Part shown: positions 1-64,000 of the stretch, one piece after another
How positions within the stretch are numbered: position 1 is the first letter of the stretch
Layout of the letters: each line of letters opens with the position of its first letter
From: Candidatus Helarchaeota archaeon
Lineage (GTDB): Archaea > Asgardarchaeota > Lokiarchaeia > Helarchaeales > RDOG01
DNA length: 64,000 bases
NCBI GenBank assembly: GCA_019058315.1
Contig: JAHPZH010000009.1
Coordinates: 1 to 64,000, forward strand
Reading direction: 5' to 3'
Made by a program: the position numbers and the translations under genes
The notes under the pieces: generated by a model
The model's database searches: none
The model's input: only the letters and a program-made list of their open reading frames with translations
Told to the model about the DNA's origin: nothing

Positions 1-345
1 TAGACAATTTGAATAAAGATTTGGATAGGGAAATAGAACAATTGAATCAAAAGAAAAAACCTGAGAAATTAAGTGAGTTAGACAATTTGAATAAAGATTT
101 GGATAAGCAAATAGAACAATTGAATCAAAAGAACAAACCTGAGAAATTAAGTGAGTTAGACAATTTGAATAAAGATTTAGATAGGCAAATAGAACAATTG
201 AATCAAAAGAATAAACCTGAGAAATTAAGTGAGTTAGACAATTTGAATAAAGATTTGGATAGGAAAATGGAAGAATTGAATCAAAATAAAGAATCTAAAG
301 ACTTAGACGAATTAGATAAATTAAATCAAAAATTAGACAAGGAGA
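1..345 (+). repeat. 78-bp (26-aa) intragenic tandem repeat: 3 near-identical copies plus 2 degenerate ones
   Basis: TAGACAATTTGAATAAAGATTT recurs at 1, 79, 157 and 235; degenerate copy at 313. Confidence 0.95.
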
Positions 346-1862
346 TTCAACACCTAAATCATGAAAAAATCAGTGAAAATAAAGATGAGTTGAGTGTATC
401 CAATAGTGAAGAAAAGGATTTTGCTAAAGATTTTAAGCAAGAAACAATTGAAAAACCAATTGAAGATACAGTAAAAGAATTAGATGAATGGCTAAAAAAT
501 AACAAATTAGAACGACTAGAAGAACAAATTCAACACGAAAGGCTTGAAAATGAAAGCGATTGGGTATTAAAAGAAAAAATAGACAAATTAAGTTATATCA
601 TAGATGGGGTTAGAGATGTAGAATTTAGAACTCGATACCTCGATAATAAAGATCTTGAATCGTTTAATAAAATGGTTGATGCAGCCAATCGATTGGAAAA
701 TCAGCTTGAAAAATTAAACGAACGACTTCAAGGAAGAATAGAGGAGTTAAAAACTACTAATACGACTCCAAATGAAAAACTGGACCATTTAAATAAATTT
801 TTTCAAAATGAAAAGCGATTCAATGATTTTAAAGAAGATATTCAAAGTACGACATTAAAGGAATATAATAAGACACTTGACAAGGTTAAAGAATTACAAA
901 ATGATGTAGAAAAGTTAAATGAGCGATTACGAAGGGAAATTACAGATTCAAATAGGAATGCTCTAACTAATAAAGGAAGAAAAGATTTAAACCAAAGCAA
1001 TGCTGAAAAAACTAAGAGTCTAGAAGAAAAAACGGAACAACCCAAGATCAAGGATAATTATTTCAATAAAATTAACACTAAAGAAAAAGCTTATTGGCTT
1101 GGTTTTTTTTATGCGGATGGATGTATGGAGGAATATAAGCAGAATCCTGATAAACATCGCCTAAAAGTAGAAATCCATAAAGATGATGAGTTCTTAATTG
1201 ATTCTCTAATAAATGATTTAAATCTAAATAATGGAAGCAAAGAGACCTCGAATAGGGATAATACACTGATTGTAAGGACCGGAAATAAAAAAATAACCAA
1301 TGATTTAATTAAACATGGAGTTGTACCAAGAAAATCCAAAATAATTACACTTCCCGAATTAAATGATAAGGGGTTAAATCTTGCATTCTTACTTGGATAT
1401 TATGATGGAGATGGAAAAAAAGGTACAACTGAAATTTCTACAGGTAGTAAAGAATTTTTAGAACAAATTAAAAAGAAATATAATATAAAAAATAAAATTA
1501 ATACCGATACGTCTGGTAAAGGTGTAGCTCACAAAATGTATCTAGGTGCAAGATTGTTTAATGAAATGATGGATAACTACGAAAACAGCTTACCAAGAAA
1601 AAGACGTCATTTCTGTACAAACGAAGAACGGATTGAACGTGCAAAAGAAGCAGGTAGAAAAAATACCGGGAAAAAGAAGTTTGAAATATCAAAAATAGAA
1701 CTTGAAAAACTTGTATGGAAAATACCAACAACAAAAATTGCAGAAAAGTTTGGAGTTACTGATAAAGCAATTGCCAAGCGATGTAAGAAATATGGGATTG
1801 AAAAGCCACCAAGGGGATATTGGGCAAAAAAAAGAGCCAGAAAAAAAAGTAAAAATAAATAA
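1..1862 (+). CDS. 5'-truncated coiled-coil repeat protein with C-terminal two-motif LAGLIDADG endonuclease-like domain and HTH (KPPRGYW) tail
   Basis: Frame is open to the window edge; motifs YWLGFFYADG and AFLLGYYDGDG; C-terminal IAEKFGVTDKAIAKRCKKYGIEKPPRGYW helix-turn-helix. Confidence 0.8.
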   Translation, partial: DNLNKDLDREIEQLNQKKKPEKLSELDNLNKDLDKQIEQLNQKNKPEKLSELDNLNKDLDRQIEQLNQKNKPEKLSELDNLNKDLDRKMEELNQNKESKDLDELDKLNQKLDKEIQHLNHEKISENKDELSVSNSEEKDFAKDFKQETIEKPIEDTVKELDEWLKNNKLERLEEQIQHERLENESDWVLKEKIDKLSYIIDGVRDVEFRTRYLDNKDLESFNKMVDAANRLENQLEKLNERLQGRIEELKTTNTTPNEKLDHLNKFFQNEKRFNDFKEDIQSTTLKEYNKTLDKVKELQNDVEKLNERLRREITDSNRNALTNKGRKDLNQSNAEKTKSLEEKTEQPKIKDNYFNKINTKEKAYWLGFFYADGCMEEYKQNPDKHRLKVEIHKDDEFLIDSLINDLNLNNGSKETSNRDNTLIVRTGNKKITNDLIKHGVVPRKSKIITLPELNDKGLNLAFLLGYYDGDGKKGTTEISTGSKEFLEQIKKKYNIKNKINTDTSGKGVAHKMYLGARLFNEMMDNYENSLPRKRRHFCTNEERIERAKEAGRKNTGKKKFEISKIELEKLVWKIPTTKIAEKFGVTDKAIAKRCKKYGIEKPPRGYWAKKRARKKSKNK

Positions 1863-1879
1863 TTAATATTTGTATTTAA

Positions 1880-1981
1880 TGGAACGGGAGGGATTCGAAC
1901 CCTCGACCTCTGCCTCGTAAGGGCAGCATCATAACCATTTTTCCAACCATTAAATCAATTTGGTTTCTAGACAACCGTTCC
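1880..1981 (-). tRNA. tRNA-Val(UAC) with ~28-nt D-loop intron (15/16, ~1939-1966)
   Basis: GGAACGG acceptor, CTGCC-CT-TAC-GA-GGCAG anticodon arm, GAGGG-TTCGAAT-CCCTC T-arm; AACCA/TGGTT hairpin insert in the D-loop. Confidence 0.92.
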
Positions 1982-2147
1982 AATTTTTATAAAGCTAATA
2001 ATAATTAATATTAAATATTTTTTAATTTTTAGAAGATTTTTGTTCTCAAATGTAGGAGTTCAATATAATTGATAATAATAATTATTTCGCATATAATGTA
2101 AATCTGATTAACTATTTTTTTAATGAATTATTATTCGGAAAAGCTAA

Positions 2148-2762
2148 ATGGAACTTATTAAAATCGAAGTGAATAAAATGGAACAAGAAGAATCTTTCAA
2201 AGCGGAAAATTTTGCACTTTTTTTGAAATATCTGGATATTGCTTGTAGAAATATCAAAGACATGTATTATCATATACCAATAGCAAGTTCTACTAATACT
2301 ATTTATCGCGAACGTGTTTATACTTATGAACTATATCATCAACTTCGAAATATCTTGGGTTTAAATTTTTATTATGATATTAATGGAGAACTGTTAAAAA
2401 GCAGATTTACTCTAATGCAAACAGAGACGACACCAGATCTATTAATACATAAATCAAACGAGAGGAACAATCTGGTGGTTATTGAAGTTAAATCAACAGA
2501 AATAAATAAAAGTAGTAGATATTCGGAAGTTAGAAATGATGTTAATAAAATTAACCATTTTCTGAATTTAGATGAACGAGACATATATTACCGAGGAATA
2601 TTACTTATTTATGGGGATGAAATGTTAGAAAATAGACCACTAGAAATCATAAATGGATTACAAAGACAAGAAATTTTATTCCTGAGACATAGTAAAGTGA
2701 AAAATGGCATCAAGAAATTGGTTTGGGAAAGAAAAAGAAATGGAACTTTTAAGGAAAAATAA
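2148..2762 (+). CDS. PD-(D/E)XK restriction-endonuclease-like protein
   Basis: ERVYTYELYHQLR ... TPDLLIH ... LVVIEVKS motifs. Confidence 0.65.
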   Translation: MELIKIEVNKMEQEESFKAENFALFLKYLDIACRNIKDMYYHIPIASSTNTIYRERVYTYELYHQLRNILGLNFYYDINGELLKSRFTLMQTETTPDLLIHKSNERNNLVVIEVKSTEINKSSRYSEVRNDVNKINHFLNLDERDIYYRGILLIYGDEMLENRPLEIINGLQRQEILFLRHSKVKNGIKKLVWERKRNGTFKEK

Positions 2763-2945
2763 TGAAGATTATGATTAAATAGTAATATAGAATAAACAGG
2801 GAATATCAAATGAAAAATAAATGAAAATCCAAAAAACAAAACCAAAAATATTAAATTCAATTTATTTATATAAGATATTTAAATAGTTATTTTAATATTA
2901 GAATGTTTTAAACTGTGAGGTTAAATATAACTAGGAGGCTAAAAA

Positions 2946-3788
2946 ATCACAATAGCAATTTCAATTAAAGTGAATGACGGGATTGTTTTAGCATCTGATA
3001 GTGCAACAACTATGATGGGAAAGATTCCTAGAGGACAGACTGGGGTTATAAATATATATGAATATGCAGATAAAATTTTTAATTTAAAGAAAGGTTTACC
3101 CATTGGGGCAATTACATATGGATCTGGGAGTATTGGACAAGCATCGATTTCAACTCTCGCAAAAGACTTCAGAAAATTGATTACAGAAGAACGAAATGAA
3201 TGGAAAGTCGATTCCAAAAATTATACTATAGAAGAAGTAGCAAATAAATTTAAAAAATTTATTTTTGATGAAAATTATGAAGTAGAATTTAAAGAATGGC
3301 CGAAAAAACCTATGTTAGGTTTTATGATTGTTGGGTATTCTTCAAATGAATCCTTAGCAGAGGAATGGAGAATTGATATAAAGAATGGAAAATGTAATGG
3401 ACCAAGTATTATAAGAAAAAAAGAAACAACAGGGATAAGTTGGAGTGGTGAGGGAGAAGTAATTTCTAGAATATATTTTGGTGTGAGTCCAAACTTAAAA
3501 AATATATTGCAAATGTGTGGTTTGGAAAAATCTAAGATTCAAGAAACAGTTAATTTATGTCGTAAACATTTACAAGTTCCTATGGTTATCCCTGCTATGC
3601 CAATACAAGATGCCATTGATTTGGCAGTTTACCTTGTAGAAACAACCATAAAATTCATGAGATACGCTCCGGGTGCTGCGACTGTTGGAGGTCCTATTGA
3701 AGTTGCAGCTATTACAAAACACGAAGGTTTTAAATGGGTCAAAAGGAAACATTATTATGATACAACCTTGAATCCAAAAATGGGGTGA
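2946..3788 (+). CDS. Proteasome-beta/HslV-like Ntn-hydrolase (not the housekeeping PsmB); probable ATC start giving (M)TIAISIKVNDGIVLASDS
   Basis: In-frame extension to ATC at 2946 behind AGGAGG (2933-2938) restores an N-terminal Thr; Asp17 (ASDS), Lys33-like (ADKIF) and TVGGPIEVA motifs. Confidence 0.75.
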   Translation: MTIAISIKVNDGIVLASDSATTMMGKIPRGQTGVINIYEYADKIFNLKKGLPIGAITYGSGSIGQASISTLAKDFRKLITEERNEWKVDSKNYTIEEVANKFKKFIFDENYEVEFKEWPKKPMLGFMIVGYSSNESLAEEWRIDIKNGKCNGPSIIRKKETTGISWSGEGEVISRIYFGVSPNLKNILQMCGLEKSKIQETVNLCRKHLQVPMVIPAMPIQDAIDLAVYLVETTIKFMRYAPGAATVGGPIEVAAITKHEGFKWVKRKHYYDTTLNPKMG

Positions 3789-3792
3789 TTAA

Positions 3793-4107
3793 ATGAATTT
3801 TTCTGCTAATTTTGAATTAGAAAATTTAAATCCGAAGACATGGTTATTTGGGAGAGAAATAGACTTAGACTATCAACTATTGGTAATAAATTCAGTTAGT
3901 ATTGATTTCTTAGGCTTTCAAGAGATTCCAAATTATAAATTTGAAACTAAACAATTCAAAAATCTTGATCTAATAATGGATTTCGAAATAGACTCTGATT
4001 TTGAGCTGAATACTGATTTTATTTATGATAAAGGAACCAAAGTAAAGTTTAAACCTAAAAAAATAAAAAAAATTGAAATAATTGAACCATTAGATGATGA
4101 TTTTTAA
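3793..4107 (+). CDS. Small hypothetical protein with acidic C-terminus
   Basis: 104-aa ORF 4 bp after the upstream stop; its stop overlaps the next ATG (TAATG). Confidence 0.55.
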   Translation: MNFSANFELENLNPKTWLFGREIDLDYQLLVINSVSIDFLGFQEIPNYKFETKQFKNLDLIMDFEIDSDFELNTDFIYDKGTKVKFKPKKIKKIEIIEPLDDDF

Positions 4108-4698
4108 TGGAAAAACCCTTAAAAAAAAAATACTATTATATTTGATAGTTGGTATGAAATTGTCACAGATGACTTAATTTTCCAAGGAGATATTTTAGAA
4201 AATTTTGAATATGCAACAGATTATGACTTGAAATTAAAAGAGGCTCTTCATTTAGAAAGTGATATCATAATATTGTCTCAAAGTTGTGACTTAGAAATCA
4301 GAAAATCTAAAATGAGACCTAATTTAAGAAATGTAATAATTTCTCCAATTCTTTATTATAATGAGGCAATAAAAAATCAAAAAATTACATTAGGTACGGA
4401 TTTCAAAGAAGCAATGAGAAGGGGATATATTCCTCATTGCTTTTTATTAAAAGAAATTAATTTTCCATCAATTAAAAAAGAATTGGGAATTGTAAGTTTT
4501 AGAGAAGTTGCATTAGTAAGATTTGAAGATTTAATGGATGTAGTAAGCAAAGACCAAGAAAGGATTAGAATGAAGTCTCCATATAGAGAGGCCCTCTCTC
4601 AAGCTTTTGGTAATTTTATTATGAGAGTAGGAAAGCCAGAAGAAATACCAGAATATTCAAAGAGATTAAAGGTAACCAAATTTAACGTGGATGATTAA
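4107..4698 (+). CDS. QGD...SQSCD-motif hypothetical protein (possible MazF/PemK-like fold), frameshifted at an A10 tract (4121-4130)
   Basis: ATG 4107 joins the WYEIV..FQGDILE..SQSCDL..RMKSPYRE..RVG frame only if one A of the A10 run is removed. Confidence 0.6.
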
Positions 4699-4813
4699 TA
4701 ATACCAAGAAAAAGTGTTTTTATCATTTCCATCAAAATAAATTGCACAAATTAAATCCTTTTTAGGTCTATTTTAAAATTAGTAATAAATAATTTAGATC
4801 TTTTATTTTCTTT

Positions 4814-5482
4814 TCAAATTTTCGGAAAGAAACGTCCAGTTTTAGAGACATAATCATCATAAATCTCACCAAATATTTCTCGTAACATTTTTTCTTCCTC
4901 TCTAGCTTGGTAAGGGAGTGCTAGAAAACCAATCAAACCGAAAAATATTATCCAAGCTCCAGTTGCTAGAAAAATGAAAAGATTTTCAAACACTCCTGCA
5001 ATGTATGCTGGATGGCGAATATATTTATATGGTCCCCCAGTTGCAAGCACATATTTTTCTTCTTTCATTTGGCTGGTACAAGGAGTGTAATTGACATTAT
5101 AAATAAAAGTGAATGTTACCCAAACGCCAAGAACCCACATTCCAATAATACCTATCCAATTCACCCATATTGGAAGATCGATAATGAATATTAAATTATA
5201 ATCCGAAAAACCAAATATATAATGAAAAACCAAGTCAACTAATATGAAGTAAGAAAAACCTATCCCAAAACTGACTGCTATCTGTGACAATCTCCCTCCG
5301 GGTTTTCGCTTATTATTGATTGGAGCATTTCTATTTATTATAATAGACCCATTAGGTAATTTATTTCCTCGAATTCGCTTAATGATCGGAGGAAGAATAA
5401 ATTTGAGTGTCCATATACCAAAAATGGTGAATAATAATATAAAAATAAATAAAGTGATAAAAACACCTACAAAGAATGAAAT
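4814..5482 (-). CDS. Isoprenylcysteine carboxyl methyltransferase (STE14/ICMT)-family membrane protein
   Basis: GGPYKYIRHPAY and EEKML..FG..Y..Y...TGRFFP motifs; frame stays open and hydrophobic 64 codons upstream of the TTG at 5290, so the start is uncertain (ATT 5482 or a frameshift). Confidence 0.75.
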   Translation of the reverse strand: MSFFVGVFITLFIFILLFTIFGIWTLKFILPPIIKRIRGNKLPNGSIIINRNAPINNKRKPGGRLSQIAVSFGIGFSYFILVDLVFHYIFGFSDYNLIFIIDLPIWVNWIGIIGMWVLGVWVTFTFIYNVNYTPCTSQMKEEKYVLATGGPYKYIRHPAYIAGVFENLFIFLATGAWIIFFGLIGFLALPYQAREEEKMLREIFGEIYDDYVSKTGRFFPKI

Positions 5483-5611
5483 AACTTAAGCAATAAATAC
5501 ATGGTTTCTTTTTTTAGATTTTCCTATATTGAAAGTTTTTATCTTTTTTAAGTTTTTTAAAAAGAAGGCTAGCTTTCCATTATTTGACGAAAAGAGGTTC
5601 TTTTAGCGAAT

Positions 5612-6106
5612 TCAATTGTCCTTTTCCTTCTGCAGAAATTTACTCAATTCGAGAAGATCCTCTGTCCTTCCTTCGAAGTCAATAGATTCAACTGAGTTTT
5701 TATTTGCTCCCGCTATTTCCCTTGACACTTTTAATTTAATTCGCCTATTTACATAAGCCCACCTTTGACTTAAATACAACATTAACCATCCCACAAAGGG
5801 TATGACTGGCAAGTCCACGAGAAAGAACGAAGCCAGCATTACTGGTTCCCAAGAGTCAGGCAAATGGTTTTCTTTAAAGGATTTTTCGTCTGCTAGGATT
5901 TCGACGCAATATTCCGAATTTGCGATATTTTTCAGGAAGCGAAATAACTCCATAGTATTCTCAGGAAAGCCAAACTCCTCGCTATTTTCTGGAAGTAGGA
6001 TAAGATTGGCATTTTTTATATTAGGTAGATTGATTCGTTGTTCTGAAGCTTTCTCTATCCATTCCTTTAAAGTTAACTTTTCTTTGGAATTAGTAATTCG
6101 ATACAT
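5612..6106 (-). CDS. Hypothetical protein with one hydrophobic segment
   Basis: 164-aa ORF, somewhat higher GC than flanks; no family recognised. Confidence 0.55.
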   Translation of the reverse strand: MYRITNSKEKLTLKEWIEKASEQRINLPNIKNANLILLPENSEEFGFPENTMELFRFLKNIANSEYCVEILADEKSFKENHLPDSWEPVMLASFFLVDLPVIPFVGWLMLYLSQRWAYVNRRIKLKVSREIAGANKNSVESIDFEGRTEDLLELSKFLQKEKDN

Positions 6107-6217
6107 TTCTTTGCCCTAGTTCAATGGTTTTAATTTAGATTTATTTGTTACATTCAATCAAGAATTAATGTTTATATTTACAATCTTTTTTCATTAATTA
6201 AAATTATTAAAAATTCT

Positions 6218-7183
6218 CTAATTTTCTCCAAAATGATTTTTCAAAATAAATTTTGCAAAGAATTTACTAATTGGAGGAGGTACTGCTTCTCCGACTTGAT
6301 TATATTGTTGATTTGGGTTTCCAAAAAAGATAAAATCATCTGGAAAACCTTGTAGTCGTGCTTGTTCTCTAACTGTCAAAATTCTTGACTCATAAGGATG
6401 AATATATCTACTAGTTCCTAAAATAGTGGGACAAATTTGATCAGGATATAATTTCCGCCAATTAGTATTAATCTGCTTGACTGCTTGGTAAAAAACAGCA
6501 GAATCTCCCCATCTTATTTTTAATATTTTTTTCATTTTCTTCTCTGATAAAGGAATAAATTCATGATTAGGAATATTGTGTCTTGTTCTAGGATCTGGTA
6601 AAGATTCTAATACTTTAATAACTGAAATATCCATTAATCTTTCATTCTTTTTAAAATCTATTTTAAAATTTGTAATAAACAATCTTGATCTTTTACTTGC
6701 GCTTCCAAAATTTTGTGCTTTTAAGATATTAAAATAAATTTTTTGATATCCAACACTTTTAAATTCATCGATTAAATAACCCTTCAATTCTGATATTCCT
6801 AATTGTGGAACATTTTCCATGATAAATAATTTAGGTGAAATATCTCCAATTAACCTAATGGTGTGTAAAACAAGACGACCTTGTTCATCCAAGAAAATTC
6901 TATCTAAAGGATTTTTTTGTCGTCTTTTATTTGCATTTGTAAATGCTTCGCATGGTGGGGAGGCAATAATAACATCAATGGAATTATTTATTATTTTTAA
7001 AATATCTAATGCATGTAATTCCCTAATATCTGCTGTTATAATTTTATTATCTGGAAAATTTAATCTATAGGTTTTGCATACAATTGAATCGATATCAATA
7101 GCTAATTTTATATTGTAGGGGGAATCTTTAAACCCCCAACTAAAACCTCCTGCTCCACAAAATAAATCGATAACTTTGATCAT
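6218..7183 (-). CDS. dcm: DNA (cytosine-5)-methyltransferase, no adjacent cognate restriction enzyme
   Basis: Motif I DLFCGAGG, IV SPPC, VI MENV, IX REQARLQGFP, X QVGEAVPP. Confidence 0.92.
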   Translation of the reverse strand: MIKVIDLFCGAGGFSWGFKDSPYNIKLAIDIDSIVCKTYRLNFPDNKIITADIRELHALDILKIINNSIDVIIASPPCEAFTNANKRRQKNPLDRIFLDEQGRLVLHTIRLIGDISPKLFIMENVPQLGISELKGYLIDEFKSVGYQKIYFNILKAQNFGSASKRSRLFITNFKIDFKKNERLMDISVIKVLESLPDPRTRHNIPNHEFIPLSEKKMKKILKIRWGDSAVFYQAVKQINTNWRKLYPDQICPTILGTSRYIHPYESRILTVREQARLQGFPDDFIFFGNPNQQYNQVGEAVPPPISKFFAKFILKNHFGEN

Positions 7184-7205
7184 TTAAAATAATCCATTTG
7201 AGTTT

Positions 7206-7274
7206 TTTCGAAATGTTTGTTAATACATTTCAAAATGTTTGTTAATGAAAAAAGTTTTCAAATTGTTTGTTAAT
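7206..7274. repeat. Three 19-bp direct repeats TTTCRAAWTGTTTGTTAAT
   Basis: Copies at 7206-7224, 7228-7246 and 7256-7274. Confidence 0.9.
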
Positions 7275-7309
7275 ATGAACTATAAACTTAAACTAATTAA
7301 TAAAGGAAC

Positions 7310-7466
7310 TTTTTATAGTCACTTTTTTTCAACACTATCAATTTTGGAATTTTTCATAGACACTTTTTACTAATCTTACTTTTTTCAGTCACTCTTGGAG
7401 TTTAACTATGATTTTATAGACATAAGCTTTTGAAATAGAAAACTCTTAAAATTTTAGGACACTTAA
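7310..7466. promoter_or_regulatory. Five phased TTTT..AG(T/A)CAC/T motifs, putative protein-binding array
   Basis: G(T/A)CA cores at 7318, 7359, 7388, 7419 and 7458. Confidence 0.5.
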
Positions 7467-7506
7467 ATGTAAAAGAAAAGTAGAGAATGGAGAATTACCT
7501 ACGTTA

Positions 7507-10035
7507 TTATTCTTCCTTTTTGATGAAATCTTTTTTGTCTGTTTTAGAAATCGGTTTTTTACTGATTTTATTTTGTAACTCTTTGATGGTTCTTACTGCA
7601 ATAATTAACATGGCAAATGCTACCCCAATGACTGCTAAAATCCCCAAACCTATTGGAGATAACAAAAAGTCCATTGCATTCATGGTGCTCATGATTGGAA
7701 CGAACGGAATATTACCATCCCCCGTTCCTGGATCATTTGGATCCCTGCCTAGTAATATTTCATCGTAATCATTGATTCCATCACCATCTGTATCTGACAT
7801 ACGTGGATTAGTATAGTAAACATGAATTTCATCGTAGTCATTCAAGCCCTCACCATCTGTGTCATTGTTCGTCGCGTTTGTTAGATATACCATTATTTCA
7901 TCGTAATCATTCAAACCATCACTATCAGTGTCGTTATTCGTCGCATTTGTTTGATATATTAAAATTTCATTGCCATCGTTCAAACCATCATCATCCATGT
8001 CGTCATTCGTCGCATTTGTTTGATAAATTAAAATTTCATTGCCATCGTTCAAACCATCATTATCAGTGTCATTATTTGATGGATTTGTATTATAGTACCA
8101 AATTTCCTGAAGAAAAGTAAGACCATCCGAATCCAAATCATCTTCACCATTCTGTATAACTTTAATACACCTCAAGTCTCCATCATAAGCGGCAACGTAT
8201 GCAACATCTCCCGAAATTGCCACGCCCCATGCATTTCCTGAGAGGGAACAAGTGCCGATTTCAGAAGGGCTAGTCGGGTTGCTAATATTTACACACCATA
8301 AGCCTCCATTATAAGCGGCAACGTATGCAACATCTCCCGAAACTGCCACACCATATGCATCTCCTGAGAGTACACAATAGCCGATTTCAGAGGGGCTTGT
8401 CGGGTCGCTAATATTTGCAATCCGCAAGCCTTCATCATAAGCAGCAACGTATGCAACATCTCCCGAAACTGCCACGCCCCTTGCAATTCTTGAGAAAACG
8501 CCGATTTCAGAGGGGCTTGTTGGGTCGCTAATATTTACAATCCACAAGCCTGCATTATTAGCGGCAACGTATGCAACATCTCCCGAAACTTCCACGCCAT
8601 ATATATCTCCTGAGAGTACACAATAGCCGATTTCAGAGGGGCTTGTCGGGTCGCTAATATCTATACACCGCAAAACTTCCCAATCACCAAGATACGCCAC
8701 ATCCCCCGAAACTGCCACGCCCTTTGCATCTCCTGAGGAGAGATAGAAGCCGATTTCAGAGGGCTTAGTCGGGTCGCTAATATTTACACACCGCAAGTCT
8801 CCAAACTCAGCGGTAACGTATGCAACATCTCCCGAAACTGCCACGCCCCATGCATATCCTGAGAGTACACAATAGCCGATTTCAGAAGGGCTGGTCGGGT
8901 CGCTTATATCAATGCACCGCAAGTCTCCATCATAAGCGGCAACATATGCAACATCTCCCGAAACTGCCACGCCCCATGCATTTCCTGAGAGGGAACAAGC
9001 GCCGATTTCAGAGGGGTTGATAGGTTCACTTATTTTAATACACCGCAAGCCTTGGTGCCAATCAGCAATATATGCAACATCCCCTGAAACTTTTATATCC
9101 CAAGCTTGTCCTGTCGTGTTGAAAGAGGCGATTAGCGAGGGATTAGTTGGATCGCTAATATTAATGCACTGTAACCCTTGAAACTGTCCTGCAACATATG
9201 CTAGGTCTCCCGAAATTGCCACTCCTAGTGCTCCTCCCCAACTGTTGTTAAAACCCAGTAGCGAGGGGCTGGTCGGGTCGCTTATATTTATACATACTAC
9301 ACCTTGAACGTCATCAGCAAGGTATACCACATCCCCGGAGACTGCAACTCTTCGGACGTATCCTGTAGTATTGTAGTCCCCTATTTCAGAGGGGTTGCTC
9401 GGGTCTGTAATATTTATACACCGTAAACCTTGAGAATACGCAGCAACATATGCGACATCTCCCGAAACTGCCACACCCCATGCGTTTACAGAAGAGCAAG
9501 AGCCTATTTGAGAGGGATTAGTCGGGTCGGAAATATTAACACATCGTAAAGCATCCCAATCGGCAAGATACGCCACATCCCCCGAAACTGCAACCCCGGA
9601 ACAATTCCCTGGGTTATCATATGAACCGATCTCGGAGGGACTAGTTGGGTTGCTTATATTGATACATCGCAAGAAATAACAATCCGCAACATACGCGACG
9701 TCTCCCGCTATAACCACATCCAATGCATTTCCTGAGGTGTTATAGGAACCTATCTCAGAGGGGTTTGTTGGATCGCCAATATTTATACACCGCAAGCCCT
9801 GAGTATCGTCAGCAAGATATGCCACATCACCTGAAATTGCTAGTGCCCGTGCGTAGCCCGTTGTGTTATAAAAACCAAGCTCTGCCTCATCCGTTTCTAA
9901 TAATTGCTCAGTTGCCTTCTCGTTATTGCTGTTAATATTTGGAATTACTATGCTATTTGTCATAAAACAAGATAAAACCAGTAATGAAACAATACATGCT
10001 AGTACACTTGTGCATTTAACCAATTTACATTTCAA
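7507..10035 (-). CDS. Membrane-anchored surface protein: signal peptide, ~14 LVIVD repeats (two beta-propellers), TSP3-like Ca-binding DxDxDG repeats, C-terminal TM
   Basis: ~41-aa GVAVSGDVAYVA..LRCIDISDPTSP repeats; DTDNDGLNDGNEI repeats; hydrophobic N- and C-terminal segments; visibly higher GC. Confidence 0.9.
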   Translation of the reverse strand: MKCKLVKCTSVLACIVSLLVLSCFMTNSIVIPNINSNNEKATEQLLETDEAELGFYNTTGYARALAISGDVAYLADDTQGLRCINIGDPTNPSEIGSYNTSGNALDVVIAGDVAYVADCYFLRCINISNPTSPSEIGSYDNPGNCSGVAVSGDVAYLADWDALRCVNISDPTNPSQIGSCSSVNAWGVAVSGDVAYVAAYSQGLRCINITDPSNPSEIGDYNTTGYVRRVAVSGDVVYLADDVQGVVCINISDPTSPSLLGFNNSWGGALGVAISGDLAYVAGQFQGLQCINISDPTNPSLIASFNTTGQAWDIKVSGDVAYIADWHQGLRCIKISEPINPSEIGACSLSGNAWGVAVSGDVAYVAAYDGDLRCIDISDPTSPSEIGYCVLSGYAWGVAVSGDVAYVTAEFGDLRCVNISDPTKPSEIGFYLSSGDAKGVAVSGDVAYLGDWEVLRCIDISDPTSPSEIGYCVLSGDIYGVEVSGDVAYVAANNAGLWIVNISDPTSPSEIGVFSRIARGVAVSGDVAYVAAYDEGLRIANISDPTSPSEIGYCVLSGDAYGVAVSGDVAYVAAYNGGLWCVNISNPTSPSEIGTCSLSGNAWGVAISGDVAYVAAYDGDLRCIKVIQNGEDDLDSDGLTFLQEIWYYNTNPSNNDTDNDGLNDGNEILIYQTNATNDDMDDDGLNDGNEILIYQTNATNNDTDSDGLNDYDEIMVYLTNATNNDTDGEGLNDYDEIHVYYTNPRMSDTDGDGINDYDEILLGRDPNDPGTGDGNIPFVPIMSTMNAMDFLLSPIGLGILAVIGVAFAMLIIAVRTIKELQNKISKKPISKTDKKDFIKKEE

Positions 10036-10269
10036 TAGATCACTCCCTAAAGTGATGAATTGTAAAGCAAAAAGATATTATATTTGTAAATTAAGAAAAA
10101 TCCTTTTAAAATTATCTATATAAAAATGAGAAAACGATTCATTTATGAAATTCATGTAGATGATAGAATCTTAACTTTAGAGAGAAAGTATTAAATTATT
10201 GGTATTTAAAGTCCAGAAAGTCTACTAAAAGGATTGAAAATCTTATTAAATTGCCCGAAAGGATAATAC

Positions 10270-10312
10270 TATTAACAAACATTTCAAAAAAAGTCATTAA
10301 ATGAATTATTTT
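10270..10312. repeat. Inverted copy of 7186-7225 (imperfect ~40-bp inverted repeat flanking the LVIVD gene)
   Basis: Reverse complement of 10270-10296 (TGACTTTTTTTGAAATGTTTGTTAATA) matches 7199-7225 (TGAGTTTTTTCGAAATGTTTGTTAATA) at 25/27. Confidence 0.85.
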
Positions 10313-10330
10313 TTCTATTTTTATATAGAT

Positions 10331-11155
10331 TTATTTCTTATTTACCCTCTTTTTTGCCCAATATCCTCTTGGTGGTTTTTTAAGACCAAATTTTTTGCAT
10401 CTTTTTTCAATAGTTTTACTAGAGACTCCAAACATTTTAGCAATTTTAGTTGATGGAATTTCCCATACAAGCTTTTTAAGTTGTTCTTTAGAAATTTCAA
10501 ATTTTTTTTTGCCTGTATTTTTTTTACTTGCTTCTATTGCACGTTTGACCCGTTCTTCTTTAGTACAAAAATGTCGTCTTTTTCGCGGTAAACTATTTTT
10601 ATAATTTTTCATCATCTCGTTAAATAATTCCGCTCCTAGAGTTAAATAATATCTCTCACCATGGATTTCTCTCTGATCAATAATACTTACATCTTTGTTA
10701 TGTGTAATATTAAATGGTAAATTGAAACTTTCCTTAATTTGTTTTAAGAATATTTTACTTCCCGAACAAATCTTGGTCGTATTTTGTTGTCCATCACCAT
10801 CAAAATAGCCCAATAAAAATGCTAAATAGAATTCTTTTCGTTTAAAATTAGGTAACTCTATTTTTTTTGACTTCCTTGGCACAATCCCATGATTTATAAG
10901 ATCTTTAGTTAATTTCTTATTTCTTATACATAAGCGTACCATTTTTTCTTGAAATATTTTATTTTTTTCAAATGCATTTAAGCTTTTAATTAACGAATCA
11001 ATGATTTGTTCATCTTTTTTATCCACAGCAACTTGAAGTCGGTAACTTTTTGGTCTTCTTTTTTCAGTATTTATATTTCCATCAGCATAAAGAAAACCAA
11101 GCCAATATGCTTTCTCTTTATTGTCAATATTTTCAAAATAATTTTCAGTAATCAT
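10331..11155 (-). CDS. Free-standing LAGLIDADG endonuclease-like + HTH protein, paralog of the C-terminus of ORF 1-1862
   Basis: YWLGFLYADG, AFLLGYFDGDG, SLPRKRRHFCT, KPPRGYW. Confidence 0.82.
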   Translation of the reverse strand: MITENYFENIDNKEKAYWLGFLYADGNINTEKRRPKSYRLQVAVDKKDEQIIDSLIKSLNAFEKNKIFQEKMVRLCIRNKKLTKDLINHGIVPRKSKKIELPNFKRKEFYLAFLLGYFDGDGQQNTTKICSGSKIFLKQIKESFNLPFNITHNKDVSIIDQREIHGERYYLTLGAELFNEMMKNYKNSLPRKRRHFCTKEERVKRAIEASKKNTGKKKFEISKEQLKKLVWEIPSTKIAKMFGVSSKTIEKRCKKFGLKKPPRGYWAKKRVNKK

Positions 11156-11205
11156 TCTGGACCTTTTTTTACATGCTTCTGGCTCTTAATATCAGTATAT
11201 ATTAT

Positions 11206-11301
11206 AAAATGCGCACTATATATGTTTTTAATTTATAAATGAAACAGATTTGCGCAAAATAATAAATTAAATTTTTTGAAGTAAGAAATTTGCGCAAATT
11301 T
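11206..11301. promoter_or_regulatory. Three TGCGCA-centred palindromic operator-like sites upstream of the LAGLIDADG-HTH gene
   Basis: TGCGCA at 11210, 11251 and 11291; perfect 16-bp palindrome AAATTTGCGCAAATTT at 11286-11301. Confidence 0.6.
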
Positions 11302-11562
11302 ATAGGAAATTAGCTATTATACTCACTTTTATTTAATAAATGAGTTAAAAAATAATTATTATATGAAGGGTAAAATTACCAAAGAATAAGGAATTAGACT
11401 AGAAAAAGCGATTTAAGAATTTTTTTTAATTTAAGGAAAGAACAAAATTAAATCAGATTATTACTTATTAACTTGAGCAAATTTAGAAATAGATACACAT
11501 AAACTAAGTAATAGACAACTTAAAATCTAAATTATTCATTATATATTATTTTAAAAAATTAA

Positions 11563-11649
11563 TGGCGCTAAGGGTGAGATTTGAACTCACGCTCCCTTAC
11601 GGGAAAAGGATTAGCAATCCTTCGCCTTAACCAACTTGGCTACCTTAGC
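11563..11649 (-). tRNA. tRNA-Ser(GCU), intronless, encoded CCA
   Basis: AAGGA-TT-GCT-AA-TCCTT anticodon arm, long variable arm, GTGAG-TTCAAAT-CTCAC. Confidence 0.97.
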
Positions 11650-11706
11650 TTTTTTTGTAAATCAATTATACAATCCAAACAGTATTTTTAATATCTTTTT
11701 CATAAG

Positions 11707-12014
11707 TGCGGCTACCCAAAATTCGATGGTCATCCTATATACCGTTTCCAAAACCTGGTCTCAAAGCCGTTGACCTTGAGCATTCAACCTTAGACCTTAC
11801 GCTGCTCTCTCCCGAGCCTCGCTGGGTTCGATCATTAAATATAGTAGGGAACTTTCCTACGAAAGTCCCTCTATAACGGAGAATTCCAAGGGCGGCATCT
11901 CATTGCCATGGAATCAGTCGTATATATATTCAGAATCATCTCCAATCGGCTTCGGTCCATCCTATAGAGCACTTATGGCAAAGAAAGGCCCTAGCTTTCA
12001 ACCTAGTAACCGCA
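11707..12014 (-). ncRNA. ffs: Archaeal SRP (7S) RNA
   Basis: ~308 nt; terminal helix TGCGGTTACT/GGTAGCCGCA; helix 6 GGGACTTTC-GTAG-GAAAGTTCCC; helix 8 AGG-CTC-GGGA-GAG-AGCAG. Confidence 0.88.
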
Positions 12015-12138
12015 AGATTATTGTTATTTTTAAATTATAAAAATTTTTGCAATTTAATTATATTAAATTTACAACTCAAACTAATACATTGTTAATATTT
12101 AAGTTGGAGTTATTTAAAACAAAAATTTAATATTATAT

Positions 12139-13071
12139 TTATGAAATTTTTTCCATTAATTCGCAAAATTTACAAATCTCTGAAGAAGTTGGTTCATTAC
12201 ATTTAATACAAGCCTTAAAACTATCAAATTTTTGGAGATCAGCTTGATTTTTCATAAAAATTTGATCATAAAATTTTAACAAATTAAATTTTACTGATGG
12301 ATTCTTTTGTTCTAATATACTCATCACTGTTTTGATATTCCTTCGCATAGATTCAGAAGCATATGGACACTCAATTGAATGAATTGGCAAATTTTTATAA
12401 TAGGCATATAAAGTTATTTCTTTTTCTGGAATTTCACGGAATGGTTTAATTCTAGGAACAAAATGAGGATGTTTTTCATATGGAATAGGATCATATCGCA
12501 ATAAACGAGTAATATCGCTTCTAGTTATATTCATTAAGATTGTTTCAGCCTCGTCATCAAGATTATGAGCAGTGGCTAATTTTTTTGCGCCTAATTCTTT
12601 TGCAGTATTATTTAATGCCCTACGTCTTAGAACTCCACAGTAAGAACAAGCCTTTGTCTCCAAATCCCCTTTTTTTATAAGAATTTTGACAATTTCATCT
12701 AAAGTAAATCCATATAATTCTTTAAAAGTAACAAGATTATAATTAAGATTCAAATTTTCTACTATTTGATCAACAATTTTAATACTATCTTCCCTATATT
12801 TTTCAATCCCTTCGTCTACTGTAATAATATCTATTGAAAAGTTTTTATGTTCTCTTTGCATCTTGTCCATAATATAAAGCAATGTTACGCTATCTTTACC
12901 TCCTGAAAGTCCGTATGCTATCTTATCATTTTTGCTAACCATCTTGTATTTTGTAATAGTTTTAGCTACTTTTCTTTCAATTGATTTACAAAAACATTTT
13001 TTACATAATTTTTGTCCTGAATATTTCCGATTATAAACGGCTGTTTTTTCTTTACAATTTGAGCAAATCAT
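12139..13071 (-). CDS. tRNA 2-thiolation protein (TtuA/Ncs6, TIGR00269 family)
   Basis: N- and C-terminal CxxC zinc fingers, SGGKDS PP-loop, CSYCGVLRR, HNLDDEAET. Confidence 0.9.
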   Translation of the reverse strand: MICSNCKEKTAVYNRKYSGQKLCKKCFCKSIERKVAKTITKYKMVSKNDKIAYGLSGGKDSVTLLYIMDKMQREHKNFSIDIITVDEGIEKYREDSIKIVDQIVENLNLNYNLVTFKELYGFTLDEIVKILIKKGDLETKACSYCGVLRRRALNNTAKELGAKKLATAHNLDDEAETILMNITRSDITRLLRYDPIPYEKHPHFVPRIKPFREIPEKEITLYAYYKNLPIHSIECPYASESMRRNIKTVMSILEQKNPSVKFNLLKFYDQIFMKNQADLQKFDSFKACIKCNEPTSSEICKFCELMEKIS

Positions 13072-13088
13072 AGATTATTATTCCTTAT

Positions 13089-14456
13089 TTAACCTAAAAA
13101 AACACTTAAATCAAAGTTACCTGTTATCATGTTTAATACAGTTATAAAGATACTACCTAAAAACAAAAATATTGAGTATATTCTTACTATATTAATAATT
13201 ATATCTGCTTTAGTATATTTTCTTTTCTTATTATTATTTTTTGAATTTAAATCATCAGAATTATTAGTCATATCTTTTTGAGTTTTTGTTAACTTATTGA
13301 CTAAAGTTACCCAAAGTTTATCTCCATCAAATAAAGGAATCGGCATTAAATTAAATAATGCGACTCCTAACGAAAGAATAAAAACCCATGAAATTGTTTT
13401 GATGATTGAAAAATAAAATATTGGGCCTAGCCAAGAAACCATGAATCCTAAAAATCCATCTGCTGGATAATGGTTCGAAATACTCACTCCTAACGCACCT
13501 CTATTATTTTTAATGACTTCATCTCTATTAGGAAGAATATTGTTTGAAGAATTTTTAGGAAATATTTCAATAGGTAAAGGTTGTCCAAAGTAATAATTAT
13601 ATACCCAAGTTTTAACCGGATAAAGCTGTAATATCATGGTTTCTAACGGTGAGTCTGTAATAATCCTTAAAGTTTGATTTGGTTTTGTATTCCACATATA
13701 TAAGGTCAACCAATTAGTATCCAAAATAGGGGTTTCATTTATAGCTCTAATTACGGAGCCTGGAGATAAATACCCCATAGTTGGTCCTAAACTAACATCT
13801 TGTATCAATACCCCTGAAGGTGTAGAAGAGTAAAATGGACTTAGAAAAATATTTGCATTTATGAATATCGTAAAAGTAAAAAATCCTACCATTAAATTAG
13901 CAAAAGACCCCGCAGAGAAAACTCTCATTTGGGATTTTGCGCTTTTCTTTTGAAGCTGTTTTTCATCAACTTCAACAAAAGCTCCAAATAAAACTAAAAA
14001 CATTAGAAAACCTGAAGATTTTAATTTAATTTTATCAATTCTTGCTGCAATTCCGTGTGCAAGCTCATGGGAAACCATAATTATAATGAGAGGGATTATA
14101 ATTTGTAGTAAAGTTTCCCCTCCAACTGTAACCCCTGGGATTAAAGGGAGGACTGCGTTTATTTCAGCTGCAGAAGGTGAAAGTAACATAATGAAATTAT
14201 AGGTGAGAAACCCTACTATTAAAACCATACCAATTATTCCTGCTCCTATTCCCACATTCCAAATTTTTTTCCATAGATTCGGAGCTTTTCTGGCTATTCT
14301 ATCAATAATTCTGTTAAACTTTCTGGTTTTAATTAGTAATATTCCAGGTTCTATTTCCCAACCTCTTTTTTTTAAATTAAATAATTTATTTAAAATATAA
14401 AGACAAGTCCAGAAAACTAGCATAAATATTAAAACTATAAAAATTTGAGTTTGCAT
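13089..14456 (-). CDS. Site-2 protease (M50) with PDZ-like insert
   Basis: HELAH, LFGAFVE, FSAGSFAN, NLMPIPLFDG. Confidence 0.92.
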   Translation of the reverse strand: MQTQIFIVLIFMLVFWTCLYILNKLFNLKKRGWEIEPGILLIKTRKFNRIIDRIARKAPNLWKKIWNVGIGAGIIGMVLIVGFLTYNFIMLLSPSAAEINAVLPLIPGVTVGGETLLQIIIPLIIIMVSHELAHGIAARIDKIKLKSSGFLMFLVLFGAFVEVDEKQLQKKSAKSQMRVFSAGSFANLMVGFFTFTIFINANIFLSPFYSSTPSGVLIQDVSLGPTMGYLSPGSVIRAINETPILDTNWLTLYMWNTKPNQTLRIITDSPLETMILQLYPVKTWVYNYYFGQPLPIEIFPKNSSNNILPNRDEVIKNNRGALGVSISNHYPADGFLGFMVSWLGPIFYFSIIKTISWVFILSLGVALFNLMPIPLFDGDKLWVTLVNKLTKTQKDMTNNSDDLNSKNNNKKRKYTKADIIINIVRIYSIFLFLGSIFITVLNMITGNFDLSVFLG

Positions 14457-14657
14457 ACTTATTGGTTGAAGTTGAAAAACATTCAGCTCTTCTCACGCTC
14501 AAAAAGATAAAATAATTTTTTATTTACATATTCTCTTGAAAATATAACTATTAAATAAGAAGAAATTTATTTAAATTATACACGCTTTCTTATAAAAAGA
14601 AAATTTGTTATAGAATAATAACTTAATATTATTTTGATAAGAAAAATTTATAATTAT

Positions 14658-14732
14658 GGACTCGTAGCCTAGCATGGATAAGGCACTGGCCTTCGGAGCC
14701 AGGTATCGAGGGTTCAAATCCCCCCGAGTCCA
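14658..14732 (+). tRNA. tRNA-Arg(UCG), intronless
   Basis: CTGGC-CT-TCG-GA-GCCAG cloverleaf. Confidence 0.95.
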
Positions 14733-14835
14733 CTTTTTCTATTAAACTTTCAAATAATTTTATTTATTCAATGAAATATAATCCAATTTATATTTCATTT
14801 AATAAATCATGTTTATTATATTGAAAAGAAATAAG

Positions 14836-15029
14836 TGGTCCTCCGGGCCGGAATTCCTTACTGATAAAGTATATATCAACAGTTCGGACCAGCGATCCCT
14901 GGGTATCTGTTGATAAGGCTGGCATGATTTCATCAATAGAATTTCTTTCTTTTTCTATCATGCAATAATATCTACAGCCCAGTGCTCTACCAGATTTCTC
15001 AGCGAAAAACGCTTCTAAGCTACCGGAGG
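14836..15029 (-). tRNA. tRNA-Tyr(GUA) with three introns: 15/16 (14995-15014), 37/38 (14905-14971), 59/60 (14853-14882)
   Basis: C1-G72 acceptor, encoded CCA; removing the three BHB-like inserts yields a 77-nt cloverleaf. Confidence 0.88.
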
Positions 15030-15170
15030 ACTTATTATTATAATCTTAGTAATTGAAATTTTTAAATTAAACTATTGATTGGTTAAAAGGCGGTGAAGAA
15101 AATTTAAATAGCATAAATCATTTTTAAAAAGTAAAATAGTATTATCAATAAGAAAATAATAAAAAATCAT

Positions 15171-15292
15171 GCCTCTGTAGTGTAGAAGGATCTTAAATGA
15201 GGTCTTGCATATTTCGGCTTATCATCTGGGACTGTCAATGAATTTACAACAGAACTCCCAGGACCCGGATTCAAATTCCGGCAGGGGCGCCA
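15171..15292 (+). tRNA. tRNA-Asp(GUC) with two introns: 15/16 (15186-15212), 37/38 (15238-15254)
   Basis: BHB helices GTGT/GCAT and CTGT/ACAG with 3-nt bulges; encoded CCA. Confidence 0.92.
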
Positions 15293-15316
15293 AAATAAAT
15301 CTTAAAATATAAATAA

Positions 15317-15393
15317 GGGCTCGTAGCTCAGGATGGTAGAGCACCGGGCTTTTAACCCGATGGTCGCGGGTTCAAATCCCGTCGAGCCCGCCA
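15317..15393 (+). tRNA. tRNA-Lys(UUU), intronless, encoded CCA
   Basis: CCGGG-CT-TTT-AA-CCCGA arm, full cloverleaf. Confidence 0.95.
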
Positions 15394-15519
15394 TTTTATT
15401 TATCCTATATGATAATAATTTTTAAAAAATTTATAATTGAAAAAAATTAAAAACAAAAATTTTATAGTATAGTTAAGCCAAAATAGGGTCATGGGTTTAA
15501 ATTTCGTTAAGCCCGTTAT

Positions 15520-15653
15520 GCCGAGGTAGCTTAGAGGCATAGTTCAAGCTATGTCGAGAAAATCGGGAGATATTCAAACCCGTTAGCGCTGGACTGAAGG
15601 CAAAAACGTCTGAAATCCAGTTGTCGTGAGTTCAAATCTCACCCTCGGCGCCA
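15520..15653 (+). tRNA. tRNA-Phe(GAA) with three introns: 15/16 (15535-15561), 22/23 (15570-15584), 37/38 (15600-15614)
   Basis: BHB helices GCTT/GAGA, CGGG/CCCG and CTGA/TCTG; spliced product is 77 nt. Confidence 0.9.
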
Positions 15654-15689
15654 AATCCTCTAATTTTAGAAAAATTCAGATTTTGCCAA

Positions 15690-16244
15690 TTAAAATGTTT
15701 TACGTTTTTTAATTCTAAATGGACGTTTTCCCCAAATATCAAAAATGATGGCAAACAAAAAAGGGCCCACAGCGCTTATTAGATCTGCGGCCATAAAACT
15801 TAAAAAAGCTGGGAGATTATACACGTTGATATTAAATATCGGAATGATTAAGCCAAAAATAATTTGTTGAATTTGGTTACCAGGGACATAAACCACATAA
15901 AAATAAATTACAGCAAAAAATAATAATAAAGAAATTCCTATTACTAGAAAATTCGATATTAATAATGAAAAACCGATTGTCATTTCCCTTTTGGGCTTTT
16001 TGTATTTCTTTTGTGCAATCTTTTTGTGACGATTTTGAATGAAAAATTCTGCAAACAAAATGGCGCTTCCGCAATTTAAAAAAGTAGCTCCAAGAGGAAC
16101 AAGAATAAGGATAAAAGGGCTAATTATTGGTAAAAAATAGAAAGCAAAAAGAATAATAACGAACTGGATAAGACCCGCTACAGCAAACGAGAAAAATATA
16201 TAACTCAAATTTTCTGCGTTCATCCAATCAATACGAACTGCCAA
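15690..16244 (-). CDS. Hypothetical 4-TM membrane protein
   Basis: Four hydrophobic segments with basic loops. Confidence 0.65.
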   Translation of the reverse strand: MAVRIDWMNAENLSYIFFSFAVAGLIQFVIILFAFYFLPIISPFILILVPLGATFLNCGSAILFAEFFIQNRHKKIAQKKYKKPKREMTIGFSLLISNFLVIGISLLLFFAVIYFYVVYVPGNQIQQIIFGLIIPIFNINVYNLPAFLSFMAADLISAVGPFLFAIIFDIWGKRPFRIKKRKTF

Positions 16245-16370
16245 TATTTGCCCTTCAAATTGTTTTAGTTTAATAAAGTAATTTTTATTTATTAATTTTG
16301 ATTAATCAACTTAATTAATAAAAATTAAAAATGATTAATGATTTTTATTGATTGATAAGTTGGATAATAA

Positions 16371-16475
16371 GGGCGCGTGGTCTAGTACGGGTTTTTCGTG
16401 CGAAAACTCTTGGACAATGGTTATGACGCTGCCTTGACGTGGCAGATATCGCAGGTTCAACTCCTGCCGCGCCCA
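16371..16475 (+). tRNA. tRNA-Val(GAC) with D-loop intron 15/16 (16386-16417)
   Basis: BHB helix GTCT/GGAC; CTGCC-TT-GAC-GT-GGCAG arm. Confidence 0.92.
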
Positions 16476-16533
16476 TATTTCTTTTTAATTCGATATATAC
16501 TTTTTAATTATAAAAAATGAAAAGTATATAAGG

Positions 16534-16670
16534 TGGTGGACCGGCCGGGCTTCGATCCCGGGACCTTCACGAATTTGGCTTAAATCTCCATGATTTAGGG
16601 ATGCCAACGTGACGATTTTGGCTTAAATCAATCATTTAAATTTTAAACTACCAGACTGATCTACCGGCCC
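16534..16670 (-). tRNA. tRNA-Ala(GGC) with two introns: 22/23 (16617-16647), 37/38 (16573-16601)
   Basis: G3.U70 pair; BHB helices TGGT/GCCA and TTGG/CCAA; encoded CCA. Confidence 0.92.
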
Positions 16671-16719
16671 AATTTGATTTTTAGGAATGAAAATTAATAA
16701 GTTAATAAAAAAAGTTGTT

Positions 16720-16905
16720 CTACTTTAACCGTAAACCGTTAATTTTTTTATTTTGCCAATTGTATCTTCTTATTTTTTTTGAAGATCCAAATCCACAAGA
16801 TGCGCAAGTCTTATTACGTACGTGGTAAGAGCGATTTCCACAGCGTCTACATCGTATATGAGTTTTTTTATGTTTTTTTCCAAATGAAGGTGTACCTTTT
16901 CCCAC
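16720..16905 (-). CDS. rpl37e: 50S ribosomal protein L37e
   Basis: [22 protein letters not shown]....CASCGFG; start probably the GTG at 16905. Confidence 0.97.
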
Positions 16906-16922
16906 TTTAATCAACTATTTTT

Positions 16923-17168
16923 TTAGATTTTTATTCGAGGTGGACTAATAATTATGACGTTATCTCCTCGGACTATTATAGTTCCAAGATTTTTAATGTT
17001 CTCCTCATCACCATAAACGACTTCTTCGGCATTTTCTAAAACTAAATTCATGTGTTGATCAAAACCACGTAATTTACCACGTAATTCTCGTCCACCTTTA
17101 AGTTTAATTAGTACTCTTTGGTCTAAGGATTTTGATAATAAATCTAACGGTTTTTGCGAATTAATCAC
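16923..17168 (-). CDS. Lsm/SmAP1 Sm-like RNA-binding protein
   Basis: GKLRGFDQHMNLVL and IVRGDNV; conserved position upstream of rpl37e. Confidence 0.96.
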   Translation of the reverse strand: MINSQKPLDLLSKSLDQRVLIKLKGGRELRGKLRGFDQHMNLVLENAEEVVYGDEENIKNLGTIIVRGDNVIIISPPRIKI

Positions 17169-17412
17169 TTTTCAATCTTCTCCATTCTTCTCTATTATCT
17201 TCTTCTCGTTTTCAATCTTCTCTATTTTCCGATATTGAGACTTTTAATTTTACTTTATACCTTTTTTAATATTATGATTTCTATTCTATAAATTTAAGGT
17301 TATAATTATTCAGTTTAATTAAATTTCTATAAAAATCATTATAATACTTTATTAAAAATTGTTTGCACAAAGTCCAAGCAAAGAAATCTAGTCATTTAAA
17401 CATAATAATTTT

Positions 17413-17919
17413 TTATTCTAATTGTTTAATGAAAGTCCAAATTTTATCTCCAACGTAATGGAGATTTTGTATTGCTTTTCCCTTGTTGCTGCTTTTTATT
17501 TGTTCTGAATCCATTAATGCTATACCAATGGCGATAGGTTTATCATGAATTTCATCAACAATAACAACATAATCACCTTTTTGTATTTTTGGATCAACTT
17601 CAGTAATACCTGGAACCATCACTTGGGCACCTTTAGTCACATATGGGATCGCACCTTTATCAACTGTTATTTTAGGGAGAATTATCAGATCTTCTATCAT
17701 GGCCTGAATTGAAGGTAGCAATTCATCTTCAAATTTAATGAATAATACTTGTTTATTAATTACATAAAGATTAATTTCATCAGATTTAATCAGCTCAACT
17801 TGACTATTCTTTGGAATAAGGAGTTCAGGGTCTAAAAAAAATTTCTTTTTAATTGTTTCCCGTAGTTTTTTAATTATTTTAGATCGAAGAAAATGTCGTT
17901 CATGTATTTTGAAAGTCAC
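17413..17919 (-). CDS. Pre-PUA/PUA domain RNA-binding protein (DUF1947, MCT-1-like)
   Basis: VDKGAIPYVTKGAQVMVPGI; GKAIQNLHYVGDKIW. Confidence 0.9.
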   Translation of the reverse strand: MTFKIHERHFLRSKIIKKLRETIKKKFFLDPELLIPKNSQVELIKSDEINLYVINKQVLFIKFEDELLPSIQAMIEDLIILPKITVDKGAIPYVTKGAQVMVPGITEVDPKIQKGDYVVIVDEIHDKPIAIGIALMDSEQIKSSNKGKAIQNLHYVGDKIWTFIKQLE

Positions 17920-18074
17920 AGTTGAATACCTCTATATTGAGAAATAAATGTATTTTGCCTTTTTAGTTTTATAATTTCTAAATGGTATGTGGATATTACT
18001 TTATTTATTATATTTCATCGAATAATTTAATTTCAAGTGAGATTATATTTGAATATCTTTAAGGTTCTGAAATT

Positions 18075-18479
18075 ATGAGAATTATTGATTTTTTTAAGAA
18101 ACTAAGGAAAAGAAAAAGGGAAGAGTCATCTGAAATGAATGAAAAGAATGCCAGTACTTCAAGGAGATCAAGATTTCGAAATTCTAATATATTAAAAATC
18201 AAATCCCAATATATTAAAGCACTACCATTATTAGGATTAGCAGACATACCATCGATTCAAACAGAAATCAAGGGAGGAAATATTGTCATATTAAATATTT
18301 CTCATTTTTTAAAAAATTCTGGAAATAAAACTCGGGAACTAAAAAGAGCTGTTGATCAATTATCTTACATATCTAAAATACATGAAGGAGAAATCGCGCA
18401 ATTAGGGGATAAATATATTATTATGACTCCTAGTCCTAGTATAAAAATTTGGAGAGAAAAATTACAAATTAATTTTTAA
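18075..18479 (+). CDS. sepF: Cell division protein SepF-like (DUF552)
   Basis: GNIVILNIS..ELKRAVDQL..GEIAQLG..IIMTP. Confidence 0.8.
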   Translation: MRIIDFFKKLRKRKREESSEMNEKNASTSRRSRFRNSNILKIKSQYIKALPLLGLADIPSIQTEIKGGNIVILNISHFLKNSGNKTRELKRAVDQLSYISKIHEGEIAQLGDKYIIMTPSPSIKIWREKLQINF

Positions 18480-18480
18480 T

Positions 18481-20397
18481 TTATCTCAGCCTTAAAATTT
18501 CCATATTTAGAGGGGCTCTGGTTTCAGCTCGAATAATTTTATGAATAGCACTGGCTAATGAAAGGCATTTTGCCTCTTCTCCATGACATGTAATTACTCT
18601 CTCTGGTTTAGGACGGACTTTTCTGATAAATTCCAGTAGTTGCTGCCTTGAAGAATGACCTGAGAATCCTTCGTTAATTGCTATTTCCATTTTTATATGA
18701 ACTACTCTACTTCTGCCATTTGCTTCTCTCATTGGTATATCTCTCCACCCTTTTTGAATTCTTCTCCCTAAAGTTCCTTCGATTTGATAACTAACAAATA
18801 ATAAGTAGTTTCTGGGATCCTCAGCTAACATTTTAAGATATTCCAAGGAGGGACCACCATTAAGCATTCCTGATGTAGCTAAAATAACACAAGGTTCTCC
18901 TTCTATTATATTTATTCTAGAGTCTGATGTATCTACTTGTTGGAAGAATTCTGAAAGAAATGGATTATGTCCTTGGTGGAATATCATATCACGTAATTCG
19001 TTTGATAAATCCTCAGGGTGCGTTGTATGTATTGCAGTTGCTTCTGAAATTAAACCATCAATATAAACTGGAGTCTCCTTTAAAATACCCCGACGCATAA
19101 ATTCTTCCAAAGTTATAATCAACTCTTGAGCACGACCTACAGCTAGAACAGGAATCAACACTTTTCCACCGCGATTTAATGTTCTATTAATACCAGTTAC
19201 TAACTGTTTTTCGGCTTCACGACGGGAAGGCATTGCATCAGTAGAACCACCATAAGTGCTCTCAATGATAAGTGTTTCTAATCTGGGAAAATTAAAATGA
19301 GCAGGTTCTAGTAATCTAGTTTTTGTGAATTTAAAATCACCCGTATATGCTAAGTTATACATACCATCATTAATATGCAAATGAATTATTGAAGATCCTA
19401 AAATATGACCTGCATTATGTAAAGTCAATCTAACATCCGGAGCAATATCGGTTACCTCACCATATTCTAAAGGTATTGTGTGAAGAACCATCTTTTTAAC
19501 ATCTTTTTGATCATATGGAAGAAATTTTCCTTCTCGTTTAGCAACATCTAAATAGTCTAATTGAAGGAGAGTCATTATATTTCTTGTAGCTGTTGTACAA
19601 TAAACTGGCCCTCGATATCCATATTTAAATAGAAAAGGTAGAAATCCATGATGGTCCAAATGACTATGTGAAATTATTACCGCGTCTAATTCTTGAATAT
19701 CAAATTCTGGGAGGTCCAATTGTGGAAAAATATTATAATTACCACCAATATTTATCCCACAATCAAGTAAAACATTACTTTCTTTAGTTTGTATTAAAAA
19801 TGAACTTCTGCCAACTTCTCTAAATCCACCAAAAGTAATCATTCTGATATAGAAATTCTGTTGGTTAGGTTGAAATAAACGCCTATGAATTCGCGCACCA
19901 ACATTTTTTAGAATTTTTTTTCGTTTTACAGTACCCTTTCTTAATACATCCCGTATTCCACTGACCATTTTTGAGGTTAAGGGTGGAGTGCGAATAACAT
20001 TTGGTCTCCATAAAATATTTTTAGTAATTTCTCTTAGGGTGGAACCATTTTTTCCAATAACAAGACCTGGTTTTTTAGCTTCTATAATAACCTCACCAAG
20101 ATTTTCATCAAAATCAATTGTTGTAACGCCTGCTTTTTCTGGGCATAAATCCGAAATAATTTTTTTTGCTTCGTCTATAGGTATTCTAACGCTTGGATCT
20201 GATCTTATCACTAGACGTTTTCTAATTTTTTTAGCTAATTCTTTAACATTTTCTTTATAATCTATCAAGATCTTCGGGTTGTTAGAATATATAGCAATTT
20301 CTGGACCTTCAAATTCAATATCAGTAACTCCAGAGTCAGGATGAACTTTTTTTAAAATTGATTGCCTAAGTTCCTCTAATATTGCTTGTGAAAACAT
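18481..20397 (-). CDS. fttA: beta-CASP ribonuclease aCPSF1/FttA (KH domains)
   Basis: FEGPEIA, KPGLVIGKNG, GGFREVGRS, HSHLDH, AGHILGS, FSGHS. Confidence 0.97.
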   Translation of the reverse strand: MFSQAILEELRQSILKKVHPDSGVTDIEFEGPEIAIYSNNPKILIDYKENVKELAKKIRKRLVIRSDPSVRIPIDEAKKIISDLCPEKAGVTTIDFDENLGEVIIEAKKPGLVIGKNGSTLREITKNILWRPNVIRTPPLTSKMVSGIRDVLRKGTVKRKKILKNVGARIHRRLFQPNQQNFYIRMITFGGFREVGRSSFLIQTKESNVLLDCGINIGGNYNIFPQLDLPEFDIQELDAVIISHSHLDHHGFLPFLFKYGYRGPVYCTTATRNIMTLLQLDYLDVAKREGKFLPYDQKDVKKMVLHTIPLEYGEVTDIAPDVRLTLHNAGHILGSSIIHLHINDGMYNLAYTGDFKFTKTRLLEPAHFNFPRLETLIIESTYGGSTDAMPSRREAEKQLVTGINRTLNRGGKVLIPVLAVGRAQELIITLEEFMRRGILKETPVYIDGLISEATAIHTTHPEDLSNELRDMIFHQGHNPFLSEFFQQVDTSDSRINIIEGEPCVILATSGMLNGGPSLEYLKMLAEDPRNYLLFVSYQIEGTLGRRIQKGWRDIPMREANGRSRVVHIKMEIAINEGFSGHSSRQQLLEFIRKVRPKPERVITCHGEEAKCLSLASAIHKIIRAETRAPLNMEILRLR

Positions 20398-20473
20398 AAT
20401 TTAACTTCCTTTTTAAAAATAAGGTGATCTTAAATGATCTAAATTATTTTGAAATGGTGTATTTAAGCCATAT

Positions 20474-21097
20474 TTAAATTTCTTTTCCAATTGTTTTTAA
20501 TTCTGAATTTATATCCTCATCGGGAATTTCTCTGTAACCAGTCTTATCAATAGCTACAATATCTATACCATTACCAGAACCGATATCACGCTCGATAGAA
20601 GATCGTACAGAATGAATTGCAATTGGGATTGCTTGCTGGATAGTTAAGCCTTCCTTTTCATCATAACTATCTTCAAGCACTCCAATAGCATAAGGTGTTC
20701 CAGATCCAGTGGCACAAAAAGTTTTTTCCTCAATTAATGATCCTACTGGGTCTAGAGTAAAAATTTTTGGTCCAGAAGCATCTAAACCACCAATTATTAT
20801 TTGTGTAATATATGGAAAATATCTTCTGCCAAATAATATATTAGAAAATAATCTTGCTGCAGCAGCAACAGAAATCTTTGAATTTTGATTAATTTGATAT
20901 AGACTGCATTCAGCTCGCATGATATCTACTAGAGTCTGGGCATCTGCAACTACTCCAGCAGTTGTCAAGCCTATATGATCAATTATTTTATAAATCTTTT
21001 TCGAATGTTTATGAGCTACATAATACCCTTCGGTTGCTCTCCTATCAGTTCCAAAAATAATGCCGTCTTTACATACAATTCCTAATGTTGTTGTCAT
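20474..21097 (-). CDS. psmB: Proteasome subunit beta
   Basis: TTTLG, GTDRRAT, AGVVADAQ, ATGSG, RDIGSGNG; adjacent to aCPSF1. Confidence 0.95.
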   Translation of the reverse strand: MTTTLGIVCKDGIIFGTDRRATEGYYVAHKHSKKIYKIIDHIGLTTAGVVADAQTLVDIMRAECSLYQINQNSKISVAAAARLFSNILFGRRYFPYITQIIIGGLDASGPKIFTLDPVGSLIEEKTFCATGSGTPYAIGVLEDSYDEKEGLTIQQAIPIAIHSVRSSIERDIGSGNGIDIVAIDKTGYREIPDEDINSELKTIGKEI

Positions 21098-21471
21098 AAA
21101 AGTTCCTCATTAATTCTCTTTGCTTTTAAAACATTTAAAACAAGTCATTAAACAAGGATTTTTGTGAATTCGTGGAAAAATTTTATGTAAATATTGTGAG
21201 TTTTAAATTTCCTTATTAAATAATTATTCAAAAAAGAATAACGATTGTAATTTTATTTTTATTTTATTTAAATTTTCGCCTACTATTTAATATATAATAT
21301 TTATTTAAACTTGCTCATTAAATCTCTAATTTCAATTTTTAAAATTAAAATGCATGAAACATAAAATATTCAACATAATATTATAAGATTTTCTCTTATT
21401 TTGCATATTAGCTTATCAAATATCGCTTTTTATCTATTATCTACAAATGATTTAGGAATAAAATAAATAAG

Positions 21472-21948
21472 ATGAGTTTAATAGATCTTCTTTATATGAA
21501 TAATAAAATTGTTACTTTAATAGGACGAAAGCAAGCAAAAATTGGATATAAGTTTACTTTTCTAAAACCAGCAAATAAAGAATGTGAAAAATGCAAATTA
21601 TATACGTCATGTATTGAAAATCTCAAGGAAGGACAAACATACGAAATTGTTGCGATTAGAAAGAAATTTCATGAATGTCCAGTTCATGAAGATGGAGTCC
21701 AGATAGTTGAGGTTAAAGAAAAGGAGAAAATTGCTCTTATCGAATCTAAAATTGCGTTTGAAGGTGCAATTATTACATTTTTAACTCCAAATTGCAGAGA
21801 ATTCACTTGTAAGTCATATGAAAGATGCAATACTAACTTAGAAAGCGAAAAAAAATACAAAATCATCGAGGTCTTAGAAGAACAACCCTGTAAATTGGGT
21901 AAAAAATTAAAATTAGCTAAATTAAAATATTTTGGAAAAGCCATTTAA
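21472..21948 (+). CDS. UPF0179 family protein
   Basis: VTLIG..A..G..F, CEKC, HECPVHE.GV..VEV. Confidence 0.85.
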   Translation: MSLIDLLYMNNKIVTLIGRKQAKIGYKFTFLKPANKECEKCKLYTSCIENLKEGQTYEIVAIRKKFHECPVHEDGVQIVEVKEKEKIALIESKIAFEGAIITFLTPNCREFTCKSYERCNTNLESEKKYKIIEVLEEQPCKLGKKLKLAKLKYFGKAI

Positions 21949-22047
21949 AACATTTAAAATTTTAATAATATAAAATAAGAGAAAGCTAGTAAGGATGGAT
22001 TAAAAATTAGTGCCAAAAAAAAGACGAGTAAACAGAAAAAAGAAAAA

Positions 22048-22857
22048 GTGAAAGAAAAAAAGATCAAAAAAGAGGAAAAAGAAACTACAACAAAGAAACT
22101 TGAAAAAGGAGATTTAGTTTTAGTGGATTTAATTGGAAGAATTAAGAGTAATAATAAATTATTTGATGTAACTTCTGAAGAAATTGCAAAAAAAGAGGGA
22201 GTTTATTCAGAAAAGGATTTATACGGCCCCCGACTTGTTATTGTTGGAGAAGGTGGTTCTATACTTGATGGTTTAAACAAAGAAATTGAAAACATGACCG
22301 TAGGTGAGACTAAAAAGATCGAACTAGCTCCCAAAGAAGCTTTTGGTGAAAGAGATATAGCAAATATAAAAAGATATAGTGAACGTGAATTAATTAAAAA
22401 GTATCAGATTGAGCCACGTAAATCATTAGGAAAAAGAGTGAATATTGGTGGCAAAGCTGGATATATAGTAAATGTTAGTAGTGGGCGTGTACGAGTAGAT
22501 TATAACCATCCTTTAGCAGGAGAAACCGTTATTTACGAAATAACCGTAAATAAAAAACTTAAAGACAATACTGAAAAGATTCAACAATTTATAAATATGT
22601 ATTTTGGGGGAATTGCCACAGATAAATTTGATTTTAATATTTTAATAGATGAGAAAAAAGTTAGTATTAATTTACCTTACCCGTTTTCCTTAATGCAAGG
22701 AATTGGAAATGTGAAATTTAGAATTTCGCAAAGCATCTTTCAATTTATAGAAAAAATAGAAACTGTTGAATTTAAAGAAGTAATGGAGAAAAAAATGTTT
22801 ATGCCTTCAGAAGAACATGAAAATCATGACCATGAAAATCATGAACATTCTACTTGA
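22048..22857 (+). CDS. Long archaeal FKBP-type peptidyl-prolyl isomerase (SlyD-like) with His-rich tail
   Basis: PKEAFGERD, VDYNHPLAGE; EHENHDHENHEH tail; start may be upstream (ATT 22006). Confidence 0.92.
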   Translation: MKEKKIKKEEKETTTKKLEKGDLVLVDLIGRIKSNNKLFDVTSEEIAKKEGVYSEKDLYGPRLVIVGEGGSILDGLNKEIENMTVGETKKIELAPKEAFGERDIANIKRYSERELIKKYQIEPRKSLGKRVNIGGKAGYIVNVSSGRVRVDYNHPLAGETVIYEITVNKKLKDNTEKIQQFINMYFGGIATDKFDFNILIDEKKVSINLPYPFSLMQGIGNVKFRISQSIFQFIEKIETVEFKEVMEKKMFMPSEEHENHDHENHEHST

Positions 22858-22859
22858 AA

Positions 22860-23405
22860 TTATCTTTCTTTTCTTAGATACTCACCTAAATCCATTATAA
22901 TCTTAATTATTATTTTGTTAGGATTTGTTATTTTTGAAAGATCCTCAGAATCATTTAAAAATCTGCCTAGTGCAATACTCTCTTTTAATTCATTTCGTAA
23001 AATAACAAATTCATCTTTCTTAATTCGAGTCTCAACCTTCTTTATTAATTTTAACGGGATATTTTTACCATATAAGGCGGTTTGCTCTCCTTTTCCAGTT
23101 AAAATTACATTTTTTTCTGTATGTTCTGAGATAAATTCAAGTGCTGCTATTTGGAATTTAAATTGTTTTTTTAATAGGTCTCCAAAATGGATGCCAATAA
23201 AACTGGGAGACTCTTTTTCTTTGATTTGATTAAAAATTTCGACTATTTGAAGAGGAACTAAAAATATGCTTTTCAATTTACCTTCTGCTACAATTAATTG
23301 ATAATTTTTTTGGATATTCTCAAAAATATTTGGTCCAAATTTAGAACTAATATCTTTCCGGATGATTTTTTCTTCAGATGGAGCTATAACCCTGAATTTT
23401 ACCAT
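22860..23405 (-). CDS. Nip7-like ribosome biogenesis PUA protein
   Basis: EQTALYGKNI, DLGEYLRKER; coupled to the Nop2-family gene. Confidence 0.8.
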   Translation of the reverse strand: MVKFRVIAPSEEKIIRKDISSKFGPNIFENIQKNYQLIVAEGKLKSIFLVPLQIVEIFNQIKEKESPSFIGIHFGDLLKKQFKFQIAALEFISEHTEKNVILTGKGEQTALYGKNIPLKLIKKVETRIKKDEFVILRNELKESIALGRFLNDSEDLSKITNPNKIIIKIIMDLGEYLRKER

Positions 23406-23410
23406 ATATT

Positions 23411-24367
23411 TTACCTTTTTCTCATTTTACAAATAAAAAATCCTTCAGTTCTATGAAAATGTGGGTAAAACCTTTTGCTTTTTATTAAATTTGGGTCCAA
23501 TTTCAATCCAAAGGCAGAGGTTAATCCTTCCTTTCCAAAACTTATGTTTAAATCTAAAATCTCTACTTTTTTTTCCATTAAAAGTGAATTTATTACAAAT
23601 TCATTTTCTTCAGGAGCAATAGAACAAGTTGAATAAACTATAATTCCGTCCCTTTTTACGCATTCAATGGCAACTTGTAATAAATTCTTCTGTCTATTAG
23701 AACAAAATACAATATCCTCCAATTTTCTACTTTTCTTTCGTGAAGGGTCGAAACATATTAATCCTTCTCCAGTACAAGGTGCATCTAATAATATTTTGTC
23801 TGCTTTTATTCCAATTTTTTCTATTTCTAATGCGTTTAAATTAAAACCAATGGTATTTTTAACTCCACAGCGTTCTAAATTGTATCTTAGAGATTTCATT
23901 CTCTTTGGATTAATATCAAAAGCTAAAATAACTCCCTTATTCTTCATTAATTGGGCTAAATGAGTCGTTTTTCCTCCTGGTGCGGAGCACATATCAATTA
24001 CTATATCCTTTGGAGTAGGTTCCAAGACTTGAGCGGGAATCATTGAGACAGCCTGTTGAACATAATAATAACCTAGTAGATATTCAGGTGTAGCTCCTAA
24101 AGGATATTTGCTTTTCGTAATCCAATATCCATAATTTGTCCAAGGAATATGTTTTAATTGAAACCCTTTTTTTTCTAATCTCCTCTTTAATTTTAATGGA
24201 TCCATCTTTAAAGTATTGAGTCTTATTGATGGATAAAACTTTGCCTCATTAGCTTCTAAAAGCTTAATTGTTTGCTCCTTTCCAAACAATTTAAAATATC
24301 TTTCTACCATATATTCTAAATATCCAAACTTTTTTGATAATTCTTTAATTATCAATTCATCGTCCAT
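23411..24367 (-). CDS. NOL1/NOP2/Sun RNA m5C methyltransferase
   Basis: DMCSAPGGKT, LLDAPCTG, VYSTCS, EENE. Confidence 0.95.
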   Translation of the reverse strand: MDDELIIKELSKKFGYLEYMVERYFKLFGKEQTIKLLEANEAKFYPSIRLNTLKMDPLKLKRRLEKKGFQLKHIPWTNYGYWITKSKYPLGATPEYLLGYYYVQQAVSMIPAQVLEPTPKDIVIDMCSAPGGKTTHLAQLMKNKGVILAFDINPKRMKSLRYNLERCGVKNTIGFNLNALEIEKIGIKADKILLDAPCTGEGLICFDPSRKKSRKLEDIVFCSNRQKNLLQVAIECVKRDGIIVYSTCSIAPEENEFVINSLLMEKKVEILDLNISFGKEGLTSAFGLKLDPNLIKSKRFYPHFHRTEGFFICKMRKR

Positions 24368-24456
24368 ATTTTTTCCTCAAATTTATTAATGCACCATGAG
24401 TTTTTTAATTGAATTAAAAGTCAAAGCTTGGTTAGAGAATGAAAAAGAACTTAAAG
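24214..24456. repeat. Copy 1 of ~245-bp direct repeat (intact Nop2 5' end + divergent spacer + decayed cyaB 5' end)
   Basis: Near-identical to 26070-26315. Confidence 0.92.
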
Positions 24457-24936
24457 AATCTTAATTTTACTTTTTATTTAGACTATTTAAAAATTCTATA
24501 ATGTTTTCTTCAGCTATTTTTATTCGTTCTTTTAAAGATAGATTTTGATGGGGCATCCATGTTAATATTTATTGAAATGATATACCTGTAATCCCTTAAT
24601 ATAATGAAAAGATCAATAATTATAACTTTAAAAAATATTATTTTGGATGGAAAAAAATCTCTAAAGTCTTGAACATAAAAACAATCATAAATCTTTTTGG
24701 GCCTCCCAAAGCAAATCATCTTCATAATCCCAAAAGTCCTCTTATTCTTATATAATGTCCTTTTTATTATAAAATTGCTCTTCTCGTCCATATTTTCTTA
24801 TTAATTTAATGATATTTGTAAAAATAAAAAAACCTAGTCATTAAAAAAAATCTAATTTTAATGATTTTAAAAATTCAATCCAAATTTAGTTTTAAAATAT
24901 CAAAAAAGAGATCTATAGAGTAAGGAAATGTGCTAA

Positions 24937-25923
24937 ATGGATAAAAAAATTAAAAAAATTAAACTAACTGGAGTAGATATCGAAATTACACCCATTGGTC
25001 TTGGTGTGGCGCAGTTTTCAGGCGGGTCTGGTGGTATTGCCGGAAGATATTGGCCTAAAATGCCTAGAGATACCATGGATCAAATTGTTAAAATCGCAAT
25101 AGATGGTGGTATAAATTGGTTTGATACTGCAGAAGCATATGGAAATGGAGCAAGTGAAGAAAATTTAGCTAAAGCCCTTAAAGCTAATAATATAAAAGAT
25201 GAAGATGTGATTATTGCAGATAAATGGTGGCCTGTTTTTAAATTTGCAAAATCAATTCGAAGAACAATTGATAGGAGACTAAAATATTTAGATGGGTTCT
25301 CAATTGATATATATCAAATTCATCAACCATATTCGATTTCTTCAACCAAATCTCAAATGGATGCTATGGCAGATCTGGTTGAAAATGGCAAAATACGTTC
25401 TGTTGGAGTTAGTAATTTTTCAGTAAAAAAGATGGAACGTGCTTATGATACATTAAAAGATCGTGGGTTACAATTAGTATCTAATGAGGTTAAGTATAAC
25501 CTTCTTGAAAGAAAAATAGAGAGTAATGGTTTGCTAGAAAAGGCAAAAGAATTAGGGATTAAAATTATTGCTTGGTCACCACTTGAGCAAGGGGTCCTAA
25601 CAGGAAAATATCATAAGGATGCGAATCTTCGTAAAAATTTAAGTTTTTTACGAAAGCATTTGTATGCTTTTAGTTCAAAAAAATTAGAACGTAGTAGACC
25701 ATTAATGAATGCCTTAGAAGAAATTGCAGCTACACATGAAGTTAAACCATCAGAAGTTGCACTTAATTGGCTTATTAATTTCGAAAAGAATCAAGGGAAT
25801 GTTTTAGTAATACCAGGTGCGTCAAAGATTCATCATATTGAACAAAATTTAGGTGCAATGTATTTTGAACTTACAAAGGACGAAATGCAACAAATTGATG
25901 AATTATCAGAAAGATACAAATAA
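24937..25923 (+). CDS. Aldo/keto reductase
   Basis: WFDTAEAYGNG, IYQIHQP, SVGVSNF, AWSPLEQG, VIPGA. Confidence 0.95.
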   Translation: MDKKIKKIKLTGVDIEITPIGLGVAQFSGGSGGIAGRYWPKMPRDTMDQIVKIAIDGGINWFDTAEAYGNGASEENLAKALKANNIKDEDVIIADKWWPVFKFAKSIRRTIDRRLKYLDGFSIDIYQIHQPYSISSTKSQMDAMADLVENGKIRSVGVSNFSVKKMERAYDTLKDRGLQLVSNEVKYNLLERKIESNGLLEKAKELGIKIIAWSPLEQGVLTGKYHKDANLRKNLSFLRKHLYAFSSKKLERSRPLMNALEEIAATHEVKPSEVALNWLINFEKNQGNVLVIPGASKIHHIEQNLGAMYFELTKDEMQQIDELSERYK

Positions 25924-25961
25924 AAAAAATTATTAAATAAAAAAGAATTTACATCTAGGGT

Positions 25962-26070
25962 TTATACTGCGAAGATGAGCGGTGGAATTACCCAACTTGA
26001 AATTAGTGCTAAAACAATTGTGCTTGTCAATGGACAAGTCAGATTATCAAAACCTTTTGGTGTGATTGCT
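25962..26070 (-). pseudogene. C-terminal fragment of a phytol/dolichol-kinase-like membrane gene
   Basis: Reads AITPKGFDNLTCPL..hydrophobic..stop, resembling the SPxGxDNLxxP motif; no N-terminus. Confidence 0.45.
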
Positions 26071-26315
26071 ATTCAATCTTATTGAAGGAAAAAACTTCGC
26101 CTCATTAGCTTCTAAAAGCTTAATTGTTTGCTGTTTTCCAAACAATTTAAAATATCTTTCTACCATATATTCTAGATATTCAAACTTTTTTGATAATTCT
26201 TTAATTATCAATTTATCGGTCATATTTTTTCCTCAAATTTATTAATGCAACCGTGTTATTCATGATTGAAGTTGAAGTGAAAGCTTGGTTAGAAAATGAA
26301 AGGAAACTAGAACAA
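26070..26315. repeat. Copy 2 of ~245-bp direct repeat (truncated Nop2 5' end + intact cyaB start)
   Basis: Minus strand encodes MTDKLIIKELSKKFEYLEYMVERYF... versus Nop2 MDDELIIKELSKKFGYLEYMVERYF. Confidence 0.92.
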
Positions 26316-26807
26316 CTTCTCAATCAAATTGGTGCAAAATATCTAAAGACAATTAATCAATCTGATATATATTTTAATCATCCTCAAAAAGATTTTAAAA
26401 AAACTGATGAAGCTTTACGAATAAGGCAAGAAGAAAATAAATATATACTAACTTATAAAGGTCCAAAAATAGACAAAAAATCAAAAACTCGGGAGGAATT
26501 AGAGGTCCGCTTTGAGGAACAGACAAAATTACAAGAAATTTTAGAAAAATTAGGTTTTAAAGAAGTATATGAGGTAAAGAAATCAAGAAAATTATTTGAT
26601 TTGGATGGAATTAAAATTTCAATCGATAATATCGAAGATCTAGGTACATTTATTGAACTAGAAACTGAAATTGATAGTAAAGAAGATGTTTTAAATGCAG
26701 TAAATCTCTTATTAGCAAAATTAAAACTATTGGGTATTTCTGAAACAAAGACGGAAAGACGTTCCTATCTTGAATTATTGCTAGAGAAATTACAAAATGA
26801 AAAATAA
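26253..26807 (+). CDS. cyaB: CYTH-domain / class IV adenylate cyclase
   Basis: IEVEVK, QSDIYF, ALRIR, LTYKGPK, FIELE, SYLELL. Confidence 0.92.
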   Translation: MLFMIEVEVKAWLENERKLEQLLNQIGAKYLKTINQSDIYFNHPQKDFKKTDEALRIRQEENKYILTYKGPKIDKKSKTREELEVRFEEQTKLQEILEKLGFKEVYEVKKSRKLFDLDGIKISIDNIEDLGTFIELETEIDSKEDVLNAVNLLLAKLKLLGISETKTERRSYLELLLEKLQNEK

Positions 26808-26811
26808 TGCT

Positions 26812-27882
26812 TTAAAGACTTATTGTGCAATTTTCTCCAATGATCAATTTATAACCTGACTCAGGAAGTTGTTCTTTGATTGAACCTATTATTGAATTCT
26901 TTCCTATTAGGCTATCTATAATTCTTTTTCCACAATTAATATGGGTTTCTCCAATAATTATCGAACACTCGATTTCTCCTCCGATTATAGTCGTATTATC
27001 ACCAATGGATGTGTATGGTCCCACATAAGTATTTGGCCCTATTGTACAATTGTCACCAATTATTACTGGACCTCTTATTCTTGTGCCCTCTTTAATTATT
27101 GTGTTTTTACCAATATCTATATTACCAATTATATTCACATTTTGTTCAATTTTTCCTTTTAATGAAGATTTCAAATCCATCAATACTAATTGGTTCACTT
27201 CCAAGAGATCTTCTGGCTTTCCTGTGTCTTTCCACCATCCTGCAACTATTTTGGCATGAACTGAATGGTTCGTATCGATTAATCCTTGAATTGCTTCAGT
27301 TATTTCCAATTCATTCCTCCAAGAGGGTTTGAGTTTACTAATAGCATCAAATATCGTTGAATTGAAGAAATAGACTCCTACCAGAGCTAAGTCAGTTTTT
27401 GGCTCCTTTGGTTTTTCTACGAGTCTTATAACTTTATCGCCCTCCATTTCGGCTACACCAAACTGTTGTGGATTAGGTACATGACATAATGAGATCAAAG
27501 CATCATAGTTTGAATTTTTATAATCTAAATACAGGTCTTTAATACCATTCTTTAATATATTATCTCCCAAATACATCACAAATTCATCATCTTTTAGAAA
27601 GTCCTTTGCTGTCTTGACAGCATGTGCTAATCCAGCAGGTTTATCTTGTTCTATATATGTTACTTTTAGTCCAAATTTAGAGCCATCTTTAACTGCATTC
27701 TTAACTTCATCTTTTGTGTGACCTACAATAATACCAACATCAGTTATGTCACACTCTTTGATATCTTCTAAAACATAGAATAAAATGGGTTTATTAGCTA
27801 CAGGTATTAATTGTTTAGCTCCAGTATGAGTAAAAGGTCGTAATCTGGTTCCAGTTCCACCAGATAAAACTAGTGCTTTCAA
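26812..27882 (-). CDS. rmlA: Glucose-1-phosphate thymidylyltransferase (long form)
   Basis: LSGGTGTRLRP, KQLIPVANKP, VEKP, WWKDTG, C-terminal hexapeptide repeats. Confidence 0.95.
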   Translation of the reverse strand: MKALVLSGGTGTRLRPFTHTGAKQLIPVANKPILFYVLEDIKECDITDVGIIVGHTKDEVKNAVKDGSKFGLKVTYIEQDKPAGLAHAVKTAKDFLKDDEFVMYLGDNILKNGIKDLYLDYKNSNYDALISLCHVPNPQQFGVAEMEGDKVIRLVEKPKEPKTDLALVGVYFFNSTIFDAISKLKPSWRNELEITEAIQGLIDTNHSVHAKIVAGWWKDTGKPEDLLEVNQLVLMDLKSSLKGKIEQNVNIIGNIDIGKNTIIKEGTRIRGPVIIGDNCTIGPNTYVGPYTSIGDNTTIIGGEIECSIIIGETHINCGKRIIDSLIGKNSIIGSIKEQLPESGYKLIIGENCTISL

Positions 27883-27898
27883 ATTTTTTCACCATTCA

Positions 27899-28792
27899 CT
27901 ATCTTTCTTGTTGTTCTTTCATTAATAATAGTGCTTCGGATATAGTTAATAATTTTATATTTAAAATAGTTGAAGCTTTTGTCGTATCCAAACAACTTAA
28001 TTTGGGTCTATTTGCTAATTGTTCAAAATATTCAATAGGTTTTATAAGAGATTTATTTAAATTAAAAGTATCCGCAACTTTTAATGCAAATTTATAACGA
28101 TCCAAGCATTCTTTCCCACAAATATGAAATAATCCATATTGATTTTTTTTAACTATTATCAATAAAGCTTCAGCTAAATTATCAGCTAAAGTGGGTGTAT
28201 TAACTTGAGTAGTTACAATATTTATAGGATTATCATTTTCTAATTCATTAATAATCCATGTAACGTAATTGTTATTTTGCTCTTTTGTATTCCAACCAAA
28301 TAAGACACTAGTTCTAGCAATTGCATATTTAATTTGAAATTTTTCAATGGCTTTCTCACCTTCTAATTTTGAAAGACCATAATAGCTTATTGGGTTTGGA
28401 GTATCTTCTTCTGAATAATTTCCTTTCTTACCATCAAAAACAAAATCTGTAGAAATATAAATTAAGTTAGATTTTACTTCTTCACAAGCTGAGGCAACAT
28501 TTCTTGGTCCTTCTACATTGACTTTCCAAGCTTCATCATGATGATTTTCACAATAATCAACTGCAGTTAATGCAGCGGTTAATATTACAATATTAGGTCT
28601 GATTTTTTCAATTAATTTTAAAACATTTGATTTATTGGTAATATCTACCTTAAAATAATTAGATTTATCAATATTTTTTATAGGTTTAAGGTCTGCTCCA
28701 ATAGTTTTATAATATTTTGAAAAGAGTTTGTATGTTTTTAATCCGAGTAACCCACTACTTCCAATAATTAAGACTCTTTCCATTTCAATCAA
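27899..28792 (-). CDS. rmlD: dTDP-4-dehydrorhamnose reductase
   Basis: GSSGLLG, TAVDYCE, ISTDFVFDG, YGLSK. Confidence 0.93.
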   Translation of the reverse strand: MIEMERVLIIGSSGLLGLKTYKLFSKYYKTIGADLKPIKNIDKSNYFKVDITNKSNVLKLIEKIRPNIVILTAALTAVDYCENHHDEAWKVNVEGPRNVASACEEVKSNLIYISTDFVFDGKKGNYSEEDTPNPISYYGLSKLEGEKAIEKFQIKYAIARTSVLFGWNTKEQNNNYVTWIINELENDNPINIVTTQVNTPTLADNLAEALLIIVKKNQYGLFHICGKECLDRYKFALKVADTFNLNKSLIKPIEYFEQLANRPKLSCLDTTKASTILNIKLLTISEALLLMKEQQER

Positions 28793-28868
28793 TTTTAAAT
28801 TTACTTTAACTTCTAAAAATAATACATATTAGTTAAAAAATTAGAATTCATTCAAAATTTAAATTGAA

Positions 28869-29876
28869 TCATATTTTTGTTTTATATCTTCTTTCATAAT
28901 ATTCTTTATATTCGCCAGATATAATTTCATTAATCCAATCTTGATTATTTTGATACCATTTAATAGTTTGATTTAAACCTTCTATAAAAGGGATTTTAGG
29001 TTTCCATTTTAATTCATTTTTTATTTTTGATGAGTCTATTGCATATCTTCTATCATGACCTGGTCTATCTGGAACAAAATCAATTAAATTTTCAGATTTG
29101 TTCATTATTTTTAAAATTAATTTGGCTAATTCTAAATTTTTAAATTCATTATTAGCACCAATGTTATAAACATTCCCTACTCTCCCTTTCAAGAGTATGT
29201 TCATTATTGCAGAACAGTGATCTTCTACATGGATCCAATCTCTCACATGTAGTCCATCGCCGTAAATAGGTATTTTCTTATCTTTAATTATGTTTAATAT
29301 CATTAAAGGCATTAATTTTTCTGGAAATTGATTCGGACCATAATTATTCGAACATCTTGTAACAATGGCTGGTAAATTGAAAGTCTTATGATAAGATAGA
29401 GTTAATAAATCAGCAGCTGCTTTACTAGCAGAATATGGGCTACTAGGGGAAAGAATTGTGGATTCAGTGAATAACCCTTTACCCTCAATTGATCCATAAA
29501 CTTCATCAGTTGAAATTTGAATATATCTTTCTATTGAGTTTTTCATGGCACAATTCAATAAGGTTTGAGTTCCAAGCACATTAGTCGTTATAAAAATATT
29601 AGGATTTTCTATAGAACGATCAACATGAGATTCAGCAGCAAAATTGATAATACTTTGACATTCTTTTAGTGACGAATCAACCAAATCAAAATTATTTATA
29701 TCTCCCTTTACAAATTCATACCTTGGATCATTTTGAATTTCTATTAAATTTTTTAAATTTCCAGCATAAGTTAATAAATCTAAGTTTTTTATTTCAATAT
29801 CTTGATATTCTCTTAAAACATATTTTATAAAATTAGATCCAATAAATCCTGCTCCTCCCGTAACTAAAATTTTCAA
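28869..29876 (-). CDS. rmlB: dTDP-glucose 4,6-dehydratase
   Basis: GGAGFIGS, AAESHVDRS, STDEVYG, YSASK, DRPGHDRRY. Confidence 0.97.
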   Translation of the reverse strand: MKILVTGGAGFIGSNFIKYVLREYQDIEIKNLDLLTYAGNLKNLIEIQNDPRYEFVKGDINNFDLVDSSLKECQSIINFAAESHVDRSIENPNIFITTNVLGTQTLLNCAMKNSIERYIQISTDEVYGSIEGKGLFTESTILSPSSPYSASKAAADLLTLSYHKTFNLPAIVTRCSNNYGPNQFPEKLMPLMILNIIKDKKIPIYGDGLHVRDWIHVEDHCSAIMNILLKGRVGNVYNIGANNEFKNLELAKLILKIMNKSENLIDFVPDRPGHDRRYAIDSSKIKNELKWKPKIPFIEGLNQTIKWYQNNQDWINEIISGEYKEYYERRYKTKI

Positions 29877-29879
29877 AAT

Positions 29880-30356
29880 TTAACCGTCCTTTCTACTCCA
29901 ATCATAAGGTATGGATTTGTCATGAGGTGGAACTCGAAATTCGTCAGGATTATCATAAATATAGACTTCAGAAACACAATTTACAACTATTGCTTCTGTT
30001 TCACTTACACATTTCCAACCATGAAGAACTCCGGGAGGAATATGAATTAACTCAGGATTATGAATTCCAATATAAAATACATTTATTTCACCTTTTGTAG
30101 GAGAATTTTCTCTATTATCATAGAGGGCTACCTTTAACATTCCAGCTACACAAGCAAAATTATCATATTGCTTTTTATGATAGTGCCAACCTTTTACTAC
30201 TCCCGGATAAGTAGTCGTTATATAAACTTGACCAAATTTTATAAATAATTCGTCATCTGCTCTTAACATCTCCATTAATCTACCTCTTTCATCAGGAATT
30301 ACTTTTAATTTTTTTGTCTTAACACCATCTATCAAATGTAAACCTTCCCTTAACAT
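29880..30356 (-). CDS. rmlC: dTDP-4-dehydrorhamnose 3,5-epimerase family (cupin)
   Basis: DERGRL.E, KGWHYH, IPPGVLHG. Confidence 0.9.
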   Translation of the reverse strand: MLREGLHLIDGVKTKKLKVIPDERGRLMEMLRADDELFIKFGQVYITTTYPGVVKGWHYHKKQYDNFACVAGMLKVALYDNRENSPTKGEINVFYIGIHNPELIHIPPGVLHGWKCVSETEAIVVNCVSEVYIYDNPDEFRVPPHDKSIPYDWSRKDG

Positions 30357-30402
30357 AAATTTATTATTATTTTTGTATAATTTACAAGTTAATAAATTAT
30401 TT

Positions 30403-31311
30403 TCAATCCAAATTAATTTTCTTTTTAAGAAATTCTAAAAAAGGTTCCCTAATTTCTTCATCTGCCAGACAAATATCAATAAATGTAGTAGCATAGCCAA
30501 AAAAATTTCCAACATCATATCTAATTGAATTTTCATCTAATTCTATTGCTAAGATTTCCATATTTTTTTTCAATAATATATTTATACTATCAGTCAGCTG
30601 ATATTCTCCACCTAATCCTATCGGCGTTTCTTTTATTGCATCAAAGATTTCTGGTTCAAATAAATATCTACCTGCTATCGCTAAATTACTGGGAGCTTTT
30701 TCAATTGATGGTTTTTCTATAAGATCTAAAATTCTATAAACATGATCGTCTATTTTCATTGGTTTTATTACTCCATAACGGGATATAAGTTCCTTAGAAA
30801 CTTTTTCGACTGCAATAATAGAAGAAGCATTTGTTTTTGTGTGAAGATCTATCATTTTATTCAAAAAATTTTTTTCTTCATTATTTTTAGATTTAACTAT
30901 TGTATCTCCTAAACTGACTACAAAAGGCTCTTCATTTACAAATCTTTCAGCTAATCCAATAGCATTAGCTAAGCCTGTTGGGTTGGGTTGTCTTGTAAAA
31001 AAGAATTGGACATCTAATTTATCATTTAAGTTAATTTCTTCCAAATATACTTTTTTCCCTTTCTTTTTTAAAAATGCATTTAATTCATTATCTGTATCGA
31101 AATGATCTTCAATACTCCTTTTTTTTAAGCCTGTTATAATTAAAATCTCTTTAATTCCAGCTTTAGCTGCTTCTTCTGCAACAAATTGAATAACTGGTTT
31201 TTTTCCTACTGGTAACATTTCTTTTGGTTGAGATTTAGTAGCTGGAAGTAGGCGTGTTCCAAAACCTGCAGCTGGGATAACACATTTTCGTATCTTGGTC
31301 ATTAATATCAC
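30403..31311 (-). CDS. galU: UTP--glucose-1-phosphate uridylyltransferase
   Basis: PAAGFGTRLLPATKSQPKEMLP, IEKP, GEYQLTD. Confidence 0.93.
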   Translation of the reverse strand: MILMTKIRKCVIPAAGFGTRLLPATKSQPKEMLPVGKKPVIQFVAEEAAKAGIKEILIITGLKKRSIEDHFDTDNELNAFLKKKGKKVYLEEINLNDKLDVQFFFTRQPNPTGLANAIGLAERFVNEEPFVVSLGDTIVKSKNNEEKNFLNKMIDLHTKTNASSIIAVEKVSKELISRYGVIKPMKIDDHVYRILDLIEKPSIEKAPSNLAIAGRYLFEPEIFDAIKETPIGLGGEYQLTDSINILLKKNMEILAIELDENSIRYDVGNFFGYATTFIDICLADEEIREPFLEFLKKKINLD

Positions 31312-31480
31312 TTTGAAATCGATAAATTCGTTTATTTTTAGACCGTTTTTTAGTCAATTTTATTAATAAATAATTGTTTAAATGTAATTTATAAAAAAAT
31401 CTAATTCATTTAAATTATTTTTATTAAGAATTTTATTTTTAACTTTTAAATTCCAATAATACAACTAAGTGAAATTTTAA

Positions 31481-32512
31481 ATGGATTCAACAATAAAACA
31501 AATAATTCAGACTATTTTTAATAATTTAAAAGATGAATTAGATGTTAACCAAAAAAATATTTTAGTTACAGGAGGAGCTGGTTTTTTAGGATCTTGGATA
31601 TGTGATATACTTGTCGAAAAAGAGGCAAATGTTATTTGTCTCGATAATTTAACTAGCGGATTAAAAGATAATATTTCTCATCTCTTTAATAGAGATAATT
31701 TTCAATTTATAGATCATGATATCACTAAACCTATTCATTTTGATAAGAAATTAGATTTAATTCTACATTTATCAAGTAGAGCATCACGTGGTGAGTTTGA
31801 AAAATTTCCAATTCAAATTTTAAAAGCTAATTTATTGGGAACTTGGATTTCCCTTGGTATAGCAAAAAAATATTCGTGTCCATTATTATTTGCGAGTACA
31901 AGCGAAATTTATGGGAATCCACCACCCGAAGAAGTTCCAACTTCTGAAGAATATTATGGTAATGTGAATCCAATTGGCCCAAGGTCTTGTTATGATGAAG
32001 GAAAAAGAGCCGGTGAGGCCTTTGTATTTTCATATTACTTACAACACAACTTAGATGTCCGAATAGTTCGAATATTTAATACCTATGGTCCAAGAATGAG
32101 GTCTGGAGATTTATATGGAAGAGTTATTCCTCGATTTATCGAACAAGCTTTGAAAAATCAGCCAATAACAGTTTATGGAGATGGAACACAAACCCGTTCT
32201 TTTATATTTGTAAGTGATGAAGTTGAGGCAATTATTCGAGCAGCACTTTTAAATTCTGCTAGAGGAAAGGTAATGAATATTGGAAATGAATTGGAATTTA
32301 AAATTATAGATTTAGCAAAAAAAATCAAAAATTTAACTAATTCTAACTCTAAAATAACATTTTACCCACTACCAAAAGATGATCCTCTCAGAAGAAGTCC
32401 TGATACAAGTAAAGCTAAAAAATTTCTAAATTGGAAACCAAAGATATCATTAGAAAAAGGTTTAGAGCTTACAATAAAATGGTATAGAAAAAAAATGCAA
32501 ATTTACAAATGA
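31481..32512 (+). CDS. UDP-glucuronate decarboxylase (UXS-like)
   Basis: ASTSEIYG, GNVNPIGPRSCYDEGKR, RIFNTYGPRM, DDPLRR. Confidence 0.92.
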   Translation: MDSTIKQIIQTIFNNLKDELDVNQKNILVTGGAGFLGSWICDILVEKEANVICLDNLTSGLKDNISHLFNRDNFQFIDHDITKPIHFDKKLDLILHLSSRASRGEFEKFPIQILKANLLGTWISLGIAKKYSCPLLFASTSEIYGNPPPEEVPTSEEYYGNVNPIGPRSCYDEGKRAGEAFVFSYYLQHNLDVRIVRIFNTYGPRMRSGDLYGRVIPRFIEQALKNQPITVYGDGTQTRSFIFVSDEVEAIIRAALLNSARGKVMNIGNELEFKIIDLAKKIKNLTNSNSKITFYPLPKDDPLRRSPDTSKAKKFLNWKPKISLEKGLELTIKWYRKKMQIYK

Positions 32513-32874
32513 AGTATGAATTTTAGAAAATATTAATTAGATTTTTTCTTTTTAAACAAGATTTTTAGAGGCAAAACCTGCTTTTTAAACTATTATATAA
32601 GGCTTGCAGTGCAGATCTAAATTTTATGCTAATATAGGAGTTGGAAAACGATATAAATTGATAAATAAGAGCTATATGGATTTTAATGACGAAATAATAT
32701 AATAAAATTAGGTGTATTTCTAGCTGTTTGGACTTTAAAATAGTCTTAAATATTAAATTTTGAATCTAGAAGATTTAAACAAAGAAATTTTGATATAGGA
32801 GAAATTTTCTAATAGCTAACTAGTACTGATTTAACATAATTTCATTATGTATAATAGAAATATGGGTTCAAAAT

Positions 32875-33987
32875 TTGGAAGAGAACAAAAAATCAAGTTC
32901 ATTTCGAAAAAATTTGTTATATTTAATATTTACTCTAATTACAATTGTTGTAATCTTATTCTATATTTTTATTAATATTCCCGCTGACACTTTTTTTCAA
33001 ATAATAACTAATTTTATTTGGAGCTGGTTTATTTTAACTTTCATAGATCTATTGTTTTGTATGTTACTTAGGGGATTACGATTGAGATTTCTTTTAAAAG
33101 AATTTAATGAAGGAGTAACTTATAGAGATTGTTTATTTTCGATATTTGGAGGTTATTATATTAATACTATATCTCCAGCAAGATTAGGGGACGTTTATAA
33201 CGCATATGTCTTGAACAAATCTAGTAATGTAAATTTAGGACATTCAGTTGGTTCTATTGTAATATCACGAATTATGGATATAGTTATATTAGTAATTTTT
33301 GCTCTTACTACTATATTTTATCATATTTTTTTCGGAAAAAGTATATTTGTAGGATTCACCCCGAGTGTCCTTCAATATCTACAACCGGTATTCATTATAA
33401 TTATTGTTATAACTGTAAGTTTCGTTCTAATTTTAATTTTTAAGAATAAATTTTTAATTTTGTTAAATAAGATATTAGGTCGTTTGCCAATAATTAAGAA
33501 AATGGAAAGAAAAGAAAGTATTGAAAAATTATCTAAAGATAGTATTAATACTATCGAATATTTCTTGAAAAATAAGAAGCTATTTTTGATTATAATTTTA
33601 TTTACATTTGGGATTGTATTTTTAGATACTTTAACAATTTTTTGCATGACACGGGCAATAAATTTTCCATTTACTTCTCTTCGGTTCTTTGCTAATGACT
33701 TATATCACAATATGCCCTTATATTTAACAATAATGACCGGAAGTATGGCTTTATTATCATTATCTTTCGTTGTCTTACCTGGTGGAATTGGACAATATGA
33801 GCTAGTAGGGGCTATTATATTAGAAAATATTGTTGGTTTAGCATTAATTCCTTGGGGTTTTACTGGTTTTACCTTTATGTTTATTGAACATCTTTTAGTT
33901 AGAGCAGCTTTTTTTTCAGTAGGAGGAAATATTTCCCTCTATAAGTTGGGTAAACCAGGAAAAGTATTAGAAGAACTTAACGATTAG
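32875..33987 (+). CDS. Lysylphosphatidylglycerol-synthase TM / UPF0104 flippase-like membrane protein
   Basis: PARLGD, SRIMD, PGGIGQYE; multiple TM segments. Confidence 0.85.
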   Translation: MEENKKSSSFRKNLLYLIFTLITIVVILFYIFINIPADTFFQIITNFIWSWFILTFIDLLFCMLLRGLRLRFLLKEFNEGVTYRDCLFSIFGGYYINTISPARLGDVYNAYVLNKSSNVNLGHSVGSIVISRIMDIVILVIFALTTIFYHIFFGKSIFVGFTPSVLQYLQPVFIIIIVITVSFVLILIFKNKFLILLNKILGRLPIIKKMERKESIEKLSKDSINTIEYFLKNKKLFLIIILFTFGIVFLDTLTIFCMTRAINFPFTSLRFFANDLYHNMPLYLTIMTGSMALLSLSFVVLPGGIGQYELVGAIILENIVGLALIPWGFTGFTFMFIEHLLVRAAFFSVGGNISLYKLGKPGKVLEELND

Positions 33988-34687
33988 ATAAAAATTTTTT
34001 TCCTTTAAATAATTCTTTTAAAAAGAATTTTGTAAATCTAATTCCCATTCTCCATGTTTGAGCTTTTCTAGCCCCTCCAATTCTCTCTAATTCTAATGTA
34101 GGAATTTCTTTTATTCTATATTTTAGTTTAGCAGCTCTAATTGTCATTTGAAATTCTATTTCATGTTCAGTTGCGTCTTGATTTAATTTTATTAATTTCT
34201 CTTTCTTGATTCCTCTAAATCCATTAATAGCATCATGTATTTTTATTTGCCAAAATAATCGTACAAGTGTCGTAAAAAATAAATTTCCCATCTTACGAAC
34301 TCTAACAGGGTCATCACTATCATCACTTTGAGCTGTTTTCATAAAACGAGAAGCAATTACGAGATCATAACCTTTTTCTAATTCCTGCTTTATTTTTAAA
34401 ATATCGTACGGATTTTCATTTCCATCAGGGCTGAAGAAAATTATGTTTTCTTGAGTAGCATGTTTAGCACCTATCAAAAAAGCTACACCCCTACCTCGAT
34501 GTTTTTGAATCAAGAGTCTTAACTTCTTATTAATTTTCATTTTCTCCCTATAAAACTTAATTGTACCATCAGTTGACCCTCCATCAATAGCAAGAACTTC
34601 ATCTACAATATCAAATGGAATTTTTTCATACATTTTAGTTATAGTTTCTATTTCGTTCAATGTTAGAATGACTAGCGTAGTTCCGAT
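33977..34687 (-). CDS. Glycosyltransferase family 2 (DPM1-like); probable ATC start
   Basis: Extension gives TTLVILTLNE; IDGGSTDGT, FFSPDG. Confidence 0.88.
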   Translation of the reverse strand: MGTTLVILTLNEIETITKMYEKIPFDIVDEVLAIDGGSTDGTIKFYREKMKINKKLRLLIQKHRGRGVAFLIGAKHATQENIIFFSPDGNENPYDILKIKQELEKGYDLVIASRFMKTAQSDDSDDPVRVRKMGNLFFTTLVRLFWQIKIHDAINGFRGIKKEKLIKLNQDATEHEIEFQMTIRAAKLKYRIKEIPTLELERIGGARKAQTWRMGIRFTKFFLKELFKGKKFLSNR

Positions 34688-34813
34688 AGGGATAAACTCC
34701 TTTTATATTTCCTTAAATTTTTTCTTTATACTATTTCTTCAATAAATTTCTCAAATTTTATTATAATTAGCATTAAAAATTCTTTTCTTTGGAAATTGTA
34801 AATATCTCGCTAA

Positions 34814-36199
34814 TTAAGTTTTTTCTTTTATCCAATCAAAATTTCTATTAATTAGTATAAATAGAACTATTCCAATTAATATACAAAAAATTGGTGTTAT
34901 TGGTATTAAGAACCTAATAGCTACTGTTTCAAGTTGCGTAAAACCTTGAAAGCTATAAAAAAATACAAATAAGAGAAGCCATGAAATAAGAAAAGGGAGA
35001 ATTCTCTCTCTTCTATATATTAAGAAAATTATTCCAACGATACTTATTATAATTTCTATAAAAAATCCACTCATTATTGCCAACAATGAATTCAAAACAT
35101 ATGTTATTGAAAAATATCCATTAGGTGTTAATATGGCATAGTCTAAGCCGGATCCCTTAAATTCAGGTATTAACCACTGAAATCGATAAAAGTGTTCGTA
35201 ATACCAAGTATAACCGAAAGTAAGAAAGCTACCGAAATGAACCATATTATATAGGAGCTGAAATGATATTAAAATTGCGATTATAAGAATAGAAATTAAA
35301 TATTTTTTCTTTTCTTTAATAATCTCATAAATACTCTTAAAAAATGAAGTTATAAGGTTGTTTTCCTGTCGAAAATTATTGAAAGTAGTAATATAATTTT
35401 CTGATAATATATAAATAATAAAGCTTATTAAAATCAATACATTTGAAATCCTGATTAATATTGCGAAACCTGAAAATATTGCAAATAGAATATAGTTAAA
35501 ATATGTAGTAATCTTGTCATTATTATCTTTTTTTTCGATTTTTAAAAAGAAATAAGTTGAAAATAATATAAAAGCTAAAGAAGTAAAATCAGATAATTCA
35601 AGAAAGCCGATATTATAAATAAATTTTGGAAAAGAAAAAATAAAAATAAATGGATAAAAACAAAATATAAGAGCACTATAAAGAGCAATTTCTTCATTTT
35701 CAAATAGATAATTCACGATTTTATAAAGTGAAAGAGTAGCTAAAGACCCCAAAATTAAACCATTGAATATTGCCCAAGGTATTAATATAGATTGGGCAAC
35801 AGGGATGAGAGGAATTAAGAAACCGACTAAGTATGCAATGGCAAAATTGGAATTGTAATCTAATACATTTAGATAAATGATAAATTTCATTGGTTCGTAT
35901 AGAGGTCCAGCAAAGTCGGGTTTAAAGATATAAAAAAAAGGAGCCATAATTAATGGTTGCCCTAATGTCTTTTGACTTGAAGGAAAGTAACCATTTGAAA
36001 TAGGAACCCCGAATTCGACAAAATATAAATGATCAGCAAATGCACATGTGCCCTGTAAAAAATACTGATAATCCACTATAAAATAAATCAATAAAATTAT
36101 TGCTTTAATGAACACAAGAAAAATTAGGAAATTCCATTTGTCTTTTAAAATCTCTTTAATTCTATCAAAATTAATATTAATCATATCTTTATCACTCAT
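34814..36199 (-). CDS. Multi-pass membrane protein, probable GT-C glycosyltransferase
   Basis: ~11 TM segments, luminal D-H..Y loop, RFLIP motif; glycan-locus context. Confidence 0.65.
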   Translation of the reverse strand: MSDKDMININFDRIKEILKDKWNFLIFLVFIKAIILLIYFIVDYQYFLQGTCAFADHLYFVEFGVPISNGYFPSSQKTLGQPLIMAPFFYIFKPDFAGPLYEPMKFIIYLNVLDYNSNFAIAYLVGFLIPLIPVAQSILIPWAIFNGLILGSLATLSLYKIVNYLFENEEIALYSALIFCFYPFIFIFSFPKFIYNIGFLELSDFTSLAFILFSTYFFLKIEKKDNNDKITTYFNYILFAIFSGFAILIRISNVLILISFIIYILSENYITTFNNFRQENNLITSFFKSIYEIIKEKKKYLISILIIAILISFQLLYNMVHFGSFLTFGYTWYYEHFYRFQWLIPEFKGSGLDYAILTPNGYFSITYVLNSLLAIMSGFFIEIIISIVGIIFLIYRRERILPFLISWLLLFVFFYSFQGFTQLETVAIRFLIPITPIFCILIGIVLFILINRNFDWIKEKT

Positions 36200-36277
36200 G
36201 AGCTAATTAACGAACAAATTACTATGATTCTAATAAAAATATTTGGAGTAATATTTTTTTTAATGTAGATTAAGATT

Positions 36278-37513
36278 TTATTTAAAAATTTTTAAAACTG
36301 ATTCAGTGAAATTCTGAATTGAGAATTTTTTACTCTTTTCATAAGCTTTTTCAGCAATTTCTTCTCTTTTCATGTTATTTTCTGCTAATTCTCTAGTGAT
36401 TTCAATTAATTCTTTTAAATTGTTTATAAGAAACCCCTCTTTTCCATTTTCAATAACTTCAACTTGGCCTCCCCCGTTAAATACTATAGGAACACAATAA
36501 TTCTGCATTGCTTCAATATTAGTAATGCCAAAATGTTCATATAACCAAGCGTGTGCCTCATCTTCCTTAAAATACAACCCTCTTAAATTCCAATAGATTT
36601 TCGCTTTTGAATAATATTCTTCCAATTCGGTGAATTTCGCATTTTCATGAAAAATAATGGGATAACCTTTTGCTAATGATTTAATATAGTTCAAATAAGC
36701 ATCCTGATTCGCTTCTTCTACAGTACCACCAATTAAATGTAGTTGCCAGTCTTTCAAACCAGTATCATACAATTTTTTGAATGCTCTAATTGCATCATGT
36801 TGTCGTTTAATTCCATATGGGTCAAATCGCCCAACGTAAATGATAAAATTTTCTTTTTTCTCCTTTTTTTGAAAAAAATCAACTGGAGGATAAAGAACTC
36901 CTCTAGGTTTTACATTCCATAGATTTTTTGTCCATTTCTCCGTAAATCTTGAATTGCAAAAAATTTCATACCTATTGAAGAATCCTGTGGGGGGATTTAG
37001 CAAATACAATAAAAAAGTATAGGTTTTAATATATATACTATTGTAATATGTGAAAATATTCCAAGTGAAATTTGTTGGAAAATGACATAACATTATATTT
37101 CTCTTAGCATGTGGATAAATACCTCTTGTCATATTTGAATTAATAAAAATATCGAAATATCTACTATATTCGCTGATTGTATTTAAATATCCTTTATAAA
37201 AGATCAAATTCAAAACAATATCCTTTATAATTGTAGATATTGTGCCTTTATTTCCCATTCTATTTATAAAATTTAAGATATTGTTGAAAATTTTATTTTT
37301 TCCAAAAAAATCCTCTTTTAATATTCTAAATTTCACTCTATCGAGTTTAACCTTGTAGAAATTTTCTAAAAATTCTCGCTTTACCTTTTTTATACTAACT
37401 ATTGTAATTTTATGCTTATTTTGTAGAGTTTGAGCAATGTACGTTGAAAATTTTCCTACACCGCCTAAAAAATGAAGAGAATCATCAAAAATTAAGATTT
37501 TCATGAAAAACAC
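36278..37513 (-). CDS. Glycosyltransferase family 4
   Basis: VGRF, EHFGITNIEAM. Confidence 0.9.
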   Translation of the reverse strand: MFFMKILIFDDSLHFLGGVGKFSTYIAQTLQNKHKITIVSIKKVKREFLENFYKVKLDRVKFRILKEDFFGKNKIFNNILNFINRMGNKGTISTIIKDIVLNLIFYKGYLNTISEYSRYFDIFINSNMTRGIYPHAKRNIMLCHFPTNFTWNIFTYYNSIYIKTYTFLLYLLNPPTGFFNRYEIFCNSRFTEKWTKNLWNVKPRGVLYPPVDFFQKKEKKENFIIYVGRFDPYGIKRQHDAIRAFKKLYDTGLKDWQLHLIGGTVEEANQDAYLNYIKSLAKGYPIIFHENAKFTELEEYYSKAKIYWNLRGLYFKEDEAHAWLYEHFGITNIEAMQNYCVPIVFNGGGQVEVIENGKEGFLINNLKELIEITRELAENNMKREEIAEKAYEKSKKFSIQNFTESVLKIFK

Positions 37514-37553
37514 TTGATTGTTAATAAATAAAAATTAGTTAAAAATGAATCAA

Positions 37554-38789
37554 TTAAATCAATAAATATGGATTAAATTCAAATTTATTTATTGAATTTA
37601 AATAATAAATATATAAAGCTTGAATTGTAAACATTGTTGCAGCAGAATTTACATGCATTTTTTTCACTCCATTATCATTACAACCGAATATTATTCCATA
37701 ATTCGCCTTTGGATCTTCATCTTTACATTGATAACTTAATAAATGATGAATCGCTTTTTCTAAATTACCAACCTCAAATTTAATATTTTCTATATATGAT
37801 AACAATAACCACATTCGTATTACTTGAGCAACAACATCTGATCTTTCATCTGGTAAGAATTTTTTATCTACGTACCAAGCAGGAAATCCCCCATTTTCAA
37901 ATTGGTTTCTTAATATCCATTCAACTGCTCTTTTAGCACTTTTAATATATTCCTTATTTTTTAAAATAAGACCAACACAAAATAGCCCTTCTGCTGCATA
38001 AATATGCGGATGAGTATGTGTATCACCTTTTTTCAGAAAATTGATAAATCGACCATCTTCCTTTTGTAGGGTTAATGCCCAATCACATACTTCAATCGCA
38101 CTTTTTTTAAAACTATCCATTTGCGTCACTGTATAAAGATTTAATAATCCAATAGCATTCTTAGTATGGAAAGGCTCGGATTGAGTGGACCATTTTCCAT
38201 ATCCGTCAATATAAATTTTATTATCTGCGTCATAAACTGCAAAAAAAGAACCATCCTCCTTCTGCATATCGTTAATTAACCAGTTACCAACTTTCTTAGC
38301 CATATCAAGATATTTTTTGTTTTTTGTTTGCTTATATAAATTAACAAAACCATTCAAACACATTGCATTGTCGAATGAAAATAGCCAAGGTCGAAAGGAT
38401 TCCCTGTGATACAAATAACGGTCATTAAAAATCCCATCTCGACTAATTTGTGCAAAATTTATTAAGTAGTCTCCTGCTTTGATAGCACGGTCAATCAAAG
38501 AAGGATCCGGTGTAATATGATTTAAATAAAGCAGTGTGGTTATACCATATCCAGTTATTTCAGAATAAGCAAAAGGATAGTTTTTCTTACTTAAATCATA
38601 CCAACATTGGAATGATCCCAGTATACAATCTTGCTCCTTTTCTATACATTGAATTCCAGAATTTAATAACCAGGATTTAATGGATTGAATTTTATTTAAT
38701 ATAAAATCTTTATCTAACTTACCAGGGATAACCATAACGTCTTCCTCTTTCTTTATCCATAGTTTCTTGCCATGGATAAGGGTGGTCAA
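37554..38789 (-). CDS. (alpha/alpha) toroid protein of glycan loci (YSEITGY motif; possible epimerase/lyase); start probably ATG 38735
   Basis: Repeated A...WL...Q..DG.F helical-hairpin units. Confidence 0.6.
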   Translation of the reverse strand: MTTLIHGKKLWIKKEEDVMVIPGKLDKDFILNKIQSIKSWLLNSGIQCIEKEQDCILGSFQCWYDLSKKNYPFAYSEITGYGITTLLYLNHITPDPSLIDRAIKAGDYLINFAQISRDGIFNDRYLYHRESFRPWLFSFDNAMCLNGFVNLYKQTKNKKYLDMAKKVGNWLINDMQKEDGSFFAVYDADNKIYIDGYGKWSTQSEPFHTKNAIGLLNLYTVTQMDSFKKSAIEVCDWALTLQKEDGRFINFLKKGDTHTHPHIYAAEGLFCVGLILKNKEYIKSAKRAVEWILRNQFENGGFPAWYVDKKFLPDERSDVVAQVIRMWLLLSYIENIKFEVGNLEKAIHHLLSYQCKDEDPKANYGIIFGCNDNGVKKMHVNSAATMFTIQALYIYYLNSINKFEFNPYLLI

Positions 38790-39546
38790 TAATACCTAAT
38801 GGACATTTGATATCTCTTATATTTCTAACAACCTTTGCGGGATTTCCCATAACAATAGTTTCGGGTGGTACATCACGGGTTACTAGAGAGAGAGCTCCAA
38901 TTATAGCACTTTGTCCAATTGTGATTCTGGGAAGAAGAACTCCTATGCTTCCGACTATTACATAATCTTCGATAATAGGACCTTTTATACATTTACCACA
39001 TGGTGGATGTAAATCTGTCGCTGCTCCAGAGTATGGAAACCACCAAGTAAAATTTTTTACAACAGTTGTATCTCCCAAGTGGTTAAGATTAATAAATCTA
39101 TTATGATCTCCGATTGTTATAGGTCCCCAAAATTCAGAATGGTTTCCAATATAATTGTTGTAACCAATATTACATCCTTGTCTCAGCATTACCCAAGAAC
39201 CCGTCTCAAATTTATCCCCTATTTCACAATCTGCATAAATTATAGTATAAGAACGAATATTTGCATTTTCTCCAATTTTTAAAACGGGATTGTCATATCC
39301 TTCAGGGTCTTGTAAATATCCGAGTCGATCCTTTTTTGTCTCATCCTTATGAAAATATTCAATGTACTGTCCTAAGGTAACAAAATCTGCTATTACAGAA
39401 TTCGAACCGAGATGAACATTTGATTTTATTATAGAATTATAACCGATTCGGCAATTATCTCCAATAACAGCACCGTCTTCAATAATTACACCCGGTTTTG
39501 TTTTAACATTTTTACCTATTTCTGCATCTTTACTTATTAGATTCAT
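38719..39546 (-). CDS. Hexapeptide-repeat (LbH) acyltransferase, paralog 1
   Basis: Hexapeptide repeats, DLHPPCGKC, VMGNPAK. Confidence 0.88.
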   Translation of the reverse strand: MNLISKDAEIGKNVKTKPGVIIEDGAVIGDNCRIGYNSIIKSNVHLGSNSVIADFVTLGQYIEYFHKDETKKDRLGYLQDPEGYDNPVLKIGENANIRSYTIIYADCEIGDKFETGSWVMLRQGCNIGYNNYIGNHSEFWGPITIGDHNRFINLNHLGDTTVVKNFTWWFPYSGAATDLHPPCGKCIKGPIIEDYVIVGSIGVLLPRITIGQSAIIGALSLVTRDVPPETIVMGNPAKVVRNIRDIKCPLGIIDHPYPWQETMDKERGRRYGYPW

Positions 39547-39688
39547 ATTAAATCATCATATTTTAATTGTATAAAATAGATGTAAGTTAAAGTCTGTGAG
39601 ATTGAATAAAAATATTGCTCATATATCTTATAAGCGTAAAATATCTATAATAAATATAATTTAAATGAGCTTTTTTAATTTATTTGGA

Positions 39689-40516
39689 TTAATCGGGGTA
39701 ACCATATCTTTTTCTTCTATTCTTATCCATTTTTTCATACCATGGATATGGGTGGTCAATAATACCTAATGGACAAGTGATATCCTTAACATTCTTAACC
39801 ACTTTAGCTGGATTACCTACAACAATAGTTTCTGGGGGAACGTCTTCTGTTACTAAGGAACATGCTGCTACAATAGCATTTTTTCCCACCTTTAGTCTTG
39901 GAAGAACTAAAGAAAAACTTCCAATAATTGCATAATCCTCAATTATTGGTCCTTGTAAGCATTTTCCACAAGGTGGATGAAGGTCCGTAGCAAGTGTGGC
40001 ATAAGGGAGAAACCAGCAACAATTTCCAATATCACTTGTATCTCCAATATGGGCACATGCGATAAACCTATTATGATCTCCGGTTTTTAAAGGACCCCAA
40101 AATTCACAATGGTTTCCCAAATAATTATTATTACCAATTTTGCACCCATTTCTAATAACTGTCCAGCTACCCGTTTCTAGTTTATCTCCAATTTCGCAAC
40201 CCGCATAAATTAGAGTATTGGCACGAATTTTTGCTTTTGTTCCAATCTTCAAAATAGGATTTTTGTATGTTTTTGAATTTTTATAATATCCAGTTTTTGT
40301 CTCATCTTCTCCATTTATAAAATAAGTTCCGATATATTCACCTAAAATTACATTTGCGCCAATATATGAGTTAGAACTTAAGTGAACATTTTTCCTTATA
40401 ATTGTATTATGACCAATCTCTACATTATCCCCAATAATTACACCATCTTCAATAATTACATTGTGCCCCATATATACGTTTTTTCCAATTTCTGCGTCTT
40501 TACTAATAAGATCCAT
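39689..40516 (-). CDS. Hexapeptide-repeat (LbH) acyltransferase, paralog 2
   Basis: Same length (275 aa) and motifs as paralog 1. Confidence 0.88.
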   Translation of the reverse strand: MDLISKDAEIGKNVYMGHNVIIEDGVIIGDNVEIGHNTIIRKNVHLSSNSYIGANVILGEYIGTYFINGEDETKTGYYKNSKTYKNPILKIGTKAKIRANTLIYAGCEIGDKLETGSWTVIRNGCKIGNNNYLGNHCEFWGPLKTGDHNRFIACAHIGDTSDIGNCCWFLPYATLATDLHPPCGKCLQGPIIEDYAIIGSFSLVLPRLKVGKNAIVAACSLVTEDVPPETIVVGNPAKVVKNVKDITCPLGIIDHPYPWYEKMDKNRRKRYGYPD

Positions 40517-40654
40517 ATAATACCTTCATTTTTTTGTTATTTTAAATAATATAAAGTTAAAAATTTAAATGTTGAATAAAAATATTGCTTAATATTAAAT
40601 GATTTGAGTAATATAACTCTATTTAAAAAATTCACAAAAAATATTTTAAAATAG

Positions 40655-41668
40655 ATGAATATTGATTGTGTATTAAAAAATCGTGGTGCAATAAAAATGG
40701 ATAAGGATTTTTGGACTGGAAAAAGAGTATTAGTAACTGGCGCAGACGGTTTTATGGGCTCTCATCTTACTGAAAGACTCCTAAAATTAGGGGCTGAAGT
40801 TTCAATTTTTGTTAGAGGAAATTCAATAACAGGGACTACTCAATATGCAGTAAGGAATATAGATCACATAAAAGATAAATTAAAATCTATAATTACTGGT
40901 AATATTGCTGCAAATGATTCAATATTTTTAATGATGAAATCAGAACCTCAACATATTTTCCATTTAGCTGCTGATGCATATGTCCCAAATTCATTCGATC
41001 ACCCTATAGAAGTGATGGAAACAAATCTTATTGGAACCTTAAATGTGCTTCATACTGTTATGAATCTAAAAGAAATTGAACAATGTGTTTGTACATCTTC
41101 AAGTGAAATTTATGGAACTGCTCAATATGCTCCAATTGATGAAAAACATCCTTTAAATGGAACATCACCATACGCCGCATCAAAAATTGCTGCAGATAGG
41201 TATTGCTATGCATATTGGAACACATATGGACTTCCAATTGCTACAATTAGACCATTTAATACTTTTGGGCCACGTCATACTTATGATGTAATTCCAAAAT
41301 TCATTAATTTAGCATTAGAAGGGAAAAATATTACAGTTTATGGCAGTGGGGAACAATCTAGGGATTTTACATACGTCTCTGATATGATAGAAGCTTTTTT
41401 AGTAATGGGAGGAAATAAAAAAGCAATTGGTAAAGCCATAAATTTTGGGACGGGAAAAGATTACTCTATTAATTATATTGCAGAAAAAATTGTTGAATAT
41501 AGTAATACAAAATCGAAGATTGTTCATATTGAAAAAAGATTAGCAGAAGTTCAAAGATTAATATGTGATTATTCAAAAGCAAAAGAGCTGTTTGGTTGGG
41601 AGCCGAAAGTTTCAATTGATGAAGGCTTGAAGAAAAATATTGAATGGGAAGTTAATCGCAGGAAATAA
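40655..41668 (+). CDS. NAD-dependent nucleotide-sugar 4,6-dehydratase/epimerase (SDR)
   Basis: GADGFMGS, TSSSEIYG, YAASK, RPFNTFGPR. Confidence 0.9.
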   Translation: MNIDCVLKNRGAIKMDKDFWTGKRVLVTGADGFMGSHLTERLLKLGAEVSIFVRGNSITGTTQYAVRNIDHIKDKLKSIITGNIAANDSIFLMMKSEPQHIFHLAADAYVPNSFDHPIEVMETNLIGTLNVLHTVMNLKEIEQCVCTSSSEIYGTAQYAPIDEKHPLNGTSPYAASKIAADRYCYAYWNTYGLPIATIRPFNTFGPRHTYDVIPKFINLALEGKNITVYGSGEQSRDFTYVSDMIEAFLVMGGNKKAIGKAINFGTGKDYSINYIAEKIVEYSNTKSKIVHIEKRLAEVQRLICDYSKAKELFGWEPKVSIDEGLKKNIEWEVNRRK

Positions 41669-41671
41669 TAA

Positions 41672-42061
41672 TCAAAAAAGTTGTTTTATTTCATCTTTTA
41701 GAAAAATCCAAACAATAATAAGTCCGATTAAAAACATAGTCCAGAACATCGAAATTAGTAAAGTGTATTTCCATCCCCAATCTTTTAAGTGATAAATAGA
41801 ATAAACTGCTGGTAGAGTTAAAATTCCTGCAACCAAAAAAAGAGGACCAAAAATATAATTTACTGTTACAATGATTAAATCAACAGGGACTGTAACATCA
41901 CCTATAAAAATTCCACTAGGAAAAAACATTTTCATAATTAAATTATCATCTATATTCGTAGTCCAAGCTATAATTACAATTCCTATTAATCCAATAGCAC
42001 CTAATAAATAAATTATCATAATTAAATTCAGTTCAAGTGATCGCTCTGGCATTTTTAACAT
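41672..42061 (-). CDS. Small hypothetical membrane protein
   Basis: Three to four hydrophobic segments. Confidence 0.6.
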   Translation of the reverse strand: MLKMPERSLELNLIMIIYLLGAIGLIGIVIIAWTTNIDDNLIMKMFFPSGIFIGDVTVPVDLIIVTVNYIFGPLFLVAGILTLPAVYSIYHLKDWGWKYTLLISMFWTMFLIGLIIVWIFLKDEIKQLF

Positions 42062-42118
42062 TCCTTTTATAAATTTTTTCTATTTTTGATTGAATTTTAA
42101 TATAAGAGGCTTTATCTT

Positions 42119-42162
42119 ACCATCAAATATTGTCTATTATTTTTACAATACTCTCATTTGAT
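42119..42162 (-). promoter_or_regulatory. Putative eukaryote/Loki-type SECIS element (kink-turn hairpin)
   Basis: AUCA-AAU-GA-GAGUAUUGU-AAAAAUAAUAG-ACAAUAUUU-GA-UGGU: AUGA/GA core, 9-bp upper helix, A-run opening the apical loop. Confidence 0.65.
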
Positions 42163-42169
42163 TCAATCA

Positions 42170-42442
42170 TCATAATATAATTCCATTTGCGCTAAGCACA
42201 AATAGAACTGCTATGACAGCAAACACCACAATTAGGATAACAATGGCTTTTCAAATCGGAGGGCGTTCACCTTTTATACCTGTATACATAATTAAAATTG
42301 CAGCAGTATAACCAAAGAGACAAAGCGGTCAAACATGTTTAAAGATCGTCATTGACATAATTTCAAACCCTATTTGATACACCATTGCCAGAATTCCAAT
42401 TGAAAATGTTGTTTTATCTTTTATTTCTATTTTATCAACCAC
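42170..42442 (-). CDS. Candidate small membrane selenoprotein (UxxC, DsbB/VKOR-like context); not in the ORF track
   Basis: One frame of 90 codons with 3 TM segments, interrupted only by TGA at 42331 (HV-U-PLC) and 42253; SECIS-like hairpin immediately 3'. Confidence 0.62.
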
Positions 42443-42608
42443 CTAAAATTTATCGTTATTCGTTATGAAAAACGGTTTATTAATTATTAAAAGGAGAAAA
42501 AAATAAATCTTTTTCTTTAACGTTTTTTTTAAGAATGTTAATTAAAATATAAAAAACAATTTAAATTACAAATAATTGATTAAAAAAAAAGAAAAAATCT
42601 GGTTAATA

Positions 42609-42803
42609 TTATGAAAAATAGTTTGGAATCTTCTGATCAAATTCTATTTCTATAAAAATTTCATAAGTTTCGCATTTTGGGCATTTTATATCCTCTAGGA
42701 GAGTTTCTCCATCTACCTTAAAAAATAAATTACATTTCATACAATAAAAACTAAGTGTCGGTTTTTCTTTAATTTCTTTTTTAATTTCAATCAAAAGCAT
42801 CAC
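42609..42803 (-). CDS. Small zinc-ribbon protein
   Basis: CMKC ... CPKC. Confidence 0.65.
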   Translation of the reverse strand: MMLLIEIKKEIKEKPTLSFYCMKCNLFFKVDGETLLEDIKCPKCETYEIFIEIEFDQKIPNYFS

Positions 42804-43180
42804 ATATTCTCTAATTTTTGGTTAATACTAAAAAATCCCAATTATATTAATATCTATTCCACTAAATTTCTTGTAATATATATAGAGTCATCATAATATT
42901 TAATATTTTGCATTTTCCGAATTGCCTTGAAATGCCGAATTTCGAATTCTCTGGCAGTAAAACTACATTTTTAAAAATTAGTTTTTGAAAATGTTTCAAA
43001 ATTTTTTATCAAAAGTAAAAAAAAAATTATTTGAATTTCATAACAATCAAAATTTTTTATAAAATATCCCTAGATCAAAAAATGATTCTAATAAAAGAAA
43101 AAAACATCTATTGCAATAATTAATGAAATAATTCACTTTCCGTTTATCTAAAGGCAAAAACTCCTCGAATGGATAAAAAA

Positions 43181-44248
43181 TTAGTATTTTCTAAATAATT
43201 TACCCCAACCAGTATTCATAAACCATGAAATTTTCTTTCTGGCTTTGGTTGGATACCAAAATCTATCATGATAAGTTGCTGATAATTTGACAGGTATGTT
43301 AAAAACATTTGTATCGAAGAGAATATGTTTGAGCGGGCTATCATATAATCTTCGATTCCAATATATTACGGGAGACATCTTTGTTTCAGTATGAAAATTC
43401 GGTAATTTCTCCATACCATCATAATCTCCGACTATTTCAATCTGATCTAAGTCTCCAATTCCTAAACCTAAATCATGACACATCTTTATCTTAGGCACTT
43501 TTTCTAATGGAATACCCATTACTTTACACTGAATTGCATCAATTGAAACCATATCACTAGAAGCTAATAGAATATTTCCTAATTTGACATCATGCGTTCT
43601 TGGTCCTGCCCCATCACCTATGATAGTTCCATCTGTTAATGCAAATAAAGGACCGCAGACCTCTTTTTGAACTAATAATAGGTCAGTTAAAATTTCATGA
43701 ATCCACAAATGCGAATGAAATCTAACTTTTTTTAACAACATACCAAATGCATTTTTTAAGGCTCCAGTCATCTCACTATGTCCATGACATTTAATAGTTG
43801 GTAAATGCAATATTTGAGCCTTTAAAACATTTTCTGGGACTATAACTTGCCCAAAAATTTCTTCTAATTTCAAAGTAGGTTTAGATAATTTTACAGGAAC
43901 CCATTTTGTCTTTGTTAAGTCTCCAAACTTAAGCTTATAATTCTTAATTATCGAATTCCAGCGATTATTCTTGAGACCTTTATCAATTTTTGTTACAACG
44001 GTTTCATTTTCTATTGGGACGATTTTTTCTGGACTAAAATCATTATTAATCAAATACTTCATAAGTCCATCAAAGATGTAAGGATGAGTAGAACAAGCGG
44101 GATAAAATAAACTCCAACTTAAATTTAATTTCAATATTGTTTTATCTGTGGGCTTAAATGTTTTTTTCAATCCACCTAATTCCATAGCTCTCTCAATATC
44201 GCTAAAAATTGTTTTTGGAGAGGTCTTTACTGCAGCCACAACGGACAT
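43181..44248 (-). CDS. DUF362 domain protein
   Basis: LKLNLSW, LPTIKCHGH..MTGALKN.FG, DG...GDGAGP, D.VSIDA. Confidence 0.85.
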   Translation of the reverse strand: MSVVAAVKTSPKTIFSDIERAMELGGLKKTFKPTDKTILKLNLSWSLFYPACSTHPYIFDGLMKYLINNDFSPEKIVPIENETVVTKIDKGLKNNRWNSIIKNYKLKFGDLTKTKWVPVKLSKPTLKLEEIFGQVIVPENVLKAQILHLPTIKCHGHSEMTGALKNAFGMLLKKVRFHSHLWIHEILTDLLLVQKEVCGPLFALTDGTIIGDGAGPRTHDVKLGNILLASSDMVSIDAIQCKVMGIPLEKVPKIKMCHDLGLGIGDLDQIEIVGDYDGMEKLPNFHTETKMSPVIYWNRRLYDSPLKHILFDTNVFNIPVKLSATYHDRFWYPTKARKKISWFMNTGWGKLFRKY

Positions 44249-44344
44249 TTTTTTTACATCGAAAATCTTTAAACTTAATTACAAAAATTAATAAGAAAAA
44301 TTGTTAAAAATTCTTTTGTTATACTTCGGGAGCTTGAAAAATTC

Positions 44345-46744
44345 ATGGATAGAAAAAAAATTGAAGTATCAACAGAAAAAATAATACTTAACATTATAAA
44401 AAATCGACAAATAGACCTTGTTGAAAATTTAGTAAAAATCGTAAAAAAAGAACATAATATCCCTCAAGAAACAACTCTTAAAATAATAAATCAATTAAAT
44501 TCAGCTGGCAAATTAACGTTACATGATCCAGAACCAGAAATTGAGGATTATTCTGCTTATAGTTTCATTAAATTTATAAAACATAATTCTAATCGAGATT
44601 ATTGGTTTATTTTAATATCAGCTATCCTTGGGTTATTTTTTTCTTTGATTATTCAAAATGAATCTCCCTTTACTCTCCTTAGAGCTATTTTTGGTATATT
44701 TGCATTTTTTTTTAGTTTAGGTTATTTAATTGCCGATTTAACCTTTTTTAAAGAAGAAATGGATACTTATGAAAAAATTACTATTAGTATTGGATTAAGT
44801 ACTGTTATTTCTCCCTTAATACTTTATTTTATAAATTTTACACCATTAAAACTAACGGAAATATATAATACTATTCTATATTCCATAATAATAATTATAG
44901 GATTCATATTTTTATACATAAGATTTAAAAAGACAGATTTAACTAAATTAAAAACTAAAGTACCAATAATAGGTCGCCGAAGACTTTTCACGCTGACAGT
45001 TCTTTGTTTATTAATTGCGGCGTTGGTGAGGGCTTTTAATATCTATCAATATCCTTTATTTGGAACTCCTTCAGACCCTTGGCTTCATTATGGGGTCGCA
45101 AAGGCTGCTATTAATTTAAAATGGTTCGAATTTTATTATGGGGCAATTTATGATGTTTTTTATCCTTTATATTATATGACATTGGTCGGTCTTAAGTTTC
45201 TTTCAGGCTTTGATTTATTATTCATGTGTAAAACAACTCCCATGATAATAAGTGTGTTCACCACATTCATCTTAATAGTTTTATCATATAGAGTAACTAA
45301 AAAATGGGAGATTGGAATTCTTACAGGTCTTTTTAGTTCAACAATGGATGTTATTACTCCTGTGAACTCTGCCACTTTGTGGCCCCAAACAATAGGGTAT
45401 ATGTTTTTCCCACTTATCATTTATGCATTTCTTAAAGTAAGTGAAGAAAGGAAATTGAAAGATATGATATTATCAATAATATTTTTTTCGTATCTTACAG
45501 TCACACATGTTGTAACAATAGCTGCATTAATATCGGCTTTAATTTTAATTGCAATTACTCTATTTTATAGAAAAACGTATAACAAAGAATTCCTCTATAC
45601 ATTAATTATTTGTATTGGTTTCTTTATCGGATGGGGAAGTATTTTTTACACTAGAAAATTAACGGAATTAGTTACTATAAATATATCACGGTTGGATTTT
45701 TCATTAATCCTAGTATTAGGTGGCGCAGCATTATTAGGAATAGGTATTATTTTTTTCTATCTAAAACGATTTGGGCCAACAGTCAGGACAAGTTTTGAAT
45801 TGACATTTACTAAAATGAGTTGGTTAATAATCATTTTAGTTTTCGGAATCGGATTAAACCCACTTTTATGGATGATTTTTCCAATAACTAGTGGATTCGC
45901 TCAAGGGATACCCTTTATTTATTATATAATTATATTCATCGCAGCTTATCCAATGTTAATATTAGGTATTACGGGATTTAGAATAATGTTTCATAGAGGT
46001 GGAATGAGAGATCAATATTTAACTGGTTGGTTAATGGGTCTGATTATAATTGCGGTTTTAATTATGTTTGGGGGAAATTACTTATTTTCGGGGAGAGTTG
46101 CAGCATTTGCTACTGGTTTATTCATTATATTAGCTTCAATTGCTATATTTTCAATTTTTTCTACCATGAAAAATCGGACTAGAAAGCAAATACTAATATT
46201 GTCTTTAATTACTGCATACTCAACACCCTTTGCTATTTTATACAGATATCCACTAGTTTATGGGATTGAAGAGACGCGATATTCCGAATATCAGAGTTTA
46301 GCTTGGTTAGCTCCTCATGTCACATCCTTTCCGGTTTTTATAGGTGATAATAGGGCATTATATCTAGTAGAAGGTGTTGTATGGAATCCAGTGATGAGTC
46401 TTCAATTCATTGGAGATATTCCATTGTTTGATTCAACAGAACAGATATTATTAGCATATTTTACTGGATTATTTCCTCATTTTTTCAGATTAGGTATATA
46501 TACGTATTATTTTAAATTTTTAAAGGAATTTCTAGAACCTCTAGTAGACTTGGGCTTTGGTCCTGTTTATATAATTATCTTTAGGTACTTTTATGAAGTT
46601 GGTCCAATTGATTTATTCGGTCGAGATGAGACTATCCCTACTATTCCGTTGACTATCTATGATTGGTTCATGTATAGTAATTCTGAAAATTATAATAAGA
46701 TATTTGATAATTGGTTTGAACAAATTTACATTCCAAATCTTTAG
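44345..46744 (+). CDS. Large membrane protein: N-terminal DUF1616-like region fused to a GT-C-like multi-TM domain
   Basis: E+ITISIGLS segment; luminal SDPWLH motif; more than 15 TM segments. Confidence 0.6.
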   Translation: MDRKKIEVSTEKIILNIIKNRQIDLVENLVKIVKKEHNIPQETTLKIINQLNSAGKLTLHDPEPEIEDYSAYSFIKFIKHNSNRDYWFILISAILGLFFSLIIQNESPFTLLRAIFGIFAFFFSLGYLIADLTFFKEEMDTYEKITISIGLSTVISPLILYFINFTPLKLTEIYNTILYSIIIIIGFIFLYIRFKKTDLTKLKTKVPIIGRRRLFTLTVLCLLIAALVRAFNIYQYPLFGTPSDPWLHYGVAKAAINLKWFEFYYGAIYDVFYPLYYMTLVGLKFLSGFDLLFMCKTTPMIISVFTTFILIVLSYRVTKKWEIGILTGLFSSTMDVITPVNSATLWPQTIGYMFFPLIIYAFLKVSEERKLKDMILSIIFFSYLTVTHVVTIAALISALILIAITLFYRKTYNKEFLYTLIICIGFFIGWGSIFYTRKLTELVTINISRLDFSLILVLGGAALLGIGIIFFYLKRFGPTVRTSFELTFTKMSWLIIILVFGIGLNPLLWMIFPITSGFAQGIPFIYYIIIFIAAYPMLILGITGFRIMFHRGGMRDQYLTGWLMGLIIIAVLIMFGGNYLFSGRVAAFATGLFIILASIAIFSIFSTMKNRTRKQILILSLITAYSTPFAILYRYPLVYGIEETRYSEYQSLAWLAPHVTSFPVFIGDNRALYLVEGVVWNPVMSLQFIGDIPLFDSTEQILLAYFTGLFPHFFRLGIYTYYFKFLKEFLEPLVDLGFGPVYIIIFRYFYEVGPIDLFGRDETIPTIPLTIYDWFMYSNSENYNKIFDNWFEQIYIPNL

Positions 46745-46758
46745 AAATTACATAAAAA

Positions 46759-47451
46759 GTGATACTTTTGTCAATCCGTGGAAAAACCTATAGAGATGAA
46801 TTGTCTGACGAAATTGTGAAAAAATTATTAGCGAATCCCTACACGGTTCATTCGAAGATGCTTGAAATAGTAGGGAAAAACAAGACTATATTAGAAGTTG
46901 GTTGCGCAACAGGTTATATGACTAAAAGGTTTAAAAAAAATAATTGCAATATTACTGGTATTGAAATCAATCCAAAAAGTGCAGACCTTGCTAAGCAATA
47001 TTGTGATCAAATAATTATAGGTGACATTGAAATAGAAAAAGATCTTCCTTTAAAAAAGGAATATTTTGACTTTATTTTATTTGCTGATGTGCTTGAGCAC
47101 TTACGTTTTCCTCTTCGAACACTATTTAAGTTTAAAAAATATTTAAAACCTGAAGGAAAATTCTTTATTTCTCTCCCTAATGTTGCAAATTATCGTGTAC
47201 GACTGAATCTATTAACTGGCAGATTTAATTATACAGAAATTGGATTGCTAGATAAAACACATCTTAGATTTTTTACAATTAATACAGCTAAACAACTTAT
47301 ACGGGATGCTGGATTAAAAATAGTAAAATTGGACGTATCTCCAAGTTGGAATAGTTCAATCAATTTATTAAATAAATTATATTATTTAATTACTAAAACT
47401 TGGAAAAGCTTATTTGCTTATAGTATCCTAATTCTAGCCTCAAAAAAATAA
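46759..47451 (+). CDS. Class I SAM-dependent methyltransferase (glycan-locus type)
   Basis: LEVGCATG, ADVLEHL, SLPN, GLLDKTHLRFFT. Confidence 0.9.
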   Translation: MILLSIRGKTYRDELSDEIVKKLLANPYTVHSKMLEIVGKNKTILEVGCATGYMTKRFKKNNCNITGIEINPKSADLAKQYCDQIIIGDIEIEKDLPLKKEYFDFILFADVLEHLRFPLRTLFKFKKYLKPEGKFFISLPNVANYRVRLNLLTGRFNYTEIGLLDKTHLRFFTINTAKQLIRDAGLKIVKLDVSPSWNSSINLLNKLYYLITKTWKSLFAYSILILASKK

Positions 47452-47462
47452 AACTCAGTAAT

Positions 47463-48665
47463 TTAAATTTTTAGTAGAAAATCTTTTAATTTTTCAAATC
47501 TTGCTTCCCAAGTGTTTTGCTGCAAAAATTTATCAATTTTTTCCGGTTCAATTTCAGCTGATAAACTGATGTCTATATTCTTTAGAAATTCTTCATAATT
47601 CTTTGAAATATAAACATATGGAAATCCTACCATTTCCCTTAGAAATATTGATACAACAGGTTTTCCTCCCGCAAGTGACTCGTAGATCTTAACGGGATGC
47701 CCTGAATCAGTTACTTGTTTTAATGAAACAAATGGGATTAGAGTTGTGTCGAAATAATGGATGTATTGAGGAAGATCTTCGTATTTTTTAGCTCCCAATA
47801 AGAAAAAATTTTCGTTATTACTTTTTATTTGTTTTAGTTTATCATTAAAAGCGGGATCAATATTCCCAATAAAAACAAAATTGTAATTTGGACGTTTCGA
47901 AATTACATAATCTAATAGTTTTGCATCTAAATGCTCAGCTATCAACCCAAAAAATCCTATAATGGGATTACCAGAAGGTAAATCAGGAGGTCTCGAACAC
48001 TTCTCTCTCGCTTTAATGAAATGATGAAATTCAGCCCCATTTGTTAAATAATACGTATTTTTATTGAATTTTAATGCCCTTTCTTGGAGATATTTAGCTG
48101 TCGCTAATACAAAATCGGAATTTTTTATTAAATATTCTTCTTTTGCTAAGATTTGAGTTGTGGGTGAATCCCAGTAAGATATATCATCTACGCTGTCATA
48201 AATAAGCTTAAATCCCATTTTCTTAAAAAATGGAATATATTCAACTAACAAAGGAAATTGATAAAGTACAACTTTTTTTTCAGAAGTTGAATATGTATTA
48301 AATTTTCTAATATACGCTTTTTGAACATCTTGAGTTTTTTCTTGATGAGTGGTCTTTAAAAAATTAAATATTCTTAAGATTTGTAGACGGCGTAAAATTC
48401 TTATAGCCAATGAATCAATTTTAGATTCTAAACGTGATCCTTTTTTTAAACGATTGAAGGGATTTAAGTCAAATTCGTAAGGATTATGCCATATTTCTAA
48501 ATTAGGAATTGTTCTTCCCTTTTCTTTTTCTTTATCAAAATGTACATTTGGAAAATTTACAAATAGGACCCTATTACCATCATTTGAAAATAATTCTGCA
48601 AAATGATGGATTCTGTTATAGGTAGAAACATTCCAAGGAATTGGGTTAATCAATATTACATCCAT
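47463..48665 (-). CDS. GT-B glycosyltransferase (TuaH-like)
   Basis: YDSVDD, NGAEF.HF, PVKIYESLAGGKPVVS. Confidence 0.85.
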   Translation of the reverse strand: MDVILINPIPWNVSTYNRIHHFAELFSNDGNRVLFVNFPNVHFDKEKEKGRTIPNLEIWHNPYEFDLNPFNRLKKGSRLESKIDSLAIRILRRLQILRIFNFLKTTHQEKTQDVQKAYIRKFNTYSTSEKKVVLYQFPLLVEYIPFFKKMGFKLIYDSVDDISYWDSPTTQILAKEEYLIKNSDFVLATAKYLQERALKFNKNTYYLTNGAEFHHFIKAREKCSRPPDLPSGNPIIGFFGLIAEHLDAKLLDYVISKRPNYNFVFIGNIDPAFNDKLKQIKSNNENFFLLGAKKYEDLPQYIHYFDTTLIPFVSLKQVTDSGHPVKIYESLAGGKPVVSIFLREMVGFPYVYISKNYEEFLKNIDISLSAEIEPEKIDKFLQQNTWEARFEKLKDFLLKI

Positions 48666-48755
48666 AGTAAATTTTCCTCAATTCAATAAGTAACAACCTA
48701 ATTATTTATTTTGATATTTTATATTAACAAAATTCTAAAAATAACGCTTAAAAAT

Positions 48756-49877
48756 TTAGCTCATATTTCCAATAACCCATTTTAAAGAATATTTATACCT
48801 AGATTTTTCCCAAAGAATGCGTAAAACCCAAATCCCGCAATAGAAAGAAAAAGAAATTATATAATGGGAAAATAACGAAATCTTATTTGGTCCACCAAAA
48901 ATGGATAAAAGATACCATCCAAAATAAGCATGTAGAACAAGAATCGTTAGAGATATTTCTCCTAAAAAAGTAATTATGCTAAATATTTGGATTTCTTTAC
49001 CCTTAATATCTTGAATCCAATAAAAAAATATAAAAATTAAAAATACAATCCCTTGAGACCAAAAATTGTAGCCAGTATTCCCTACCATTTTATCAGCAGG
49101 AGTTAATGGATAAAGATTTGATAATATTTCTAAAATTAATCCTCCTATTATAAAGACAATTCCTAATATTATAAATTTCTTAAAAAATGAATTATCTTCT
49201 TGGTTAGTTGCATGTTTTAAAATTGATTTTCCCACCCATACTCCTACAATTACAAAAAATATGTGAGGAAATATCGGAAATCCAGGAGTTACTAAGACTC
49301 CTCTAATAAATGCAAAAATATCCCAAGGAGATTTATAACCAATGATAGTAAGATAATTGTAATCAAAATAGAGAGCGGAATCTGCTTGATAATCTAAAAG
49401 AACTCTTAAAATTGGGCTAAGAATAATGACGACAATGGCACATAACCAAATTGTTCTATCAGAGTATTTCTCAAGAAAATATGAAATTATTATTGAAATT
49501 CCTATTAAAGATAAAATCCCCCAAGCCCAGACTGATTGAAGACCAAATACAGTGGGACTTAATATAAAATGTAAAATTATAATCACTAATCCTCTTTTAA
49601 TAATATGGGATTTGATTTCTTCTTCAGATTCACCCTTGTTTCTTCTATTAGTTGTTGATAAAACTACACTAATCCCTACAATCATAAGAAAAATCGGAGC
49701 TCCAACAATACCTAAAAAATGAATAATCGTTATGGGCTCTAAAACTGACCGGATAACAAAAAGATTTGCAAAATGAAATATTAACATAATAAAGACTGCA
49801 AAACCTCTTAAAAAATCTATAGATTTAAGCCTTGGAATTTTTAACTTAGCTAGGATAATGTCATTTTTTTTTTGCAA
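48756..49877 (-). CDS. HGSNAT/DUF1624-family transmembrane acyltransferase (1 of 5)
   Basis: RLKSIDFLRG..M..H, IIKRG, GEISLT, YSLKW. Confidence 0.8.
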   Translation of the reverse strand: MQKKNDIILAKLKIPRLKSIDFLRGFAVFIMLIFHFANLFVIRSVLEPITIIHFLGIVGAPIFLMIVGISVVLSTTNRRNKGESEEEIKSHIIKRGLVIIILHFILSPTVFGLQSVWAWGILSLIGISIIISYFLEKYSDRTIWLCAIVVIILSPILRVLLDYQADSALYFDYNYLTIIGYKSPWDIFAFIRGVLVTPGFPIFPHIFFVIVGVWVGKSILKHATNQEDNSFFKKFIILGIVFIIGGLILEILSNLYPLTPADKMVGNTGYNFWSQGIVFLIFIFFYWIQDIKGKEIQIFSIITFLGEISLTILVLHAYFGWYLLSIFGGPNKISLFSHYIISFSFYCGIWVLRILWEKSRYKYSLKWVIGNMS

Positions 49878-49932
49878 TCTATCTCACTTAATATTAGGCT
49901 ACCAATTTGATAATAAAATCAGATTATTAAAT

Positions 49933-51015
49933 TTAACTTAATTTTCTTAATAAATATTCTAAGCTTCCCTTAAATTTGATTTTACTCCAGTATGTGCCTA
50001 AAATTAAAAAAACCAAGATAAAAAATAGAAGAATTATATAGAATGAATATATTGATAGTTTTTGAACGCCACCACTCAAAAAAATCACACTATAACCAAA
50101 AACTACATGGATATAAAAGAGAGTTAAAGATAAACTACTTAATAATGTGAAGATACCAGAGGAGGGGACTTTATTAATATCTTGAATCCAATAAATTACT
50201 ATAAAAACCAAACCCCAAATACCAAAACTTTGAATTAAATGAATTCCTAGATCCCAAGGACCAAAATTCGGATTGAATCTTATTATAGTAGTTATAAAAA
50301 TTATAAAAATAAATGCTGTTAGTAACTTTATCAATAATTTTGATGACATTTCTCCATTTTTTGTATTTATAATATACTCTGCAAGTATAGATCCAAATAT
50401 AGCCATGGATGATTGTGGAATAATCGGACAAGTTCCATTAGATATCATACCCGCAATAAACCTATCCAAAGACCACGGTGCATTATATATAAGCAAAGTA
50501 TAATCTAGTTCGATATGGAGAATTATTCGCAAAGCTGGATAAAAAAACATCATTAAGCTTATAAGAATTAATCTCCATTTTATTGAAATTTTAGAAGTAT
50601 AATAAATTATAATCCCAGAAATTGCAATTGTTCCGATTTCGTCCCACCACCAGACATTTTTACCTGGTTCCCAATAAAAATAAACAAAATGAAGAAAAAA
50701 ATGAAAAAGAAGTAATAATAAACCACGTTTTATCACATGAGTTCGAATTTCTGATTCTGGAAAACCTTGTATTCTCCTTCTCTCAATTGCAATTCTTTGA
50801 CTCATTCCTGAGACCATAATAAAGATCGGCGCTGCAACCATTCCAAGATATGGTATATATGATAATAGAAATTCATGTCTCCAATATCCAAAAAACCATA
50901 ATGCACTGGCAGAAGTCCACCATGAGGCAAAATGAAACATTAAATAGAAAATAACACAAAGACCTCTTAACGTATCAATTGAATTAATTCTTTCCGTTTT
51001 TTCCAATTGAATCAC
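49933..51015 (-). CDS. HGSNAT/DUF1624-family transmembrane acyltransferase (2 of 5)
   Basis: RINSIDTLRG, VIKRG, SLTLFYIH, GSLEY. Confidence 0.8.
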   Translation of the reverse strand: MIQLEKTERINSIDTLRGLCVIFYLMFHFASWWTSASALWFFGYWRHEFLLSYIPYLGMVAAPIFIMVSGMSQRIAIERRRIQGFPESEIRTHVIKRGLLLLLFHFFLHFVYFYWEPGKNVWWWDEIGTIAISGIIIYYTSKISIKWRLILISLMMFFYPALRIILHIELDYTLLIYNAPWSLDRFIAGMISNGTCPIIPQSSMAIFGSILAEYIINTKNGEMSSKLLIKLLTAFIFIIFITTIIRFNPNFGPWDLGIHLIQSFGIWGLVFIVIYWIQDINKVPSSGIFTLLSSLSLTLFYIHVVFGYSVIFLSGGVQKLSIYSFYIILLFFILVFLILGTYWSKIKFKGSLEYLLRKLS

Positions 51016-51037
51016 AAATTCCCCAATAAAAGGAATT

Positions 51038-52135
51038 TTAACTTAAAGTACCTAAAAGCCATTCAAGCGAATACTGAAAATTATTTCTTTTCCATAATTC
51101 ACCTAAAATATAAGTAAAAACAAAGAATAATAAAAAAATAATAAAAAATGAGTACATCCGTAGGATTTGTTCGCCTCCGACGACTTCAACAACAGCGACC
51201 ATAAAATATGCATGAATGAAAAATAAAGTTAAAGTTAATCTACCAACTAAATTAATAATATCTAGAACCACAAATTTCACCCGTTTCATATCTTCTAACC
51301 AATAAAAACCTGCTATTATAAAGCAATTCAGACCTATCACCCATATAATGTTACCAGTATTAAAAATATTTAAATCAGCTATTGTAAAAGTTGGGAATTT
51401 TATAATATCCATAATAAGGCCTAGGGGAAATAGAATTGCCCCAATTATCATCAATTTTTTTAATGCTTTGTTTATATTATTTTCTTTAATTCCCGTAATT
51501 AAATATTCACCTAAAATACTACCTGCAATTACAAATCCAATCCACGGAAATAATGCAAAGCCTGGTGCAATTAATGTTGCTTTTAGCCATTCAATAATTG
51601 TCCATGGGGCTGCAAATCCAACTCTACCAATAAAATCATTAACATCAATAAATAATAAACGTAAAAATGGAGAAACTCCAATAATAATTCCTGCTATTAT
51701 TCCTCGAGTTAATTTAGAATATCGCATTAGGAAACAATTTATAATTATTGAAAAACCTAATAATGAAAAAATCCCACTCGCCCATGAGGCAGCGAATCCA
51801 AATGCTCCTATATTCATTAGTTGGTTTAGAAATATTAAAATAAATCCTCGCTTAATAATGTGTTTAAGGCTCTCTTTTGAAGGTTCTCCTCTTAATTTTC
51901 TATTTTCTAATGATAAAGTTAAAGAAACTCCTGGGATTATTATAAACAATGGCAACCCGATAATATAAATTATTGACATATAATCCAATTGAGCTTTTAG
52001 AAAAGGGATAACCCAAAGGTTTGAAAAATGAATTTGGAGCATATTTATTAATTTAAGACCTCTTAGACTATCTAATGAATAGATACGAGGAATTCTAGTA
52101 ATTTTTTTTGTATTAATATCATTCAAGAATATCAC
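51038..52135 (-). CDS. HGSNAT/DUF1624-family transmembrane acyltransferase (3 of 5)
   Basis: RIYSLDSLRG, IIKRG, LFPW, YSLEW. Confidence 0.8.
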   Translation of the reverse strand: MIFLNDINTKKITRIPRIYSLDSLRGLKLINMLQIHFSNLWVIPFLKAQLDYMSIIYIIGLPLFIIIPGVSLTLSLENRKLRGEPSKESLKHIIKRGFILIFLNQLMNIGAFGFAASWASGIFSLLGFSIIINCFLMRYSKLTRGIIAGIIIGVSPFLRLLFIDVNDFIGRVGFAAPWTIIEWLKATLIAPGFALFPWIGFVIAGSILGEYLITGIKENNINKALKKLMIIGAILFPLGLIMDIIKFPTFTIADLNIFNTGNIIWVIGLNCFIIAGFYWLEDMKRVKFVVLDIINLVGRLTLTLFFIHAYFMVAVVEVVGGEQILRMYSFFIIFLLFFVFTYILGELWKRNNFQYSLEWLLGTLS

Positions 52136-52224
52136 TAGGGCATTTAAAAACTACAATTTTTCTATGAGATTAAATTAAATCGAAACAATTTATCAGAGAA
52201 TTATTAGAAAATAATGAGGAATAA

Positions 52225-53412
52225 TTAATCTTTCTTTGATTTAAGTGATTTATAAAGTTGTCTTTGGACAATGAATTTTTGAATATCTGTTGTTCCTCCA
52301 ACTACCCACATGACTGGTCCTGCTCTCCACATAGCAGCTGGAATATCGTATCTATGGGTTATAGCTTTCCCTGCAAGAGTCTGAACACAAGCATTACTTA
52401 CTTCTATATGCATTTCGCTAGCATTTGCAAATGCCATAGAGGCTGCAAGAGTTGCTTGTTCCATATCTCTTTGATCGAGATATTTTGCGGCTTCAAGAGT
52501 GAGCAATCTAGAGGCATGAACTTTAAGAGCTGAGTCTGCTATTCGAAAATTGACTGCTTGTTGTCTAGAGATGGGTAGTCCGAATTGGACTCTTTCATTT
52601 GAATATTTTAAGGCTATATCTAACGCTGTTTGGGCATTTCCTACACAAGATGCTGCCATTACTACTCTTTCAACATTTAATTCTGACATTAAAATTGGAA
52701 AACCCTGTCCTTCCTTACCTAAAAGATTTTCAACTGGAATGCGTAAATCTTCAAATTCAAGTCTACCACAACATGCCCCTTGAATACCCATTAATTCATA
52801 TTCTTCAGCGACTTTGAAACCTTTGGTTTTGGATTCCACAAGAAAACCTGTTATTTTTTTTCTTGGATCCTTTTCTTCAAGATGTTCAAGAATTCCAAAA
52901 ACAGCTAATATATCAGCTTTTGTACCATTCGCTATATATTTTTTATGCCCATTTATTATATATTCATCCCCTTCACGAATAATTTTTGTCTGCATACTCG
53001 ATAGATCTGAACCAGCTTCATCTTCAGTCATACAAATTGCTCCAATCCAATCTCCTGAGGTGATTTTAGGTAAATATTTTTCCTTTTGGCTTTCAGTTCC
53101 AAAAACGGAAAGGGGCATTCCAAAGAAAATTGTAGATACAGCACGTGTCATATTTACAGAAGCATCAATTTTACCACATTCTTCTGAAATAATACATTCT
53201 GCGACAATACCTTTTTCTGTACCACCATATTTTTTCTGATGTATGGCACCCAACAATCCTTTTTTAGCTAATTGCTTTAATGCTTTTCTCATTGCAGAAT
53301 AATCGCCCCTAAGAGCTGGTTCAACAAATTGCGGAATGTTTTCTTGAAGAAATGTTCTGGTTTCTTTTTGAAATTCAAGTTCCTCATCAGTATAAAAAAC
53401 GGATGTATTCAA
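52225..53412 (-). CDS. Acyl-CoA dehydrogenase (IVD/LCAD-type catalytic Glu position)
   Basis: CMTEDEAGSD, NGHKKYI, LNVER, RVQFG, VVGGTTDIQ. Confidence 0.92.
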   Translation of the reverse strand: MNTSVFYTDEELEFQKETRTFLQENIPQFVEPALRGDYSAMRKALKQLAKKGLLGAIHQKKYGGTEKGIVAECIISEECGKIDASVNMTRAVSTIFFGMPLSVFGTESQKEKYLPKITSGDWIGAICMTEDEAGSDLSSMQTKIIREGDEYIINGHKKYIANGTKADILAVFGILEHLEEKDPRKKITGFLVESKTKGFKVAEEYELMGIQGACCGRLEFEDLRIPVENLLGKEGQGFPILMSELNVERVVMAASCVGNAQTALDIALKYSNERVQFGLPISRQQAVNFRIADSALKVHASRLLTLEAAKYLDQRDMEQATLAASMAFANASEMHIEVSNACVQTLAGKAITHRYDIPAAMWRAGPVMWVVGGTTDIQKFIVQRQLYKSLKSKKD

Positions 53413-53476
53413 ATTATCAAAACCCTTTCAATAATCTTATTTTCTAATTGTATATTTTATAAAAAATATTTTTCTA

Positions 53477-54625
53477 TTAACCTCTTAAAAAATACTCAAG
53501 ACTATATTTATAGTTTTTATGCTTCCAAATTAATGTGATAATATAAATTAAAATAAATAAGCTTAATCCCATAACTGTGAACGGTAAAACATGGAAATAA
53601 TTATATAAATTAAGAGGAAGGAAAAAATATGCCGCAAATAGAAAGTGTGTTACAAATAAAGTTAAAGAAATGTTCCCAATTAACATTATTGGGTCAAAAA
53701 CTCTCCATTTTTTCTTTTTAATATCTTGAATATATAAAAGAACTGAAAAAAGAATTGCAAAATTACCAATTGAGAATAGATAATATATCCATTGATTAAA
53801 TATCCATGAATAGTCGTGATAGATTGGAATTATTATATTCAAAGACTTAATAATAAACCATAAATCATAATGTCCAGCAGCTAAAAGAAGAAAATTAATA
53901 AATACTGGATTATTTATATCTACAAAGTTGAAAACAATCCATAAATCAATTGGAAATGTCGCAACAAAAAGTAAAATCCCAAATATTATTAAATAACGTT
54001 GATATTGGCTAATCTTATTATTTCTGACTGCTTCTATCCAGTAACTTCCTAGTAATGTTCCAATTAACATATTTGCTAAAACATGAAATCCGATTCTTAC
54101 AGGCATATTTGCATCTATAATAATTAATATAAATCCTATAATTCCATAAGCAATTTTAGGTGGTTTTAAGACCATTAAATAAGCGTTTATTATATATGCA
54201 AACCCAATCATTGCCATTACATTCCAATCTAATATTAATAGGGGATTAATCGATAAAATAGAGATGTATGAGCCTAAATTCAAGAGGAAACTTATTGCGA
54301 TTATTATTAAACCTCTTTTTAATATATATTTTGATAGTTCTTTTATTGGAATTTCCTTTTCTAATCGTCTTTGAATAGCAAAACTTAAAGTAATTCCAAT
54401 AAGAATAACAAAAAATGGAAATCCATGATTCATAGAATAATTTGCAATCCAAAAATCAAAAATTCTACCAAGTTCAGATTCTTTATTATAAAACCAGTGA
54501 AAATAGTGACCAAAAACCATAAAGAATGTAGCAATTCCTCTAATAGTTTCAATAGACCTAACTCTTGGTAACTTTTGGGGTTTTTTCATAACTGCCAATT
54601 GAGTTTGTTCTCCCATAATAATCAC
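53477..54625 (-). CDS. HGSNAT/DUF1624-family transmembrane acyltransferase (4 of 5)
   Basis: RVRSIETIRG..M..GH, ILKRG, GNISLT, YSLEY. Confidence 0.78.
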   Translation of the reverse strand: MIIMGEQTQLAVMKKPQKLPRVRSIETIRGIATFFMVFGHYFHWFYNKESELGRIFDFWIANYSMNHGFPFFVILIGITLSFAIQRRLEKEIPIKELSKYILKRGLIIIAISFLLNLGSYISILSINPLLILDWNVMAMIGFAYIINAYLMVLKPPKIAYGIIGFILIIIDANMPVRIGFHVLANMLIGTLLGSYWIEAVRNNKISQYQRYLIIFGILLFVATFPIDLWIVFNFVDINNPVFINFLLLAAGHYDLWFIIKSLNIIIPIYHDYSWIFNQWIYYLFSIGNFAILFSVLLYIQDIKKKKWRVFDPIMLIGNISLTLFVTHFLFAAYFFLPLNLYNYFHVLPFTVMGLSLFILIYIITLIWKHKNYKYSLEYFLRG

Positions 54626-54632
54626 TTTGAGT

Positions 54633-55841
54633 TTAACTTAATTTTCGAATTGCCCATTCTAAACTATACTTAAATTTAAATTTGGACCAAAAAACGGTAA
54701 TAATCCAAAAGAAAATGGTAAAAACAATAGTTATTATCTGGAGTGAATAAGTTGAAATTAAATTTACAGGTTGCATAATAATTTGAAAGAAAAGTGTTCT
54801 GATCAACGGATTAGATATGAAATAAAAAATATCAAACATTTCGAAACTAGAGCGAAATATAGGACCAAAGAAATATCTTGCAAATAAGTGATGCGCTACG
54901 AAAATTGTGAAAGCTAGTGAGCTTAAAACTGATATTTGTTTTAAAATAATATTATTACGTTTTTTAACATCTTGAAACCAAAAAAATAATGCGAAGAAAG
55001 ATAGAAATACACCAGTAGAAAAAATTATATGAACTTCATGGTTAAAATCCAAAATTAAAGGCATAACTCCACCATATCTCAAATTAACATCAATTGCACA
55101 GCTGAATATACATAAAATTAGACCATAAATAAGGAAAGTTCTAGGGAGTGATTCTATTTTACCTTCTTTAATCTTATTTAGAGTAAAGCTACCAATAATG
55201 GTTCCAATTAAGACCATGTTTAATGAAAATGGATTCCAAAGATCATGTATAGTTATAGAAGAAAGCATAATGAATTCTATAAAAGTTGGATGCCAACTCC
55301 AAAATGGGAGAATGGATAAATGATAAATAATTCCTAAGAGTTGAGAGAGAGGATTGAGGATTAATAATATACTAGATATAATGATCCTATGTTTAATTGA
55401 AAGTTTTAAGGTGAAAAATGTTATTATAGTCGAGACTCCAATTAAAACAATTATATTCCAAATCCACCATCTAGAAAAACCTTCAATTAAAAGATTTAGA
55501 ATATATCCAAATCCCCAAAGGAAACCTCCTCTTCTTAAAACGGCGTTTTGAAGCTCTTTCTCAGTACTTCTTTTCTTTTTATTCTCAACATAAAATACCA
55601 AACTAAATCCTACACATATTAAAAAAATTGGAGCTCCAATAGGACCAAACCACATGCCAAAATAGTCCCACCAACCCCATGAAAGCTCATCACCATCTAA
55701 AAACCAAAGACCAAAGTGACCAAAAATCATAATTAAAATGGCAAGTGCCCGTAAAAGATCAATAGAATGAATTCTAGGAATTTTTTTGACCATTTCACTT
55801 TTATTTAATTTAGGTGTTGCTAAACTTTCCATAATTATCAA
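54633..55841 (-). CDS. HGSNAT/DUF1624-family transmembrane acyltransferase (5 of 5)
   Basis: RIHSIDLLRA..M..GH, VLRRG, YSLEW. Confidence 0.8.
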   Translation of the reverse strand: MIIMESLATPKLNKSEMVKKIPRIHSIDLLRALAILIMIFGHFGLWFLDGDELSWGWWDYFGMWFGPIGAPIFLICVGFSLVFYVENKKKRSTEKELQNAVLRRGGFLWGFGYILNLLIEGFSRWWIWNIIVLIGVSTIITFFTLKLSIKHRIIISSILLILNPLSQLLGIIYHLSILPFWSWHPTFIEFIMLSSITIHDLWNPFSLNMVLIGTIIGSFTLNKIKEGKIESLPRTFLIYGLILCIFSCAIDVNLRYGGVMPLILDFNHEVHIIFSTGVFLSFFALFFWFQDVKKRNNIILKQISVLSSLAFTIFVAHHLFARYFFGPIFRSSFEMFDIFYFISNPLIRTLFFQIIMQPVNLISTYSLQIITIVFTIFFWIITVFWSKFKFKYSLEWAIRKLS

Positions 55842-56173
55842 AACAATTGAGAATTTTTTAAATATTTAATTTTTTTTCATCTTGCTTTAAAGAAAATAAA
55901 TAGCTCAATAATGATTAAAATGCGTTAGTGCAAATATAATGTAAAAATAATTAGAAAATTAGAAATAATAAAATTTTTCCAAATTAAATAAAATATAATC
56001 AAAAAAATAAAGATATGGAAATAAAAGTACCAAATTTTTTCTTTTGTTCCACTTTTAAGGATAATAGGATAAATTTTTAAAAAAACTCTCTAAAAAATCA
56101 TTAATATTTAGTTTAAAGTCTTAAACAATTATAATGAATACTTTCTTCTTGAATTGTATATTAATGTGGTTAG

Positions 56174-57808
56174 ATGATTAAAAGAAGTACAAAAGGTCTT
56201 GAAAAAACAAGAGTATCTGAAAATAGCATCTTTGTTCTGTTACAAATTGCAATAACTGGCATATTAGGAATTTTTAACTCTATCCTTTTAGTTTGGGGAA
56301 TAAATAGTTACTATCCTTTTTTTGGAGGAGATATTTATGGTCGTTTGGGATATATACAGACTATAGTTTTGATCTTTACTCCTTTTTTATATGTAGGATT
56401 TTTACTTACTCTAACTAAAAGAATTGCTGAACATTATGCAATTAATGACGAATATAGTAAGCAAAAAGTAAAATATACCCTTAAATTTGCCTTTTTAACA
56501 ATAAGTATTGTTACCCTTACTTTTTATTTTATTTTTATTCTTTTAATCATGCCTTCCTCTTATCAGTTCGATTTATTTAATATAAACATGCCGTTTTTTT
56601 ATGCTTTATTTGGACTGGTGTGGATCTTAAACATTATATCCGTAATTTCAACAGGAGTTCTACAAGGGTTCCAAAAATATAGATTTGTAGCCTATAGTAG
56701 TTCCGCATCGGTATTGTTTATTACTTTATTATATCTATTATTAGCTCTTACAGTTAATCTTAATTTATTGACTGTAACAATCGTATTATTAATCTCTGAA
56801 TTGATAAAGGGGTTAATTGCCTTTGGATATATGATGTACTTATTAAAAAATTATGAAATTCTAGATGTTAAGATGAATTTATCCTCTCAACAGAAAAAAG
56901 AAGAAAGAACCGAACTCATGAAAGCTAATGTAATATTTATGTTATTAAATCTATTTTATATTTTTATTTTCTACTATGATAAAATTCTCATTTATATCTT
57001 CTTAAATTCATATACAGAATTAGCATATTATTTTATTGCTAACTATATTTTCACGTTTTTATTTCCTATCGCATGTGCAATTTTCAATGCACTTCTTCCA
57101 GCCTCTTCAGAGCAAAATATTCTAAAAAATAAAGAAAATCTTGTTAAATATATAAATTTAGGCTCAAAATATGCGTTATACATTTCAGTTATACTAGCAA
57201 TTTTTATGGCTACTGTAATAAGTGAGGTAATGCCAATTGTATATGGAGAATTTGGCAAAGAATCGCTTGAATATTTACCATTCTTTGCTATAGTATTAAT
57301 ATTTGAAACTTTATTCTCCCCTTTAGGTAATGTCTTAATAGGTATTAAATTGAGAGATTACGCTTTAATTTATGGTCTTAGGGCGCTGTTAAATATTTTT
57401 CTGTGGCCTCTAATGTTCTCGATCTTTCAAAATATTATTGGAATATTAGTTGGAAGCATTATAAGTTCCTTTTTCTGGTATTTGACATGTGTAATTTATT
57501 TACGTGAATATATTAATATGAAAAATCTAATCAAACTAATTCCAAAAGTACTTTTACCAAGTAGTATAATAATTGGAAGTTATCTAGTACTATATTGGGT
57601 CAATTTCTTTTCAAGTACAACATTTATAATTTTCTTTCTAAAAATTAGCGTATTTTCTGTATTTATTGGAGGAATATACATATTATTGATTGCCTTGTTG
57701 AAAGGTTTTAGTCCTGAAGATCTTAATATACTTGAAAAAGGAATATATTGGATTCCTGGCTCACGACGGCTATTATCTATTTTAAGAAAAGTTAGTAGAC
57801 ATGTTTAA
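56174..57808 (+). CDS. Wzx/MOP-family oligosaccharide flippase
   Basis: ~14 TM segments, LQGFQKY, YYDKILI, LAYY..A, ALLPASS. Confidence 0.85.
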   Translation: MIKRSTKGLEKTRVSENSIFVLLQIAITGILGIFNSILLVWGINSYYPFFGGDIYGRLGYIQTIVLIFTPFLYVGFLLTLTKRIAEHYAINDEYSKQKVKYTLKFAFLTISIVTLTFYFIFILLIMPSSYQFDLFNINMPFFYALFGLVWILNIISVISTGVLQGFQKYRFVAYSSSASVLFITLLYLLLALTVNLNLLTVTIVLLISELIKGLIAFGYMMYLLKNYEILDVKMNLSSQQKKEERTELMKANVIFMLLNLFYIFIFYYDKILIYIFLNSYTELAYYFIANYIFTFLFPIACAIFNALLPASSEQNILKNKENLVKYINLGSKYALYISVILAIFMATVISEVMPIVYGEFGKESLEYLPFFAIVLIFETLFSPLGNVLIGIKLRDYALIYGLRALLNIFLWPLMFSIFQNIIGILVGSIISSFFWYLTCVIYLREYINMKNLIKLIPKVLLPSSIIIGSYLVLYWVNFFSSTTFIIFFLKISVFSVFIGGIYILLIALLKGFSPEDLNILEKGIYWIPGSRRLLSILRKVSRHV

Positions 57809-58739
57809 GTTGTTTTTTTCGAATTTTAAAGCCCAGTTTTAGTCCTTTTCGTATTCCAAGCGAGAGAACTTTAAGACGGTTTAAATTATGGTGATAAAAG
57901 TTAGTAAATAATTCAATTAAAGTCCAGAATAATTGGGTGAGGAGGAAAAAAAATATTTGAATAAAACTAAAATTCTTTAACGCGAATAAAAATCGATTCC
58001 TACAATGAACGAAATATTGAAAGTCGCCTAAGGGATTATGAATTGGTATTTTATGATAAACTTTGGCAGAAGGGACATATATAACCTTATATTTTTTCTT
58101 TTTAGCTCGATAATTCCAATCAGTTTCCTCATAATACATAAAAAAAGTTTTATCTAATAATCCAATTGTATTTATTACTTCCCTTTTAATGAAAATAGAA
58201 GTACCACAAGCGTAATCTGTTTCTTTAAGAATATTATATTTTGTTTCGTTACTCTTTCTCCTTATACCTTTATGAATTGCTGTTAATAGGAGAAAAGGGG
58301 AAATTTTTCCTCCACCATACCAAATTAAATTTGGGTGGTCATAATATACAATTTTAGGACAACAAATCCCATAATCTCTTTTTGAAATTAAAACTTTTAC
58401 ACATTCTGAAATAAAATTTGATTCACATTCAGTATCATTATTTAAAACACAAATGATATCCCCTTTAGATTTTCTTATGCCTATATTATTTCCTTCAGCA
58501 TAACCCCAATTTTTTGAGTTCTTGATAAATAAATGATTTAATTTAAAATTGTTTAAAAAAATTCCAAGCTTTTCTATTTCTTCTTCTGGAGAAGCATTAT
58601 CAACAATAATAACCTCAAAATTTTCATAATCTTGTTTCTCCAAGGATTTAAGGCAATCAATTGTTAATTGTGCAGGTCGAAATGGATTTGTTAGAATAAT
58701 TATACTTATTAAAGGATTTTTATCCATATTTGATTTCAA
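57792..58739 (-). CDS. Glycosyltransferase family 2 (rhamnosyltransferase-like)
   Basis: VDNAS, GYAEGNN, LNNDT, FFMYYEETD. Confidence 0.92.
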   Translation of the reverse strand: MKSNMDKNPLISIIILTNPFRPAQLTIDCLKSLEKQDYENFEVIIVDNASPEEEIEKLGIFLNNFKLNHLFIKNSKNWGYAEGNNIGIRKSKGDIICVLNNDTECESNFISECVKVLISKRDYGICCPKIVYYDHPNLIWYGGGKISPFLLLTAIHKGIRRKSNETKYNILKETDYACGTSIFIKREVINTIGLLDKTFFMYYEETDWNYRAKKKKYKVIYVPSAKVYHKIPIHNPLGDFQYFVHCRNRFLFALKNFSFIQIFFFLLTQLFWTLIELFTNFYHHNLNRLKVLSLGIRKGLKLGFKIRKKQLKHVY

Positions 58740-58743
58740 ACTC

Positions 58744-59994
58744 TTAATTTAATTTTTTAATTAAATTTAAGTAATATTTTCGAACTAGTTTTGTAGTCTT
58801 TATTACATTATAATTGTTCTTAATGTTGTTATAAGCATTATCAATTATTTCTCTTATTTTCTCCGGATTTTTTAATATAAATTTAATTTTTTTAATGATG
58901 GTAGAATGAGGAGATTTCTTTAAATCAAACAAAAATCCATTTTCTCCATCTTTAATCACTTCATCAATATCAGGTTGATTTGCACCTATCACAGGAATTT
59001 TCATAGCCATAGCCTCTAACATACTCAACCCAGGTGTTTCATAGATAGAAGAATAAATCATAAGATTTGCAATAGATAAAATTCTTGGAATATTTTCAAA
59101 TTTTGTATATCCCTCCAAAATTACTTTATTTTCAAGTTTATAACGTTTTATTAACGATCTTAACTTATTTTCTAATCTTCCTCCACCAACAAATATTAAT
59201 TTAAAATTTTTTCCAAAATTCTTAATTTTATTTAATAAATAAACTATTTCAATTAAAATTTCGGGATTTTTTCTAGTAACTAGTCCTCCTGTAAAAACTA
59301 TAACATAATCTTTTTCAGAAATTTTATATTTTTCTATATAATATTCATCTGGACCCCTAATATTAAAAATATTTAAATCAATTCCATTAGGAATATAAAC
59401 ATAATTTATATAACCATTTTTTTTCTTCCAAAACTTTTCTCGTATTTTGAGAAGATTTTTTAATACACCATTTGTAACAGCAATGATGTTTTGTGCTCTT
59501 CCTAGATTAAATTTCTCTGAAATATTCAAAGGGGGATAATATACTTTATGGGCAATTTTTTCTAAAAAATTAATTGTTGGGCAATTTCCAATCAATTTCG
59601 ACTCGAAATTTGTACATCCATGAGCCGTAATAACTAGCTTTACTCTTTTTTTTGATTTATTTATTATTTTTTGAATTAAGAAATAATAAGGATTGAAACT
59701 TTCATTAATATGAATGAGATCGACATTCTCATCTTCAATTAATTTTCTAATAATGTTTCGAATTCTAAAACCAAAAAGAAATTTCCCAATTTGTAAAAAC
59801 CTAATTCTCTTTCTTAAAGGAATAAAGATTAATTTAAAATTGTTATCTTTTCGAAGAGATTCTATATGTTTTGTGCTAGTTGAAGAGATATAGTAGACTT
59901 TATCTCCATTTTTTAGGAGATTTTTAACGATATAATAAAAATAAATCCCGCTTCCAGTTAAACCCACAGAATCATCAATGAAGCAAATTTTTAT
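58744..59994 (-). CDS. Glycosyltransferase family 4; probable ATA start
   Basis: Extension gives (M)KICFIDD behind AGGAGG; YETPGLSMLEAMA. Confidence 0.88.
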   Translation of the reverse strand: MKICFIDDSVGLTGSGIYFYYIVKNLLKNGDKVYYISSTSTKHIESLRKDNNFKLIFIPLRKRIRFLQIGKFLFGFRIRNIIRKLIEDENVDLIHINESFNPYYFLIQKIINKSKKRVKLVITAHGCTNFESKLIGNCPTINFLEKIAHKVYYPPLNISEKFNLGRAQNIIAVTNGVLKNLLKIREKFWKKKNGYINYVYIPNGIDLNIFNIRGPDEYYIEKYKISEKDYVIVFTGGLVTRKNPEILIEIVYLLNKIKNFGKNFKLIFVGGGRLENKLRSLIKRYKLENKVILEGYTKFENIPRILSIANLMIYSSIYETPGLSMLEAMAMKIPVIGANQPDIDEVIKDGENGFLFDLKKSPHSTIIKKIKFILKNPEKIREIIDNAYNNIKNNYNVIKTTKLVRKYYLNLIKKLN

Positions 59995-60067
59995 GGCAAA
60001 AAACCTCCTAAAAAAATATATTATAATTTATTTCAAATTAAAAATTAATTGAAAAAACTTTTGGAGT

Positions 60068-61231
60068 TTGATAAATCAATTGCGAATTTGTCTTGTGAGT
60101 TACACGTATCCTCCTAATACCTCAGGAGGTGGGGATATATATGCATATAATATAGTTGAGGGATTAAAAAAGTTAAATCACGAAGTTTTAGTTGTAACTT
60201 CTTCATCAAAACCCATGAAAGACAAAAACGGGATTCATTACATTCTGATTCGTAATATTCCTTTTTTTAGAGTTCAAAATTTTTTAAGTAAAGCTAAAAA
60301 ATACTGTAATAATTTAATGAAATCAAAATTAATCGACATTTTTCATTTTAATGGACCAAGTGGATGTGTATTTTATAAGAAAAATTTGCCAACTGTAATG
60401 ACTATTCATCATTCAGTTTTATCCACTTTAAAAGTTCTTTCTCATTATCCTTCTTCTCTGTTTTCAATTGATACAATCCAAGAATGTAATCCATTTAATA
60501 TTTGGTTAGAAAGTAAAAGTATTAAATCTGTAAATCAAATAATAGCTGTTTCCCATCATACCGCATCTCAAATAAAAGGAAGAGGGGTTTTAGAAAATTC
60601 TATTAATGTGGTACATAATGGAATTGATGTATTTTCTCCTCCTACTAAAAGTGAGCAAAATAAAATACGACAAAAACTTGGAATTTCTGAAAAAGTAATA
60701 CTTTTTGTTGGAAGATTAGATCAAAGAAAAGGGCCTATTTTTTTAGTAAAAGCGATTAACGATCTAAGAAAAATAATTAAGGAAGATTTTAAATGTATTA
60801 TAGTCGGTGATGGACCTCAAAAAACCCAAATTATTAATTATATTAAGAAAAATAATCTATGGAGCTATTTTTCATTTATAAAAAAAATCAAATATAAAGA
60901 TTTGAGAAAACTTTATTATATATGTGATTTATTAGTTCTTCCTTCGCTATATGAGGGACTAGGACTCGTTCTGTTAGAAGCTATGGCTTCAAAAAAACCT
61001 GTTATCGGAACAAATTCTGGAGGAATTCCAGAGATTATCAAACATAACGAAAATGGTTACTTAATACCATTAGGATCTATTAAAAATTTAACAAATGCAA
61101 TTAAAAAAATTTTGATGAATAGGGTTTTAGCAGATAAGATGGGCGAAAGAGGATATAAAATTATTCAAAAGAAATTCACTTGGGAAAGAGCGGTAAAAGA
61201 AACATTAAGTATTTATAATAAAATATTATAA
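60068..61231 (+). CDS. Glycosyltransferase family 4
   Basis: FVGRL, EGLGLVLLEAMA, GGIPE. Confidence 0.93.
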   Translation: MINQLRICLVSYTYPPNTSGGGDIYAYNIVEGLKKLNHEVLVVTSSSKPMKDKNGIHYILIRNIPFFRVQNFLSKAKKYCNNLMKSKLIDIFHFNGPSGCVFYKKNLPTVMTIHHSVLSTLKVLSHYPSSLFSIDTIQECNPFNIWLESKSIKSVNQIIAVSHHTASQIKGRGVLENSINVVHNGIDVFSPPTKSEQNKIRQKLGISEKVILFVGRLDQRKGPIFLVKAINDLRKIIKEDFKCIIVGDGPQKTQIINYIKKNNLWSYFSFIKKIKYKDLRKLYYICDLLVLPSLYEGLGLVLLEAMASKKPVIGTNSGGIPEIIKHNENGYLIPLGSIKNLTNAIKKILMNRVLADKMGERGYKIIQKKFTWERAVKETLSIYNKIL

Positions 61232-61488
61232 TAATGCATCTTAAAAAAAAAAAATTTACAAAATCTTGAGTTTTTTAATAATGATTATTTTGAGTCATTT
61301 AAAGCCTTTATTCTATAATTAGATAATAAAAAATAATTGATAGAAGAATTTAAAAAAAAATTAGGAATAAATATTCGTTAAAGATAAAACAAATTAAATA
61401 AATCAAGAAAATTATAACTAATATATGATTTTACAACAAAAATTAAAATTTACAGATTAAGATAAGTATTTTAATAATTTTAATATGT

Positions 61489-62211
61489 TTGGGTCTATCT
61501 GGAGTAAAAAAATTGCGCCCCAAAATCTCAGTAATAATTCCCGCTTATAATGAAGCGAAGACAATAAAAGATCTAAAACTTGAAGTAATTCGAGCTTTAA
61601 TCTCGAAATCTACTACAAATTCAGCGGAAATTATTATTGTAGACGATGGATCCACCGATGATACTTATCGTTTTGCTAATGGAAATGGAACTATCGTTCT
61701 TCGTAATGAAAAAAATTCTGGTTATGGGGCTGCAGTTAGAAAAGGATTGGATCATGCAACTGGAGATATTCTTATAACTATTGATGGGGATTATCAAAAT
61801 GATCCAACGGAAATTCCCGAATTAATTAATGCATTACTTAAAAGTAAGGCAGATTTTGTTAATGGATCGAAATTCTTGGGGAAATTTAAACCAAAGGTGC
61901 CTTTTATAAAAAAAATTGGAGAAAAAATTGTTAGTTTTCTAATTAAGTTAATTTATCGTAAAAAAATAACTTATTCACAAAGTGGGTTTAAAGCATTTAA
62001 AAAATCATTGTATGAAAGAGTTAAGCCTATTAAAGAACAAAGATTTGGCTTTAATTCGGAACTTTTAGTAAAAACATTAAAAAAAGGTTACAATATTAAA
62101 GAAATTCCTGTAACTATCAAACCAAGACCCCATGGAAAGAGCCGAATTCAATTTTTTAAGGATGGTGTAAGAATACTTTATGTATTTATTAGAACCATTT
62201 TAATAGGTTAA
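61489..62211 (+). CDS. Glycosyltransferase family 2 (DPM1-like)
   Basis: IPAYNE, VDDGSTD, IDGDYQ. Confidence 0.92.
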   Translation: MGLSGVKKLRPKISVIIPAYNEAKTIKDLKLEVIRALISKSTTNSAEIIIVDDGSTDDTYRFANGNGTIVLRNEKNSGYGAAVRKGLDHATGDILITIDGDYQNDPTEIPELINALLKSKADFVNGSKFLGKFKPKVPFIKKIGEKIVSFLIKLIYRKKITYSQSGFKAFKKSLYERVKPIKEQRFGFNSELLVKTLKKGYNIKEIPVTIKPRPHGKSRIQFFKDGVRILYVFIRTILIG

Positions 62212-62220
62212 ATTTTTAAA

Positions 62221-62832
62221 TCAATTTTTTTCATTCTTAACCTCTTGTTCTTTTTCATTTTCTTTTTTTGGTAAAAAAGAGTAAATCAACAAGACTATCA
62301 ATATAAGTAGGATCATATAAATAAGCAAATTTCCTCCTATTTGATCCAGCCATAATTTTGGTAGACCTAGTAAAGGAATCCTACCAACTACTTTCCCTAT
62401 TACACAGAAATGAGGTATAAAAGGATCACTGTATAAGTTTGTATCTTGAAAAAAGTCGATTAAACTAAATAAATCTCCTTTAGTTTCATACCATGTCCCC
62501 TTATAATATGGAAAATTACCTTCTCGGCTAATATTAATAACCCTATGAACAATTGGGACCATAGGTATAAAAGACCGCTCTGGCTTCCAGGTTAAAGGCC
62601 AAAATACAATTATATCTGATGGCATGATTTCTCCCTCATCTACTTGTTCTATTAGTAAAAGATCGCCAGGAAAATAATTTGGAATCATACTATCGCTCGA
62701 AACTACGGTTAAGGGCATTTCAGTTTTTAAAAAAAGTATAAGAATCCCAAAAACTGAGAAAATGCAGATAAAAATGAGAAAGAGTATAACAATTATTTTT
62801 TTCCAATTATTATTTTCTTTTTTTTTATCCAT
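62221..62832 (-). CDS. Signal peptidase I (Sec11/SipW type)
   Basis: VVSSDSMIP, GDLL, IVHRV, TKGD. Confidence 0.88.
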   Translation of the reverse strand: MDKKKENNNWKKIIVILFLIFICIFSVFGILILFLKTEMPLTVVSSDSMIPNYFPGDLLLIEQVDEGEIMPSDIIVFWPLTWKPERSFIPMVPIVHRVINISREGNFPYYKGTWYETKGDLFSLIDFFQDTNLYSDPFIPHFCVIGKVVGRIPLLGLPKLWLDQIGGNLLIYMILLILIVLLIYSFLPKKENEKEQEVKNEKN

Positions 62833-62852
62833 TTTTTATCCTACTTCATGGA

Positions 62853-63941
62853 CTAATCAGATAAATTTTCTTTTTTAATTATATCAACAATTTTTTCACT
62901 GGCATAACCATCACCATAAGGTGATGGAAAATTGAGTTGATTTTTAAAATCATAATTATCAATTGAATCTAACACAAATTTAGGATCGGTTCCAACTACT
63001 TTTGCGAAACCTGATTTCACTGCTTCTGGTCTATCAGTCGATTTTCTTATAACAAATGCAAATTTTTGGAATATTGGTGCTGTTGCTTCTTCTTGAATCC
63101 CCCCAGAATCGGTTATTATGAATTTGCAGCTTTTCATAAGGCATAATATATCCAAATAACTTACAGGCGGTAATAGCTGAATTTTATCAGATTTAGAAAT
63201 TTTATCATATAATCCAAATTCTTTCATCCTATTCAAACTTCTAGGATGAATTGGATAAATTACAGGAAGGGGAACATTAAGTAGGATTTCAACAATGTTT
63301 TTTAATGTTTCTTTATTATCCACATTTTCTGCTCGATGAGCAGTCACTAATATAAAATCTTTAAAATTTATCTCTTTAAGAATGGATGATTTTTTTATAG
63401 CTATTTCAAAATGTTTTAAGCAAGCATCTATCACTGTATTACCTGTAACATAGATTTTTCCCCAGACATTTTCACCTTCTAAAAGGGTTCTTGACAATTC
63501 TGTTGGAGCAAATAAATAATCCGACATATGATCTAGAATTCGCCTATTATATTCCTCAGCCATGCGCATATCATATGAACGAAGACCGGCTTCTAAATGT
63601 CCTACTTTAATATGAATTTTTGCCGCAGTTAGCCCTCCTGCTAGAGCTGAATTTGTATCTCCTTGAACAATTACAAATGACGGGTTTTCCTTTAATAATA
63701 CTTTTTCAATATCTATCAGCATTTTTCCTGTTTGTTCTCCATGTGACCCTGATCCCACGTTTAAATGATATTCTGGTTCTCTTAATTCCAAATCATTGAA
63801 AAATTGGTCACATAACGAAGCATCATAATGCTGGTCAGTAAATAAAACCCTGTAATCTATTTTTCTTTTTTCACATACCTTTATAACTGGAGATACTTTG
63901 ATAATTTCTGGACGTGTACCAAGTACAAAGAAAATTGTCAT
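62853..63941 (-). CDS. wecB: UDP-N-acetylglucosamine 2-epimerase (non-hydrolysing)
   Basis: GTRPEIIK, QGDTNS, HLEAGLRS, TDSGGIQEEA. Confidence 0.96.
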   Translation of the reverse strand: MTIFFVLGTRPEIIKVSPVIKVCEKRKIDYRVLFTDQHYDASLCDQFFNDLELREPEYHLNVGSGSHGEQTGKMLIDIEKVLLKENPSFVIVQGDTNSALAGGLTAAKIHIKVGHLEAGLRSYDMRMAEEYNRRILDHMSDYLFAPTELSRTLLEGENVWGKIYVTGNTVIDACLKHFEIAIKKSSILKEINFKDFILVTAHRAENVDNKETLKNIVEILLNVPLPVIYPIHPRSLNRMKEFGLYDKISKSDKIQLLPPVSYLDILCLMKSCKFIITDSGGIQEEATAPIFQKFAFVIRKSTDRPEAVKSGFAKVVGTDPKFVLDSIDNYDFKNQLNFPSPYGDGYASEKIVDIIKKENLSD

Positions 63942-64000
63942 GTTATTCCTCTATGCATTTATCTTAATTTATATTTTAATTCCTTAATGTGTCTAGTTAT

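Follow-up and report, generated by a model that had tools for sequence, protein, structure and literature searches.

Does the apparent intergenic gap at 42,119 to 42,442 of the window, by which we mean the whole 64,000-nucleotide stretch analysed here from contig JAHPZH010000009.1 of a Candidatus Helarchaeota archaeon, harbor a selenoprotein gene? A listing of open reading frames under translation table 11 returns just one ORF of 37 aa at this locus. Reading the minus strand from 42442 to 42173 yields a frame in which TGA interrupts only codons 38 and 64, and in which TAA, TAG and frameshifts are all absent; our translation matches exactly the frame described in an earlier note on this DNA, with UGA at codons 38 and 64 followed by UGA-UGA. 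The GTG start of the coding sequence is an assumption, the relative L072 having no canonical start at the homologous place. The locus comprises the following features.

42173..42442, minus strand: probable membrane selenoprotein coding sequence of 90 codons with an assumed GTG start (frame translation, family alignment and AF2 model of a homologue).
42331-42329, minus strand: codon 38 TGA, the predicted selenocysteine (Sec) of an H-V-U-P-L-C motif (TGA in 16 of 16 loci).
42253-42251, minus strand: codon 64 TGA, a second, lineage-specific in-frame UGA in the K/R-rich loop preceding TM3 (codon comparison and pN/pS).
42172-42167, minus strand: tandem TGA TGA, the probable true stop, 15 and 12 nt upstream of the SECIS AUGA (distance table).
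42120..42161, minus strand: lokiSECIS, a eukaryote-like type I element with AUGA core, 9-bp upper stem, 11-nt loop, GA core and 3-bp lower stem.
42102..42120, minus strand: second small hairpin, GUAAGA...UCUUAU, directly 3' of the SECIS and consistent in position.
41672..42061, minus strand: partner gene for a predicted four-helix membrane protein of ~130 aa of no known family, conserved downstream.

The TGAs are not sequencing errors, since contigs of an independent study (runs X2 and X3) that span the gene keep all four of them, with a synonymous change as the sole in-gene difference, and two ENA contigs, L052 (94% amino acid identity) and L051 (80%), also retain the TGAs. Among the public runs listed for the locus, none is an RNA run. 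The base following the TGA at codon 38 is C, a context shared by just 22 of the 374 TGA stops of long ORFs in the genome.

Homologues were sought by six-frame whole-genome searches of relatives, pattern scans of genome and metagenome collections, searches of a 5.8-billion protein index, exhaustive HMMER over 1.84 billion representatives, and upstream walks from homologues of the neighbouring (downstream) gene. Sixteen homologous loci were recovered, of which 13 encode distinct proteins, with identities of 33-82% to that of the window. Their sources are sediment metagenomes and MAGs bearing the labels Helarchaeota, Lokiarchaeota or Promethearchaeia; judged by these loci, the family is found only in Helarchaeales-type Asgard archaea. 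All 16 carry H-x-TGA-CCN-[CTN/GTN]-TG[TC], corresponding to H-x-U-P-[LV]-C. Comparison of homologues, which the earlier note had proposed for both in-frame UGAs, thus revealed TGA at codon 38 in every case and never TGG or a Cys codon, and HMMER of the 1.84 billion representative proteins returned family members only, with no Cys or Trp form among them. The tryptophan that appears at the Sec site in database proteins P0002, P0003 and P0007-P0009 is a TGA called under code 4. Every segment of the gene is under purifying selection (pN/pS 0.16-0.32), so that the in-frame UGA is kept as UGA with selection on both sides, the pattern by which selenoprotein genes are recognized. Residues F26, H36, U38, P39, C41, F43, P61 and N86 are invariant in the family, and all members have an acidic residue, E27 or D, in TM1. 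None of the 13 members matches any Pfam or NCBIfam family, NCBI selenoprotein models included, at E <= 0.001, and the family is absent both from the seven Asgard selenoprotein families of Huang et al. 2024 (PMC11227280) and from a 2026 table of prokaryotic selenoproteins (PMC13188914), in agreement with the proposal that it lies outside the known archaeal selenoprotein families.

The host genome (5.8 Mb in 12 contigs, ~28% GC) contains the full set of Sec machinery that had been named for confirmation: a tRNA-Sec (63.5 bits) adjoining the genes for SepSecS and EFsec (287 bits), a PSTK-like gene (E = 1e-49), and a SelD gene that itself has an in-frame TGA (Sec-SelD). Three FrhD/MvhD genes of the same genome each have one or two in-frame TGAs. 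It could be argued that TGA is a sense codon here (Trp or Gly), as in codes 4 and 25, and that no selenocysteine is involved, the more so as gene callers rendered TGA as W in several short metagenome contigs of the family. Against this, TGA closes 15% of host frames of at least 300 codons (TAA closes 72%), and the genes neighbouring the window frame are intact when read with table 11 and fully covered by their Pfam domains, which excludes a reassignment of the code-4 type; together with the dedicated Sec machinery and the known Sec positions in FrhD and SelD, these observations make the sense-codon explanation extremely improbable.

The lokiSECIS as published consists of AUGA, a 9-bp stem, an 11-nt loop and then GA (AA in VhuU), the first five loop nucleotides being A-rich and the last a G, mostly with A before it; it adjoins the stop codon, which in many such genes is UGA, and UGA and SECIS have been proposed to require a minimal distance (Mariotti et al. 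2016, PMC4989117). The Asgard eSECIS model of Huang et al. 2024 is looser (PMC11227280). In the window, the hairpin core at 42157-42123 of the minus strand reads AUGA-GAGUAUUGU-AAAAAUAAUAG-ACAAUAUUU-GA, in which GAGUAUUGU and ACAAUAUUU form a 9-bp stem with zero mismatches around the loop AAAAAUAAUAG, and three further base pairs (42161-42159 with 42122-42120) form the lower stem. The element agrees with the strict lokiSECIS description at every point (9 bp, 11 nt, AAAAA...AG, AUGA_GA; PMC4989117), and it is located where a member of this class is expected, in the 3'-UTR and close to the stop (12-15 nt past the terminal TGAs) of a gene that has an in-frame UGA and whose genome encodes Sec machinery. 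It thus resembles the lokiSECIS/Asgard type I elements (PMC4989117, PMC11227280) in its AUGA, 9-bp stem, 11-nt AAAAA...AG loop, GA and nearby UGA stop, but differs in serving a family outside the seven reported Asgard selenoprotein families and in being directly followed by a second small hairpin, as it also is in the other host selenoprotein genes inspected. A comparable hairpin is found downstream of every family SECIS and of the SECIS of host FrhD, FrhA and two other selenoprotein genes; these hairpins are individually weak, and their consistency lies in position only.

Conservation of the element was evident across the family. It lies directly 3' of the gene in all loci except L051, where no SECIS follows the gene and the 616-nt contig runs on into a Cys-rich ORF. 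Of the 13 distinct family elements, all have AUGA, 12 have GA and one has AA; the apical loops are A-rich and 10-13 nt long (mode 11), and 94% of the cells of the 9-bp stem are paired, with compensatory changes at nine of nine positions. A four-sequence MAFFT seed alignment displayed double (compensatory) changes in 10 of 12 pairs, with 94% pairing vs 27-42% in strand-shifted controls. The covariance model (CM) built from these four seed elements detected the hairpin right 3' of the ORF in all nine new SECIS-bearing loci (15-63 bits). When applied to 149 kb of loci from the host genome, its best non-self matches were two other SECIS elements, one after a gene for a G-C-U-U protein (28.6 bits) and one, with a GUGA core, after the NiFeSe hydrogenase large-subunit gene (18.3 bits). 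The host FrhD gene at C11:675374 is followed by AUGA-UUCACAUCUG-AAAAAUUAA-UAGAUGUGAU-GA. A genome-wide CM search, in which 150 of 11,694 first-look candidates were scored, returned only the window element.

Simple pattern counts are less informative. The strict lokiSECIS-like pattern matched 23 times in 11.6 Mb vs ~21 matches expected from simulated sequence, i.e. ~2 per Mb of strand, and the looser eSECIS pattern from the literature matched 66 times within the 64-kb window, which makes it too permissive. Such counts alone prove nothing, and it is position, conservation and covariation that count; at the chance density of the strict pattern, an element within 15 nt of the frame end is unlikely to arise by chance (roughly 1e-4), and 12 more distinct homologous loci repeat the arrangement. 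The window hairpin alone is not unusually stable (z = -1.3). A search of Rfam with 41950-42500 at E <= 10 returned no SECIS family and chance snoRNA-like rows only; Rfam models evidently miss lokiSECIS, so this null result is not evidence against the element. Both checks proposed in the earlier note, hairpin conservation and a covariance model of lokiSECIS, came out in favor of the eukaryote-type SECIS that it had claimed, and by these sequence criteria the mRNA of the window gene bears a lokiSECIS in its 3'-UTR.

Downstream of the SECIS, the partner gene is present in every locus that is long enough (the window, L048, L049, L050, L066, L071, L072, L073, L074 and L076). The partner protein has 21 database relatives, all from the same archaeal groups and none with a Pfam domain. 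Look-alikes of the partner protein, DUF2127 and DUF7144, were noted with scores of 0.8-0.9 and are leads only. The other neighbours are DUF362 and sugar-nucleotide genes in the window and L072, PadR, ABC exporter and SfsA genes in a tailed subclade described below, and an M50 protease gene in L071 and L074; as these remaining neighbours vary by clade, the two small membrane genes constitute the conserved unit. The genomic context had been given as a small membrane protein gene, a Zn-ribbon gene and a glycan locus, of which the first, downstream, is conserved, and the other two are not conserved neighbours.

An alternative explanation of the locus is a pseudogene, or an ORF open by chance, whose TGAs are real stops, yielding short peptides at most. 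It would account for the frame being unannotated, for the 37-aa ORF under table 11 and for NCBI annotation of the relatives consisting of gene fragments only. It conflicts with a codon-38 TGA that 13 distinct lineages retain between stretches under strong purifying selection, with a SECIS that is conserved and covaries, and with the conserved gene order with the partner; identities of 33-82% exclude that the homologues are assembly copies of one sequence. Decay of a tryptophan gene by TGG-to-TGA mutation, which would be betrayed by Trp at both UGA positions in homologues, is not what the family displays, as not one relative has TGG at codon 38, which is always TGA, and codon 64 is mixed. We consider it exceedingly unlikely that the frame is a pseudogene or chance ORF, and a reading as three short ORFs has at best an equally slight probability. 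Taken together, the family-wide TGA, the covarying SECIS and the host machinery suggest that the window gene is very probably a genuine, unannotated selenoprotein gene of an undescribed family in a Helarchaeales-type Asgard archaeon.

The second in-frame UGA has a different history. Four sequences have TGA at codon 64, those of the window, L052, L051 and L072; the last is 50% identical to the window protein and has a DUF362/epimerase/hexapeptide-transferase neighbourhood in common with it. Elsewhere the codon specifies Leu (TTA) in L068, which is sister to L072, Lys (AAA or AAG) in the tailed subclade, L067 and L069, Trp (TGG) in L071, and Ile (ATC) in L074. The spread of Lys, Leu, Trp, Ile and TGA across members marks codon 64 as a variable site in the K/R-rich loop before TM3. 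The idea that TGA substitutes here for a conserved Trp was discarded, as ungapped alignment places the subclade Trp at position 63 and Lys at 64.

Selection past the UGAs, another of the proposed checks, was assessed by comparing the window with L051. At pS 0.43, pN/pS was 0.20 for codons 65-90 and 0.22 for codons 1-63, and only 5 of the 14 changes in codons 65-90 are non-synonymous (binomial P = 0.004). In addition, each of the four TGA-64 sequences, L072 among them, keeps the invariant Asn86 and the hydrophobic helix after codon 64. Codons 65-90 are thus under purifying selection, indicating that the stretch is translated and that codon 64 is read through. As a SECIS in the 3'-UTR should serve any upstream UGA, an argument made by Mariotti et al. 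for HdrA-VhuD (PMC4989117), Sec is the likeliest residue at codon 64, and decoding of this UGA as Sec is the most likely reading of the sequence data; near-cognate read-through with Trp or Cys is a conceivable substitute for it. The earlier note had left open a 63-aa protein with one Sec or a 90-aa protein with two, and selection after codon 64 favors the latter. Were translation to stop at UGA64 in the window lineage, the product would be a one-Sec, two-helix protein of 63 aa with a decaying third helix. That UGA64 is missing from most of the family speaks for such a product, and, Sec insertion being generally inefficient, some termination at UGA64 is likely. A decaying helix is however difficult to reconcile with a pN/pS for codons 65-90 that resembles the remainder of the gene, with the preservation of Asn86 and the third helix in each TGA-64 sequence, and with a stretch free of stops and indels, and we regard the 63-aa protein as improbable.

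Termination of the 90-aa protein can be assigned from distances to the SECIS. Unambiguous TAA or TAG stops of relatives lie 12-31 nt upstream of AUGA, a range that includes the tandem TGA TGA of the window; the tandem is therefore read as the stop, and on this sequence comparison it is probably the true one, which fits the proposal that the terminal UGAs are too close to the SECIS for recoding. Candidate C-terminal Sec codons of relatives are located 32-37 nt upstream of AUGA. In five lineages (L009/L053, L050, L010, L073 and L076) the frame ends in [S/T/G/P]-TGA-GGN-(ACN)-stop; in L067 a TGA 34 nt before AUGA is followed by four codons and TAA; and L066, which is nearly identical to L050, has TGT-GGA-TAA where L050 has TGA-GGA-TAA. 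The five lineages represent a sister subclade with a Pro-rich tail ending in G-U-G-(T)-stop, a tail that is absent in the window protein. That the Gly codon is conserved while the true stops after it vary, and that a Cys codon pairs with TGA, points to a C-terminal Sec in the tailed subclade, and we consider it somewhat probable that the G-U-G tail is such a site.

The protein itself is small and helical. An AlphaFold2 model of a homologue, computed on a five-sequence alignment, has three helices (mean pLDDT 73), in line with the three TM-like segments claimed from the window sequence, and the U-P-[LV]-C motif sits at the start of TM2. Mean K/R counts are 1.5 for the N-terminus, 0.3 for loop 1, 2.1 for loop 2 and 0.1 for the C-terminus, i.e. 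3.6 for N-terminus plus loop 2 vs 0.4 for loop 1 plus C-terminus. By the positive-inside rule, these counts orient U-P-x-C, His36, Asn86 and the C-terminus outward, and in the subclade the G-U-G tail too. We infer that the N-terminus and loop 2 are inside and that the Sec-x-x-Cys pair lies at the outer membrane face. Foldseek comparison with the PDB and VIA-wide gave generic three-helix matches only (Mrp, complex I small subunits and designed bundles).

In the mechanism that we propose, EFsec with Sec-tRNA-Sec would insert Sec at codon 38 under direction of the SECIS, and the same SECIS would direct Sec at codon 64, where a UGA may have arisen in the window lineage at a variable juxtamembrane site. 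The SECIS-proximal UGAs, at 12-15 nt, would terminate translation, giving a 90-aa protein with two Sec residues. The protein would insert with its Sec-x-x-Cys pair facing outward, and this pair would alternate between the selenol/thiol and selenenylsulfide states, the partner protein probably taking part. On the basis of motif and topology we tentatively propose an outward-facing membrane selenol/thiol redox centre, giving this function a little less than an even chance. A less likely, though possible, function is binding or passage of a soft metal or metalloid (for example Hg, Cu, Ni or selenium species) at the H-x-Sec-P-x-Cys site, together with the acidic residue of TM1 and Asn86, in a MerT/MerF- or CPC-like manner and not by disulfide-type oxidoreduction. 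Soft metals are classically bound by His, Sec and Cys, MerT is likewise a small 3-TM protein, and the module has a PadR regulator and an ABC exporter as flanking neighbours in one subclade. Prokaryotic selenoproteins also include putative mercuric transport proteins and metal ATPases that contain Sec (PMC13188914). Weighing against a metal site, neither MerT (PF02411) nor any metal family matches the family in sequence, the genomic context differs between clades, and the window has no adjacent metal-resistance genes.

The proposed redox centre invites comparison with DsbB and VKOR, to whose motif the earlier note had likened U-P-L-C. Both are small and all-helical, with an xCxxC pair, here UxxC, at a predicted outer TM-helix end after a short loop. 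The window family differs from DsbB/VKOR in having three helices rather than four, no second Cys pair and Sec in place of Cys, and displays no evidence of a quinone site. Profile searches gave no match to DsbB for the window protein or family members, and best E-values of 4.3 (window) and 0.052 (one member) to Pfam VKOR (PF07884), with bits far below the gathering score; at the level of fold, Synechococcus VKOR was found at a Foldseek E of ~5 with the three-helix model, and nothing specific was found VIA-wide. Membership in DsbB/VKOR is thus not supported, and the resemblance to VKOR is one of motif placement; a redox centre in the window family would most likely be analogous to, and not homologous with, the CxxC of DsbB and VKOR.

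The eukaryotic SELENOK and SELENOS combine a single TM helix with a tail in the cytosol, and thioredoxin reductase ends in a GCUG tail. The tailed subclade, to which the window protein does not belong, resembles these in being a small membrane protein with a Pro/Gly-rich G-U-G-(T) tail and a 3'-UTR SECIS. It differs from SELENOK/SELENOS in its three helices and predicted outside tail; the window protein is tailless, and a SELENOK/SELENOS profile gave no match and thus no detectable homology. With the DsbA-like and Prx-like selenoproteins of Asgard archaea (PMC11227280), the family has in common UxxC, an eSECIS-like element and occurrence in Lokiarchaeia/Helarchaeales. Those proteins are soluble, with a thioredoxin fold and Cys homologues (PMC11227280), whereas the window family is membrane-embedded, lacks a thioredoxin fold and has no Cys form among the homologues found.

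A bolder and rather doubtful proposal is that this is a Sec-obligate, Asgard-only membrane family in which lineages separately gained extra Sec residues, one clade at codon 64 and another in a G-U-G tail that lies 32-37 nt from the SECIS. Were this true, the lokiSECIS would already act like the eukaryotic element, with upstream UGAs beyond a short minimum of ~30 nt being recoded and closer UGAs terminating, and the G-U-G-tailed small membrane forms could even be an archaeal counterpart of SELENOK/SELENOS-type proteins.

Sec decoding via lokiSECIS is already known; new are the protein family, its membrane location, the apparent lack of a Cys form and the lineage-specific extra UGAs. Asgard selenoproteomes have been charted by homology to known families, and over 400 genomes have yielded seven families (PMC11227280). 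Such charting is blind to a family that lacks both Cys relatives and a known domain, and so are gene callers, which split genes of this kind or translate them under the wrong code. The family adds a membrane-embedded, probably outward-facing member to the Asgard selenoproteome, and the host genome, and probably Helarchaeales generally, has selenoprotein genes beyond the current lists. Lastly, from members with one Sec through those with a further internal or C-terminal Sec to the true stops 12-31 nt away from the element, the family provides a natural series for the rule of UGA-SECIS spacing, a rule that bears on the origin of the eukaryotic Sec system.

The lokiSECIS as published (Mariotti et al. 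2016, PMC4989117) is described without a second hairpin, whereas the SECIS elements of the three-helix membrane selenoprotein family and four others of the genome containing the window (G000) are followed by one, as in the window:

Window 42102-42120, minus strand: second small hairpin, with a similarly placed counterpart in 15 further SECIS elements.

Across both sets the hairpin has 5-8 bp and often a CGCAA- or GCAA-like loop; it begins 2-5 nt past the GA in every family SECIS, and is present also after the FrhD, FrhA, G-C-U-U and HesB SECIS elements of G000. Its stem sequences vary from locus to locus, with pairing retained.

Inspection of other G000 elements revealed both canonical and variant forms:

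Contig C2 around 186037, minus strand (locus L060): canonical lokiSECIS, 9-bp stem and 11-nt loop (AAAAAAUUUAA).
Contig C2 around 355651, minus strand (locus L059, about 2150-2589): ORF of ~146 aa with tandem in-frame TGAs.
Locus L059, 2110-2163: canonical lokiSECIS 3' of that ORF.
Contig C5 about 666190-666240, plus strand: SECIS-like element with a UUGA core, 3' of the two-Sec FrhD gene C5:665745-666113.

Upstream of the first lies a HesB/IscA-like frame containing S-U-C (...INGLQVFVDEDAAYF...). The L059 ORF, for which no Pfam match was found, reads ...TPDAG-C-U-U-NEID..., U-U being two adjacent in-frame TGAs, and is probably a further undescribed selenoprotein; the UGA within the AUGA core of its own SECIS is in frame with it and would be its stop. 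In the C5 FrhD element (UUGA, UCUUUGCAG, UAAAAGUUGAG, CUGCAAAGU, GA) UUGA replaces AUGA. A hairpin whose loop is A-rich accompanies the FrhD gene at C11:388035, but it wholly lacks a UGA/GA core.

Transferase and epimerase genes neighbor the window module, which comprises the selenoprotein gene and its downstream membrane protein partner:

Window 38719-39546, minus strand: hexapeptide-repeat transferase, 275 aa, tandem paralogue.
Window 39689-40516, minus strand: hexapeptide-repeat transferase, 275 aa, tandem paralogue.
Window 40655-41668: NAD-dependent epimerase/dehydratase, adjoining the two transferase paralogues.

The same set flanks the module at L072, another family locus.

Two family members diverge. 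The 80%-identical relative L051 departs from the window sequence past TGA TGA:

L051 (ENA contig, 616 nt) 285-616: diverged region with a Cys-rich ORF.

This multi-CxxC ORF stands in place of the hairpin and partner gene, and no SECIS follows TGA TGA within the 616-nt contig; the divergence could reflect rearrangement, a distal SECIS past the contig end or chimeric assembly. The other, P0004 (NCBI MAG protein ACTSRP_22055, 77 aa, an annotated family relative), equals the protein of family locus L009 less 16 residues (LSILKHM-U-PLCAFGYT), an in-frame 48-nt gap taking out exactly the Sec motif; the allele may genuinely carry this deletion, or the gap may have been introduced in annotation.

Genes of P0002, P0003, P0007, P0008 and P0009, from short metagenome contigs in ENA (L051, L052, L067-L070), were called with TGA as Trp, and the family is therefore stored in protein databases with W at each Sec TGA and each stop TGA, which conceals it from selenoprotein searches based on Sec or Cys.
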